Source of the DNA: Cyanophora paradoxa CCMP329
Taxonomy: Eukaryota > Plantae > Glaucophyta
Direction: 5' to 3'
DNA length: 64,000 bases
NCBI GenBank assembly: GCA_004431415.1
Contig: QPMI01000066.1
Coordinates: 485,154 to 549,153 of the forward strand
Under the pieces are notes generated by a model. That model was not told the origin of the DNA. It made no database searches and saw only the letters and a list, made by a program, of their open reading frames with translations. Below are positions 1 to 64,000 of this stretch, piece after piece. A program made the position numbers and the translations under genes. The number at the start of each line of letters is the position of its first letter. The stretch's first letter is position 1.

Positions 1-708
1 TCGAATGCGAAGCGCTGGCGCACTCTTTGGTTGCGACCTCTCCGAGGCTCTTGCCCGTCGTGCCGTACAGACCGCACCTGCGAAATTGAAGCTATTAAGG
101 GGCGATCATGATCACGACTCGGCGATCATGACTTGACGTCGACTTTTATTTGTAATTATATAATGTACACGTGCAAGCCACTGCAAGCTAAAGGACTCCC
201 GGGAGCTTCGAATTCGTGGTCCGGGCCGGGGCCGGGCGCACTGAGAGCCGTCGTAGCAGGTAAGCTTCTCTTTGAAGGAGATCTTCTCAGTGCACATCTT
301 TGAGACTTTCAGCGACTCTCCACCCAGCCCTTTCACGCCAGTGAGGCCGGCGACGTCGTTTGTCGCGCTCGTGTAACAGTACCTACGCGAACCCGTGCGC
401 CCTACGTTAGGGACGGCGACCGCGACCGGTACAAGATGTTCATCAGCATTGTGCCGCAGATCTAAAGCGCACGCTTCAGCTTCCGCGCGGTTAATGATGA
501 TCTTGCCCTCCTGGTTTTTCATAGGCCCCTTAGAGAGCGACACCGCCGTCGACGCGTGCGTGTAGCTGTTGCCCAGCTTGGTGTAGCCGTCGAAGCACTC
601 GTACGTGATATCGCATTTCGCGTAAGTCATGTTGAAGTCGCCATTAGTAGCCGACGAATTCCCGGAGTTGGGATCATAGTAAGAGCCCGATGAGTAGTAG
701 CCTGACAT
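1..708 (-). CDS. Unknown Cys-containing protein, probably truncated at the left window edge
   Basis: Long ORF 112..708 with lower GC and protein-like composition. A likely GT donor near 240 and a TTTCGCAG acceptor near 80 continue the frame (QCGLYGTTGKSLGEVATKEC) off the window. No family recognised. Confidence 0.4.
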
Positions 709-3197
709 TGCCGCTTATATGTCTCAGTCTTGTCGCTTGAAGCTGTGGATGACAGCACTGCGCGCGCCGTACGATCAGCATGCGAGCTCCCGGAGTCCAT
801 AAGACTCCCCGGGATTCAATCTATAGCTATATATCTAGACCCAGCTGCAGAGCTCGAGCAGCCAGCCGCTGATCATGAGCTGCAGGAGGTCTAGCTACAG
901 ATCTAGATGTGGCCATGGCGCCGGCCTTCGCCGCGAGCTCAAGTGGGCCCGGTGGGCCGAGAGCATTGACGCTCCGCGAGGGTAGTTTAGAGCGGGACAT
1001 CGGCGCACCGGCCGCGGGACTCGGGGAATCGAACTTCGGAAGGACTCTGCTCGATATCCTGCGAGGGACCTCTGCACGCGCACACTGTGACTGTGTGACA
1101 GGCTGCACCTACGTATACGCCTGCAGCGTCAGCTGGACGGGCCGGACTCTTCAAGGCTTGTGAGCTCGAGCGAGCGCGGCGTCGGCGCGCGCGCGTCGCC
1201 AGCCTGAGCAGCTGCCGCAGTGCACTGCGGCACTGCGGCAGGGCCCCGGGCCCGCGGGCCCAGCTGCAGGACTGTGCACGTGATCGGCGGCTAAGAGCTT
1301 TCCGACATCGACCTTAAAAAAGCTTCGGACCGTCGGACTGACGAGTCCTGCGCTGCAGTTTGCAGGCTGCAGGCTGCGCATGCAGGACCAATGGGCCATT
1401 GCAGGCTAGCGCTGCATGCGCAAGCTTAAGCTTAAGCGCCGGCTGCACTAGTATAGTCTAGTACTAGAGCTGAGTACTGCCGCTGCAGCGCTGGCTCAGC
1501 GGCTGATCGATATCGAAGCATTATTATCGATCACGTTTGAGATTAATTGCAAGTAACTTAGTAACTTTTTAACAGAGGGGAAAGAGCTGCGCATCAGCAG
1601 CGCATGTAGTACTGAGTACTAGCTACCGGCGTTACAGTGCGTCACTGAGTCACGGCGTAACTACGGTTACCGTAGACTCCGTAGTACGCGCGTCGATTCC
1701 CGACTCCCGACTCCCGAGTCACGGACCGTCGGACTCCCGCCGGGCCGGGAGTCCGGGATCCCGGGATTCCCGGCCCAGATTCCCGGCCCGCCGGCGGGAC
1801 CGGGCCTTCCCGGCCCGGGGCCGCGGATCCGCAATGATCATGATCATCGGATTACGCATCGATATCCCGGCGGAGCAGCGCCGGACTCCCGGGAGCTGCG
1901 CATGCAGAAGAGCTTCATAGAGGTTTGGGAGGCGGCTAAGAGGGTTTCGGAGGCTAGGTCACGAGTTTTTTTCAAACTCGAAAAGGTAACTTGAAACTTG
2001 AAAACAGTTTTTCTCTTTTTCTCTGGGTAGCAGCCTCTCAGAGTCTGCGCATGCGCATGCCCTCTGGCACTTCCGCCAGCCTGCCAGTGGCTGCCGCAGT
2101 GCCACTGGCTGCCAGCATGCAGCCTCAGAAGCAGGTCCTTGCCGGCGGCTGCCCTACTAGGCTAGGACCCTAGCTAGGCCTGGCCGCCGGGGTTTAGCTG
2201 CCCTAGCATTTTTCAATTTTTCTTTCTGGACAGCCGCTGAGGCTGCGCACTGCGGCATGGCGCCGCGCGCATGCATGTGCGCGCGGCTGAGCCTGCCAGC
2301 TGCAGCAGGCTAGGGCTGAGCGTGCTGCTGGCGTCGCGAATTTCGGAAGCCACCGGCATCGCGTCGATGATCGCGATCGGGCCCACTGATCAGAATTTTC
2401 TATAGATCTCGTTCGGGAGCAGGTAATCGGCGACGAACTTTCGGAACTCGATCGGTTGGACGATCGCGAAGCGCCCCGATATCGATCGCGAGCCGTCGCA
2501 GCCGATGATCGATGACCGCTCCGCGCGCCTGCGGGAGACGCGCGGCATGCGCAAACACGACCGGCGCCCTCGATCGCGAGCTCGCATATATATGCACGCA
2601 CATGCACGGCGGCGCGACCCCGGGGCGCCTGCGGACGGGGAATCTAGATCTATCTCGAAATGAAGGCGAAAACGAAGGCGAAAACGAAGGGACGCTTGTG
2701 CACCGAGGCCGGTTGAATTCAAAATTCAAAACAGCGATACGTTGAGGCTGGCTGAATTCCTCGAAGTGCTGCTAGCTATAGCGCTCTCTCGAAATCAATT
2801 ATAGCCTCTAGCTTCAAATTTTCAGTCAACGGCAAGCGTGTGCTTAAGCGCTTCCCCCCTCGCCCTCCCCCCCCCCTCCCCCCCCTCCCCCCCTCCCCCC
2901 CTCCCCCCTGCCCTAGGCCTCCCGCGGGGGGGGGCGATGTCCCCCCCCCCCCCCCCCCCCGCCCCCCCCCCCCCCCCCCCCCCCCCCCCTTCTCGCTAAT
3001 CATGAGCCGCGGGCTGCCCCTTGCAGGCTCTTCCCATTAATATTGCCCCAACCTGCAGCTGCTCCAATATTTATGGACCCAGTTTAAAATAGAATTTCAC
3101 ACGCTCATATATTTACTGACCGCTCATATATTTACTGACCGATTCGAGAACTAATGGAACACCGACGTGGATCGGTCGATATCCTAAAAAATCAGGC

Positions 3198-5244
3198 CTA
3201 GGCCTCCGGCGGAGGCGCGGCGCTCGGGACGGATCCGGAGGTGGCGAGATAGAGGGCCTTGTCGATGCGGGGCTTGGAGCGGAGGCCCGAGACCCACTCG
3301 GCCGGGACCGCCGCCGCGGGGCCCTGCCGCGCCCCCAGCACAAGCCCTGCGCGCGGCCCCCTATTTGGGGGTGGCGCGGCGGGCCGGGGGCGGAAGGGCC
3401 AGGCAGGGGGGTACCGATGAGCATGCCGCGGGCGGCGCTGTCCCCCCCGACGGCCGTGTTCGCCACCAGCGCGGCCTTGAGGGCGTCTGGCGCGTTCTCG
3501 TACTTGGCTGCGGCGAAAGAAATTGAATTCAAGGGGTACGCGATAGGCGAGGGGGGTACGCGCGCACCGATGAAGTAGACGGAGACGGGGACAGCGTAAG
3601 GCGCGTAGCAAGCCGTCGAGAGCACGAGCTGGTGTAATGGATCATTCAGGAGGGGGGGTAGGTGATCTCGGGGGGGGGTACACTGCGGAGATAAACTGCA
3701 CCTTCTCCCCCGAGGGAAATTCCTGCACGCCCAGACTCTTGACCGCCTCGTAATCGTCGGGGAAAGCGGCGTCGGCGGCGGCGGCGGCGAGCCCCTGCTC
3801 GACCTTCTCCCGCAGCTCAGCGTCCCCGATCGTCTCCACCGCCTGCGGCCGCGGGGTCTCAAGCGTGAGCTCGGCCCTGCAGAAGATCACGAGGGGGTGG
3901 ACGCGGACCGCGCGCATGGCGGCGGAGGGGACGGCCCCGTGCAGCACCGCGTGCGCCACCCGCGCGAAGAACTGCGCCGAGGGCCGCCGCAGCGTGAGCG
4001 GCGTAGGGGGAAAAAGACCGCAGCGTCAGCGGCGCTCGCGCTCGCACCTCGGCGGCGGGCGCAACGAGGCTGCCGCCGTGGGTGAGGCCTGCCTGGGACC
4101 GAGCAGCCTGGACCTGGGCGCAGCTCGGGATCAGCGGAGCTCAAGGAGCGGTGGCAGAGCGGATCATCGGATGCGGACCAGCTTGTCGAGGTCCGACTTG
4201 TCGGCGAAGCGGTACAGGAGCGGCGCGATGCGCGAGGCGCCCGCCAGTTCGTTCGACTCGGAGGCGGCCTGCAGAGGAAGAAGGTTTCAAGCTCGAAGCA
4301 GAAGTATCGAAACCTTATTTTCGAAGCTTATATAATTATCGGCGCACCTCGAGGGGACCCTTGCCCGACTCGAGGTTCGCGAACGTCTCCTTGCAGGCGT
4401 GGTCCTTGTACCCTCTGTAGGCCCCGAACCAGGCGTTCCACTGCCGCTCCAGCATTAGATTGCAAGAAGTACAAGTGAGACCCTAGCTATCGCGAGAAAT
4501 CACTTTAAACGAGCTGCGAAACCCCGCGAAAATATTAATCGAGCCGCGAAAACCCCCGATCTAGAGATATTGCGCCGCAAATTTAGTCTAGGGGCGCACC
4601 TCCTTGATGAATACCGACGCATCGAACTTTTTGTGCGAGGCGACATTCTCCTGAGAGGCTTCGAAGTGAGCGCGAAGTCGATGGAGCTTGAGGCGATGCA
4701 ATTTCGCGACTCGAGTGCGTGCGGGCGCGGCGGACCAGCAGCAGGATTGCCTGGTCGCCTACGTGCGTGAGATCGCCCGCCTCTTTCCCAACGTGGTACT
4801 GGTTCAGCTCGCCGGGCTGCAGTGCGGGTCACGTGAGAGGAATCCAAAGCGCAGCTACAGCGAATTCATTCTCTTGCTCCCGCATGTGCGCGCCGCGGGT
4901 GCCACGGGCGGAATTTAATTGCGATCGGGGCGCATGCGCGCCTTGATGAGCCTATCGGGGGTCCCGTACTTCTCCTTGATGGCATCTGGGTTGTACTCCC
5001 AGTGCACACCTAATAATGGACGGGCTCAGAAATTCAAGCCCGAATTCCGAAGCAATCGGAGATAAATTCGCACCGAGAGCGAGCGCATCGCCCGCGAATG
5101 CGGCGTAGAGGGCGTTGCGAGCACGCGCCTCGAGCTCCGGCGATCGGGAGACGACGCTCTGCAGCTGATGAAAGAGCTCGATCGCGAGGCACTGCGGCAC
5201 GCGCGTTTCCGCGATCGCAGCGCGGGAGCGCGCACCTCGGCCAT
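3198..5244 (-). CDS. ADP-ribosylglycohydrolase (DraG/ARH/crystallin J1-SelJ-like) family protein, copy 1, multi-exon
   Basis: Spliced motifs NALYAAFAGDALALG, VHWEYN, GDLTHVGDQ, SNELAGASRIAPL and ANTAVGGDSAARGMLIG-LVLGA. ATG at 5244, TAG at 3198. Confidence 0.85.
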
Positions 5245-5540
5245 TCCGTCCGCGTCGACGTTGAGCGTCCGAGAAGCTAGCGAAATTTGCGAGTCGATTG
5301 CAAGAAGTCTTGAAGAAGAGGGAGCGTGGGTACGTAGGGTTTCGAAAAGAGAAAACCGCCTTGAGAATCTAGGGAGGTCAATTTAAGGAGACAAGAGGAA
5401 ATTCAGAAAGACCGCTGCTAGAGGCCTAGTTAGGAGATTCCGAGACCTAAATCTAGACCGCTAGCTAGCGCTGCTGAGGGACCGGAGGAAAATCAGGACA
5501 CACGAACGCCTGCACATAAAATCTGTTTTGCGGGCGCGTA

Positions 5541-6801
5541 ATGGCCTCCGGCTGGGTTACGCCACCGGGATCGCGGGCGGTCTGGGCGCCGGCTCCGGTA
5601 GGGCGCCTCGAAGAGTGCGTCGCAGAAGCCGCGCAGCAGAAAGCGGCGGCGGCCGCGGCCCAGAAGGAGCTCGCCGATCTAAAAGGCGACATCATTTGCG
5701 ACTTCGCCGAGCTTTTCGAGCGGTGCTGCATTCGGGGCGAGGCGGAAGCGCTGGGCGTTCGCGCGGACGTCTCGATCTCCTCGCGAAACGAGGACGACAC
5801 ACCGCGTGCGAGTCAATTCCTTTGCGCCGCATTTATTCTCGCACACGCAAGGCGAATATTTGCGGACCGCATGCGCAGATCGAATTCGCGCCCACTCGCT
5901 CGTCTTAAAGGTGCGGAGACCGCGAAATTCAGTTGTATTTCTAGATCTGCAAGTATTACTTGCAAGCTTAAGCTAATTTCTTCAACGCTATCCGAAACAA
6001 AGGCTCGCTGTGAAGTTTTCCGGACGATGCTCTGCATCAAGGTTAGCATTTCGCTTCTTCTTGATTACAAGCCGTTGCCCGAATTTTATTAAAAGCCCCC
6101 CTGAGCTGTTTTTTTATTTTCGCAATCATAGATGCGAGAAGCGGAGAGCGGGGACATCGACGCGACGAATTTCAGGAAGGGCACAGTGCTCGCGCTTCTG
6201 CGCTTCCTCTACACGTCGGAGGTCCGGATCTAATTATCAGATGCAATATTAATTAAAGAGCCTTTCATTTTCTGAGCTGACCTTGAAGCCGTCTGTAAGA
6301 TCCAGAAAGGGTCGACGCCCATCGAGCTCGTCGATTTGATCCGCGCGGCGCAGTACTACCAGCTGCCGCGGCTCCTGGGCGCCTGCGTCGAGCGCCTCGC
6401 CCTCTGCGAGGTGCTCTCGGTGGGGGAGGCGCTCGAGGTCTTCGGCGCCGTCCACGAGATATCCGCTGGATCCGAGCCCCCGGCCAGCCCTTCCGGCCAG
6501 GTAATTAAATATATATCTGCTGAATTTCTCCTGGACTTGTCTAAGGGATTCCTCCTGGCCGCTGCGCAGAATGGAAGCCCAACCTCCAGCTCCAGCCCGT
6601 CCAGCCAGGCCCGCAATTTTCTCAGTGGCCTTCAAGGCAGTTCTCTCGAGCTCTCTCGCGCGCGCGCAGATGCGGCGGGTGGCGGTGAAGGCGCTGCGGG
6701 CGCGGCGGCGCGAGGTGAAGGGGTGCCCCGCCTTCCACGCCATGGTAGCCGCGGGGGCCGTGGACGTCGTCAAGGACCTCTTCGGCGTCCTCGTCGAGTG
6801 A
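5541..6801 (+). CDS. BTB/POZ domain protein (SPOP-like C-terminal half), multi-exon
   Basis: Spliced RIRAHSLVLK-ARCEVFRTML-MREAESGDIDATNFRKGTVLALLRFLYT-LIRAAQYYQLPRLLGAC fits the BTB consensus. Confidence 0.8.
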
Positions 6802-7367
6802 AATCAATCGAATATGTAATTATAATTTCCTCGGTGCGGGGGGCCGGGCCGGGCCTGTGCCTCCCAGTGAGCTCGAGGACTTAAGCTTCAACGGCTGATC
6901 ATGAGATGCCATGATATCGATGGTATTCGAAGGTGGAATATTTATTCCGTTCGCCCATGCATGAATAGGGCCCATGTACATGCACATGTACATGTATGCC
7001 GCGCCACTCATCGACTTGAGCTTTATTCGTTTAGTTAATTATATAATCGACAACAGAAGAAGCCCGCCACGGCGTGCCTCCCAGTAATTAGTCTTCCCAG
7101 TAAAAGCCCGCCACCGGCAGGCCTCGTCCCCTCCTCGACCCGCCAATCCGACCCACTAGGTGCTGGCAGTTAAAATACGCTGGGCCTCGCTGGGGGATCC
7201 TTAGTCGCACGCCTCGCTCGGGGCCTCGAGCACAGGACCGCCGCCGCTCTCATCGGCTAGACATCGAGGCGGGCGGCGGGTACGTTATTACAAGGGTGGG
7301 GGGTAGGGTGGAGGCGGGCCTCCCGGGGGGACGGGGGGTACGAGAAAAAAAGCGGGGGGTGGGCGCC

Positions 7368-9720
7368 CTATGCCTTGCCCGCCGCCTTCATAACCTGCGA
7401 GGAGGAGTGAGCTCGGGTTCGAAAATCCTGTACCCAAGCCCCAGGGGTACGCACCTCGAGCATCTTGTCGCCCATGCGCGCCGGGGAGTCGACCACGTGC
7501 ACGCCCGCCTGCGAAGGGCCGAGACGTTAACGTGCGCGGGGGGTACAGGCGCGCGCGGGGGGGGGGTACGCGAAACGGCGCACGTTCCGGAGGTAAGCGA
7601 TCTTCTGAGGCGCGCCGCCCTTGCCGCCGGCGATGACGGCGCCGGCGTGCCCTGCGGGGGGTACCGGTTGGCTTCGGCGGGGACGGGGGGATACGCGAAT
7701 CAGAATGAGCGCAGCGCACCCATGCGGCGGCCGGGCGGGGCGGTGACGCCAGCAATGAAAGAGACCTGAGGGCGCGAACGGCCGTCAGAAGAAGGCCCCC
7801 CGAACAGGCCCGGATAGCGTTTCAGATGCCTAGGGGCCTTCCGCGCCCTGCGAGACGTCTAAGAAGGTCTGAGAGGGGAACGCACGATGGGCTTGGTGGT
7901 CTTGGACTGGACGATGAAGTCGGCCGCCTCCTCCTCCGCCGTGCCCCCGATCTCCCCGATCAGGATGATCCCTGCGCGGGGCCCGGCCGTCGGGCGGGGC
8001 GGGGCGAGGACGGACTCGCAGGGGGCGGGGGGAAGGAGGAAGCGGGGGCTAGAGCGGGGGCTACGCTGCAAGGGCCCGGGGCTAGACGACTGCTCTGGAA
8101 GCGTTCTGAGTGAGGGCCCTATGTGGGAGCGCCCCGACGAGCCCCCTCAGTCTGGGGCGACCCAGCGAGGGCCCGTAGCTAGAGCCGCTACGAGAGCTAG
8201 AAAGGGCGGAGGCAGCCGCTATGACGACGGCTGAGGCCGTACGGAAGGGAAAGGGAGGCCGGCGGGAAGGAAGGAGGGCTAGACGGCTGCTCTGAAAGCA
8301 CGAGTACTCGCGGGGGCGGGCGCACCCTCGGTCTAGGGCTAGAACTCGATCTAGAACTAAACGGGTTCGCGGGGGCGGGCGCACCCTCGGTCTGGGGGTC
8401 CTTGACGAACTTCTCGAGGCAGTCCACGAAGTTGGTCCCGTTGAAGGGGTCACCGCCGATTCCCACCACCGTCGACTGTTAGACGGAGACGTGGTTAGGC
8501 GGAGGGGAGTCGGCGTGGCTGGGATGGGATGGGATGGGGAGCGGCGGGATAGGAAGGAGGCGGGCTCTGGGCCCGCGGGCGCATCCGCTAGCGGGGGCGA
8601 GCGGCAGCTAGGCTTCTGCCCTCGGGAGGGCCCGCGGGCTGTTTTGTCAGCGTACCTGGCCGAGGCCGACGCGCGAGGTCTGGAAGACGGCCTCGTACGT
8701 CAGCGTGCCGCTCCTCGAGACCACGCCTGCGCCGCGGCGGGGCGGGGTCAGGGTCGAGGCGGGCGGGCGGGGCGCCGCGTTTCTCGTGCGCGTGTCCCGC
8801 GCACACACGCACGCACCGATCTTGCCGGGCTTGTGAATGAAGCCGGGCATGATGCCGATCTTGCACTCGCCGGGCTGCGCGCCCGCCCGCCGTCAGCGCC
8901 GCCGCTCGGCCGGGGAGATCAAATCTCAGAGACGGGGCCGGAACCGCGCGCCTTGATGATGCCGGGGCAGTTGGGACCGATGAGGCGCGACTTGTTCTGG
9001 CGCGTCATGTGGTACTTGACCTGAGGGCGCGCGGGGAGCTCGCTCGCTCGCTCGCTCGCTCGGCGGAGAGGGACGGGAGCCGGATGGGGACGGCGTCGAG
9101 GCACGGACCTTGACCATGTCGTGCTGAGGAATGCCCTCGGTGATGCAAACGATCAGGCGCATCTCCGCCTCGACGGCCTCCATGATGGCCTTGGCCGCGC
9201 CCGGCGGCGGGACGTATATGACCGTCGCGTCCGCGCCAGTCGCCGCCTTCGCCTGCGCGTCCAAGTATCGCATACTGCGCCGATGCCGGCAGCGGGCCGC
9301 GGGGCCGGGGCGATGTCGCAAGCCTCACCTCAGCGACCGTGTTGAATACGGGGAGGTTCAGGTGCGTTGAGCCGCCCTTGCCGGGAGAAACGCCACCGAC
9401 CATCTTCGTGCCGTACGCTATCGCCTGCTCCGAATGGAAGGTGCCCTGACAAAAGGTGCTTGCGTAAGCGGCAGATTGGAGGGCCGCGTACGCAGGGCCG
9501 CGGGAGGACGACGACGTCGTCGTCATGTACGACTGCCTAGAATGGCTTCGGGAGGCCGTACCTGCTTGCCCGTGAACCCCTGGCATATCACCTTCGTCGT
9601 CTTATCGACGAAGACGGCCGGCTCTGTGCTCAGGGCCCTCGCGTGTGCAGCGACGGCCAACGAGGGCCGGGCCGCCGCCCGGACGCCCAGGGAACGGAGC
9701 GAGCACAACGCGAGAGCCAT
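7368..9720 (-). CDS. SUCLG1: Succinyl-CoA synthetase alpha subunit, mitochondrial, multi-exon
   Basis: Transit-peptide-like N-terminus, then [73 protein letters not shown] and RRMGHAGA (catalytic His). TAG at 7368. Confidence 0.97.
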
Positions 9721-9843
9721 TTTGTGGTACCCCAGCGCCGCGCCGCGCTACCCCCTTGCCGGCGAAGTTCGCCGCAGTTCGGGTATTCTGGGGCCTCTGG
9801 GTGCATTGACCGCGTCGCTGGCGACGGGCTGCACGCCTAAGCC

Positions 9844-12800
9844 ATGCCGGGGGCGAAGAAGGCGGTCTACGAGCTGACCGACCTGGCCGAGATCTCCAAG
9901 GCGCTCCAGGACGTCAATAAACGTGAGAAGAACGTCGATGGCGAGCTGGACCAGCTCTTCGCGAACCGCACGTCCCTGCAAGCGAAGCTCGACCAGCTCC
10001 AAACGCTCCAGTGCGCTTCCGAACGCGCAGTCGCCCTAGCTGCGTTAGCTGCGCCGGCGGACCGGCCGCGCCCCCGATTTCTCATCGCCGCGCGCCGTCT
10101 CCCGCCCAACGCAGGCCGACGCTGGAGCGGGTGCGCGAGGACGCCGACGCGCTCTTTGTAAAGATTTCGGAGACGTGCAGGCTTGCCGAGGATGTCAGCG
10201 GCAAAGTCCGCGAGCTGGACCTCACGCAGGTCCGCCGCCCGCCGCTGCCTCGGAGCCCGCGCCGCCTGCGCCCGGCCGACGCCGCGGCGCAGTCGCGAAT
10301 GGTCTCGACGCTCAAGCGCATCGACACGATTATCCACCTGAAGGCCAGCCCGCCCCGCCCCGTCCCGCGCCGCCGCCCGCCTCGGCCGCGCTCTCCTGAA
10401 CCGCGGCGCGCAGGAATGCGGCGAGAAGGTGCAGCAGGCGCTGGCGCGGGAGGACTACGAGGAGGCCGCGAAGCACGTGGGCTGGTTCCTGGAAGAGGAG
10501 AGCTCGCTCCCCGACGAGGCGGGCAAGTCCGACATGCGCTCCCGCATCAAGCTCGTCCAGGAGAAGATTCTGACCAAGTTCCGAGCCGCCGCCCACGCGC
10601 GCAACCACCAGAACGTCTTCGCGTGCGCCCCTACCCATGCAGGACTTATTTCCACTGTTCGGAGTTGAACCCGCGCCCAGGTACACGAAGCTGCTTTCGA
10701 GGGTCGGGCTCCGCGCGGAGGGTACCACGGAAGTCTCCCGCTACGTCCAGGAGGTCGTCCGCAGGTGCCGTACCCCCCTCTCGCCGCAGGGCGCCGGGGT
10801 ACCCCTCTGAGAGTACGGTACCCCCAGCGAGGCCGAGAAGCTCATCGACGAGGCCGCGCGCGTCTCGCCGCCCCCGTATCTCGCACTGGTCCGCCCCGGC
10901 TCCCGTACCCCCCTGGAAACCCTGTACCCCCTGCGGAGCCATAACCGTACCCCCCTCAGGTCTCCAGCCTGCTGGAAACGTTCGCGGGCCGCATCGATCA
11001 GGTCGGCAACCTCGCGGAGGAGTGCTTCGGGCAGGGTACAGGCCAGCGCATCCTCCAGCAGGTACGCCCGCGTACCCCTCCTACCGCGAATCGCGCGGTA
11101 CCCTTCTGAATCCCCGTACCCCCAGGTCTTCTCGCAGGGGGACGAGCACACGTCGTCCGTCCTCAGGCGCTACATCGAGTACAGGAACCTTGCGAACCGG
11201 GTACCCCACCCCTCGCATCCGGCGTCTCCGCTAGCCCTGTACCCTGCCGACTTCTCCCCCCCACAGATCAAGGACGCGAACGCGTCGGGCGGGACGGTGG
11301 GCGGGCTGGCGGGGGCGCTGGCGGGGGCGGCGGGGCGCGGGGCCCGGCGGGGCGGGCGCCGGGGGCGGCGGCGCGGAGCGGGACGTAAGGGAACTGGACG
11401 TGCTTCTGGACGAGGCGGCTATGCTCGCCCAGGTCCGTGTCCGCCCGTGTCCGGGCCGGCCCGGGACGCCCGGGCCGTGTTGGGCCGTGTTGGGCCGTGT
11501 TGGGCCGTGCCGTGCCGCGCTGGAAGCGGGCGCCGCCGCCTCTTGCTAGTTCGCAAAGGGGCCCCGCCGCTTGTTGCAGCGCTGCCGCCCTTCCCCGTCC
11601 CCGCCGAGGCCTGCGCTAGCGCGAGCGTTAGGGCCCAAAGGAGCAGCGTCCGCCGCCCCCGCCTGATGCCCGGCCCTCGCCCGCCGCCGCCCGCGCAGCG
11701 CTGCGAACAGTACCACCGTTTCCTCAAGAACACCGCCACGGTCCGCTCCGCCCCCTATGAAGTCCGCGCTCCCCCTCACCTCTCGCTCGCCCCCCGCAGA
11801 ACGCGTACAAGGCGGCGGGCGGGGAGGCGGGCCTCGACGTGCCCTCGATGATCCGCGGCTCGATCTCCTTCCGCGTCCTCCAGGAGCTCATCTCCCACTA
11901 CGTCGGCCTCGAGCAGGCGCGCCCCCTCCGTCTTCCTTACTACTCACATGCTTAGTCGCTCTGCTCGCTTAGATGATCCTGAAGGCTTAGATGCTTAGAT
12001 GCTTAGAAAAGTTACGTCGGCCTAGAAACAGTTAGAAAAGTTGCTTAGGCCTAGAGCAGGCACGCCCCGCCCGCCGGCCGCTTAGAGCTTAGACGCTTAG
12101 AGCGCTTAGAGCGCTTAGAGACGCTTAGAGCGCCAGAGCAAGCGGGCGATGCTGAGATGCTGCGTCGGCCCCTCGAAGAACACTTGGACGCTTAGACGCT
12201 TTAGACGGTTAGACGCTTAGACGGAGCGGTGTTTAGCCCTTCGAAACATTAGAAGCGAACGAAGCTTAGACGCTTAGTCGCCTCCCCCGCCCGATGGTTG
12301 CTTAGAGCCTAGACGCTTCGACGCTTAGCCCTTCGAAACATCCCGCACCGCTCGCTCACGGGCCGCCCCCCTCCTCCCCGCAGATATTCATGCAGGACAA
12401 CGTGGGCAAGGCGATACGCATCGAGGAGGCCATCCCCGGGGGTTACACCACCTCCCTCGTCGACGAGGTCCGCCCCCGAGAAAGCAAAGCCATCTGAGCC
12501 GTCTGATCTGACCTCTTTCTCCCCCCCCTCCCCCCAGGTCTTCTTCGTGATGCGGAAGAGCGCCCAGCGCGCCATCGCCACCGGCAGGCGAGCGGGGGCC
12601 CCCCTCCTCGCTCCCCCTCGCCCCTTCCATCGGCTGACGCCGTCCCCGCCCCCGCAGCGCGGCGGCGGTCACGGCGACGCTCTCCAACCTCGTGGGCGTA
12701 CTCGGCAAGGTGCCTTGCTAGCTAGCTTTCTCTGACCGAACCTAGATCCAAAGAACTCTAGCCACCTTCATCCGATCAAACCTAGATCTAAAGAACTCGA

Positions 12801-15058
12801 CCAGAGCTAACCAACCTTCCGTCCCTTCTAGCGCCCGCCTTTCTTTCTCCGATCAAACCTAGATCTAAAGAACTCGACCAGAGCTAACCAACCTTCCGTC
12901 CCTTCTAGCGCCCGCCTTTCTTTCTCCGACCGAACCTAGATCCAAAGAACTCGACTAGAGCCAACCAACCTCCCGTCCCTTCTAGCTCCCGCCTTTCTCT
13001 CTCCGACCGAACCTAGATCCAAAGAACTCGACGTGCCTTGATTCAACCTGCCTTCCGGCCCTTCTAACTCTGGCCCTTCTAGCTTCTGCATTCTAGGCCT
13101 GGCCCTTCTATCTCTGTCCCTTCTAGATCCTGCCTCTCTGGCCCCTCTAGCTCCCGCTTTTCTCTGACGCGGGGCCCGGGGGGTACAGGAGTACAAGGAG
13201 GCGCTGCGGCGGCGGCTGAAGGAGACGGGCGGGGGCGACGTCGGCGCGAAGGTCTTCGCCGCGGCCGAGCGCCTCAAGGACATGGGCACCAAGGCGAGCC
13301 TGTTTGTTTGCTTTATCGGGAGCTAAAGATATTAGAGCCTTAGGAGCTTAGGAGATTACAGAGTCCTGCTCTAGAGTCCTGCTTATCATGCTTTAGACGA
13401 AGGCATAAAGACAAGGGCACCAAGGCGAGCCTGTTCGTTTTGTTAAGAGCCTGCCAGACGCTCGATATAAAGATACTAGAGCCTTAGGAGCTTGGGAGAT
13501 GAAGGCGCGCGCACAGAGGAAACGCACAGGGTGCAAAAAAGCTTAAAATGCTTGAGCTCACGCGTCGTGCAGGTGGTCTCCGGAGCGACGGCGGCGGTCG
13601 GCGCCGGCGCGGCGGCCGGGCAGGCCGGCGCGGGGCCCTCGGGCGGCGCCGCGGCCGCCGCGCCGTTCAGAAGATCACGTTCCAGGTACCCCCCCCCCCC
13701 AACAGAGCGGACCTCGCCCCGTCCTCACTCGATTCATTCCTTTCTTAGATGGCCGTCAACAACTGCTCCGTCTCGGCGGAGTACGTCGAGAAGGCGAGCG
13801 GCGCCCCTACCCCCCTCCCCGCCGCGTCACGGTTCGTTTAACACCTGTACCCCCCTCGCGCAGCTGCGGGGCGAGCTGGAGGCGATGGTGGACGCGCTCT
13901 TCTCGGAGGCGGCGGGCTCCTCGGAGCGAACGAAGGTGCCGCACACGCGTACCCTCCCACCCTGTTTATGTTCCCCTCTCGTCTCGAACCCGCGTCTCCG
14001 CCAGGCGCGGGCTCTGCTGGACGAGCTGAGGCAGGCCGCCACCGGCTTCACGAAGCTCGCCCAGGAGGGCATGTCCGAGGTGCGCCGTACCCCCCAACTT
14101 ATCTATCTACCGTACCCCCCCCCCGTCCGCCCCCTTACCGGGTCGTCGGCGCAGCTGTGCGGGCAGGTGACAAGTCGGATGCGGCCGCTGCTCGACGGCT
14201 TCAACCTCGTCCGCTACACCGTCGACGAGGCGCAGTTCTCCGACTACGAGGCGCGCCCGCCCGCGTACCCCCCTTCTCTCAATTGCGTAGCCCCCTCGAA
14301 CCCTCCCGGGGTACAGGTCAACGACCCCTGGGTGCACGCGTTCATCGCGGGGCTGGACCCGCTGCTGCGACCCATGCAGGCGCGCCGAGCTCGAGGAGGG
14401 GTACGGGGTTTATCCGAATCGCGCGGCCTCACACTTTCGGCGCAGGCGTCGCTGACGGGGCCGAACTACGAGGAGCTGCTGGCGCTCGTGATGCAGACGC
14501 TCGCCAAGCAGCTCGAGCAGTCGCTCTTCCAGAAGCGCTTCAACCAGGTACCCCCCTCGCTCTATTTTTTCTCTTTTTTTCGTTCGCGAACCCTGCGCGC
14601 AGCTGGGCGGGCTGCAGCTCGACCGCGAGATCCGCGCCCTCGTCACGTGCTTCTCCGAGATGACCCAGGTGCCGTACCCCCCTTGGCGGCCGCGTACCCC
14701 CCATTCCCCTCCCTCTCTGATTCCCTACCCCCGCAGCGGACGGCCCGAGACAAGTTCGCGCGGCTCACGCAGATGGCGTCGATCCTCAACCTGGAGAAGG
14801 TGCGCTGTACCCCTGCCGTCCCTCGATCGGGCGCCTGACGAGGCGTCCGGTACCCAGGTTGGGGACCTCCTGGAGTTCTGGGGGGATACCGCCGGCTCCA
14901 TGGCCTGGCGCCTCACCGTACCCGAGGTCAAGAAGGTGAGGGCGGGCGGTACCCCTTCCGCTCCGGGGTACTGCATCTGACATCGATCCCGGGTACAGGT
15001 GCTGGCGCTCCGCGTGGACTTCGCGCAGAAGGCGATCGACGCCCTCAAACTGAAGTAG
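9844..15058 (+). CDS. COG4: Conserved oligomeric Golgi complex subunit 4 (about 26 exons)
   Basis: Spliced VSGKVRELD, TSLVDEVFFVMRKSAQRA, KRFNQLGGLQLDREIR, RDKFARLTQMASILNLEKV and WRLTVPEVKKVLALRVDF. Two apparent single-base frameshifts lie in GC-rich exons (about 11290-11375 and 13575-13665). Confidence 0.93.
11950..12330 (+). repeat. Degenerate GCTTAGA(C/G)-type minisatellite in a COG4 intron
   Basis: Many copies of gcttaga/cgcttagag between the GC donor at 11917 and the acceptor near 12383. Confidence 0.75.
12733..13033 (+). repeat. 77-bp tandem repeat (about 4 copies) in a COG4 intron
   Basis: Unit tccgatcaaacctagatctaaagaactcgaccagagctaaccaaccttccgtcccttctagcgcccgcctttctttc starts at 12771, 12848 and 12925, with a partial copy at 13002. 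Confidence 0.9.
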
Positions 15059-15461
15059 CGTCCCCCCAGAAGCTCCTTGGAGCTCGAGCTCTTCTGTATT
15101 TTATCAGTGGCGTTTAATTTCGAATTCCGGCGAGCGCTTGGGGGCCATCGGGGCTGGCGCCAGCTTGGCACAGGCCATGCTCATGGGGGCGATTTCAGTC
15201 GCTTGCGCTTCGGGGCCGGGGCCGCGGGGCCGCAGGAAGAAGGTCCACTAGTACTAATACAAGAATGGGTCAATTCGCGGTCAAGCCTTGGAGCATGCCA
15301 AGTTCGGTAATTCTTTCGAATTGGTACTTTAAAATTCGATTACTAGTACTAGTACTAGTACTAGTACAAGAATGGGTCGATTCGCGGAACAGGCGACCAG
15401 ACGCCGTGGCATGGGCTGCCCCAATTGCAACCCTCGTACCCTACCCTATCTAGCCAGCCAG

Positions 15462-18400
15462 CTAGGGGTCGTGGGCGTGGGCCCTGAGCTCGAGACCCGA
15501 GGTCGAGGCGGCGCGCCCGCGGCCGGGGCCGGCGGCGATCTCGAGGGCGGCCACGGACTCGCGCCAGAGCGCCCGCCGCTCCCGCTCGATGTCGCGCGTC
15601 GCCGCCATGGACAGCGCCCTGCGCAGGCGCGTTAAACGTTCTTCGTCAAGCAGACGCCGCAGATCTAGAGAGAAAGCGAAGAGACGGAGCGGAACGCATG
15701 CGCACAGGAAGCAGGCGGAGGTGGTGAGGAGGCGGGTGCCGCGGTCGATGACGGCGAAGACGGCGGCGAAGGAGGCGAGCCAGCAGGCGAGCCAGCCCAG
15801 CGCGAAGGCGAAGCGGACCCGCAGCGTCACCAGGCACAGCGGCACCGAGTTCGACAGCAGCACCAGCGCCCACCTGCGAAACCCGCATCAGGCGATTTTT
15901 GTGTAGCTTATACAATTAATATTAAATATCGTGAAGCTCAATGAGCCCTTAAAGCAAAAGCGGGCACCAGAGCGCCGTGTCCTCGCGGGAGGGGTGTAGC
16001 CTGCCCCCCGGGAGCTGCCCGAGCAGCGCCATGCAGCTCGCGCTCGCAGCGACCGCCGCCAGCGTCACCGCCCACTGCGCACGCGCGCGCGGGCCTCAGG
16101 GGGGTCCGGCGGGCGGGCCGGCCGCGGGGGGAGCTCGCGCTCGAGCTCGAGGCCTAGCTATAGGCCTACGGGCCCGCCCGTGCACCTGGTGGACCCACTT
16201 CCGGGCGTAGAAGCCCTCCCAGAGGCGCCGCGGGACCGCCGAGAGTAGGACGGCCGCCCCGGGTACGACTCCCCCGATGAGGATGCCGATGACCTGCAGG
16301 GGGAAATGTGGATGGGGGGGGGAGGGGAAGGGGGGGGGTAGGCCCTGCCCACCTTGGAGGCCTCGCCAGGGTTCGAAGCCTTGCGGGACCGGTTCCAGAG
16401 GATGACGGAGGACTGCGGAGAGGGGGAATTTGGAGAGGCTGATCGATATCGAGCGCTAGCGGATCGAATAGATCTACAGCGCTGAACAAGGAGCACAGCC
16501 TCGAATTATAAATTAAATAGAGACCAAGCGTTATATCTAGACCTATATCAGGACATCGACTACTGTACTAGTACTCTAACCGTTGAACGCCATGCAATGA
16601 TCGGATCGGCGCGCGCACGACAGTGAATGCAGTGAGAAGGGCCGAGGCGTAGAGAAGCGTCCGCCGCCGCGCGTACCGCACAGACCACTGCGGCGAAGAT
16701 TGAGTCCGAATTGACGAAAATCAACGCGATATCGACATCGATGTATATGGAGGGATGAAATCGAAAGACGGGGGGGCCTGGGGGGGTACGGGGGGCCGGG
16801 GGGGGTACGGGCCACGCGGAACCCCTCCTCCTCGGTCGGGTCGGGGAACGCGAGCGTGACGCGGCGCAGCAGGCGCCGCCCCCGCGACTCCATCTCCGTC
16901 GGGCCGCCCCCGCCCCCGCCCCCGCCCTCGCCCCCGCGATCGGCCGCGGGCCTCTCGAGATCGAGCTCGTCAGCACCGGCGTCAACGCCAACGCTCCGGG
17001 GAGCCAGGGGCCCGTCGACGTCGACGTCGACAACACCGTTCTCGACCTCTCCGCGCGTGCGCGTCCCCTTGGGGACGGCGGCGTCGGGCTCCGAGGGGGG
17101 GAGGCCTAGGGGAGGCAGGGGGAAGACTTGGCGGAGGCCAAGGGGAGGGGGCTCCAGCTCGACGGGGACAGCGAGCGAGCCAGTGCGCCGCATGCGGCCC
17201 CGCGCGAAGCGCGCCGCGTACCGCTGGGCGTCCTGCGAAGACGTCGACGCGCACGAGTCAGAAGGATTCCTTCGAAAATAACCGTTGAACTGCAGCTGGT
17301 GATTACATATGCAAGATCTAGAGGGGTATCGACGGCGGGCGCGCCTCGCGTTCGCGGAGGTAGCTCGTGGCGATAGCGATGACGCACGACATTCCCAGAG
17401 AGATGCCGGTCTGAGAGAGGGGGGGGGAATGGGGGGTGAGATGAAGGGGGGAGGCGGGGGGGGGGGAGGGGGGGGGGGGCGGGAAGGGGTGGGGAGACAT
17501 ATTCTTGACCGGCCTAGAAGACCCCGGGCCCGGGGTGCCCTGCCCCCCCCCCCCTCCCCTCCTCCCCCCCTCCGCCCCCCGCCGCCCCTCCCCCCTCCGC
17601 CCCCTCCGCCCCCCCCCTCCTCCCCCCCCCCCCCACCCCCCCACCCCCCCGCCCCAGTGCGCACCGCGATGCCCACGTCGACCTTAAAAGGATTTGGGGT
17701 GGCGTTCACCTGCCGGTACCAGTGCCCCGTCAGCTCGAGCGGGGCCGGGGCCGGCCCTGCGCCCGCGGGCCGGCCGCGGCCGCGGGGCCGAAGATGACAG
17801 TAGATCAAAGATTTGTAGATATAGCTAGATGATCTAGATGACAAGGCTGTACATGTGAATGTGAGGGGGCACCTTGAGGGGAAGATAGTAGGCATACATA
17901 GCCACCGCAACAACGACCTGAGGGCGGGGCGGGGCGCTGGTCATGGGGCCGGGAGGGCCGGGCAAGTTCTAAAGGCCGAGCCTCGGAGAATCGAAGCGGT
18001 GGGGGTACCTGAATCCGCCAGCGCGAGGCGCCCGCTACGCCGATGCCCCAGAACCAGATGGGAGGGCCAGGCTGCGGGGCGGGGACCGGATCCGGAGTTA
18101 GCTATAGGGAGCGGAGGCGATCGCGAGGGGAGCTGATAAGAACCGATGTCTGGGCGAATTCGAAGCGCTAGGAGCGAAGGCACGCACCTCGTCCGAAATA
18201 TCGCCGGAGAGGTGCCCGGGCCTGCGCGTGCGGCGCATGCGGCGGTTGGGGTACTTGTGGCGCCGGCGGCGGGCGGCGGGCGAATCCGGAGATCTAGAGA
18301 GGGCGAGTTCGAAGGCTCGTAGCGCACCCGTCCCACCAGTCCCCTGCGGGCCAGAGGAAGGAGAGGAAGAGCATGTAGGAGGTGACGACTGTTTACATTG

Positions 18401-18988
18401 TCCGCAGCCCAAGTTAAGCCATTCGCATATTAGTTCGACGAACGCCGCAGAGGAGGAGCTCGAGCTCGAGCTCGAGGGGCCGCTCACCGCCGAAGAGGAA
18501 CCAGTGTCTGAAGAGCGGGAAGCGGCGCCAGCGCGAGGCGAGCAGGGCGATGACGAGGGCGCCGACCGCCGCAAAGTTGTGGAACCACGCTCTGCGCGGC
18601 GGGCCGGGAGGGGCGACCTCAGCCGCGCGCGGGGCCGGGGGTGCTTATATTATGATACGCATACGTATACGGCCAAGAAACCATGCATATGATAATGACT
18701 AAGATCAGCGCACATCCAGTGCCGGAGGAGGCCGCCCGGCTCCGTGTAGTCGCCCACGGCGTTGAAGGACAGCACGAAGATGCCGACGATCAGAAGGCTG
18801 CGCTGCAGTCCGAGCCTTCCGTCTATCATGAATTGCTCCAGCGTCGGTTGCAGCTGGCAATGGGCGGCAGACAGCAGCCGCTGGCCATGGCCATGCATTT
18901 GGACTGCAGCTGCCGGGTTCGAAGGCAGCTGCGGCTGCAGCTCGCCGGAGCGCGGCGGCGAGGCCTCCAGATCGACGACAGCTGTCAT
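15462..18988 (-). CDS. Multipass membrane protein with two hydrophobic clusters resembling adenylyl-cyclase membrane anchors, no cyclase domain seen
   Basis: Many hydrophobic exons bounded by GT/AG (LLIVGIFVLSF, AVGALVIALLAS, VIGILIGGVVPGAAVLL, FALGWLACWLASFAAVFAV). The clusters end in YLREREAR and RDIERERRALW, and TLAFPDPTEEEGF precedes the second cluster. Confidence 0.55.
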
Positions 18989-19613
18989 GCCGGCCGCGGT
19001 GCCGGAGCCTCGGAGGTCTTGGAAATTCGAATGCGCCTCTGGCCCGGCGCCGGGCCGGCGGCCGTGGTTCGTTACTGTTACTGTTACTCAGATCTAGAGT
19101 CTGGCCGCGCGCCGCGCCGCCGCGGTGCTAGGGGTCCGGCCGGTCAGTCAAAATTGGGCATTATGCCATGGTCCAAGTCACAAAAGCCGGCATTATGACA
19201 TGACCATGCCGGCATGGCCAGCCGCCAAGTTGCCGGCATACCTGCAGCTGCCGGCACGAAGGCATAGCCTGTACTACGGTACCCGGCTGGTGTTCGGAAA
19301 AAAGTTCAAATTGAAGCACCGCGCGCGCGTCGCGCCAGCATAGAGAGAACTAGAGAGGTCGTAGCAGCACCGTGAGCGCCCGGTCGGCGGCGTTTGAGCG
19401 ACTCCGGGTCGGCTCCAGCACAGAGCCGCCCAACCTCGCTCTCCTCGTGGAAGCGGCCTCCGAAGCAACTGGTGAGGGTCTAGTATGTCTGCTTTCGCGT
19501 TGAAAACGCCCGCCCACGCCGCCCGCGGCCCGTGACCCGCACCCACTCGTCAGCAGAGACCGCGCCTTCGTCGGGCCATGAGGCGGTGCCGGAGCATCGT
19601 CAACCGTCATAGT

Positions 19614-21953
19614 ATGCCTTCTATCGCTCTCGGAACGCGGAGAAGAGCGCCCACGCAACCGGAGCTGCGAACGCCCGCTTCGGCTCTCACGCGGTTTGAG
19701 ATTGCTCAGCTAAACATAAAGGGACGACCGCGAGCATGACTGAAGTTCCCCAGCGTGCGCTTCTCTACCGACTTCAACCATCTGCGCCCCCCGCGCACCG
19801 GCGTCGCCCGCCGCGCCGCGTATCTTCCCACTGACCCCTCGTACTTCGCAGCTAGCGCGGTCGACTCGCCGAGCTCCGGCGCCCCGGTGGCGGCTCCCGG
19901 TCACGCCGGTGCGCATCCCTCGCCGCTCGCTTCGTCTCAGACGCATCCGCGCTGACTTTCCGACCGTCTAGTCTAGAACCGTCTCGGCGGCCGTCTCGTA
20001 CCCCGGGGCGCCTTTGCACGCCCAAAACGTCCCGATCGTAGACGGGCTCGGGACGGACGTGCGCATCCATCCCGGTTCTGGAGTGCGCCCGCGGCCGCCC
20101 GCCGACCCCGCCCGCATACGCACGCGCGCCCCCGACTTGAGCCGTTTTTAGTCTTGACCGTCGGATCCGTTGCGGGCGCAGAACCTGCTCTTCGACAAGT
20201 ACTGTCAGCACTTGTACTTCGGTGCGCCCTCGCCATGCTCCTGCCCCTAGCCCTGGGCACCCTTCCGAGGCTCTGACGGCTCTGCCCGCGTGGTTGATCT
20301 TCTGCAGCCGACACGCACTCGTGTAGCGTCCGAAGCTTCAACCTCGCCACGAGTGCGCAACTCGGGCCCGCTGCAGCCCCATCTGTGCCCCCCTCCCCCC
20401 TCTTCCCTCCCCCCCCCCCCCCTCCCCTGCCCTCCCCCGTCTCCGCCCCGGCCTCCACTCCTCCCTCTCCTCCCTGCCTCGGCTTCCACTCCGCCCCCCC
20501 CCCCCTCCCCCCGGCATTCCTCGCCCCCCACCCCACCCCCCACCCCATCCCAACCCCCCACCTTCTCCTCCCCCTCCCCTAGCCTCTCCCTCTCCCCTCC
20601 TCGCACCGTAGACTCTCGTGCTGACTTGCACGCCGCGCAGCGGAAGTAGTGACGATCGCCGGTTCGAACACATCGCCATGTGCGAACACGGAGGGGGTGG
20701 GTACGCTGGCGAATCTGAACCTGCCCCGCGGTCTGGTGAGATTGCACCCTGCGCACCTCTCTCCCGCCCTGCTCGATTTGTTTGCTCACTCATTCTGGGA
20801 ACGGCAGGCCCTCAGCGCCGATGGCGCGCAGCTCTACGTGAGCGTCTTTCATGGAATCCGCCGCATCACGCTCGCGAGTAGGTCCCCTTTCTTCCCCACC
20901 ACGTGCTTCTCCCCCTGTCCCGTACTCCCCCCCCCCCCCCGCCACCCCCCTCTCCCCCTCCCTCCCCCCTTCCGCCCTTTTCGGCCCGGGCCTGATTCGA
21001 TGCGGCGCGCAGCGGGGGCGGTGGCGTGGGTCGCTGGCGGCGAGACGGCGGGCTCGGGGGCGACCCAGATAAACGAGCCGGCCGGGATCGGATCGCCCTC
21101 ATTGACGACGACACGCTTCTGGTCGCCGAGGAAATCGCGAAGCTCGTGCGCCGCGTCACCATCTCCACGGGCCAGGCCCGCCCCGCCCCGCCCCGCCCCG
21201 CCCCGCTCCGCCCCGCGGCCTCCTGGCCTCGTCGTCGCCCTGAGCGTGGACCCCGGCTCCGCAGATGTCTGTTCTGGCGGGTAGCTACGGCTTGGCTTCG
21301 AACAGCTACGGTGATCTCTTTGAAATCATCTTAGAAAGCGCCCCCAGCAGCCGTGCATGTTCTAACGACGTCGACGCCGCGGGCAGGCCTCGGGGCGGCC
21401 GCGACGTTCGCGGACCTCTTCAAGGTATATAAACTATATTTATATGCTTTGATATATAAGTTTTAGCAGCTTGCTTATTTTCGTTTCTTAGGTGGCCTAC
21501 TGGAAGCTTAAGCCGCTGGGCGTGGCGTGCGTCACGATGCCCACGGCCGCCCCCTTCCTCCGCCCCGTCGTCGTCACGGCGTCGTCGACTCCTTCGCGGG
21601 CAGTGCGCCCCGCCAACAACCGAGCGCCGCCGCGTCGTTCGATTTCTGACATTTCTGATCATGACCTCGCCCCGCCCCGCCCCGCCTCGCCCCGCCCTGC
21701 AGCGCCGGGGGACGCGCAGCCGCTGCCCTTCACCGTGAAGGGGCCCGTCGCCTCGGCCGGCTACGTCTGCGACATCGCCTTGGACCAGATCCGGAAGCGA
21801 GCCTACCTCACCGGCTGCTTCGACGGCAAGGGAATCTACGCGCTGACGATGCGGCTGCCCCCCGAGGGGTGCTTGGCCGGCCCGACCTGCCTCGCCGTCG
21901 GCCCCGGCGCAGAAATCTCCGTGTCCGGCGGTGGCTCGATATCCGTCCTGTAG
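19614..21953 (+). CDS. NHL-repeat beta-propeller protein with a frameshift at 21085-21094 (possible pseudogene); start uncertain
   Basis: Spliced DGLGTDVRI, LYFADTHSCSVR, VVTIAGS, LNLPRGLALSADGAQLYVS and EPAGI/ALIDDDTLLVAE. TAG at 21951-21953. Confidence 0.65.
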
Positions 21954-22264
21954 CTGTGCATGTGCTCTCCACAGAGTCCACACGATAGCTCCTACAGCTA
22001 CAGCTGCCTTCGGTAGCTTTGAATTATAAGTTATTTTATCATGATTGTAAACGAATCGAAGCTCCAGAATCTGAAGCTCCAGGAGCAGCTCCAGCGTCCA
22101 GACCATCAGCCTGCGCCGCCTGCGCCGCCGGCGCAGGCATCGCTCACGGGGCCGAACTACGAGGAGCTGCTGCTGGGGCCGAAAAAATGTACAAGCACTA
22201 GTGCTAGTCAAAATCTAGCGCACTAAGGCTCAGCGGCTCGACTTTCAAGAGAACCTATATTTAA

Positions 22265-25200
22265 CTAGCTATAGCTATAGAATGCGGATGCCGCGGCACC
22301 GCGGACCGGTGCAGCAGCTACGTTTACATGTGCATGGAACAGATTGCAATTGTCCACGTCAGTTCCGGATGCCTTTTCGAGTCCCTGCGGGCGGCCGGCC
22401 CCTGCTAAGGCGCAGTAGCCGTTGGCGAGGGCGCCGACGAGGGTGTCCCAGGCAGAGGCGATCGCCGCCCGCGCCGACCCCGCCGCCGCAGGCGCGACGA
22501 ACGGCGCGGCCAGAGTGTCCTTCGAATTCGATCGCGATCGGAATCAGTATGCGTACTAGTCGTCATCATGACAGCGCTTTCTCTTCGAATAGGCAGGCTG
22601 ACCTGAAGCGGCTCCCAGAGGGCCTTCGGGAGGACGGCGTGCGCCAGCCGCGCGGGCAGGAGCAGCGCCTGCGGATTCGAAGGGCGTCGAAAGCAGAATG
22701 CAGAGGGAAAGGGGGGAGGGGGAGGGGAGGGACGCAGGCCGGGGGGGGGGGGGGGGGAGCTCGAGGAAAAAAAGAATGCAGAGGAAGGAGTGGGAGTGGG
22801 CGGGGGCCACCTGGTAGAGGGTGGGCAGGTGGGGGGCGAGGCAGGACGAGTCCGGGAGGTCCAGCAGGAAGGCGCTGTGGACGGACGCGACGACGCCGTC
22901 CACCACGATCGTGCCCTGCGCCGCGGCGATCATGATATAACGAGGTGCTCGCGGTATTCAAAGACGTGCTTTGATCATGAACGCTATAAATTAGATTTAA
23001 TTTAAATTTATTATCATGATCATCACGATCATATTAATATTAGAGGTGCAGCCACTTGCCGACGCTGTGTAGGGGTTGTAGAGCTGAGCGCGCGGCGACA
23101 CTGGTGAGCTCGATCGAAGCGCTCGGGCGAGATCGAGCGCACCCCGACGTCCTCTTCGACGGAGACCGAGGCGACGACGTCCCTCGCGAATTCGCCGCCA
23201 ACGTCGCTTCCCTCGCCCGCGCCCGCGCCCGTAAAGACGTGTACGGCGTCCCCCGGCCGCACTGCTGAGGCCTGGCGCGCGCGCGCGCGAAACCGGTATC
23301 AGGCCGTGCTTAAATTCGCTTATATAATTAAATTAAATTCGAGGCTACGTTTCAAAGCACCTTCACGAGGACCTCGGGGGCTCCGCCGCGCGAGACGGGG
23401 ACGTAGTGCTCGGCGCTGAGGCGGAGCAGCCGCCCCGTCGCCGCCGTCCGCAGCGCGACGAACGGCGAACGCGCTTCCGGGTCACGGTGCCCTTCGAATT
23501 CGTTCCGGTCAACGTTAACGCTCAGAGATTTCCGTCCAATTTCCGTCAAGAAAATGGCGTACCCCAGAGGTAGACGGGCTCGTAGGCGCGCGAGCCGTCG
23601 GGGCGCCGCACGAGCACTCGGTCGTCGGGTCCCAGCGACGAGATCCGCCTCGCCCCGACGCCCTTCGCGATGAGAGCGTGTGAGATTCAAATTTCGCAGG
23701 CAGGCGCCGGCTCGCGATCGATATCGGCATCGGCGGGACCGACCTCGACCATGACGAGGGCATTGCCGGGGAAGCTGCAGCCAGCCGGAAGAGGTCATGA
23801 TCATCGATCAGCGACATTTAGAGTAGACAGTCGACGTTTACAGATCATGGAATATATATTTACCACTTGGTGGCGATGCATTGCCTCGTGTCGGGGGGCG
23901 AGGACGGGCAGCTCCACCCCTGGTACCCCAAGCTGCAGCGAACAGTTTGCTTGCCGAATTGCCAGCTGCAGGCAGATCACAGACATGGGCCGAGCTGCAC
24001 GCACTTGGCCCACTTCCTGTCAGGGTGCCCAAGCACGGCGTGGCACGCCTTGAAGCCGCCGTGCGTGGAGCACGCGAACGTCATCTCGCAGACGTGCTCG
24101 GTCCGCTTGATGAACCACCACCAGTACTGCGAAATTTGAAGATAACTTAGTGATCATGAGTGGTAATCAGACAGCTTCAGACGATTGAAATCATTGAATG
24201 CACGAACGTCTTGTGAGTAGCACGAGTTCGCATCGTAATTCGGCGCGACGGGCTCGTACGGGATGCTGTAGCCGTTCCACCCCGAGATCTCCGTTGCGGA
24301 CGGCGAGTAGGGGGCCCCGTGGGAGAGTAGGCGGCGCTGCGGCCGCGGCGCCGGCGCGAGCGTGCTGTATAGTCCCTCGTACCGGTCGATCTCGACGAGG
24401 TCGCTGTGGCTCCTCGCCTGCAGATCGGGGCGCCTCAGACGCGTAAGGGTAAAGGGGGCGGGGGTGGAGATAGATCTAGAGCTGGGGACGGCGAAGCCGG
24501 AATCAGGTTGGAAACGCGTACGATAAGATCGATCGCGAGTTTGCAAGGCGATTTCAGATTAGAGGTCTAGATCTGGCCACGGGAACATGTACTACGGTAT
24601 GCAGCACACGTAAAAGCCACGCTGGACTCGCAACATGCACAAGCGGCACGCGCGCGTGCACATGCACCTCCAAGATAAGGCGGTGCAGGCGCGCGAGGCC
24701 CTCGGGGTCCTCCTCGGGCGCGTACCCGCCGTCCTCCTCCTGGTCGCCGACCCCCAGCAGCCGGCGGAGGCCCCGGTGCACGTCGGCTACCGCCGTGCCG
24801 TTCGCCTCGGCGTTCCGCTGCGCCTGCGCCAGTGCGGCCTGCGAAAGACGCGCGCTCGTGATCGGACATCTAACGACGTCGTGCCCACGACGAGAAATTT
24901 AAAGCCCCGCGCGCACGTCTATGATGAAGGCGTCAGCGGCGCCGGCCGGCCCTTCTACGTGGTAGCCGGTCCCTGAAAGTTCGAAGATCCCGAAGACAGG
25001 CGCGGAGGGGTCGGAGCAACTCGCGCCCGCGAAGCGGACGGCGACGGTGCCCGAGACAAGCTGCCCCGCTGCGCGACGCAGATATTCACCGAGTCAGACG
25101 CGCGAATTTCGCGAAATCAATGTCGACGTCGAAGGTCTAGAGAGGCGCACGTTCCCCCCGACCCTCATTCGGGTTTCGATGGTGGTGAAGCCCTCCGCAT

Positions 25201-26520
25201 TGACGAAGGCGCAGGCCGTTCGGATGGTCGCCATGGGCACGGTCCCGACGACCCCGTGCGGTAGAGTGCCCGACCGCAGCCGCCGGCGGAGCACAGGGCT
25301 GCGCGGCGCCGCGGCATCAGATCTCCGAGATCGGTCGTTGTCCGTTGGCAGCATTCAGAAATTGGAGGGAAATTAAAGGCGGACTTCTCTGAGACGCGCG
25401 TGAAGGAGACGTTGAGCGTGGCGGGGGCCGTCCGCAGCGTCGCCCCCGTCGCCTTGTCCGTCAGAGCCCCTGCACGCGGGTCGGCGTCGACGTCACAATC
25501 CGTCAGTGAATTTAAGCGCAGCGCAGCACTGCGGCAGCGCAATATTGCTGCTACGTATATACGCTCGCAGCACATCGCAGCGCAACGCCGTGACCAGCGG
25601 AGTACAGTGGCCACCGTACCATTCACAGACTTGGTGTCCTTCGAGAGCTCGAGCTGCGGGCCGCGCACACGCGCACCCTCGGTCAGCGGATCGGAACGGC
25701 TCGGGCTTGTTTTATTGAAGGTGAGACTCCGATCCAAAAGCGTACGACAGCGAAGGTGAGGCCGAAGTTGGCTGCCCGCGCGATCGACATCAGTGCCATC
25801 CCTGGGGGGGCCGGAAAGGGGGGGGGGGGAGGGGGGGCGGGTCGGGGGGGGGGGGAGGGGGGGGGCGCGGAACGGGGGGATGCGGGGAAGGGATGGGGGT
25901 AGGGCGGGGGGTGGGGCGGGGAGCTCGAGCAGCGCATGGGAACGAAGCAGCGCATGCATATATATGCACCCGCGAGGAGAACGAAGACGAGGGCCAGGGC
26001 GATGCCGAAGGCAATGAGAACTGCCGCAGCGCCCGCGTGGACGTGGACGACGTCAGGGGGCCGGCCGCGGTATCATGTCTAATCAGGTCAACGACTCAAT
26101 ATACATGCATATTAAGCTTGCACGCGCACGCTTCTTGCGCTCCTTCTTGAGGGCGAAGATGGAGCGCTCCTCCTCCACGAGGCGGTCTATGAGCGACAGG
26201 AGCTCGGCCTCGTCCACGCAGCCTTCGAAATTCGCGATTTCGTATGATTAGAGGCCGAGTGCGAGTGGCTGCCAGCTGCAGCAGAAGGCAGAGCGCTCTA
26301 AGAGAAAGCGTAAGGGTACACCGTCGCCGTCGGTGTCGATGGCGCGGAGGCGGTCAGCGTACTTCTGCTCGATGATGCCTCCCTTCTGCAGCTTCAGCGA
26401 GCGGCTCTGGAGGCCCCCCGCCCGCACCGCTGCCGCCGGCGTTGGCCATGCTGGCGCCGGAGCCGGCGAGACGGCCGCGGCAGCCGGGAACGCGGCGGGG
26501 GCTTCCCCCTCCGTTTTCAT
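22265..26520 (-). CDS. EF-hand + transmembrane + Cys-rich + Hog (Hint/SRR) autoprocessing-domain protein; 3' end approximate
   Basis: EF loop IDTDGDG..VDEAEL and TM segment LIAFGIALALVFVLLAG..ANFGLTFAV. Hint blocks CFPGNALV, LRLSAEHYV and GLYNPYTASGTIVVDGVVASVHS are followed by a hydrophobic SRR-like tail. Confidence 0.75.
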
Positions 26521-28211
26521 GATTCGGGAGTGCTCCTGCCAGTCGCGGTCGTACGCCGGGACGCCGACTCCGCTGCTGGCCGGGCGAGCCCTCTCCACGT
26601 CCACGCGTATCATGCCAGCAATTAAAGCGCAACGGTTCTTCCTCGCCGCCGCCGCGCACCCGGTGACCGGCACCGCGAAGAGCAGCAGGCTGCCAGCAGC
26701 AGTTTGGTGCTTCCCGGTCCGAATCCCGGAGTCCGCTGCTGCACAGCCGGCGCGGCGCCGTGCCACGTGTGCTACCGCGGCCGGTACTCTTGTGCAACCT
26801 CATGATCATCTTCTTAACTGATTTTGGTACCGGGCCGGGCGTACCTCCAATCTCCGCGATCCGAGAGTCCGATGGTCGGCCCGAGAGTCCGAGCTCGAGT
26901 CTCCGAGTCCGGATCCGCTGAGCAGACGGCCCTGCGGATGCCTTCGGAAAGCACGACCGGTTCCCGGCCCAGCTGTGAAAGTAGTTCATAGCGGTTGGGC
27001 GGGTAGGGGGGGGAGGGGGCCCGGGGGGAGGGCCGCGGGGCTGGGTGGGGGGCGGTGGGTATGGCGCATCAGGGGCATCCGGGTCCCCGGGCTGGAGGAG
27101 GGCGGCGGCATGTGGTGGGCGGCCTTGCAATTGGTGCGGGGCAGCTGCAGCGGCCCCCCGGGGCCGGGGCCGGGGCGGAGCTGGCGGCGGCCGGGGCAGG
27201 GACCGGGGGGCCGGGGGAGCTTGGGGGGTAGGGGGAGCCCGGGGAGCCCGGGGGGGGCCGGGGGAGCCCGGGAAGCCCGGGGCCGGGGCCGGGGGGAGCC
27301 CGGGGGGGCCAGGTCGGAACTGTTGGAGCTCGCTGTGAACTTGAACCGGTTTCGCCACGTGAAGCCTTTCGCAGCCGCTCGAGCTCGCGAATCGCGATCG
27401 GCGCCGGGCGCCGGCCGCGGCCCGCTCCGCACTGAGTCCGCAGCCGCTGACTCGGTGAGCGCGCGCTGCCGCGGCACCGGCGCCGCACGGCGCGCGCGCG
27501 CGCGACTTGCAATTGCCGGCGTTGACGTCGACTCAGTGCGCCGCGCGGCAGCGCCGCGGGCACTCGACGTCGGGCCGCGGGCGCTCTGCAGCTGGTGGCC
27601 GGGGCGCAGATCTAGAGAAAGTCCGAGCGGGGGGGAGATCTAGAGGGGCAGACTCTGAGAGGGAGAGAGGGGGGAGAGGGGGGGGGGGGGGGCGCTAGCC
27701 CCTCCACGTGCGTGCACCCCCCTCCGGGATCCTCCCCCCCTCTGCCCCTCTCCCTCCCCCACCTTCCTATACGTGTGTTCGAATCCACTGGGCCACGCTT
27801 TTCACTCGCGCACTGCAGCTGCGGCAAATCGCGTGAGTTGCACTTCTGAAAATTCAGAGCCGGACCGAAGACGCGGGGAGGGGCCGGGGTACAGCACAAA
27901 AAAGGCGGAAAGGGGCCGGGGTCAGGCCGGGTACAGACACGCCCCAAGGGGCAGGTGCAGGCCGATGGCAAGGGGCCGAGGGCCGGGGTCCAGGTGCAGG
28001 ACGCGGGCGCCACGGAGCCGGGGGGGAAGGGGCGAAGGCGGGGAAGAGGGAATGCGAGGGTACAGCGAGAAGCGAGGATGCAACGAGGCAGGGTACATCC
28101 AGAGGGAGGATTCGACGTACAGTCCGGTCCCTGCAGAAGAATCGGAATCTCAGTAGAGCCCTTGTCTTCGAAGGGGCGGCCGCGGGGGGCAGCGGGGGCC
28201 CCGAGCGCACC

Positions 28212-28904
28212 TTAGGGATGCGCAGCGGCTGCGGGCGGTGGGCGGGGCGGGGCGGCCCCGGCTCGGGGCGGGGCCGGGGCCGGCGGCGCCTCCTCGTTCA
28301 TAGCCAGGGCGCGGGCGAGGGCGGGGCCGACGGGGTACGGCCGCTCGCGGGGGAGCAGCGCCGCCGCGCCCGCGAGGTCGCCGGCGTCCAGGCGCGCCTT
28401 CACGGCGCGCGCGAGCGGCGTCGTGTCCTCGATGCGGGCGATCCAGTCGCCCGCGAAGGCGCGGGACGCGTCGCGCTGCAGGCCGATCTGGATGGACCGC
28501 ACTCGCTCCCTGTCGATGCAGCGGGTCCCCTGCGCGGCGTCCAGGACGCGCTCCGGGTCCCACTGCACCCGCACGTCGTACTCGCCGTGCTGCTCGTGCA
28601 CGGCGGCCCGGCCGAGCGCCTCCTCCAGTGGCCGGCGTCGGACGTGGATCGCCAGCACGCGCGTTTGGTTGGCGTCCTTCTGCGCGAACCCGCAGCGGTA
28701 CATCATCCAGCAGAAGCTCGGTTTGATCCAGGTCATGCGGTCCGCGGAGAACCCTGGGGCCCCCGCGAGGCGCTGCGACGCCAGCGCCGCGTCGGCGATG
28801 CGGTCGTTGTAGGCCTGGTACATGGTCACGGTCTCGTCGTCGTAGGCCGCGCGTATCTCGCGAAACGCCCTCGGGAGCTCGGGTAGCTGCGCGAGCGCCT
28901 CCAT
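28212..28904 (-). CDS. DUF4291 family protein, intronless
   Basis: IRAAYDDETVTMYQAY, RMTWIKPSFCWMMYRCG, VRVQWDPER and RSIQIGL lie in one uninterrupted ORF. Confidence 0.9.
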   Translation of the reverse strand: MEALAQLPELPRAFREIRAAYDDETVTMYQAYNDRIADAALASQRLAGAPGFSADRMTWIKPSFCWMMYRCGFAQKDANQTRVLAIHVRRRPLEEALGRAAVHEQHGEYDVRVQWDPERVLDAAQGTRCIDRERVRSIQIGLQRDASRAFAGDWIARIEDTTPLARAVKARLDAGDLAGAAALLPRERPYPVGPALARALAMNEEAPPAPAPPRAGAAPPRPPPAAAAHP

Positions 28905-28976
28905 TTCGAATTCGCCGTTGGGGCCGATACAGCAGCTGCAGATTGGTGCCGAAGCTGCTGAGGAGCTGGAAGCGAC

Positions 28977-31330
28977 ATGAGCGCTGAAGTCAGCCTGAGC
29001 GCGTATGAATTCGATCGCCTTCGAGTAGCGTACCCCGGCCTGGGAGCTGGGCTCAGCCGGCCCCAGCTGCAGCTGGGACTTTTGCAGCGTTCTGCAGGCT
29101 CGCGGAAGCTCGGTAGAGAACAGTTTGAAGCACGGAGGACTGGGCGTACCGGAAGACCCACGAGCGCGTCCAGCGTGAGGTGCAAGGGCGGGTCTCTCTC
29201 TGGATCTAAAGAGTCTCGTGAACTTACACTCGATCGCAGACATCGATCGCTCCGAATGGCGGGGGCTGCCGCGACCGCGGGAGAGCGCCGCGGGATGGCG
29301 GCGAGCTGCGACTGCACTGCGGGGGCCTTGCTGCAGCAGCATGCAGATGACGTTCGGAACGATCCGACGCGCTCTTCCGTCCTGCTCGGCTCGCGGGACC
29401 GCGGCGGCTCGAGCGCGGCGGTCAGCTTGGAGAGGGCGCGGCTTCGGAGCGCATTCGTCGCCGAGCGCGCGCCGTCGGGGGGCGCGAGCGGCGCATGGAC
29501 GCTGAGCGAAGCGAGCGCGGCGCTGAGGCGGGCGGTTGACGAGCGGGCCGGGAAGGAGCAACCGCTCACGCGGCGGAAGCTGGAGGACATCATCCGAGCG
29601 TGCGCCCGTTGTTCCTTCGAGCTCTGCCTGTCGTCGTTATCGTTAACTTCGCGCACGCAGGTACCGGAGCGAGGCCCTTAAGCGGAGGCGCGTAGCTTCG
29701 AATTCCGAGGGGGAGGCTGGCCCACCCGCTGTGGCCATGGCCCCCGCCGCTGCTGCTGCAGTCAATCGGGCGCCCGCCACCAGCTCAGCGCCGGCTTGCT
29801 CGGCCCCCGCTCCGGCGCCCGGTCCCAGCCGCATCCGCCCCGCTCCTCCCGTCCAGCCCGCCGCCCCAGCGGCCGCGGCGAGCTCGAGGAGCAGCTCTGG
29901 CCCCGCGCAGCTGCTGGCGTCGTCACAGGCCCCGCCGCCCGCCGAGCCCGTCCTCGCCACTGAGGAAGAGCCGCTTCCCTCCCTGCAGCGCCCCGTCCCA
30001 TCGGAGATCTTCCAGGCGATTCTCTCGCATCTGCCCGGCATCTGGCTGGTGCGGGCGCGCGCCGTCTGCGTGGCGTGGCGGGCCGCTGCGGACGAGGCGC
30101 TCCGTCGCTTCGTGGCAGAGCTCGACTGCGAGGCGTGGTACCGCGACCGCTGGTGGCTTGGCGAGCCGACGATCACCGACCCTGTGTCTCCGCGGCCGCC
30201 CCCGGAGACTACAGTCCAGCTGCCAATGTCACTCGCTGAGCTTGCTGGCGAGCTCGAGGATGTTGACCTTTCCATGTGCGAATCAGTTAACGATACAGCA
30301 CAAGCTATGGCCCATCACCGTCGTGTACTTGTCGACTTTGTCAGAGTCAGCCACACATTTTCATTTTCATACATGTACAAATGGTCTACCTGTTCACGTT
30401 GCGTTCTCATGAGCAGGTCGCGACCTATGATGCTGTTACGGACATGGTGAAACTCGTTCCGCTTCTTCTGCGGAGTCAGGTCGTGGAGGCGCTGGCGTTC
30501 AGGGGCACGAAGGATCTCTACTTCAGATCTGATGGCGCTTTCTGCCCGCGGCTCAAGCGTCTTGTGATTGATGAATGCAATCCTTATCGGAGCTTCGAAG
30601 ATCCTCCGGATCAAGACTCTCGCTTTGGAGCTGCCGTGCGCTCTGCTATATATGTTCCGTGGCCATGATGATCATGATTTCATCGACTGCAGATCGCTGC
30701 GAGCTGCAAGAATCTTGAGGTCAGTTCTTGTTCAGCTCTCTAGATCTGATTGTTCAGCTCTCTCGCTCAGTCTAGCGGCATCACATTCGGCAGGTCCTCC
30801 ACATTACAAACCACAGCCGAGAAAGCTTCAACGGCATCAACATGATCCTGGCCAGCTGCAAGCGTCTCCGCAAGCTGGTTCTTCTCAGAGATGTGTTCGG
30901 GGAAGATTCTGCCACGCGTACGATCGAACTCCACTCGAACAGCCTCCAGGAGCTGTGGCTCTCTGACCCCGTCGGCGCCTCCTTGAGCGCTCGTCTCCCA
31001 AACCTCCTCTCCCTGAACGTGGAGATGGGCGAAGCATTCGCCAACTCGGCTGCGCCCTTCCTCCGCTCCGCCCCGTCCCTCCGCTCTTTCTGTCTTTGGG
31101 GCTCGGTTTCTGTTACCGGGTACCCCCGCTCGCAAGGTGACAAGCTCGACGGCGTTCTCGAGGCAGCTGCGTCCTACTGTCGCCGTCTCGAGGTTGTCTC
31201 GCTGTGGCGGAGTGCCTGCGGCCCGCGCCTCGAGCCGGCGTTGCAGCAGCTCAGAGCCGCGAACCCAGCCATCCGCATTCGGCGGAAATATATTCAACGC
31301 TACGACCAGATTGTTCCGATTGTTGTATGA
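28977..31330 (+). CDS. F-box/LRR-like protein, multi-exon
   Basis: ORF 28977 splices in frame near 29600-29660 into an exon with the F-box-like PVPSEIFQAILSHLPGIWLVRARAVCVAWR. The C-terminus has LRR-like segments (CKRLRKLVL, SLQELWL, CRRLEVVSL). Confidence 0.65.
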
Positions 31331-31751
31331 TGAAGCACTTGCGCGTGGCCCTCGAGACAGTGCACGTGGCCCATATCCGCTTGACTTAATCAGGGCTAGA
31401 TCTAGAGCGTGGCGAAGGAAGGAAGAGCGTGGCGGAAGGAAGGAAAGAGCGTGGCGAAAGGAATTTGAAGGATGAGCCGGGGAGCTGGCCGGGGGGCAAC
31501 AGGGGCAACGGGGGGGGGGGGGGGGGGGGGGGAGGGGGGGGGCGGGCTCGGTCGGAATATCTAGTACCCCCGGCCTCTGGCTCCTCACTGACCTCTGTAT
31601 CCCCAGCCAGACCGGTAATTATTATTGCAACCACCTACAGCGTAAGTGAAGAGCTTGGATTCGCACGTGTACACTGGGGGAGGGCCCGCTAGCCCGGGAG
31701 CCCCCGCCCGGCCGCCCCGGAATTCGAATTCGAAGCCTCCGCCCCGCCTGG

Positions 31752-34046
31752 CTAGCCGAGGCGCTCGCGGGTGCGGCCGAAGGAGGTCTCCAGCAGGAAC
31801 ACGCGGTCCTTGAGGGTCTCCAGGTTCCCCTCCACCTCCGCGTCCCGCCCTGAGCGAACGAAGTCAGGACAAGAAGATGCATGTACCCCCCAGAAGATAG
31901 CCGGGCCGGGCAAGCCACACCGGGCTCGTCGACAGGGGGAAGGCCGGCGGCGGCGCGGCGGGCGGCGCGCGTGTGCGGGGCGCAGGGGCGGGGGAGGCGC
32001 CCCTCCAGGGCCTTGATCGAGCGCTTCAGGATGCCGATGTCGGTGCCGTACCCCTCCATCTCGAGCTCGCGCCGCTCTTCGAGCTTGCGGAGGCTCTCCT
32101 TGAGCGCCACGTTGCGCGCCGTGAGGTCCTTGTTCCTGTTCCGAAGCTCCGTCGCCTCGGCGTTCAGCTCCGCCTGCAGGCCGCGGCCGGCTCGAGGGGG
32201 GTACGCATATCGAAGAGGGGGTACGGCGCACGAGCTGGCGGCGGTAGTGCTCGGTGTACATCGCGGTGCCCTCCTCGATCCGCGACTGCGTGAGCTGCGC
32301 GGCGCGCGGCGTCAGAAGGCAGAGGCGGGTAAGGGGGGTACGTATATACGGCAAGCCAGAGAGGGTACATGCGCACCGACTTCTCCATGTCGACGCGGCG
32401 GGCGGCGGACTCGACCTCGAGGCGCAGGCGGTCGTTGGCGGCCTTGGTGGACTCCAGGGCCTCCGTCAGCTCGCGCTCCCGAAGCTGCGCCGAGTGCCGG
32501 TGCGCCAGGTGCTCGCGCGTCACCCGCAGCAGCTTCTCGTCCAGCTCGCGCGCCCGCGCCTCCAGCCCCGCGACGCGCTCCGCGTCCTGCCGGGCGCGCG
32601 CCTCCTCCTGCGGGGCCGTTTAGTTCAGATAGGGCGGGCAGGGTGGCGCTGGGCCCGACCTGCTCGGCCCGGACCCTCCTGTCCTCGAGGAAGACGGCCT
32701 TTTGCTCCTCGAGCGCCCTCGACTTGTCCTCGAGCTGCGGCGGCGGGACGTCAGGGGCGGCGGCGCGTGCGGATCGGCGGCGGCGGCGGCGGGAGGATCC
32801 GCGCACCTGTTCCCGGAGCTGTTCGATGGTGAGGAGAAGAGCGTCCGTCTTCGCCGTGGGGAGGTAGACCTGCGGGCGGGGCCGGGGCCGGGCGGAGGAG
32901 GTCAGGGGCGAGACCCTCGGCCGCGCTGAGAAGGCGGCGCCGCCGCACCGTGCGGAGCACGCGGGAGCCGCGCATCTCCCTCCGCGTCTTCCGGTAGGGC
33001 TCCACTGCAGAGCCCGGGTTCGCCGTCGTCTGGGCGTGCGGCGCCGTCGCGGGCCGCGAGCCCCCGAAGTTCGCCGTGGAGACCTGCACCGCCGGCGAGT
33101 ACGTCGACCCTCCGCTGACCGACGCGCCGCCGCCCTGCGCCCACTCCTCAGGAGGAGCTCGTCGGCGGTGCGCAGCGGGGGAGGGGCGCACGGCCACGGG
33201 CATCGTCACCACCAGGCCGGCGCGGTTGGGCGCGCCGCCCATGGCCGGGGAAATTGATCTGCGCGGCGGATCGGCGGCGGGCGCGCGGAGCCAGGGCGGC
33301 GAGGCGAGACGCACGCGCGGAGCGACATCGTCGCCTCGGGGGCCGGCGGCGGCCCGCTCGACTGCGGCAGGACGCGCGTCGAGTAGACCTCGGCCCGGCG
33401 ATCCCGCACGAGCGTAACGTCCTCGGTAACCGGCTGAGTAAGCACGAGCAGGTCCTCGATGTTCTTCCTGTCCTGCATCTCCTGGACTGCGCGGCAGCGC
33501 TCAGCGCCGGCTGGCTGCGGCCGCGGGCCCCTGGCCGGCAAGGGAAGGGCGCACTTTTGAACTCATCCAACTCCGCGTAAAGGTTCGAAATCAGCTGCTT
33601 CTCCTCCATGAGCTGCACGTTCGCGTCGCTGAGCGCGGACTGCAGCTCCCGGATTGTTTGCAGAGCCGTGTGCAGCTCCCAGTTCTCTGGCGGCGGGGCG
33701 ACGTCAGCAGGACGATTAAGGGGCGGATACGGCAGAGGAGCAGCCGGCCGCGGGGCTCGGCGGGCGCCGAGCTCACTCTTGTGCATGTCCGAGTGCCGCA
33801 GCTCGATGTCGTCGAGCCTGTCGCAGGGTCGGACGCGATTAGCTACTCTTATAAGCTGGACGCACCGCTTGAGGTACTCCGCGCGCTCCGCCTCGAAGGA
33901 CTCTGCGAAGCGAGGGGCCCGCGTTCAAAAAATTTGATCCCGGTTGCGGGCGGCGACGCTGCCGTTGGCGCCTCCCACGCACCCATCTTAGATCGGAAGT
34001 ACGCCAGGAGCTCCGGCGTCGGAGCCAGCTGCATGGATGCGGCCAT
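31752..34046 (-). CDS. CCDC77: Coiled-coil domain-containing protein 77 (centriolar)
   Basis: PTPELLAYFRSKM, WELHTALQTIRELQSALSDANVQLMEEKQLISNLYAELDEFK-QEMQDRKNIEDLL and RRELEMEGYGTDIGILKR resemble CCDC77 conserved blocks. Confidence 0.8.
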
Positions 34047-34164
34047 CTTTTCGATTGCGTGTGTCTGCCGTACCCCTGCTCGGCGAGTCTCTGGAGCCCA
34101 GGCGAGTTGCGGGGAAATCACCCTGCTGCTAGGAGAGAGACCGGCTGCTAGAGGAGCGCCGCAG

Positions 34165-36197
34165 ATGGGCACGTCGATGTGCCTCCCGGCAAAGCCGGAC
34201 GACCCGCCCCCGGCCGTGGCAACAGCGAACGCGGATCGTTCGATGCCCAGCGAAGCTGCCGCGGGCCGCAATTCGGACGGATCGCGCGCAGCTCCGAAGC
34301 GGGCGGAGAGTAAGCTGAAAGTTATCACCCCGGAGCTGGAGGCTCGGGCGCGCAACGCGCTTTATGCAGCGTTCTCCGGCGACGCGCTGGGCCTCGGTTC
34401 GCCGCCCAAAGGCCTCCCCGCGCTAGAGCTGGCAATCAGCCGGCTTGGAGCTTCGGTGCTCTGAGCCCGACCCAGGTGTCCACTGGGAGTACAACGCGGA
34501 AACCATCAAGGAGAAGTACGGCACACCCGATAAATTCATCACGGTGCGCCCAGGGCGCTCGAGCGGGGCCGCTCCGATCAGTCGCGCGCGGCGAAGCTCC
34601 CATCTCACGAGCGCGGCCGGCACTCCAGCCCGGCGAGCTGAACCAGTACCATGTCGGGAAGGAGGCGGGCGATCTCACGCACGTAGGCGACCAGACGATC
34701 CTGCTCCTGGTCCGCCCTCGCGCACTCGCTTCGCCGCCTCGGCTTGCCGGGCGCCTCCGCCGACGGCGCTCGTGCGCAGGAGCACGTTGCGTCGCGGAAA
34801 CGCTTCAATGCATCAGCATTCATAACGGAGGTTCGCTCGCGCGCTGCCGGGGCGGGCAACGCCTGGGTAACGCCGTGGGTGTCGGACCGTGCTTGGGCCG
34901 TGCAAGGCTCCGACACGCGCTAGAACCGATGCCGACCGCCATGTAGAGCTCAAATTGTGCCTTGCGCTTGCTAAGGATCGCGAGCGCCGCAGTGGAGCGT
35001 GTGGTTCGCGTCCTACGCGGGCTACAAGGACCACGCGTGCAAGGCGACGTACGAAAACCTCAACTCGGGCAGGGGGCCAGTCGAGGTGCGCGCGAGCGAT
35101 TTGGCGTACCCCGGACGCCCCGCGCAACCCGATACCCCCCACAGGCCGTGGCGTCGGACTCGAACGACCTGTCGGCCGCCTCGCGCATCGCGCCGCTTCT
35201 GTACCTCTTCGCGGACAAGTCTGAGCTCGTCAAGCTGATCCAGGCGTCTCGAGCCCAGGCCGGACTCACGCACGCCGGCAGCCTCGCCGCGCCCGCCGCC
35301 GAGGTCCGTGCGAGCGCCAGAGCCAAGGACTCGCTTTTTTTCTTAGACGCCGCTGACGCTGCTGCGGCCGCCGGCGCAGTTCTTCGCGCGGGTGGCGCAC
35401 GCGGTGCTGCACGGGGCCGTCCCCTCCGCCGCCATGCGCACGGTCCGTGCCCCGCCCCGCCCCGCCCCCTCACTTGCAGGGCCGAGCTCACGCTTGAGCC
35501 CGCGCGGCCGCAGGCGGTGGAGGCGATCGGGGAGGCGGCGCTGCAGGAGAAGGTGGAGCAGGGGCTCGCCGCCGCCGCCAACGCCGCCCTCACAAGCGAC
35601 GAAGAGGCCGTCACGAGCCTCGGGCCCGTCAAAGAGTTCGCTCCCGGCAAGAAGGTACACGTACCCCCTTTTGATCCCGTACCCCCGCGGGATCTTCTGC
35701 GCCGTTCTGAAACACCCGTACCCCCAGGTCGCGGTCGCGAAGGCCTGCAACGCCGACTACGCCATCCCGGCTACCGTGTACTTCATAGGTGCGCGCCTAC
35801 CCCCTTTCCGATCGCTTATCCCCCTCACTTTCGCCGCAGTCAAGTACGAGAACGCGCCGGACGCGCTCAAAGCTGCGCTGGTGGCCAACACGGCCGTCGG
35901 GGGGGACAACGCCGCCCGCGGCATGCTCATCGGTACCCCCCTGCCCCGCCCTCCCGCCCCCGGCCCGCCGCGCCGCGCCACCTCCTAATAGGGGGGCGGC
36001 GCGCAGGGCTGGTGCTGGGGGCGCGGCAGGGCCCCGCGGCGGCGGTCCCGACCGAGTGGGTCTCGGGCCTCCGCTCCAAGCCCCGCATCGACAAGGCCCT
36101 CGCCCTGGCCACGTCGGGCCTGACAACCACCCCGATAGCCGGCGCCACGCCCCCCGGATCCCCCGCAGGCGGCGAGGCCGCAGCTGCAGCGAAGTAG
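34165..36197 (+). CDS. ADP-ribosylglycohydrolase family protein, copy 2, with N-terminal extension
   Basis: Same motifs and intron positions as copy 1 (GDALGLG, VHWEYN, GDLTHVGDQT, SNDLSAASRIAPL, GGDNAARGMLIG). TAG at 36195-36197. Confidence 0.87.
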
Positions 36198-36528
36198 GCC
36201 CCTCTCATTCTGGGCCACGCTCTCTCTATGTAGCAGGACCTGCATCCTCTAAAGATCTATCCCAATATTTCAATATGCCTATTCACAGATGCTAGCCGCT
36301 GAGCCTGGGGTGCTACGGGGCTCTAATTCTGTACAAGTCCAGGGCGCTATCTGCGTACTACGCTGATGTACAAGATGCAAAAACAGGAAGCTGCGCGCGT
36401 AAAGTTCTTGAAATAAAATTAAAGGATGCCGCGTTGACTGTACCTACGTATTCTATGCCGAATCGAATCGAGGGTCTAGGGGGCTGGACAGCTATTACAA
36501 GAGCTGGGAACGCTGCAGAGAGCCCGGC

Positions 36529-37227
36529 CTACATCTCGAGCCGGTGGCCCCAGTTGAACCAGAACTGCGCGCTTGCGGACGCGGCGGGCGCCGCCGCCTC
36601 CGCGGCGACGGAAGCCGCGCCCAGCAGAGCGCCGCAGGCCATTCCCGCGGCCCTCTCGAGCGTGGGGCCCAGCGCGTAGCCCACGGAGACGCCGAAGGCC
36701 GCCGCGGCGAGGGCCACTGCGCCCAGGCTCGTCCGCGCCGGTTCGCGGGGCGAGGACGCCTCCTCTGCCTTCACTGTCGCCTGCTCTTCCGCCAGAGCCA
36801 CGGCCGCTCGCAGGGCTTGAGAGAGGGCGTAATTCCTGCGCACGGCGCCGCGGCCGTTTGAATTCTTGCTGGAAAGAGGAGGCGGGAGCTGCGGCGGACC
36901 TCGGGAGGTCGTCGATATCCGCGACGAAGAGTTGCAGCTTGCGGCGGTCCAATGGGCACTGCAGGGCGATGCAGTCGCGCCTCCACACCCAACCAACGCA
37001 TGCTGCCGCGCAGGCGCGGCGTCACGAATGCAGGGAGAACCCGGAGAAGGCGCACGAGCGCGGCCGGGCGGCGCACCTCTTGTCTGCTCGAGTTGGGCTA
37101 TGCAGGCGCGGCAGAAGCTGTGACCACAAGGCAGGACGCGCGGATCCTCATAGATGCAGAGGCAGAGAGCGCACTCGACGCCGCAGCTCAGCGAGTCGTG
37201 CGCATCGCTGGAAGCATCCGCTTTCAT
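36529..37227 (-). CDS. C3HC4-type RING E3 ligase with hydrophobic C-terminal anchor
   Basis: CALCLCIYEDPRVLPCGHSFCRAC..CPLDR..LPRNYAL after removing two GT-AG introns. Hydrophobic tail LGAVALAAAAFGVSVGYALG. Confidence 0.8.
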   Translation of the reverse strand: MKADASSDAHDSLSCGVECALCLCIYEDPRVLPCGHSFCRACIAQLEQTRGAPPGRARAPSPGSPCIRDAAPARQHALVGCGGATASPCSAHWTAASCNSSSRISTTSRGPPQLPPPLSSKNSNGRGAVRRNYALSQALRAAVALAEEQATVKAEEASSPREPARTSLGAVALAAAAFGVSVGYALGPTLERAAGMACGALLGAASVAAEAAAPAASASAQFWFNWGHRLEM

Positions 37228-37351
37228 CGCCGCGAGCGCGAAGTGCGCCGCATGCGCCGTTCGTCCCGCAGCTTGGAGAATCCAGTACCCTCCGAACGAG
37301 CTGCGGCGCTGCTGCGCCGCTGCTGCGGCGGCCGCGCTGCGTCGCTGCGAC

Positions 37352-38666
37352 ATGTTCAGTGAAGATTCTGCCCCCTTCCGCTTCAACTTCGGTGGCGATG
37401 CGCCGGCCGAGGTGCGCCGGCCCGCAGCTGGCCACGCCGCGAGTGCCAGCCAGCGCGCCGCAGGAAGCTGGGTCCCCGGAGCCGCCGCCGCCGGCGACTG
37501 CGGACGCTCCGATGATCGATCTCGGCGTGGACCAGCTCGTGCGCTCGCGCGATCCGCCGCGTGGGCCGCCGCTCTATGCATCCGGACCTCAATCGCGGCG
37601 GTGCGCAGGACCTGGACGAATGCGGGCATTGCGAGACCGAAGAGCAGCGGCTACCTTGCTCCTCCATCAAGCGCGTCCGCCCCTGCGCGGTGCACGGCAC
37701 CGCGCCCGGCGCGCCGTCGAACAGCGACCTCGTGCCGCGCGTCTACGAGGGCGGCTTCAAGCTCTGGGAGTGCGCGACCGACCTCGCCGGCTTCGTGGAG
37801 GAGACCGCGGCCTCGTGGAAGGGGCTGAGGGTGGCCGAGGCGCGCGCGCGCCCCGCCCCCGACCCGCGCACGCCGGTCCTTCTTCTCACTTGCGCGCGCC
37901 TCTTCGAATGCGCAGCTCGGCTGCGGGCACGGGATCCCCGGGCTCGTCGCCCTCCGCCACGGCGCCGCCTGCGTCCACTTCCAGGACTACGTGCGCCCCT
38001 TTCGCTATCTAAGCTCTCTAATTGGAGTCTTATAAACTTTAATATGTACTGCAGAACGCGGAGGTGCTGGCGCGCGTCACTGCGCGGAACTGCGCGCTCG
38101 CCTGCGGCGGCCGCGAGGCGCTGCGCTCCGCCGTCGCCGCTGGCGTCCTCCGCTTCCTCGCCGGCGGCTGGGCCAGCGCCGCCGTGAGTCCGTACCCCCC
38201 TTCGATTCGTCGTACCCCTGACGGAGGGCCAGGAGCGGCTGGGACCGGCTGGGGAGGGCCAGCAGTACGACGTGATCCTGGTGCGCCCCACCGCCGCCCA
38301 CGCTGTACCCCTCGATCGCGCTTTTTTGAATCGGTGTACCCCAGACGAGCGAGACGATCTACTCCCGAGAGTCGATGGCGCGGCTGCTCGATCTCATCGC
38401 CGCGACGCTGCGCCCCAAGACCGGCTTCGCATATCCTTCGCCCCGCCTCTTCTACCCACTTTCTCCCCCCTCTCCCTTCCTTTCCTTGACCGGCAGGGAG
38501 GGGTACGCTCGTGGCGGCGAAGCGGCACTACTTCGGCGTGGGGGGCGGCGTTCTCGCCTTCGAGGCGCTCGTGGAGCGGGACGGGCGCTTGACGTGCGGG
38601 CGCCTGAAAGTCTATGAGGACGGGTCCTCACAGACCCGCGACCTCCTTCGCCTCGTCTGGCGGTAG
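37352..38666 (+). CDS. METTL18: Histidine protein methyltransferase 1 homolog (HPM1/METTL18)
   Basis: FRFNF N-terminus, DLVPRVYEGGFKLWECATDL, ELGCGHGIPG, VHFQDYN, YDVILTSETIY and AAKRHYFGVGGG. Confidence 0.92.
38431..38506 (+). other. U12-type (minor spliceosome) AT-AC intron
   Basis: 5' site ATATCCTT at 38431, branch site TTCCTTGAC at 38482-38490 and terminal AC at 38505-38506. Removal restores the frame KTGFA-LVAAKRHYFGVGGG. Confidence 0.88.
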
Positions 38667-38785
38667 ATTGCCAAGTTGCTCTAATGGTAAATTAAAAATA
38701 GCATAGTCCAGTCCAGTGGCAGCTCTAGATCTCTGGGTTCGTTATTCGAATTGAATTGAATTCGATTTCACAACGGCGGGCTCTC

Positions 38786-41013
38786 TTATGAGACGATACA
38801 CTCCTTCCTGTCCTTCCCGTCCTTCCCCTTCTCCCTATTCCTCTTGCCGAAGGTAATGGCAAAAGGCCGGGCGCCACCGGAGGGGCGGCGGGACGCAGAG
38901 GGGGCGGGCGGCCCGGAGGAGGGGGCGGGCAGGAGGGCTGGGTCGCCGGGGGTGGGGGTGGTGTTGGGGGCGGGCGCGGCGACGGACGGGAGGGGTACGG
39001 GGCCGGGGAGCTGGCTGGTGGGCGTGGGCAGGGCGCAACCCGGCGCGTACGTCACCTGACGCAGACAGAAGAATCAGACTCGGACGCGCTCGGGCTCAGG
39101 TGAGGAGGGGGGGGGGGCAAGCGGGCACGGCGTCGGGGGGTATGGGGAAGAGGCCCTCGACGGAGAGGTAGCGCTCGCCGGTGTCGTAGTTGAACGTGAG
39201 GACCGTGGCGCCGTCCGGGATCTCGGGGAGCTTCTTGGCGACGGCGGCCAGGGAGGCGCCGGAGGAGATCCCTGCGCGCCGAAAGCAGCGCGCTGAGCGG
39301 GGGAGGAAGGGTGGTACGGCATTAGTCGGGCAAAAAGGGGGGTACCGATGAGGATGCCCTCCTGCATGGCGGAGCGGCGCGCCCACTCGAACGCCTCCTC
39401 AGCGTCCACCTGAATGATCCCGTCCAGGAGCTGCAGGGGGTACATGGTTTAGGCCGGCGGAGGGGAGAACCGGAGGGGGGTACGGCGCGCCTCGGTCTGG
39501 AGGATCTTGGGGATAAAGCCGGCGCCGATGCCCTGCAGCTTATGCGGCGCCGGCTTGCCTGCGCCGGCGTGAGCGCGAAGGCAGCGTACCCCTGAAGAGG
39601 CGGGGGGGGGGGGCGGACTTGCCTCCGGAGAGGACGGGGGCGGCCGAGGGTTCGACCCCGAACACCTTCATCTTCTGCGGGTACGGAGTTCGACCGGAAG
39701 GAAGCGGGGCTGGAGCGGGGGTGGGGATACCGCACCGGGAACTTCTGCTTCAGGACGCGTGCGCACCCCGTGATGTGTCCCCCCGTCCCGACGCCCGTGA
39801 TCTTAGGGGAGGGGGCGGAGATAAGCGGGCCCGCGGGGCTGAATAACAAGATGAAGTAGGGCAAAGGAGGGCGCGCCATGAAATCGATCCCGTCCGGAAA
39901 GTCGCTGAGGAGCTCTGCGCTTCTTCTCATCAGAGGGAGGGGCGGAGGGAGGAAGGACGAGTTCGCGGCGCGAGAAACAAAGAAAGGGACGGGCCCTGGG
40001 CGGTGGTCTCGGCGTGGGCTTCCACGTTTGACGCGTTGTCGAACTGGCGGGCGGGAACCTCCGGTGAGAAAGGCAGCGGAAAAGGCAGTGGATAGGCATT
40101 AGACTTGTGTTGGACTAGACCAGTAAAGGCGGCGGATAGATACTAGGCCTGTGTAGGGCGCATCGCACCTGGCCCGGGATCCACGCCGAGGGCCGCGCGC
40201 TCGCCAGCTGCCGCGCCCGCTGGATCGCCCTGCAAGCCCGCGAGCGTGAGGGCGCGGGCGCGGGCGCGGGCGCGGGGACGGGCCGCGGGCGCCGCCCGCC
40301 TGCCGCCCCACCGAGAGCTAAGCAGCTTGAAACGTTAAGCCAGCCGCGCCCCCGGTCATGCCGCGGTCGGAGAGATAGTCCAAGGTGGCCTAGCCTTAAC
40401 TCTACCGCCCCACCTAAGCCACCTTCGGCTATCTCGCCGCGCACCCGGTCATGCCTCGGTCACGGGGCGTGAGCTCGATGTGGGCGCCGTACGCGAGCAT
40501 GATGCGCCGTCGCTCCAGAGACATCGACTCCGGCATCACCAGAGTAAGCTGAGCGGAGGTTAGCAGGGACGCGCCTTCGTACTTGGCGGGGACGCGCCTT
40601 GTACTTCTTGACAGCGCAGACCATGGCGAGCCCGATGCCCGTGTTTCCCGACGTGGGCTCGATGATCTGGCGGCGGCAAGGCGTGAGCGAGGGCAGCGCG
40701 GGGCGGGCGAGGGCAGCTCGGGGCGGGCGGGCGGGCGCGCCTCGGAGACGCCCGGCTTGAGCGTGCCCCGTGCCTCCGCGTCCTCAATCATCTTCAGCGC
40801 GACCCGGTCCTTGATGGATGCGCACGGGTTCTGTCGCTCCAGCTTCACGAACACGTTGACCTGCACGCGGCGCGAGTCGGCGAGGGCCGGCTGCGGGCTC
40901 GGCGGCGGGAAGTGGTCGGGGGCGGCGACCTTGCGGTCCGCAGGGAAGAGCGACCTGCACCGCACGACCGGCGTTTTGCCGATGCAATCGAGGATGCTTT
41001 CAACTGGCGCCAT
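38786..41013 (-). CDS. cysK: Cysteine synthase A / O-acetylserine(thiol)lyase, 13 exons, last exon Pro-rich and ending in CaaX
   Basis: [23 protein letters not shown] (PLP lysine), [46 protein letters not shown] and DTGERYLS. Without the last intron the stop is at 39096. Confidence 0.93.
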
Positions 41014-41549
41014 CTCCGCGCGCGCGCGTCGAGAGCAATGATAAAAGGGCGATCGAGAAGCTGCCCGGCGAGCGAAGGGACCGATGAAGCTTTCGGCTGG
41101 ATGCTTCGAGCTAAAACACGGCGCTCAGTGGGATGCGTGCGCCTCTGGATTCTCACTCGGCCGCTGAGGCTTGCAGCCCATCAAACTCGGCACGCCAGGA
41201 GCGACCGCTGCGCTGAATGCGACGGCGATTTGGCTGGTCCGGCTGATGGCTGCGAGCGCTGCCGGGCCGTGCGGACAAGCGGCCGGTTGCAGATTCGAAA
41301 GGGAGCGGAGCGGCTCAGTTACAGAAGCGGTGCCTCAGCTCGCCTGCGTCGCGTTTGAACGAGCGACAGCGCTAGCGCTGCTAAAGCGCAATGCAAGCTT
41401 TCGCTAAAGTTTTGCTGAACTTTTGCAGGCTGGAGGGGTACAAGCTTCCCAGAGGACAAGCCAGCTTCCCAGACGCAGCGATCGAACGAGAGGGCGGCGG
41501 TCGCTCGTCACGGAGTTTCCCAGCAGTATCGCAGCCTACGTCGGGAGTC

Positions 41550-44500
41550 ATGGAGGCGCCATTGAAGAAGCAAATCTTCGAGCTTATGAGCGTTCGAAGC
41601 GGGTTCGAGGACATGTTCGGCGACGAAGAACACATACAAGGGTCCATCGTAGAGTGCGCTGCTGCCGGACGCATTCGTCCCGCGTTAACGTTCGTCGCTG
41701 ACATTCGACGCGGCAGTTCCGCAATTCATGTAGCCGATCCGACAACGCTTAAGTGGGTCTCACAAATCCGTTCCTGGAAGGAGCGCACCAGCGCTTCAGC
41801 ACTAGCGGCACTCTCGGCAAACTACGCACAGAAGCGCGTCGACGCTCCCAGCGCGAAGCTAAAGAAGCGCTACAAGCATCAAGAATCGTGCGCTCTTCAC
41901 GGCAGCGATGCCAGCGTGCTCCGGCCGGGCCCGCTGCGTGCGACAAATCCCCATGCGAACGTTCGCGCAGGGAAACCGACGACGGCAGCGAGAGCGACGA
42001 GGACAAAACTGCGTACTATGATGTCCGAGATATCCCAGATTACCAACGAAAGGGCCACGCGGACGAAGGCTTGCCGCTGATCGCTGGAAAGCGGCTCTGG
42101 GGCCTCCACATTGGGCCATGGCTCTTCCGTTCCGCGTACCCGCTCCGTCTCATTCTCAGAGCTTCTTCGAATGACCTTGCGTGCGTTTCCTTCGTCCTCT
42201 CTCCGTTGGCCGCGCCCGGCCTTCAAGCTTACGGGGAAAGCAGGATCGATCTCGCGGGCTGGTGTCCGAGCGTCAACGCGAGCTTTCTTGACAAGGACAA
42301 GCCGAAACATGGGATTGGTGCGCGCTCTCCGCCTCTTTTTGTGTGCGCTTTTGAAAACTCATCGCATTTCGCAGCCAGCAGCGCCTCGGAAGACGAGGAG
42401 GAGGAGGAGCTTTCGGATGACGACGACGACAACGAAAAGAACGTAATTTTGAAGGCTATGAGCCGCGGGATAAAAGCTCGCGGTCGTCAGCATTTTCGAT
42501 TGCGGGAGGCCCGGTGGATGCACCGGTTGAAGCTCGATTGCGGGAAGTCCGCGGTTGTCTACCGCCTGCGCATCCCTTTCGACAGGTGCGCGGGCCGCGC
42601 CGCGCGCCGCTGCGCATGCGACCGCTCACGGAGCCACCGGGCAGCGTGCACGCGGCGGCGCTGTGGACCCCGGACGCGAAGGGCGGATCGGGCGCCCTGG
42701 TGCTCGACCTCCTGCGCCCGCCGGCGTTCCTTTCCCGGCGCCCGGCGGACTCCGATCGGCGGAAGCGGTGCGCCGGCGTCGCTGCGCACGCGCGCCCGTC
42801 GCGTGCGCGCCCGTCCGTCCCCGCTAACGGAGGCAGCGCAGGGCGTTCTCGGCCCGCGGCGACTTCACACCGTCGGCTGCTGCGAGCGGCAGCCCGCGGC
42901 TCGTGGTGCTGGGCGACCTGCGGGAGCTGAAGGAGGCCTGTCAGCGCGCCCTCGTGCGCACGCCGCCGCCCGCCGCCGCCGCGCACCGCCGCCTTGCGCT
43001 CCTCACTCCGCCCGCCGCAGTCAAAGTCGGCCGCCTTCCGCAACGCGTGGGCGCGGGGGGCGGCGCCCGCCTTGGATCCGGCCCCGGGTGCGCCCCCTCC
43101 GGTCCAGGCGCACGCCGTCCCTGCGCGCGCTGCCCGCCAAAGGCCGGCCCGACCGCGCAGGAGCGTACCCCACGTACCTTGCACCCCGTGAGGGTCTCAC
43201 GGTGGAAGCGCTGCGGGGACTCTCCGCCGCCGATCTGCGGGCCGCCCTCGCGGCTGCGGGGCCGCAACCGCCTCGCCTCCACCCGGACGCTCCGCGGTTC
43301 GTGTGCCCAGCTCTGACGCTGGGCTACGTTTACGTTCGACCGACGCCCGTTCGCGTTTCAGGGCGGCTCTGGAGTCGCTTGCGACGGCCCTGCTCCCTCG
43401 TGCAGCGCCTGCAGCGCCGGCCGCGGCGCCCGCGGCGCCCACCCCCGCAAGCGTCGACGCCGAGACGCGGCGGGCGATGGTTCAGGTGAGAGGGCTCGCC
43501 CTTGAGCTCCGCCCGCCGGCCCGTCTGCACCCTTCTGATCGATTCCCGCGGCAGGTGCTCGTGAAGCGAGGGCTCCTGAAGGCAGCGGACCTGGGCCCCG
43601 ACGGCCTGCCCCTCCCGGGGAAGAAGCGCCCGGCCCTCGGCGCGTGCCCCGCGCCGCCCGAGCGGGACAACGGGCTGGGGGAGATTCCCCGCCTCTCGCG
43701 CTGCTTCGTCGACCACGTCAACCACCGGTGCGGCCGCGGCCCGCGCGCCCGCGCCGTGCCGCCTAGGCCTCCTCTCTCCAGCACTGGTGCCAGCGGCTCG
43801 CAATCGACTAATCCCGCATTGCCGACCCCGCGCAGCTGCAAAAGCGTGGAGGACGTCGAAAGGGTGCGCCCGGCGTGCATGAATATTGCGTACCCCCGCT
43901 CCCAGCGTCCCGTCTGACGGGGATCTCGCCCGTCCGCGCAGGCGCTGGGGCGCTATGTGGACGAGGACATGATAAGGTTCCCGAAGGACGTTCCTGAGGG
44001 AGGTGCGGTCGCTCGCGATCGCCAGCGCGAGGCTTGGGCGCCTACCCCCTTGACGTCGACCTGGATGGTTTCTGGCAGAGCGCGAGGGGACGGCCGAGAA
44101 CATGCTGCGCTACGGCGGCTTCGGCGATGTCAGCTTGGCCCTGCCCGGCCCCTGCCTCCCCACCCCAGACCTCACCGCCCGCGACAGGGCTACTACAGCT
44201 TCTGCGAGGGGGACGTCGTGAGCGAGGACTGCTCCTGGCACTGCCCCTACTGCCACACGTGGTGAGGCCCGGCCTCGCCCAAGCGAGCCGCGAGCGCGTC
44301 GCGCATCGCTGAGCCGGCCTCGCAGCCGGGGCTGGAAGGAGGACCACTGCCGCTGGTGCGGGGAGTGCTACTACAGCGGCGGGGTGCGCGGCCACCGAGC
44401 TGGACCGGCAGGTGATCCTTCCCCCCCCCCCCCCCTTCCCCCCCTCTTCCTCTTCCCCCGGCCCCCTCCACCCCCTCCATCCCCCCCCTCCCCCCCCCCT

Positions 44501-44977
44501 CTCCCAGCCCCTCAGCCTCCCCTCCTCTCCCCCTCAGCCCCCTTCCTCTCCCCCGGCCCCTCCAACCCCCTTACTCTTCTCCCCGACCCCCTCCAACCCT
44601 TCCCCTCCCCCTCCCCCCCCCTTCCCCAGTTTGACGCCTACCCCCCTTCCCCCGCACAGGTCGTGCCGGACGCCGACGCGCAGTGGCTCCTGAAGCTCGC
44701 GGACCTCCACCGAGCCTACGCCGAGGCGAGGCAGGAGGCCCGGGACCTGCGCGGCAAACTGCGCGCGAGCCAGCTGCAGGCGGCCTTCGGCGGCGCGTCG
44801 AGCTCCGGACCCGCCGCTAGCGCTGCCGACGATGTCGCGGCCCGGCTTCAGGCCCTCTTCTCCAGTTTGGGGGCCGACGTCGACGGGGCAGAGCCGGGGA
44901 TGTTTAGCGCTGGCGCGGGCTCCTCCTCAGGTGCAAAGAAGAAGAAGAAGGGGATCCGGATCCGGACGAAGAAGTAG
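41550..44977 (+). CDS. Unknown multi-exon protein with a TRF2/HOY1 PH-like region and a C-terminal Cys/His zinc-finger cluster; start uncertain
   Basis: LHIGPW..YRLRIPFDSV..LVLDLLRPPAF..GDFTPSAAAS; an acidic tract; YYSFC..CSWHCPYCHTC..HCRWCGECYY; Lys-rich end with TAG at 44975-44977. Confidence 0.5.
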
Positions 44978-45241
44978 TAGATCTAGAGTTTACAATTGCA
45001 GCTTGGCAATTAAGATTGTGTATACGTTTACGTAGATTTAAGTGTGTGTGTACGTAAATCAGATGCACATGCATATGCTTTTCTGAAAATTTCCTTTCCT
45101 TTAATTTCGAATTCCGCGCTGGCCATGGGACGTGCTATAGCTATAGCTATAGCTATAGCTATGCATATGCATATGCATACGTATATGTAGAGCCTCTATT
45201 AATATTGGCCGACACATACCCGTACAACTGCAGCCGGCGCC

Positions 45242-48200
45242 CTACCGCATAGGGGATACCGCGATCTTGAGTTCGACGTACGCCTCCGGCAGCACAGCCC
45301 CCAGGTCCGCGCTCTGCGGCGCGCGGGGGTTCGAATCCGCGGCGTGCGGTTTCGAGGGCGCGCATGAACGTACCTGGAGGCGGAACTGCTCGTGCCAGCT
45401 GCCGCCCTGGCCCTGGGCGTACCCCGCGAGGGAGACGCGGCCCTCGGCCACGTGGGCGAAGCTGCCGGCCGCCGTCTTCGCGAAGATCCCGACGGTGAGG
45501 AGGGCCAGCTCGACGGGGGGTACGAGGGTGAAGGTCCGTGTGGCGTTGAAGTAGGGTCGCTCGGCGGGTCCCACCTCCCCCACGTCCCACGGCTCGCCCC
45601 CCGCCTGCTTCCCCGTACCCACGTGCACCTGCGCGCGGTACACCGCTGCGGAGAAAAGGGGGATTAGAGAAAGGGGGTACTTCGTTCGCGGGCGGCCGCG
45701 CCTTTGCCCTGCGGGAGCTTGCCGGCCTCCACGAGCGTCACGTTGAGCCGCCACTGCTTCGCGGACGGATCTGCGGGCGCCGCCACCGCCGCCGCCGCCG
45801 CGGAGCGCGCGGCCGGCGGCTCGGCCCGTGCCGCCGCCTGGCCCTCTGAGGCCCGCGCGGGTACGGGCACGAGAGGGCCGCCCGCCGGCAGGGGCGGCTC
45901 GGTCGGCCCGCGCTGCTGGGGTACGTCGCGCTGGAGGTCGCCCAGGGGTACCCGTCCTCGTCGTGGTACGTGACGATCGTCTTGGACCGCGGCAGCGCCG
46001 GCTCCGGCCCCGCGACGCCCCCGGCTGCGCCCCGGCTGCGCCTGCTCCGCCGCGTGCCAGTGCTCGCGCCTCGCGATCGTCCGCCTCGCGGGCCGCCCGC
46101 TGCCGCTGCTGCGCCTCTGCCTGCTCGAAGTACGAGGGGCCCTCCGGCGCCGGCGGCGGCGCCGGCTGCGCGGCGGCTGCCTTGCCGGAGGGCACAGCGG
46201 ACTTGGAGGGCACCCGCCGGGCGTCCACAAGGTGCCTGCAATAACAAAACAATCATTAAAAAGATAATCCCGATAACTGTTTAAAGGATGAAATAGCTTA
46301 CAGGTCGCCGAGGGCGTGGGCGTGCTCGAGGAGGGCACCGCCGCGCTCGGCGGCGGCGGCCGCCGCCGCCCGCCGCTGCTTCTCCTCGGCCGTGACCGGC
46401 GTGACCACCTGCGTCCCGCCCCGCAGCGGAGGCGCCGCGGCGTGCCCCGCGGCGCCCGCCTCCGACGCGCCGTAGTCGTAGTCGCTCCGCCGCGCCGCCG
46501 AAGCGGTCGGCTGCTTCGACTTTGCGCGCGGGCGCGAGCGGCTCCGCTCGGCGGCGCGCCCGCGCTCGGAGCGGTGCGGGCGGCTCTTCTTGCGGGGCGC
46601 GCGCCGGACGACGCGGACGACGGCGGGGGCGGCGAGGCCGCGGCCGCGCTCCGCGAGGGCCGCCAGCTGCTGCAGCTGCCGCGCCATCTGCTGCTCCCGA
46701 AGCTGCGGAACGCGATAAATAAATGAGCTCTAGAAAGGCTCTCTAGAGGACAGCTCGGGCTCTTACAAAGAAACCGGAAGAAAGCGGGAAGCAATGAATG
46801 AGCGAAGACGTTTGGAAAGAAAAGGGAAACTCATAAGCTAGTCATACAAAGAGCTAAACAAGCTTAGAGGAAAACCGGAAGAACTGGCTCTTAAAGGACA
46901 GCTCAGGCTCTTAGAAAGTATAGCAAGAAAGGGAGAACTCATAAGAAGCTAGTCTTATTAAGTGAGCTGAGTCTTATTATTAGTCCCTCACCTGCATGAT
47001 CGTCATGAGCTGCGCGTGCTGAGCCGAGTCCATGCGCGCCGCCATGCGCGCCAGCCGCTCCGCCGCGTCCGCCCCGCCCCGCCCCGTCGCGCTGGCGCCG
47101 TACATCGGCTGCGCCAGCGACGAGGGCGCGGGGTACGGCCCCTGCATCTGCATCTGCTGCATCTGCGTCTGCAGCGCCAGGGCGGCCGCTTCGGCTCGGG
47201 ATCGGCTGCTGCTCCTACGCTTCGCCTTCTTCTTCAGCTTCCGCTGCAGCTTCTCGGCGGCGGCCTCCCGCAGGCGCAGCGCCGAGGCGGGGGTCGTCCC
47301 GTAGGGCGCCCACTCGGGCGCTCCGGCGGCGACCGCGGCGGCGGCGGCGAGGGCGCGGCCGCGCTCGGAGCGCGAGGTCGAGGAGGCGGTGCGCGAGGAG
47401 GACGAGGCGCTCGTCGAAGAGGGCGAGGTGGAGCGGGACGAGGAGCCGTGCCGCCCGCCCCGCCGCCTCCGCGAGGAGCTCCCGTAGGGGTACCCCACCT
47501 CGGCGGCCACCTCCGCGGCCGCGAACGGGTTCCGAGCCATGCGGCGGGCGAGCCGCGCCTCGGCGCGGCGCAGCGCCCGCTCGCGCGCACGCAGCGCCCG
47601 CTCCCGCTCGTCCTCACCCTCGCTCCAGCTGCTGCTGCCGCTGCTCCGGCTCCGGCTGCGGCTGCGGCTCCGGGCGCGCCCACGGCTGTGGAGGTGGTGG
47701 CCGCGGTGGTGGTGCTGGCTGTGATGGTGCCGCCCGTGGCGCCCCTCCCGCTCGTGCCGCTCCCGCTCGCGCTCGGCGAGGCGCGCCGCCTCGCCCCTCT
47801 CGAGGCGGCCGCCGGGCTGCGACCCCGCCACGTGCAGCATGACGTCGTCCGCGTCCGTGAAGTGGTACAGCAGCCTGGGGGGGTATACGGTGAGGCCCGA
47901 TTGGGGGGGGAAGTCGGCTCAGATCACCTGAACTCGACCTCCATGGTGTCGGCGGGGACGCCGGGCCCGCGGGGCCGCCGTGCCGCGGCACCGGCGCCGC
48001 CCGTCTTGTGCGAGACGTCTGTGACGAAGTCGCACCGGTCGCACTGGCCCGTCGAGTCGACCGTGCCCTGCGCCGCCCGCTCGGTCAGGAGAGAAAGCGT
48101 ACCCCCCGCGACCTCCCAGGAGCCCCCCGTACCCGGAGGCACTTGGAGCACTGCCCGACCCACGCCTGTCGCCGCAGCGCCTCCGTGTCATCGATGTACC

Positions 48201-51200
48201 CGTCAAGGAAGAACTCGTACCTGTACCCCACCGCTCGATGAGGGGGGTACAGGAAAGGCAAGACGGTGAGCAAGGCCCGAGCGCACCGGTACTCGCCAGG
48301 GTACGTCCACACGCCGTCCTTGACCGTCGCAGCGGTCGCCTCGCCGCTCGGGTGCATCGAAGCGTCGTGCACGACGCCCCTGTACCCCCGGGATCAGAAA
48401 AAAGGGTACCCGAGCGAGGGTCGGGAGGGGGGTACCGCCGAACGCGGAGGAGCCCGTCGGCGTCGTAGACGTTCACGAGGAGGATTCCGCGGCCCTTGCA
48501 GCGCGCGATCTGGGGGGTACAGGTTGGCGGGGGAGGGAAGACAATCGAAGAGGGGTACAGGGCTCGCCTGGAGGATCTCGTTGGGTCGGACGTAGAACTC
48601 GGCGGGGCGGGCGGGGGTGACGGTGCGGGTGTGGCCCCGGGAGAACCGGACGACGCCGGGGGTACTGGAGGAGACGGCGGGGTGCCGGAGGGGCTCGTTC
48701 GGGTCGCGCGCGGCGGGCGCGGCGTCCCGCGCGGCGCCGTCGGCCCCGAGCGCCGCTGGGAACATGTACTTGTACAGATCGAAGTACCGAGCCTCGGCCT
48801 TCACGCCCTCCAAGCTGTGGGGCCGCATAAACAAAACGAAACAGAAGGAAGGGGACCCGGCCGGATTCGAACCTGACGTCCCGCCGGACGACGACGTGCC
48901 CCTCGCGGCAGAAGTCGAGGAGCAGAGCAAAGTAGCGCGGGTTCCGGTCGAAGAAGACGTGCTTCCCGGACGGCTTCTTGTTCCCGTTTGCGTCGCGGTT
49001 CTCGTCGGGCGCCTCGCAGAGCAGCCGGTACAGCAGGCTGTCGGGGTACCGCCTGAAGATCGCCGGGTCCACCTTGAACTCGGTACCCCCCACGTCCAGC
49101 ACAACGGTCGGATCGACCTTCGCGTCGCGGCCTCCAACGGGCTTCCCGCTCGTCTGGGGGTACGTCAGAGGGGGTGCGGGTCGGGAGGGCGGTGGGGTAC
49201 GGAGATTCGCGCCTGGACGATTGGAGAGGGATCGATGCGGAGGAACTCGCGGTACGCCGGAAGGGCCGCGAGGCTGGGGATACGGGTTACGGGGCGGCGG
49301 GAGGGGTACGCAGGGCGACGCACGAGGGGGGTAGGATCGGCTGCGCCCGCTCCGCCTCGCGGACCCGGGGTTGCTCGCGGGGGTACGGGTATCCGTACGA
49401 GTCTCCGTACGGGTCGGAGCGGAGGGGTGGGTACGCAGCCGCCTGGCCTCCAGGGAAGGCGGGCTCGCCGGTCGGGGGGTAGCTGGAGGGGGGGTACAGG
49501 GCCTGCGGAACCCCGCGGGAGGCGACGCCGGGGCCTGCAGCACGCTTCAGAGGACGACGCGGGGACGGTCCGAGGGGGGTACGGAGGCCGCACCGCCGGC
49601 CGGGGGGTACCGGGGCGCAAAGGCGAGGGATACGCGGCACTCGCCGATGACGGCGTCCTTCCGGAGGGAAAAGAGCGACGCCCACTGCTCCACCTGCGCG
49701 AGCGGGCGTCGGTCCCTTTTCGGGGGGGGGGGGGGGGAATAGATTTGGATGGGGTTCGCGAATTCCGGACCTTGCGGTCGCCGGCGTCGAGGGCGAGTCG
49801 GGAGAGGGCTACAGCGGCCTCCCCGATCGTCTGCTCGGGGCCCCCCATGATCGACTCCAGCGCCTGCGGAGGGGTACATTGTTAGGCGGGAGGGGTACGG
49901 AATCTGGGCTGCGCGCTCGCCTGGAGGTGCAAGACGCCGTCCAGGGGCACCGAGTAGACATCGCTGGGGTACGACATCAGAGAAAAATGGAAGGCGGGCT
50001 GGGCGGGGGTACAGGGACGCACAAGTCGACGGCCTGGTACCAGGCCAGGCGCTGCTCGGTGGGGGTACCGACGGGGAGGGCCTCTGTGCGGGAGCAGAAC
50101 TCGCCGTGGCGCAGCATGATCGCCAGGGTGCGGGGTACGCGGTCCCGCTCCACGGGCAGGAAGCCGCGCCCCTCGAATACTGGGAGGGGGGTACGGAGTG
50201 AGGCGGGGCCGAAAAGTGGGGCCGCGGGGATCCGAACCCTCGACGCGGAGCGTGCCCTTCGGCTCGCCGCGCGGCAGCGGCGGGAGGGACGGCATAGCGT
50301 AAGCCCCGCCGGCCGGGGGGTACCCGTAAGCCGGGGGGTACGCCGGGGCGAACTGGCGCTGCGCGTCGCTGTACGGCGGGTAGCCGGAGGGGTACGGCTG
50401 CTGCGGGTAGGGCTGCTGCGGGTAGGGAGCGGCGGCGGGGTACGCGGCTGCGTCGGGGCGGAAGCTGAAACGGAGGAGGATCTCGCCCGAGACCTGTTCC
50501 CCGGCCCTGTCTCGGCGGGGGACGACCCTTCAAAAAGGGGGTACACGAAATTGCGCACGGCGAGGCCACGGGTCGAGGAGGAGAGGGGTATCCAGCGCTC
50601 GGTCCGGGGTTCCCTGGAGAGCAGATCCCCGAGGCTGACGCGGGCCTCTCCCAGGTAGTCGTCCCTGTACCCCCCGACAGCGCTCAGCGTTCCGCTGTAC
50701 CCTGCTAGAGGGGGGTACGGGGCTGCACTTTTTGAGGGCGTCACGGTCCATGACGCGGATGAGGAGCGGCTCGGCGTTGTTCTGAAGGCGGTACGAGAAT
50801 CTGCGGAGGGTACGGGGGTGTCGAGCGCGGTCCGGTCGCTTCGTTCGCAGCAAACTGACCGCTCGTTCCAGACGGGGCTGAGCGTGTTGGGCTGTACCCG
50901 CGTCTGGCTCGCCTCCCGCCCCAGCGACAGTAGAACGTACGGGTCCGCGTAGCCTGCAGCCGGACGGGCGCTCAGGGGGGGGAAGAAGGCTCGGGGGGTA
51001 CCGATACGCACCGTTGATGTCGGCGACGCGGAGCCCGCGGGCCTGTACGACCTCAACGTCGAGTGTACCCGTCAGGCCGGGCCCCACAGCAGCCGCCGCC
51101 GCCGGCTGCGCTCCGGGCGGGGGCGGCTGCCCGGGCGAGAACGAGATCGCGAGGTGCACGTGGCCCGTGGCCCGGACCCGCTGGTCGCTGGAGGCGAGGG

Positions 51201-54200
51201 GGAACCAGCTGTCCACTCGGGCCTGCTGGAACAGGGGTAGGGCATTCGGGTCCACTGAGGCCTCCCCGAGGTACTCGGCCGCGTCCCGCCCGTCCCGGCC
51301 CCTGCCGGGCGCGCGCGCTGGGTGAGATCGGGCACCGAGCTCCCGCGCGGGGTACAATGTTTCAAGCGCACCGGTAGGCCCCACTGACGACGAGGCGGAG
51401 CACTCCGAAGCGCTCCACGACGGGGCTGCGGGCCGGGCTCGAGGGGAGGGGGGAATGAACGGGGCGGGGGTACGCGGACAAGCTGAAGATGTCCTCGAAG
51501 ATGGCGACAGCCTCCGTGGGTCCCGCGCGCCCGATGCGGCCGGTCTGCGGGGGGTACGCCGGCGCGGGCTGCGGGGGGTACCCGACCGCCTGCGGGGGCG
51601 GCGGCGCCTTGTACTCCGCTGTCGTGTAGACGCCCCAGGCACGGGCGTCGGGGCCTGCCGGGCGGCGTCAAGTTGGGCCCAAGTGGGCTTCGGAAGCGAG
51701 GCGGTACCCCGGGAGGCCAGGACGTCACGGGTCTCGAGAACGGCCACGGAGAGGGTACCGTAGATCGGACCGCGCGGGGCCGCAGGGGCGGCCGCAAGCT
51801 GGGACCGGGAAGCATCGCCGGGTACGGGCCCCGCCACGGCTGCTGCTCTCTTCGGCTCGTAGCGTACCCCCAGCGTCAGGGTACCCGAGACTTTCTCCCC
51901 CCGGTTCTCCGGGCCCGCCACCACCTGCAACGCAGCATAAATGATCCGGGGGCGTACGGCGCGCCGCGGCCGGGGTACCTGGTTCTCGACGGTGACGCCG
52001 TCGGGCCGCTGGGCGATCTGCATAGCCGCCAGGTCCAACTGGACCTCGCCCCTGCCGGCCGCACGGCTCAAACGGGGTACGCGTATTCCGGGGGAGGGGG
52101 TACAGCGCTCGCGCACATGTACTCGTCGCGCCCGATGAAGTCCTTGTCAAAGATCGTTACCTGCATGGGGCGGGTCGCCGGGGGTGAGGGGGAGAAAAGC
52201 GACGGGGGTACGGGAATCTCGCCTTCAGGGCCCTCAGGTCTTCGGATCGAATGTTTTCGTACGTTATGGACTCGTTCCAGTCGGGGTCCAGTGTCTTGTT
52301 CTTGACTGCAGCGAAATTGAGCGAGGCCGGTACCCGGGCACTTTAAGGGAGGGGTGTAGAACGCACCGGAGCTCTTCTTCTCGACTCCCTTGAAGCTCAC
52401 GATGCAGTACGGGTCTGACTTGCCTGCCGCCCGTGGGTCGTGAGGGGGCGGGCGAGGGGTACGAGGGTCAAGGAGGGGAGGGGGAGGGGGATACCGCACC
52501 GTTCATATCGCGGGAGACGAGGCCGCGTCCGCGTACGACTGCGCCGAAAAATCAGGCTGGGTAGAGAGGGTCCAGCGGGCCGCGTGCACCAGTGACGACC
52601 AGGTTGCCCTCAGTGGGCCCTCCCGCCCCCACCGCCGGCGCGGCGGGCTGCCCATAGGCTCCGTACGAGGAAGCCGAGGCCCCGTACCCCTGCTGGGAGT
52701 ACGACGACGTCGCCGACGTCGCCGCCGGCTGGGTGTACCCCGCCGTTGAGCTCGGCTGGCTGTACGCGGCCTGCCCGTAGCTGGCCTGGGTCTGCGTCTG
52801 GTAGCTGGGCTGGCTCTGGGGCGCCGCGTGCGGCTGCTGCGGCTGCGGCTGCGCGGCCGGCGGGGCACCGTCCGGAACAAAGGTAAGGCCCAGCCGAAGC
52901 GTGCCCTTGACCTCCTCGTCACGGTACTCCGGCTCCGGCCCGTGGCCCAGCTGCCCACCCGGCGGTCAGGCCGAGAAGAAGAGGAAAGGGGCCCCGCCGG
53001 GTTCGAACCTGGAACTCGTGCGTGAGGTGGTACCCTTCGTACTTCAGGAGATTCGCGAGGTCCACAGTGACCTCCCCCCTGACAAAAAAAAGTCCGTCAG
53101 GCCTCGGGTTCCGATCGAGGGGGCGGGCGCTCGCGGCCCGCACATGTAGTCGTTCTTCAGCTTGTCCTGGTCAAACATGACCACCTGAAGAAGAAAGGCA
53201 GAACGATTAGAAGAACAGACTCGACAAAGAACAGATTCTATTAGAGAGGACCTTGAGGCTTCCGATGCGGTCCGCGCGCTCCACGGGGAAGTCGAAGTCC
53301 TCGTTCCACACCGGGTTCAGCTGCGAACGAAGTCACGCATGTACCCCCGCCCAGCGCTCGAGTTAAAGCACGCGCGCGGCGCCGCGCACGTTCTTGTCAA
53401 TGACCTTGCTCTTCTTCTGCGCGCCGGCGTAGTGGAGGATGCAGAAGGGGTCGCTCAGGCCTGCCCGGGGGGTGAGGGGTTAAAGGGGGGAGGAGTGAGG
53501 GGGGGGTACGTGAAATCGCACCGTTGAGGTCCTTTGCGGCGAGTCCGCGGCCCTCTAGGAGCTGCGGGGGGTTTGGTGTGGGCGCCGGGGGGCGAGGGGG
53601 CGGGCGGCCGGCCGGGCGGAAGGAGGGGGGTAGAGGCACCTTGACTCGGAGCCAGCCGCGCCCGGTGGGTACGGGCCGCGCGGAGGCCGCAGTGCCCAGT
53701 GTACCCGTGGATCCTGCCTCGGAGCTCCGCCGCACTGCGCGCCCATGGATAAGCGGGGGCCCGGGCCTGGGCGCCGCGGAGAAGGTGGCGCGGACCGTCT
53801 GGCAGGAACTCGAGCTCGAGGAGCAGCTCGCCCGCGCGGCCGCGGCTCTTGTCTTGCATGGGGTACCACGCGCTCCGCGCCGAGCCGCCGGCCAGAAGCG
53901 TGTCGATGTCGACCTCCACCTCGCCCTGCGGCGGCCGGCGCTCGCGCGGCGCCGGGGCGGCCGCGCTGCCAGGGAAGGAAGCACGCGCCATGTACTCGTC
54001 CTTGAAGACTTTGTTCTTGTCGAACATCTCAAAGCGCAGCTTGCGGACCTTGTCATCCCGCACGGCGCTGAACGGCCCGCGCCGTCAGCTCTGCCCGCGC
54101 CGCAGCGGAGCGGCGGAGGGCGGGCGCACAAGTCGAACGCGGCGCTCCACTTGGGCCTGAGCGTCTTCTCGATCACCTGCGTCTTCCGCTCCTCCGCGCC

Positions 54201-54430
54201 GAAGAGCACCTTCACGTACGGGTCGGACGTGCCTGCGCGGGCGCGGCGCTCAGCGGGAGCCGGCCAGGCTTAGCTGGGGCTAGCAGGGCACCGCCGCTGT
54301 CCTTAGCGGGCACATCCCTCGCCTCCACCACTGCGGGCGGCCGTTAGCTCTGTTCTCCGACACAGGCCCGCGCTGCCGAGCCGCCAGCGCCGCTCGGACC
54401 TCTCACGATGAGCTTTCCCGTGGGAGCCAT
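45242..54430 (-). CDS. Large multi-C2-domain protein with an internal KCTD/T1-type BTB domain
   Basis: Repeated C2 signatures (TSDPYVKV, LSDPFC..LNPVWNEDF, KSDPYC, ADPYV..TLSPVWNE, EYMGEV, DYLGEA). BTB segment VVLDVGGTEF..YPDSLL..FFDRNPRYFALLLDFCREG..EARYFDL. A final C2 follows a low-complexity linker. ATG (MAPTGKLIVR) at 54430. Confidence 0.75.
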
Positions 54431-54662
54431 CTCTCTGCTGTTAGCTGGCAGCACTGGAAACTTCGACGCTGGCCGCCGAGCGCCGTCGAGCGCCGCCTAG
54501 CTTCGCGCTCTAGCCGAGTTCCACTAGCGCTAACTCGTGGTCCTCTGCAACTAGAGGGCGCTCTCCGGCATCCTTGGCTGTGCGAGGAGGCCGCAATTTC
54601 AAACCGGCCAGGAAGCCGCGGAAAGGGGGTACAGAGAAATAGGCTGCGCTGGACGTCGACGT

Positions 54663-56254
54663 ATGGAAGTCCGCCTCCTCCTCTCGTGGGCGGCGCGAAT
54701 CGCGGGCGGCGGTGTGCCGTCGCTTGAGGAGGTCTCCGCGTCCCTTTACTCACAGGAGGACCTCGACGCGAGCGCGTGCGCCTCCAGCGAGGCGCTGGAC
54801 GCCTGGCGGCGCACGGGAGACGCGCCTTTCGACGACATACTGCAGCATGGCGACATTCCAGCGCACGGCCGCGGCCGCGGGGCGCTGGAGGAGCTGGAGC
54901 AGGCGCTGGAGGCGGCCGAGGGCGAGCCGCGTGCTCGGCTGCAGCGCGCGCTCGACGCGCTGCGGCCGGCGCCCGAGGACGACGACGCGGGCACGCGCCT
55001 GGGGCGAGAGCTGTTCCTGTCCAACGCGGCCCTCTGCTCCGGCCTCCTCTTCTGTGGATCACTCCCCTTCTCGTACACCGCTTCCGCCGGCGCCGCCGTT
55101 CTCGCCGGTACGGGTCGCATGTCTCGCGTGGCCGTCCGCCGGCGCCTCTTCGAGACCACCCAGGTCCGCGGCGCTTCCCCCGCGCGCTCTCGGCTCTCAC
55201 CCCCGCCTCGCAGTTCGTGCACGCGGTGATGACGAGCGGCGTGGCGCCGGGCTCGGCGGGGCACGCGGCGCTCGCGGACACGCGCCTCATGCACGCGCGC
55301 GTCCGGCACCGCCTCCGCCGCTCGGGCCGCTGGGACGAGGCAGCGCTGGGGGTACCGATCAACCAGGAGGACATGGCGGGTACCCTGTTCGTCTTCTGCG
55401 GCCTCATCGCCCTCGGTCTCCGAGCCCTCGGCGCCTCCGTACGGCCGCCCGATCCGCCCCGTGCTCCCTCTCCTTTCCTGACGCGTACCCCCCTCAGGTA
55501 TCGAGGGAGGAGGAGGAATCGTATGTGGCGCTCTGGAGGGCGGCGGGAAGGGTACTGGGCGTGGTCCCCGATCTCCTCCCCCGCTCCCCGCGCCACCACT
55601 TCGCACTCGGGTACCCCAGACTGACCTTTCCTGTACCCCCGTGCGGCTCCGCTCACGTGTCTCCGCAGCCGCACGATTGCCGTCCGGCAGTGCAAGCCCG
55701 GCCCCGTCGGTCAGAAGGTGCGGTTCCGGATTATTTAGTGTACCCCCCTTGACCCTGAACGCGCGTGTACCCCCAGTTGGCGTCGGACCTCTTCGCGGCC
55801 TTCGACCGCACGTGGCCGGGATTCCTCCCCGCCGAGGCCTCCCATCAGGTACCCCCGCCCGGCTCCCCCCTCCCCCCCCTCGAATCTCCGACTACCCCCC
55901 TTCTACTCCCCGGGGCAGCTCTGCCGGAGCCTGCTGGGGCCCGATCTAGCCGACGGCCTCGGCCTCCAGAGGAGCGCGAGGTCCGCGCGCGCCCGTACCC
56001 CCCTCCGAATCCTTCGTTCGCGTACCCCCTCCCGATCCGATCCCCTGGCTCGCAGGTGGGCGCTGCTCTGGGCCGCGGCGCGCCTCGCGACGCGGGCGCT
56101 CTCCCTCCTGCGGCGGTGTACCCCCCGCTGGCGGGCGTGGCGGGTGGAGCGGGGGGCGAGGGGGATGGAGAGGGTCTGGAGGGGGGGACTGGAGCGGGAG
56201 GTTCCCCCCAAGGCCGACGTCGACGGCGCCCCCGCGGCCGCCTGCCCTTTCTAG
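54663..56254 (+). CDS. ER-bound oxygenase mpaB / latex-clearing-protein-like (DUF2236) heme protein; 3' end approximate
   Basis: SLPFSY..VLAGTGRM..RRLFETTQFV..RLMHARVR..WDEAALGVPINQEDMAGT..YVALWRAAGRVLGV. Probable end AAACPF*. Confidence 0.82.
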
Positions 56255-56495
56255 CCTACACGTAACATACCGTTATCTTGGCCGATCGCGATCTCTGTAC
56301 GCATACAAGTCACTGTAATTATGCCTTACAGAAACCAGAGGCTGGCCTATAATCGTACTTGATCGCTCTTGTACTATGCCTTATGCCTTCTTACGTACTT
56401 GATCGCTCTGCTCAGAATCGATACATCGCTCGGCCAGACGCTGTAAAGTAAAGTGACCAGTACTGTAATTATGCTTTACAGGAACCAGAGGCTGT

Positions 56496-58137
56496 CTAGA
56501 AGTAGGAGAGGGGGGCCTCCTCCTCCGGCGGCGGCGCCGCGCTGTAGTCCAGTTCGATGCGGGCGTGGGCCGCCGCGGCGGAGCCCGAGCGGGGCACGGA
56601 GAGCCCGAGGTTCAGCCGCGGCGCCGGCACGCAGGCCCTCGCCGGGCCCTCGGCCGCCAGCTCCGGCAGCGGGTGCGGCAGCGGCGGTACGTCCCTCCTA
56701 GCCAGTCCAGGCGGCCGCGCCGATCGTGAGTGATGGAGGGGCGGAAACCAAGGAGAGTGGAGGGGTGGGGTACCGCGTGAGGTTCGTGCGGAAGAGGGCG
56801 ACGCGGTCTACCCCCGGCAGCGCCTCGTACCGGAAGGAGAGCACAGCCACTGCGTCGGCAAGGCGGGGTACAGCGTAAGAAGAGGGGTTGGGGGTAATGC
56901 GGGGTAGGCGGAGTACCGTTGGATCCTGGGGTCTTAGAGAACGCGTCCATGAGGGTGGGGGGAACCTACACGCGGGGGGTACGTCAGACAAGCGGCAGGG
57001 GCGCGGGGGGTACGGGCGCCGGACCTCAACACCGAAGCCGGCGAGGAGGGAGGCTAGGTCGGTCATATGGCGCCCGACGTCCGGACTGCGGGAGGGGGGT
57101 ACGTGATTTGGGACGCGTGGGGGAAGAGACGAAGGAGGGTGGCAAGCGCACGGGAGGGTATAGTAAAGCTCGAGAGCGTTGGAAAGAAGGTCGAGGGATA
57201 CCATAAAGAGCGGCCCGAGGCGGCCGCCGCCGTCGAAAGAGGCAAGGGACGGGGGTACGTAGTCGAGCTCAAGGAGCCGCCGCTCCTGACCGGGGGGTAC
57301 CTCGAGGAAGACGCGGGAAAGGCCCTTCACGGAGTCGAACTCGGCGCCCCCGCCCGACACCTCCAACTGCATGCAGATGATGCGGAGAACTTCAGGGGGT
57401 ACGGGACTAGAGCGGATCGAAAGGAGGTACACGGGGGTACACGCACGTCGCGGAGGAGGCGGGGGGCGGCCTGCGCCGCCTCGCTGCCGGCGGCCTGCTC
57501 CGAGAGGAGTCCTGCCAGCGCGCAGACCGCTGTGGGCGGCTCCCGCGGAGGCCCGCAAGACGACTGCAGGACGATCAGACGGGGCGAGATCAAATTCTGG
57601 AATGGGTTCGCGAACCCTAAGGAATCGGTACGAGAGCGCCGCGGGACGGCCCGTCGCGAGGGCGACCTGCACGAAGCCCTTCTGGAAGTCTTGAGCGAAG
57701 GCGTTCAGGCTAGCGTTCAGCATCTGGAGCGGGGAGTGAGTCAGGCGGAGCGGGCGCACACGATCTGCGCCCCGAGTGCGCGAGGGCGCACCGTCTTCGA
57801 GGGAGAGACGTCCGCGAGCTGAGCGAAGTGCAGAACGTCGCGCTTGAAGCGTTCCGCATCGAATGGCCTCGACTGCGCGCGCCCGATGTGAGCTCGAGGA
57901 CGGCGAGCAGCATCGGCGGGCGCCGGCGGCAGCGCGCACGGGTTGCGACGCCTGCGATGCGCAGCCAGCGCCGAAGGACGTCGGGATGCAGGCGGTGGCG
58001 TCGGCGGCCCCGCGCTCGGCTTCGGTCCGCTCGAGGAGCTGCTGCAAGCGGTTGACGCGGCGGGCGATGCCGTCCACCTTCAACGCCGCCGCCTCGTACA
58101 TCTGCCGCTCCGTCGCGGAGCTCGTCCCCTGTCCCAT
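56496..58137 (-). CDS. Unknown multi-exon protein with N-myristoylation-like start and coiled coil
   Basis: MGQGTS start, a coiled-coil-like first exon, coding-like segments between C-rich introns, and a last exon ending EAPLSYF*. Confidence 0.5.
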
Positions 58138-58446
58138 CGGCCTGCAGCTGGCTGTGCTGCGCGAGGTCGGGCGGCGTGGCTGCGAGCTCGAGCTCGATGG
58201 CCTGCGGTCCCTGGCTGCGCCCGGCCGACGAGCCCGCTAAGATGCGTCGTTCGAGCGCTAACGGAGGGGTGCTGGGGGACGAGCCGCGGACACACACAGC
58301 GGGGCCACCTGTACCCCTAGTCCTGCAGTCCTGTGACCATGTGGCCGGGCTTTGATCGCCTAGCGAGGCGCTGAGCAGCTGGCCCATGGGCCTTTCGGAT
58401 CCAATTGCAAGCTGAGGAGCTGCGCCGGAGCCCGGCCAGTTCTTCA

Positions 58447-61400
58447 ATGGTGCTCGGGGGCCGGCGCGAGGCGGCCCCCCGTCGCGCGTACGAGGCGAAA
58501 GTGTCGCCTGCAGCTGCAGCTGCCGCCGCCGACGTCGACGCCGATGACCATGCACATGACCAGGAGCTGTCCCCTGGCAGCACCAGCGACCTGGGCGGAG
58601 GCGGAGGCCGCAATTGGACGGCAGGGCGCTCGGTGTCGACGTTGGACATCCCTGCCGATGAGGGAGGAGCTCGAGAGCTAGTGGGGAGCGATGGCGCCGG
58701 CGGCGCGAGGCTTCAGCACGTGAGCGCCGTCGCTCAGCGGGTCTACGGCTTCCCCAGGCGCGCCGGCGCGCTCGCTTCGGGAGCCCGCGCCGCAGTGCAC
58801 GCCAAGCGATCTTCCACGGCCGCAGTGTGAGCCCGCCGGGCGCCGGGCCCCGGCCGTCCGCGCCCGTGCATCTGACCTCGCCCTCTACGTGCCCCGTTGC
58901 GCCTGTCGGCCTTCTCGTGAGCAGATCCACGACACAACAAGTGCGGGTCTACCCCGCGCCGCAGCCCCGCGGCCGGCCCCCAGCCCGGCGCCTCACCCGC
59001 GGTCCGGATCCCTCAGGCCAAAGATGCGGGCGCAAGCATTTGGAAGGGCGTCGCAACGGGAAACCTCGCGATGGTTCGCATCTTCCCACCCACATCCACC
59101 GCACCCCCGTCCCCGCCCCGCCCCCGCGGCCCCTCCCTCCCGCCCCCCCCACCCCCACGCCTCCGTCTAGCCGCTAACCGGGGGGTACAATTAGGTGCGG
59201 GAGCACGTCGAGGATGCCGCGTCACGGGGGCCCACGGGGGCCACGCCGGCCCACGTGCTCCTTCTCCTCCACAAGGGGGCCCACCGCGAGGTGCAGTACC
59301 CCCTTTCCGATCCTTTCCTTTCCCTTTCCGGGGAGAGGTCACGGGTACACAGATCTTGGAGCTCCTCCTCGAGGCCGCTCCCGAGCTCCTCAACGCAACC
59401 GTGACGGGTGCGTCTCCCCAGTACCCCACCAGACCCCTACCCCCATTCAGATTCCCTACCCTAGTACCCAGCCCAGCCTCCTTCCCCCCCCCCTTTCACC
59501 CCCCAAACAAATCACCTTTCGTGCCCACACCCTTGCGCCAGGTAACATGTACGAGGTGAGAGCAACCCCCTCCTTATCCCCCCCCTCCCTCCCTCCCCCC
59601 CCCCCCTCCCCCGCCCAGCCCCGCTCCTCCGTCCCTCCTTCCCCCTAGCTCTGCCCCGCCTCTCCTCCCGCCCTCCGTCCCTCCCCGCGCCCTCCTCTGC
59701 CCCCCCCCCCCCCCCCCCCCGCCCTCCCCTTCAACCCGAATCGGACGGGGCGGGGCAGGGGGAGACCTTGATGCACGTGTGTGCGGTGAACCGAGACGTG
59801 GAGACGCTCTCTTGGCTCCTCTCCCGGCGTGCGCGCCCCGCCCCGCCCCCCCCCCCCCCCCCCCCCGCCCTCCAGGCGAACTGATGTTTCAGTGCCGCTC
59901 AGCCGGCTGCGACGTGGCCTCGCCGCGGGCCACGGGCTCGTTCTTCTCTCCGTCCGGTTCGCTGTACCTGGGCGAGACGGTGCTCGCCTTTGCGGGTGCT
60001 CGCCCCGCCCCGCACCCGCGATTTCTTGTTGATGTTCTCACGCGCGATGTTCTCATCCTGCCCCGCTGGCAGTGTGCCGAAACGATCGGCGAATGGTGCG
60101 CGCCTTTGAGCGACCTCAACCTTCAGCCTCCTCGAGCTAGCCCTGCCGCTCACCTGACTCGGATGCAGGTTGCGGTGCTGCTGGAGAGGGGCGGGGCCGA
60201 CGTGAACGCCGCCGACGGGCACGGCAACACGGCCCTCCACATGGCCGTCATCCACGGCCGGTTCGCCCCGCCCCGTGGCCAGGCCTCTAGGCGATCCCGA
60301 GCCGGCTGCCGCCTGCAGGAGGACCATGTACGATTTCCTGGTCGACCGCTACAAGGCGGACCCGGGTCGGCGCAACAAGATGGGCCTCACCCCGTGCGCC
60401 CTTCAATTTATGGCGGCCCGCGCCGGGCCGGGGGTCCCGCCCGGCCCAGCCGCTCGCACCGGCCTCGACTCGACTCGGCGTGCCCCCGCTGATCCTATGT
60501 ATGGGGCCGCTGCAGGTACCTCCTCTCCGTCCAGCTGGGCAGTGTCGTGCGCCCTGTTACTCCCCCCCCCCCTCCCCCTCCTCCGGCCCCGGGCGACGAG
60601 CCCCCGCAGCGCATGTTCTCGCACATCACCCAGCGGAACAAGGAGGTGAACTGGCGCTTCGGCCCCGTCACGAGGTGAGGTGTACCCCCCGCCGCGATCG
60701 TGATCGCGATCGCCGCCCGCCCCCCCCCTTCGAGTATTAATCCAGTACCCCCACCCGAACCTTCCCCCGCAAGCTACCTCTTCGACCTCACCGAGCTGGA
60801 CAACGCGCGTACCCCGGAGCGCAGCAAGGCGCCCTCAGAGGCTCGTCCCCCCCACCCCCTCTCCCCCTCCCCTCTCTCCTCGACTCATGTGATTATTCGG
60901 GCTCAGGTGAGCGGCCTGGAGCTTGCGGTGCAGGGAGGGCACATCGGCATCCTGAGCGAGGTCGTCTTCCAGCGGATCCTGGTTCGAATCCGCGCCGTGC
61001 AGTTTGCGACGACGTCGCCGACACGTACGCGTACCCCCCTCCAGGAGGGCAAGTGGCGCACCTTCGCGCGCCGCTTTCTCCTCGTCTGGTTCCTCTTCGG
61101 TGCGCGCGCGCGCGCCGTCGGCTGCCCTCGCGATCGCCGTAGACTGCGCTCGCCAACGATGTACCCCTCAGATGTCTTCGCCATCGTTGCCTTTGGGGTC
61201 TCGGCAAGCCTCCGGAGCGACCCTTCCTGCTGCTTGGTGCGCGCGCGCGCGCCGTAGCCCCGCTCTAGATAGAGGATCCGCTCCCTCCTCCCACGCCCTC
61301 CGCGGCTCGCTCACAATGTACATGTACCCCCGCGGCCCGAAGGACGGGACGGCCTTGTGCGACAGCTGCGGGCCGGAGCTCCGTGCGAGGTAAAGATATA

Positions 61401-63841
61401 TATACAATGAAACCCTTTCGCGCCCTCTAGCTAGCCCCTCCCGATCCATCGATATCGTAACTCACGATCACGCTGCGTTCGCTTGCTCGCGCGCCAGCAA
61501 TGCGGCGGTGCTTGCGGCGTCGGGAACGTCGCTCCTCGTCGCGTGTGCAGCCACGGTCTCGTGCGCATGCGCATACGACTGCGCAGCCCGCCTCTTAACT
61601 GCGGCCGAGCATAACACGCCTGATCGCGATCACGACTGACGGGTACGGGTGCCGCAGGCACCACCTCCCTTCCGGCCGGGGCCGCCTGCCCTCGGGGGGC
61701 CTTCCCCTCCTCTGGGCCCTCCTGGGCGTGCCTGGTACATATATATTCGCTCTACCTGTTTTGATCATGTACCCTCTGAACCTGCCCGTGCGTACGCGCG
61801 CGTCTGCTGCCGCAGCGGCGCTCTCCTTGGCCTGTCTGCCCATGCGGGTGAATGCGAAGCCCTCCCGTCCCCCTCCCGGCCCCGCTCCCGGCCCCGGCCC
61901 CCGGCCCCCACCCCTCGCACCGGACGCCCCGCCCCAATCCGCCCCACGCCACGCGTGCAGCTGGCCTCGAGCTCGCACGAGGTCGACCTGTACGCGGCGG
62001 CCGCGATGGCCTGGGTGAGCCGACAACTCCCCCCCCCCCCCCCCCACCTCCCCACCCCCCACCCCCACCCCACCTGAGCCTGAGCCTGAGGCTCAGGTCG
62101 CCCGACTCTTCTTCTTCCTGAGCCTGACGCGGCGGGCGGGCCACTACGTCGTCATGGTCCGCCGCATGGTCGCCGGCGACATCTTCAAGGTCCGATCGAT
62201 TTTGCTCGCCGCGGCCGGTTGCTATAGCTAGCTATATAGCAGGGCAATCGCGATCGATTGCATTTATTATTGTGACTTGACTCGACTCGGGGGCGCCCCG
62301 GCGTCGGCGACCTCGGCGCGCAGTTCGCGATGCTCTTCTGCAGCGTCCTCCTCGCCTTCTCGCTCGCGTTCCGCCTCGAGATGATGGGGGCGCACCCGGC
62401 CGCGACCGCGGCCGGGGCCGGGGCCGCGGAGGACGGCTGCTCCTTCGGGGACGTGCCCGATGCCGCCCTCTGCCTCGTGCGCAGCGCCGGCTCGCCCGCC
62501 CCGCCTAGCCTCGAGTCTAAAAATAGAACCGCCTCACAGTGAAGAAGTGATAAAAAACATAAAACATAAAACTCGATGCCTCTTGCGCGCGCGGCTCGCG
62601 ATGGCCCGCCTCGAGTCTAAAATTAGAACCGCTCTCACGCGATGCTGGGGCAGAACCCGCCGGGCGTTTACAATTAGAACCGCCCTCGCGCTCGCCCGCT
62701 TTAAACCGCCCCGGCCGGGGGCCCGGCCCGGCCCGCCCTCACGCGCATCGCGCCCGGCCCCCGCGCGCAGTTCCACGCGATGCTGGGGCAGTCCTCCCTC
62801 CTGCAGGCGATCCCTAACGTGCGCAAAAGATACTTATATTTATCGCTCGTTGCAATTTGAATCAGCCGCCGAATCGCCGCACGACGCGCGTGCAGGCGAA
62901 CAGCCCGCGCTTCGCTGCCCTCCTCTCCGTTCTCTACCAAGCCTCCACCCAGGTGAGAACGTGCACGTGTACCCCCGCCGAAATTCGCCCCGCCCGACGC
63001 CTGCCCCTTTTTTCTCCAGATCCTGCTTCTCAACCTCCTCATCGGTACCCCCCGGCCCCGCTTGATTATAAGCTTTGCCCTAGCTTGCTCCGTCTGATTG
63101 CGGGCGGCCGGCCGGCCGGGCGCCGTCTCTGCAGCCATGTTCGCGAACACGTTCGAGCGTGTGGAGGGGGAGGCGGAGGGGCAGGCGATGCTCGCCCGCG
63201 CCCGCGGGATCCTCCTCATCGACAGGCGCGCCCTCCCTTACATCCTCCCTCCTTTGAGCTTTAGCTCAAGCTTAGCTTAAAGCTTTAAGCTTTACGCTTA
63301 AATATAAGCTCTTCTTCTTTAAGCTTGCGCTTGAAGCAGTCTGACGGCGCCGTTCCGCCCGTTCCTGGAGTACGAGGGGGTGCTGGCGCGGCCCTCGGCG
63401 CGCACGGGGCTGCCCTCCCGCTACTTGCTCTTCGAGGTGCGCATGCGCCGGACGGGACCCGGGGCAGCCGGGCGCCGGGCGCCGCGGCGAGCTCGAGCGC
63501 CGGGCGACGCCCCTCGGAGCTCGCGATCGATCGCGAGGATCACAAGGGCTCAGGTGAAGGATGGCGCGGACGAGGAGCGCTCGGCGGACGAGCTCGAGGC
63601 GCCCGCGCCATCGACGTCGACGTCGGCCCCGCGGTCGACGCTGGCGTGCTCGAGCTCCACGCGCACGCGCCCGGGAGCCCCGCGCTCGAGCTCGAGCTCG
63701 AGCTTGGTCATGAGGAGGCCCCGCGGCCAGCTGCAGCCGCAGGGACCGCCCCTCCCGCAGTCAGAGCTCGAGGGGGCGAGGGGTGTAGGCAGCGAGGCCC
63801 AGCCGAGCACTGGCCCAGTAATTCCACTGGATAGTAGCTAG
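58447..63841 (+). CDS. TRPV-like cation channel (ankyrin repeats + 6TM)
   Basis: GETLMHV, ATGSFF..YLGETVLAFA, DGHGNTALHMAVIH, RNKMGLTP, WRFGPVT-SYLFDLTELD, KWRTFAR, GHYVVMVRRMVAGDIFKF and LLLNLLIAMFANTF. Confidence 0.88.
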
Positions 63842-64000
63842 CGCGCCGCCTCTCCCCCTGTGCCCGGCCCCTCTTCCTTGCGAAACTTGTGAATTGTATA
63901 GAAATAGCCTAGTAGTCCCCTTCGAGGCCCTAGGCCTTATTATCCGCTAGATTACTACATGTAGTTTATGCTAGTTCCTTATCATAGTATCGTATTATAA

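Follow-up and report, generated by a model that had tools for sequence, protein, structure and literature searches.

The METTL18/HPM1-type gene that we describe here in the GC-rich alga Cyanophora paradoxa contains a 76-nt AT-AC intron that is real and is spliced precisely from its mRNA, and its signals make it very probably a canonical U12-dependent intron, situated in the last-but-one codon block of the gene (Table 1). The original prediction had placed a U12-type AT-AC intron at 38431-38506, with both recognition motifs and a 16-nt tail, and had concluded that a minor spliceosome exists in this lineage. The sequence is exactly as it was described and the intron is spliced with canonical signals, but the novelty that this implied fails because minor introns of C. 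paradoxa have already been published (PMC10639083). The intron is a textbook example of its class, and that class had already been reported from this lineage. What is modestly new is the transcript proof for one C. paradoxa minor intron, its fully canonical signals, and a deep conservation of position, with a U12-type intron in the alga and an arthropod and a U2-type intron in two fungi, which offers an example of the long retention of a minor intron and of type conversion.

An AT-AC intron with canonical U12-type signals

The upstream exon ends in ACC GGC TTC GC (accggcttcgc), and the intron then opens with ATATCCTTCG at 38431. Toward the other end, TTTCCTTGAC stops at 38490 and is followed by the 16 nt CGGCAGGGAGGGGTAC, which carry the AC at 38505-38506, and the downstream exon starts at 38507 with G CTC GTG GCG GCG AAG CGG CAC TAC TTC GGC. 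Read across the AT-AC splice, the product is K-T-G-F-A/L-V-A-A-K-R-H-Y-F-G (a slash marks the splice junction throughout), so the spliced product predicted beforehand, G-F-A-L-V-A-A-K-R-H-Y-F-G, was read correctly, with the Ala codon split GC/G in phase 2. Retention of the intron would instead shift the frame, the HYFGVGGG motif would be gone, and a stop would follow.

Counting both strands, ATATCCTT has a single occurrence in the 64-kb window, by which we mean the whole stretch of DNA that was analyzed, and so has the wider RTATCCTT; taken alone this is unremarkable, the chance expectation being 0.44 and 0.99 per window, respectively. For the 5′ motif with a TCCTTRAC 30-300 nt downstream, composition-matched shuffles give an expectation of just 0.0055 per window. 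No second U12-like 5′ site paired with a suitable branch site was found in the 64-kb window, in agreement with the claim that this was the sole such intron there.

A U12-type branch point was taken as TCCTTRAC located ~10-26 nt ahead of the 3′ splice site; the candidate agrees with this consensus, and its presumed branch A at 38489 is 17 nt from the last intron base, 38506. The optimum commonly quoted for the branch-to-3′ distance of U12-type introns is 11-13 nt, so the spacing here is longer than optimal but inside the working range. The polypyrimidine tract is missing, as CGGCAGGGAGGGGTAC consists of 12 purines and 4 pyrimidines out of 16 nucleotides, and ATATCCTT is quite unlike the other six donors of the same gene. 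The intron thus shares with known U12-type AT-AC introns the 5′ site /ATATCCTT, a TCCTTRAC near the 3′ end, the lack of a polypyrimidine tract, and the terminal AC, and it resembles them as well in its non-zero phase, in being a rare singleton amid U2-type introns of a housekeeping gene, and in a position kept across very long distances. While the signals are identical, the intron is short at 76 nt, as are the other introns of this genome.

Table 1. Features of the METTL18/HPM1-type gene of C. paradoxa, its introns, and the introns found at the same site in relatives (slash, splice junction; C. paradoxa coordinates refer to the window)
Feature	Coordinates	Strand	Basis or details
METTL18/HPM1-like protein-histidine N-methyltransferase gene	37352..38666	+	Contig joints, phase bookkeeping, similarity
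Exons 1-4	37352-37411, 37464-37538, 37609-37839, 37916-37990	+	Contig joints
Exons 5-8	38055-38183, 38233-38280, 38345-38430, 38507-38666 (stop 38664-38666)	+	Contig joints
U2-type GC-AG intron, gag/GCGCGC...GCGCAG/ctc	37840..37915	+	Joint in X1, X5, and X18; 2-nt ambiguity resolved
U12-type AT-AC intron, 76 nt, phase 2, Ala codon split GC/G	38431..38506	+	Sequence and RNA-like contigs of X1 and X5
U12-type 5′ splice site, ATATCCTT	38431..38438	+	8/8 match to /[AG]TATCCTT
U12-type branch-point sequence, TCCTTGAC	38483..38490	+	Presumed branch A 38489
3′ terminal AC	38505..38506	+	RNA joint; removal of 76 nt gives an 864-nt CDS, divisible by three
Hypothetical in-frame GC-AG intron, 73 nt, G/GCTTCG...GGCAG	38424..38496	+	Sequence only; joint in 0/4 runs
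Amphibalanus amphitrite (barnacle, L002) U12-type GT-AG intron, ~1.8 kb	JAHNUP010001603.1, 9054-10878		Same Ala codon, phase 2
Podila horticola (L004) U2-type intron, GC/GTAAGT...TACTAAT...TAG/A TTG GTT			Identical site and phase
Blastocladiella emersonii (L007) U2-type intron, GC/GTACGT...TAG/T CTG GTT			Identical site and phase

The host gene is of the METTL18/HPM1 type

The coding sequence comprises eight exons that add up to 864 nt, or 287 codons plus the stop. Its six U2-type introns (37412-38344) measure 49-76 nt, are all in phase 0, and have acceptors that end in CAG, and the AT-AC intron alone is in phase 2 and has other signals. Their donors are G/GTGCGC in four cases, GTGAGT in one, and GCGCGC in one, the latter belonging to a GC-AG intron. 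The GC-rich donor G/GTGCGC used by most of these introns is itself unusual, and the GC-AG intron sits at E/LGCG, a position that is likewise interrupted in Podila (L004) and Calcarisporiella (L006).

By similarity, the gene is a METTL18/HPM1-type protein-histidine methyltransferase. The last exon resembles residues 240-279 of human METTL18 (histidine protein methyltransferase 1 homolog, PDB 4rfq_A) with an E value of 2.2e-4, exon 3 resembles the region of 4rfq_A around the YEGGxKxWEC motif, and the translated exons contain the motifs YEGGxKxWEC, LGCG, and AxKxxYFGVGGG. Exon 8 shares 54% identity with the closest relative found, which is encoded by a GC-rich eukaryote on an environmental metagenome contig (L001, Ga0315274_10013222, 1900-3160), and a search with the exon of this relative led to a family that bears the name protein-histidine N-methyltransferase / HPM1 and carries PF10294. 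The fit to the HPM1/METTL18 motif that had been proposed for the product is borne out by the matches to 4rfq_A and by the family of L001. The protein of the C. paradoxa gene itself was not among the 120 relatives listed in the family search, a Pfam search with five exon translations, which are pieces of 25-76 amino acids and too short for this purpose, gave no match, and neither did a PDB search with the 28 amino acids of exon 7. AT-AC introns defeat standard gene predictors, and for this reason the public model of the gene may be wrong.

The intron is removed from the transcript

Contigs of four runs from the same organism (X1, X5, X15, and X18) were compared with window positions 36800-39300. 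DNA runs of this organism date from 2012 and the RNA-like runs from 2019 onwards; the RNA-like nature was deduced from the splicing pattern, and the assembled contigs represent the main isoform only. In X1 and X5, which come from two studies, a contig of ~1 kb lacks seven segments of the METTL18-like gene, which is how a transcript assembly behaves. Six of these seven segments have GT-AG or GC-AG borders. The seventh is a skip of 76 nt from 38429 to 38506, in which 1 nt fits either side, allowing CA..TA or AT..AC as borders, and it equals the joint 38430^38507. The RNA junction from 38430 to 38507 that had been named as a check on the prediction is therefore found in the X1 and X5 contigs, within the 1-nt ambiguity. 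Contigs of X15 are DNA-like, with the entire stretch colinear with the genome and no such joints. In X18, one contig ends at 38422 and the next, preceded by three unmatched letters, resumes at 38506; such a break agrees with the AT-AC joint but not with the overlapping GC-AG alternative, which would keep 38497-38505.

Since the evidence consists of assembled contigs and the RNA nature of the runs was guessed, the 76-nt gap might be argued to reflect no splicing at all but a deletion allele or an artefact of assembly or reverse transcription. We give this almost no credence, as the identical joint appears in two studies, the six other introns are missing from those same contigs with GT-AG/GC-AG borders, both the frame and the conserved motif A-LVAAKxxYFGVGG are recovered by the gap, and the DNA-like X15 lacks the joint. 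Template switching in particular is disfavored because the single nucleotide at the joint does not amount to a direct repeat.

A GC-AG alternative is not used in the contigs

An overlapping in-frame GC-AG alternative with its acceptor at 38496 had also been pointed out, and it is indeed present in the sequence (38424-38496), together with the suggestion that the region could be a twintron-like U12/U2 switch. According to this proposal, the region would be spliced either as a U12-type AT-AC intron of 76 nt or as a U2-type GC-AG intron of 73 nt, and a regulated switch would yield two in-frame isoforms, ..TGFA-LVAAK and ..TGRGT-LVAAK. Either removal keeps the frame, a GC-AG intron is in use within the same gene (37840-37915), CTTTCCTTGACCGGCAG resembles a usable U2-type pyrimidine tract and acceptor, and the break of the X18 contigs at 38422/38506 could stem from a branching assembly graph. 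However, the GC-AG joint 38423^38497 was seen in none of the contigs of the four runs, although contigs show main isoforms and may miss a rare one, and the X18 contig restarts at 38506 and not at 38497. The GCTTCG donor is also unlike the U2 donors of the gene, G/GTGCGC and G/GCGCGC, that is, G/G[TC]GCGC.

The protein family points the same way. AT-AC splicing gives a product reading ..GFA-LVAAK, which keeps the Ala of the family, whereas the GC-AG splice gives ..GRGT-LVAAK, with Thr at that place. LVAAK is preceded by Ala in 55 of the 63 family members with a motif match, and by Thr in none of them. With no GC-AG joint in the RNA-like contigs, an atypical donor, and a Thr in place of the conserved Ala, the dual U12/U2 switch or twintron is unsupported, and we consider it very unlikely. 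The length from ETIY to LVAAK was tried as a further discriminator between the splices and gave no discrimination, being 23 residues for AT-AC, 24 for GC-AG, and 25 in L001.

The intron position is shared with a barnacle and two fungi

Annotated proteins of relatives were mapped exactly to their own genomic loci, and the comparison of intron positions in METTL18 orthologs that the original prediction had asked for revealed same-site introns in a barnacle, where the intron is U12-type, and in two fungi, where it is U2-type (Table 1). The barnacle gene reads ..GGC ACC GC/GTATCCTCGG...CGACCTTAAC, with 16 more nucleotides to CAG/T CTG GTG GCC GCC AAG. Its intron shares with that of C. paradoxa the Ala codon before LVAAK, phase 2, a U12-type 5′ site, here GTATCCTC, a CCTTAAC branch site, and a 17-nt spacing between the branch A and the 3′ end, but it differs in having GT-AG instead of AT-AC ends and a length of ~1.8 kb instead of 76 nt. 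The introns of Podila and Blastocladiella differ from the algal one in their GTAAGT or GTACGT donors, their TACTAAT-like or CTGAC-like branch sites, and the presence of a pyrimidine tract. These two fungal introns are of the U2 type, and they fit the known route of U12-to-U2 conversion.

No intron was found at the U12 site in shrew (L008, with an intronless coding region), Calcarisporiella, Ramicandelaber, Coccomyxa, or Sphaeroforma, nor in L001, which has a single upstream intron, or in two unlabelled contigs (L010 and L011). Sphaeroforma (L003, 2488-2785) and Coccomyxa (L009, 2162-2258) each carry a U2-type intron that follows ..IK, some ten codons upstream of the U12 site; these two introns seem to differ in phase and may represent independent gains or intron sliding.

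Because an intron at the same codon and in the same phase occurs in the barnacle and in two fungi, the position of the U12-site intron is old, and the site was probably U12-type ancestrally. The most likely history is that of an ancestral minor intron that predates the split between Archaeplastida and opisthokonts and was converted to U2-type or lost elsewhere. In the most economical order that we infer from these sequences, the alga and the arthropod would have kept the U12-type, two fungal lines would have switched to the U2-type, and the other lineages would have lost the intron. Two further introns of the window gene, at E/LGCG and QDY/N, are at positions common to fungi or barnacle, and since these positions are shared along with that of the U12-site intron, the METTL18 gene keeps an old exon-intron structure. 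Among the papers searched, none linked METTL18 with U12 introns or listed it among the genes with minor introns.

Proposed splicing by the minor spliceosome

The signals of the intron suggest how it would be recognized. In known systems, the U12-type 5′ splice site is read by U11 and U6atac. For the intron described here, the U11/U12 di-snRNP would recognize ATATCCTT and TCCTTGAC jointly across the 76 nt, the G in TCCTTGAC would pair with U12 as a G-U wobble, the A at 38489 would be the branch point, and U11 would be replaced by U6atac at the 5′ site. The 3′ site would be picked by its distance and its compatibility with the 5′ A, with the AC at 17 nt being taken; the CAG at 38494-38496, which follows the branch by just 7 nt, would be passed over. 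We infer that splicing of this intron depends on the minor spliceosome; precise excision combined with U12-type signals therefore argues for a working minor spliceosome in C. paradoxa. The 64-kb window itself holds no snRNA gene, minor ones included, detectable with Rfam at the gathering score and at E<=10, the sole matches being sub-threshold and miRNA-like, and no gene for a minor-specific protein lies within the window.

An AT-AC intron could also be removed by the major (U2-type) spliceosome, in which case it would have no bearing on the minor one. U2-type AT-AC introns do exist, and a few AT-AC introns in animals are spliced by the major spliceosome; to our knowledge, these come without the ATATCCTT and TCCTTRAC signals. 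Further in favor of this explanation, a survey of C. paradoxa failed to detect U12, U4atac, and U6atac (Larue & Roy 2023, PMC10639083). Against it, both U12 motifs are perfect and properly spaced in an intron with no pyrimidine tract, and identical U12 signals lie between the GT-AG ends of the orthologous intron in the barnacle, making removal by the major spliceosome extremely unlikely.

Relation to the known minor introns of C. paradoxa

Larue & Roy 2023 (NAR, PMC10639083) reported a set of 77 minor introns in C. paradoxa that they verified by comparative genomics, and with it the lineage-level conclusion is already in print. The same work found a significant match in C. paradoxa to U11 only and suggested that the minor machinery may be 'transformed'. 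For RBM48, a U12 splicing factor, 10.1101/341917 shows a homologue in C. paradoxa. Compared with a 'transformed' machinery, the signals of the intron described here are fully canonical, which argues for conserved U12- and U6atac-type recognition in C. paradoxa and suggests that its undetected U12 and U6atac may keep the usual recognition sequences. A tentative and rather doubtful extension of this idea is that canonical introns are spliced with U12, U4atac, and U6atac snRNAs that are too diverged or restructured for the standard Rfam models. If that were true, this intron, with its signals anchored by an orthologue, would be a clean reporter for finding and studying an altered machinery in a deep-branching Archaeplastida lineage.

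Other features of the window

The genome of C. paradoxa has been described as 67.6% GC, with dense genes and many short introns of 86 bp on average (PMC6704402), and the window agrees with this description, having 67.0% GC, dense genes, and introns of 49-76 nt. Upstream of the METTL18-like gene, a divergent neighbor is encoded on the minus strand at 36800-37310, with introns at 36836-36899 and 37003-37076. The RNA contig of this neighbor ends at ~37269 and the METTL18 contig starts at ~37301, leaving ~30 nt between the two 5′ regions and suggesting that they share a very compact bidirectional promoter, with the reservation that contigs cannot fix true transcript starts. Two GC-rich palindromic hairpins (17458-17569 and 27650-27767) produced many matches to miRNA-precursor models on both strands, the best at 36 bits against a gathering score of 96, and they are probably mere inverted repeats. 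An ORF on the minus strand at 46980-47918 has a very high GC3 and is of low complexity.
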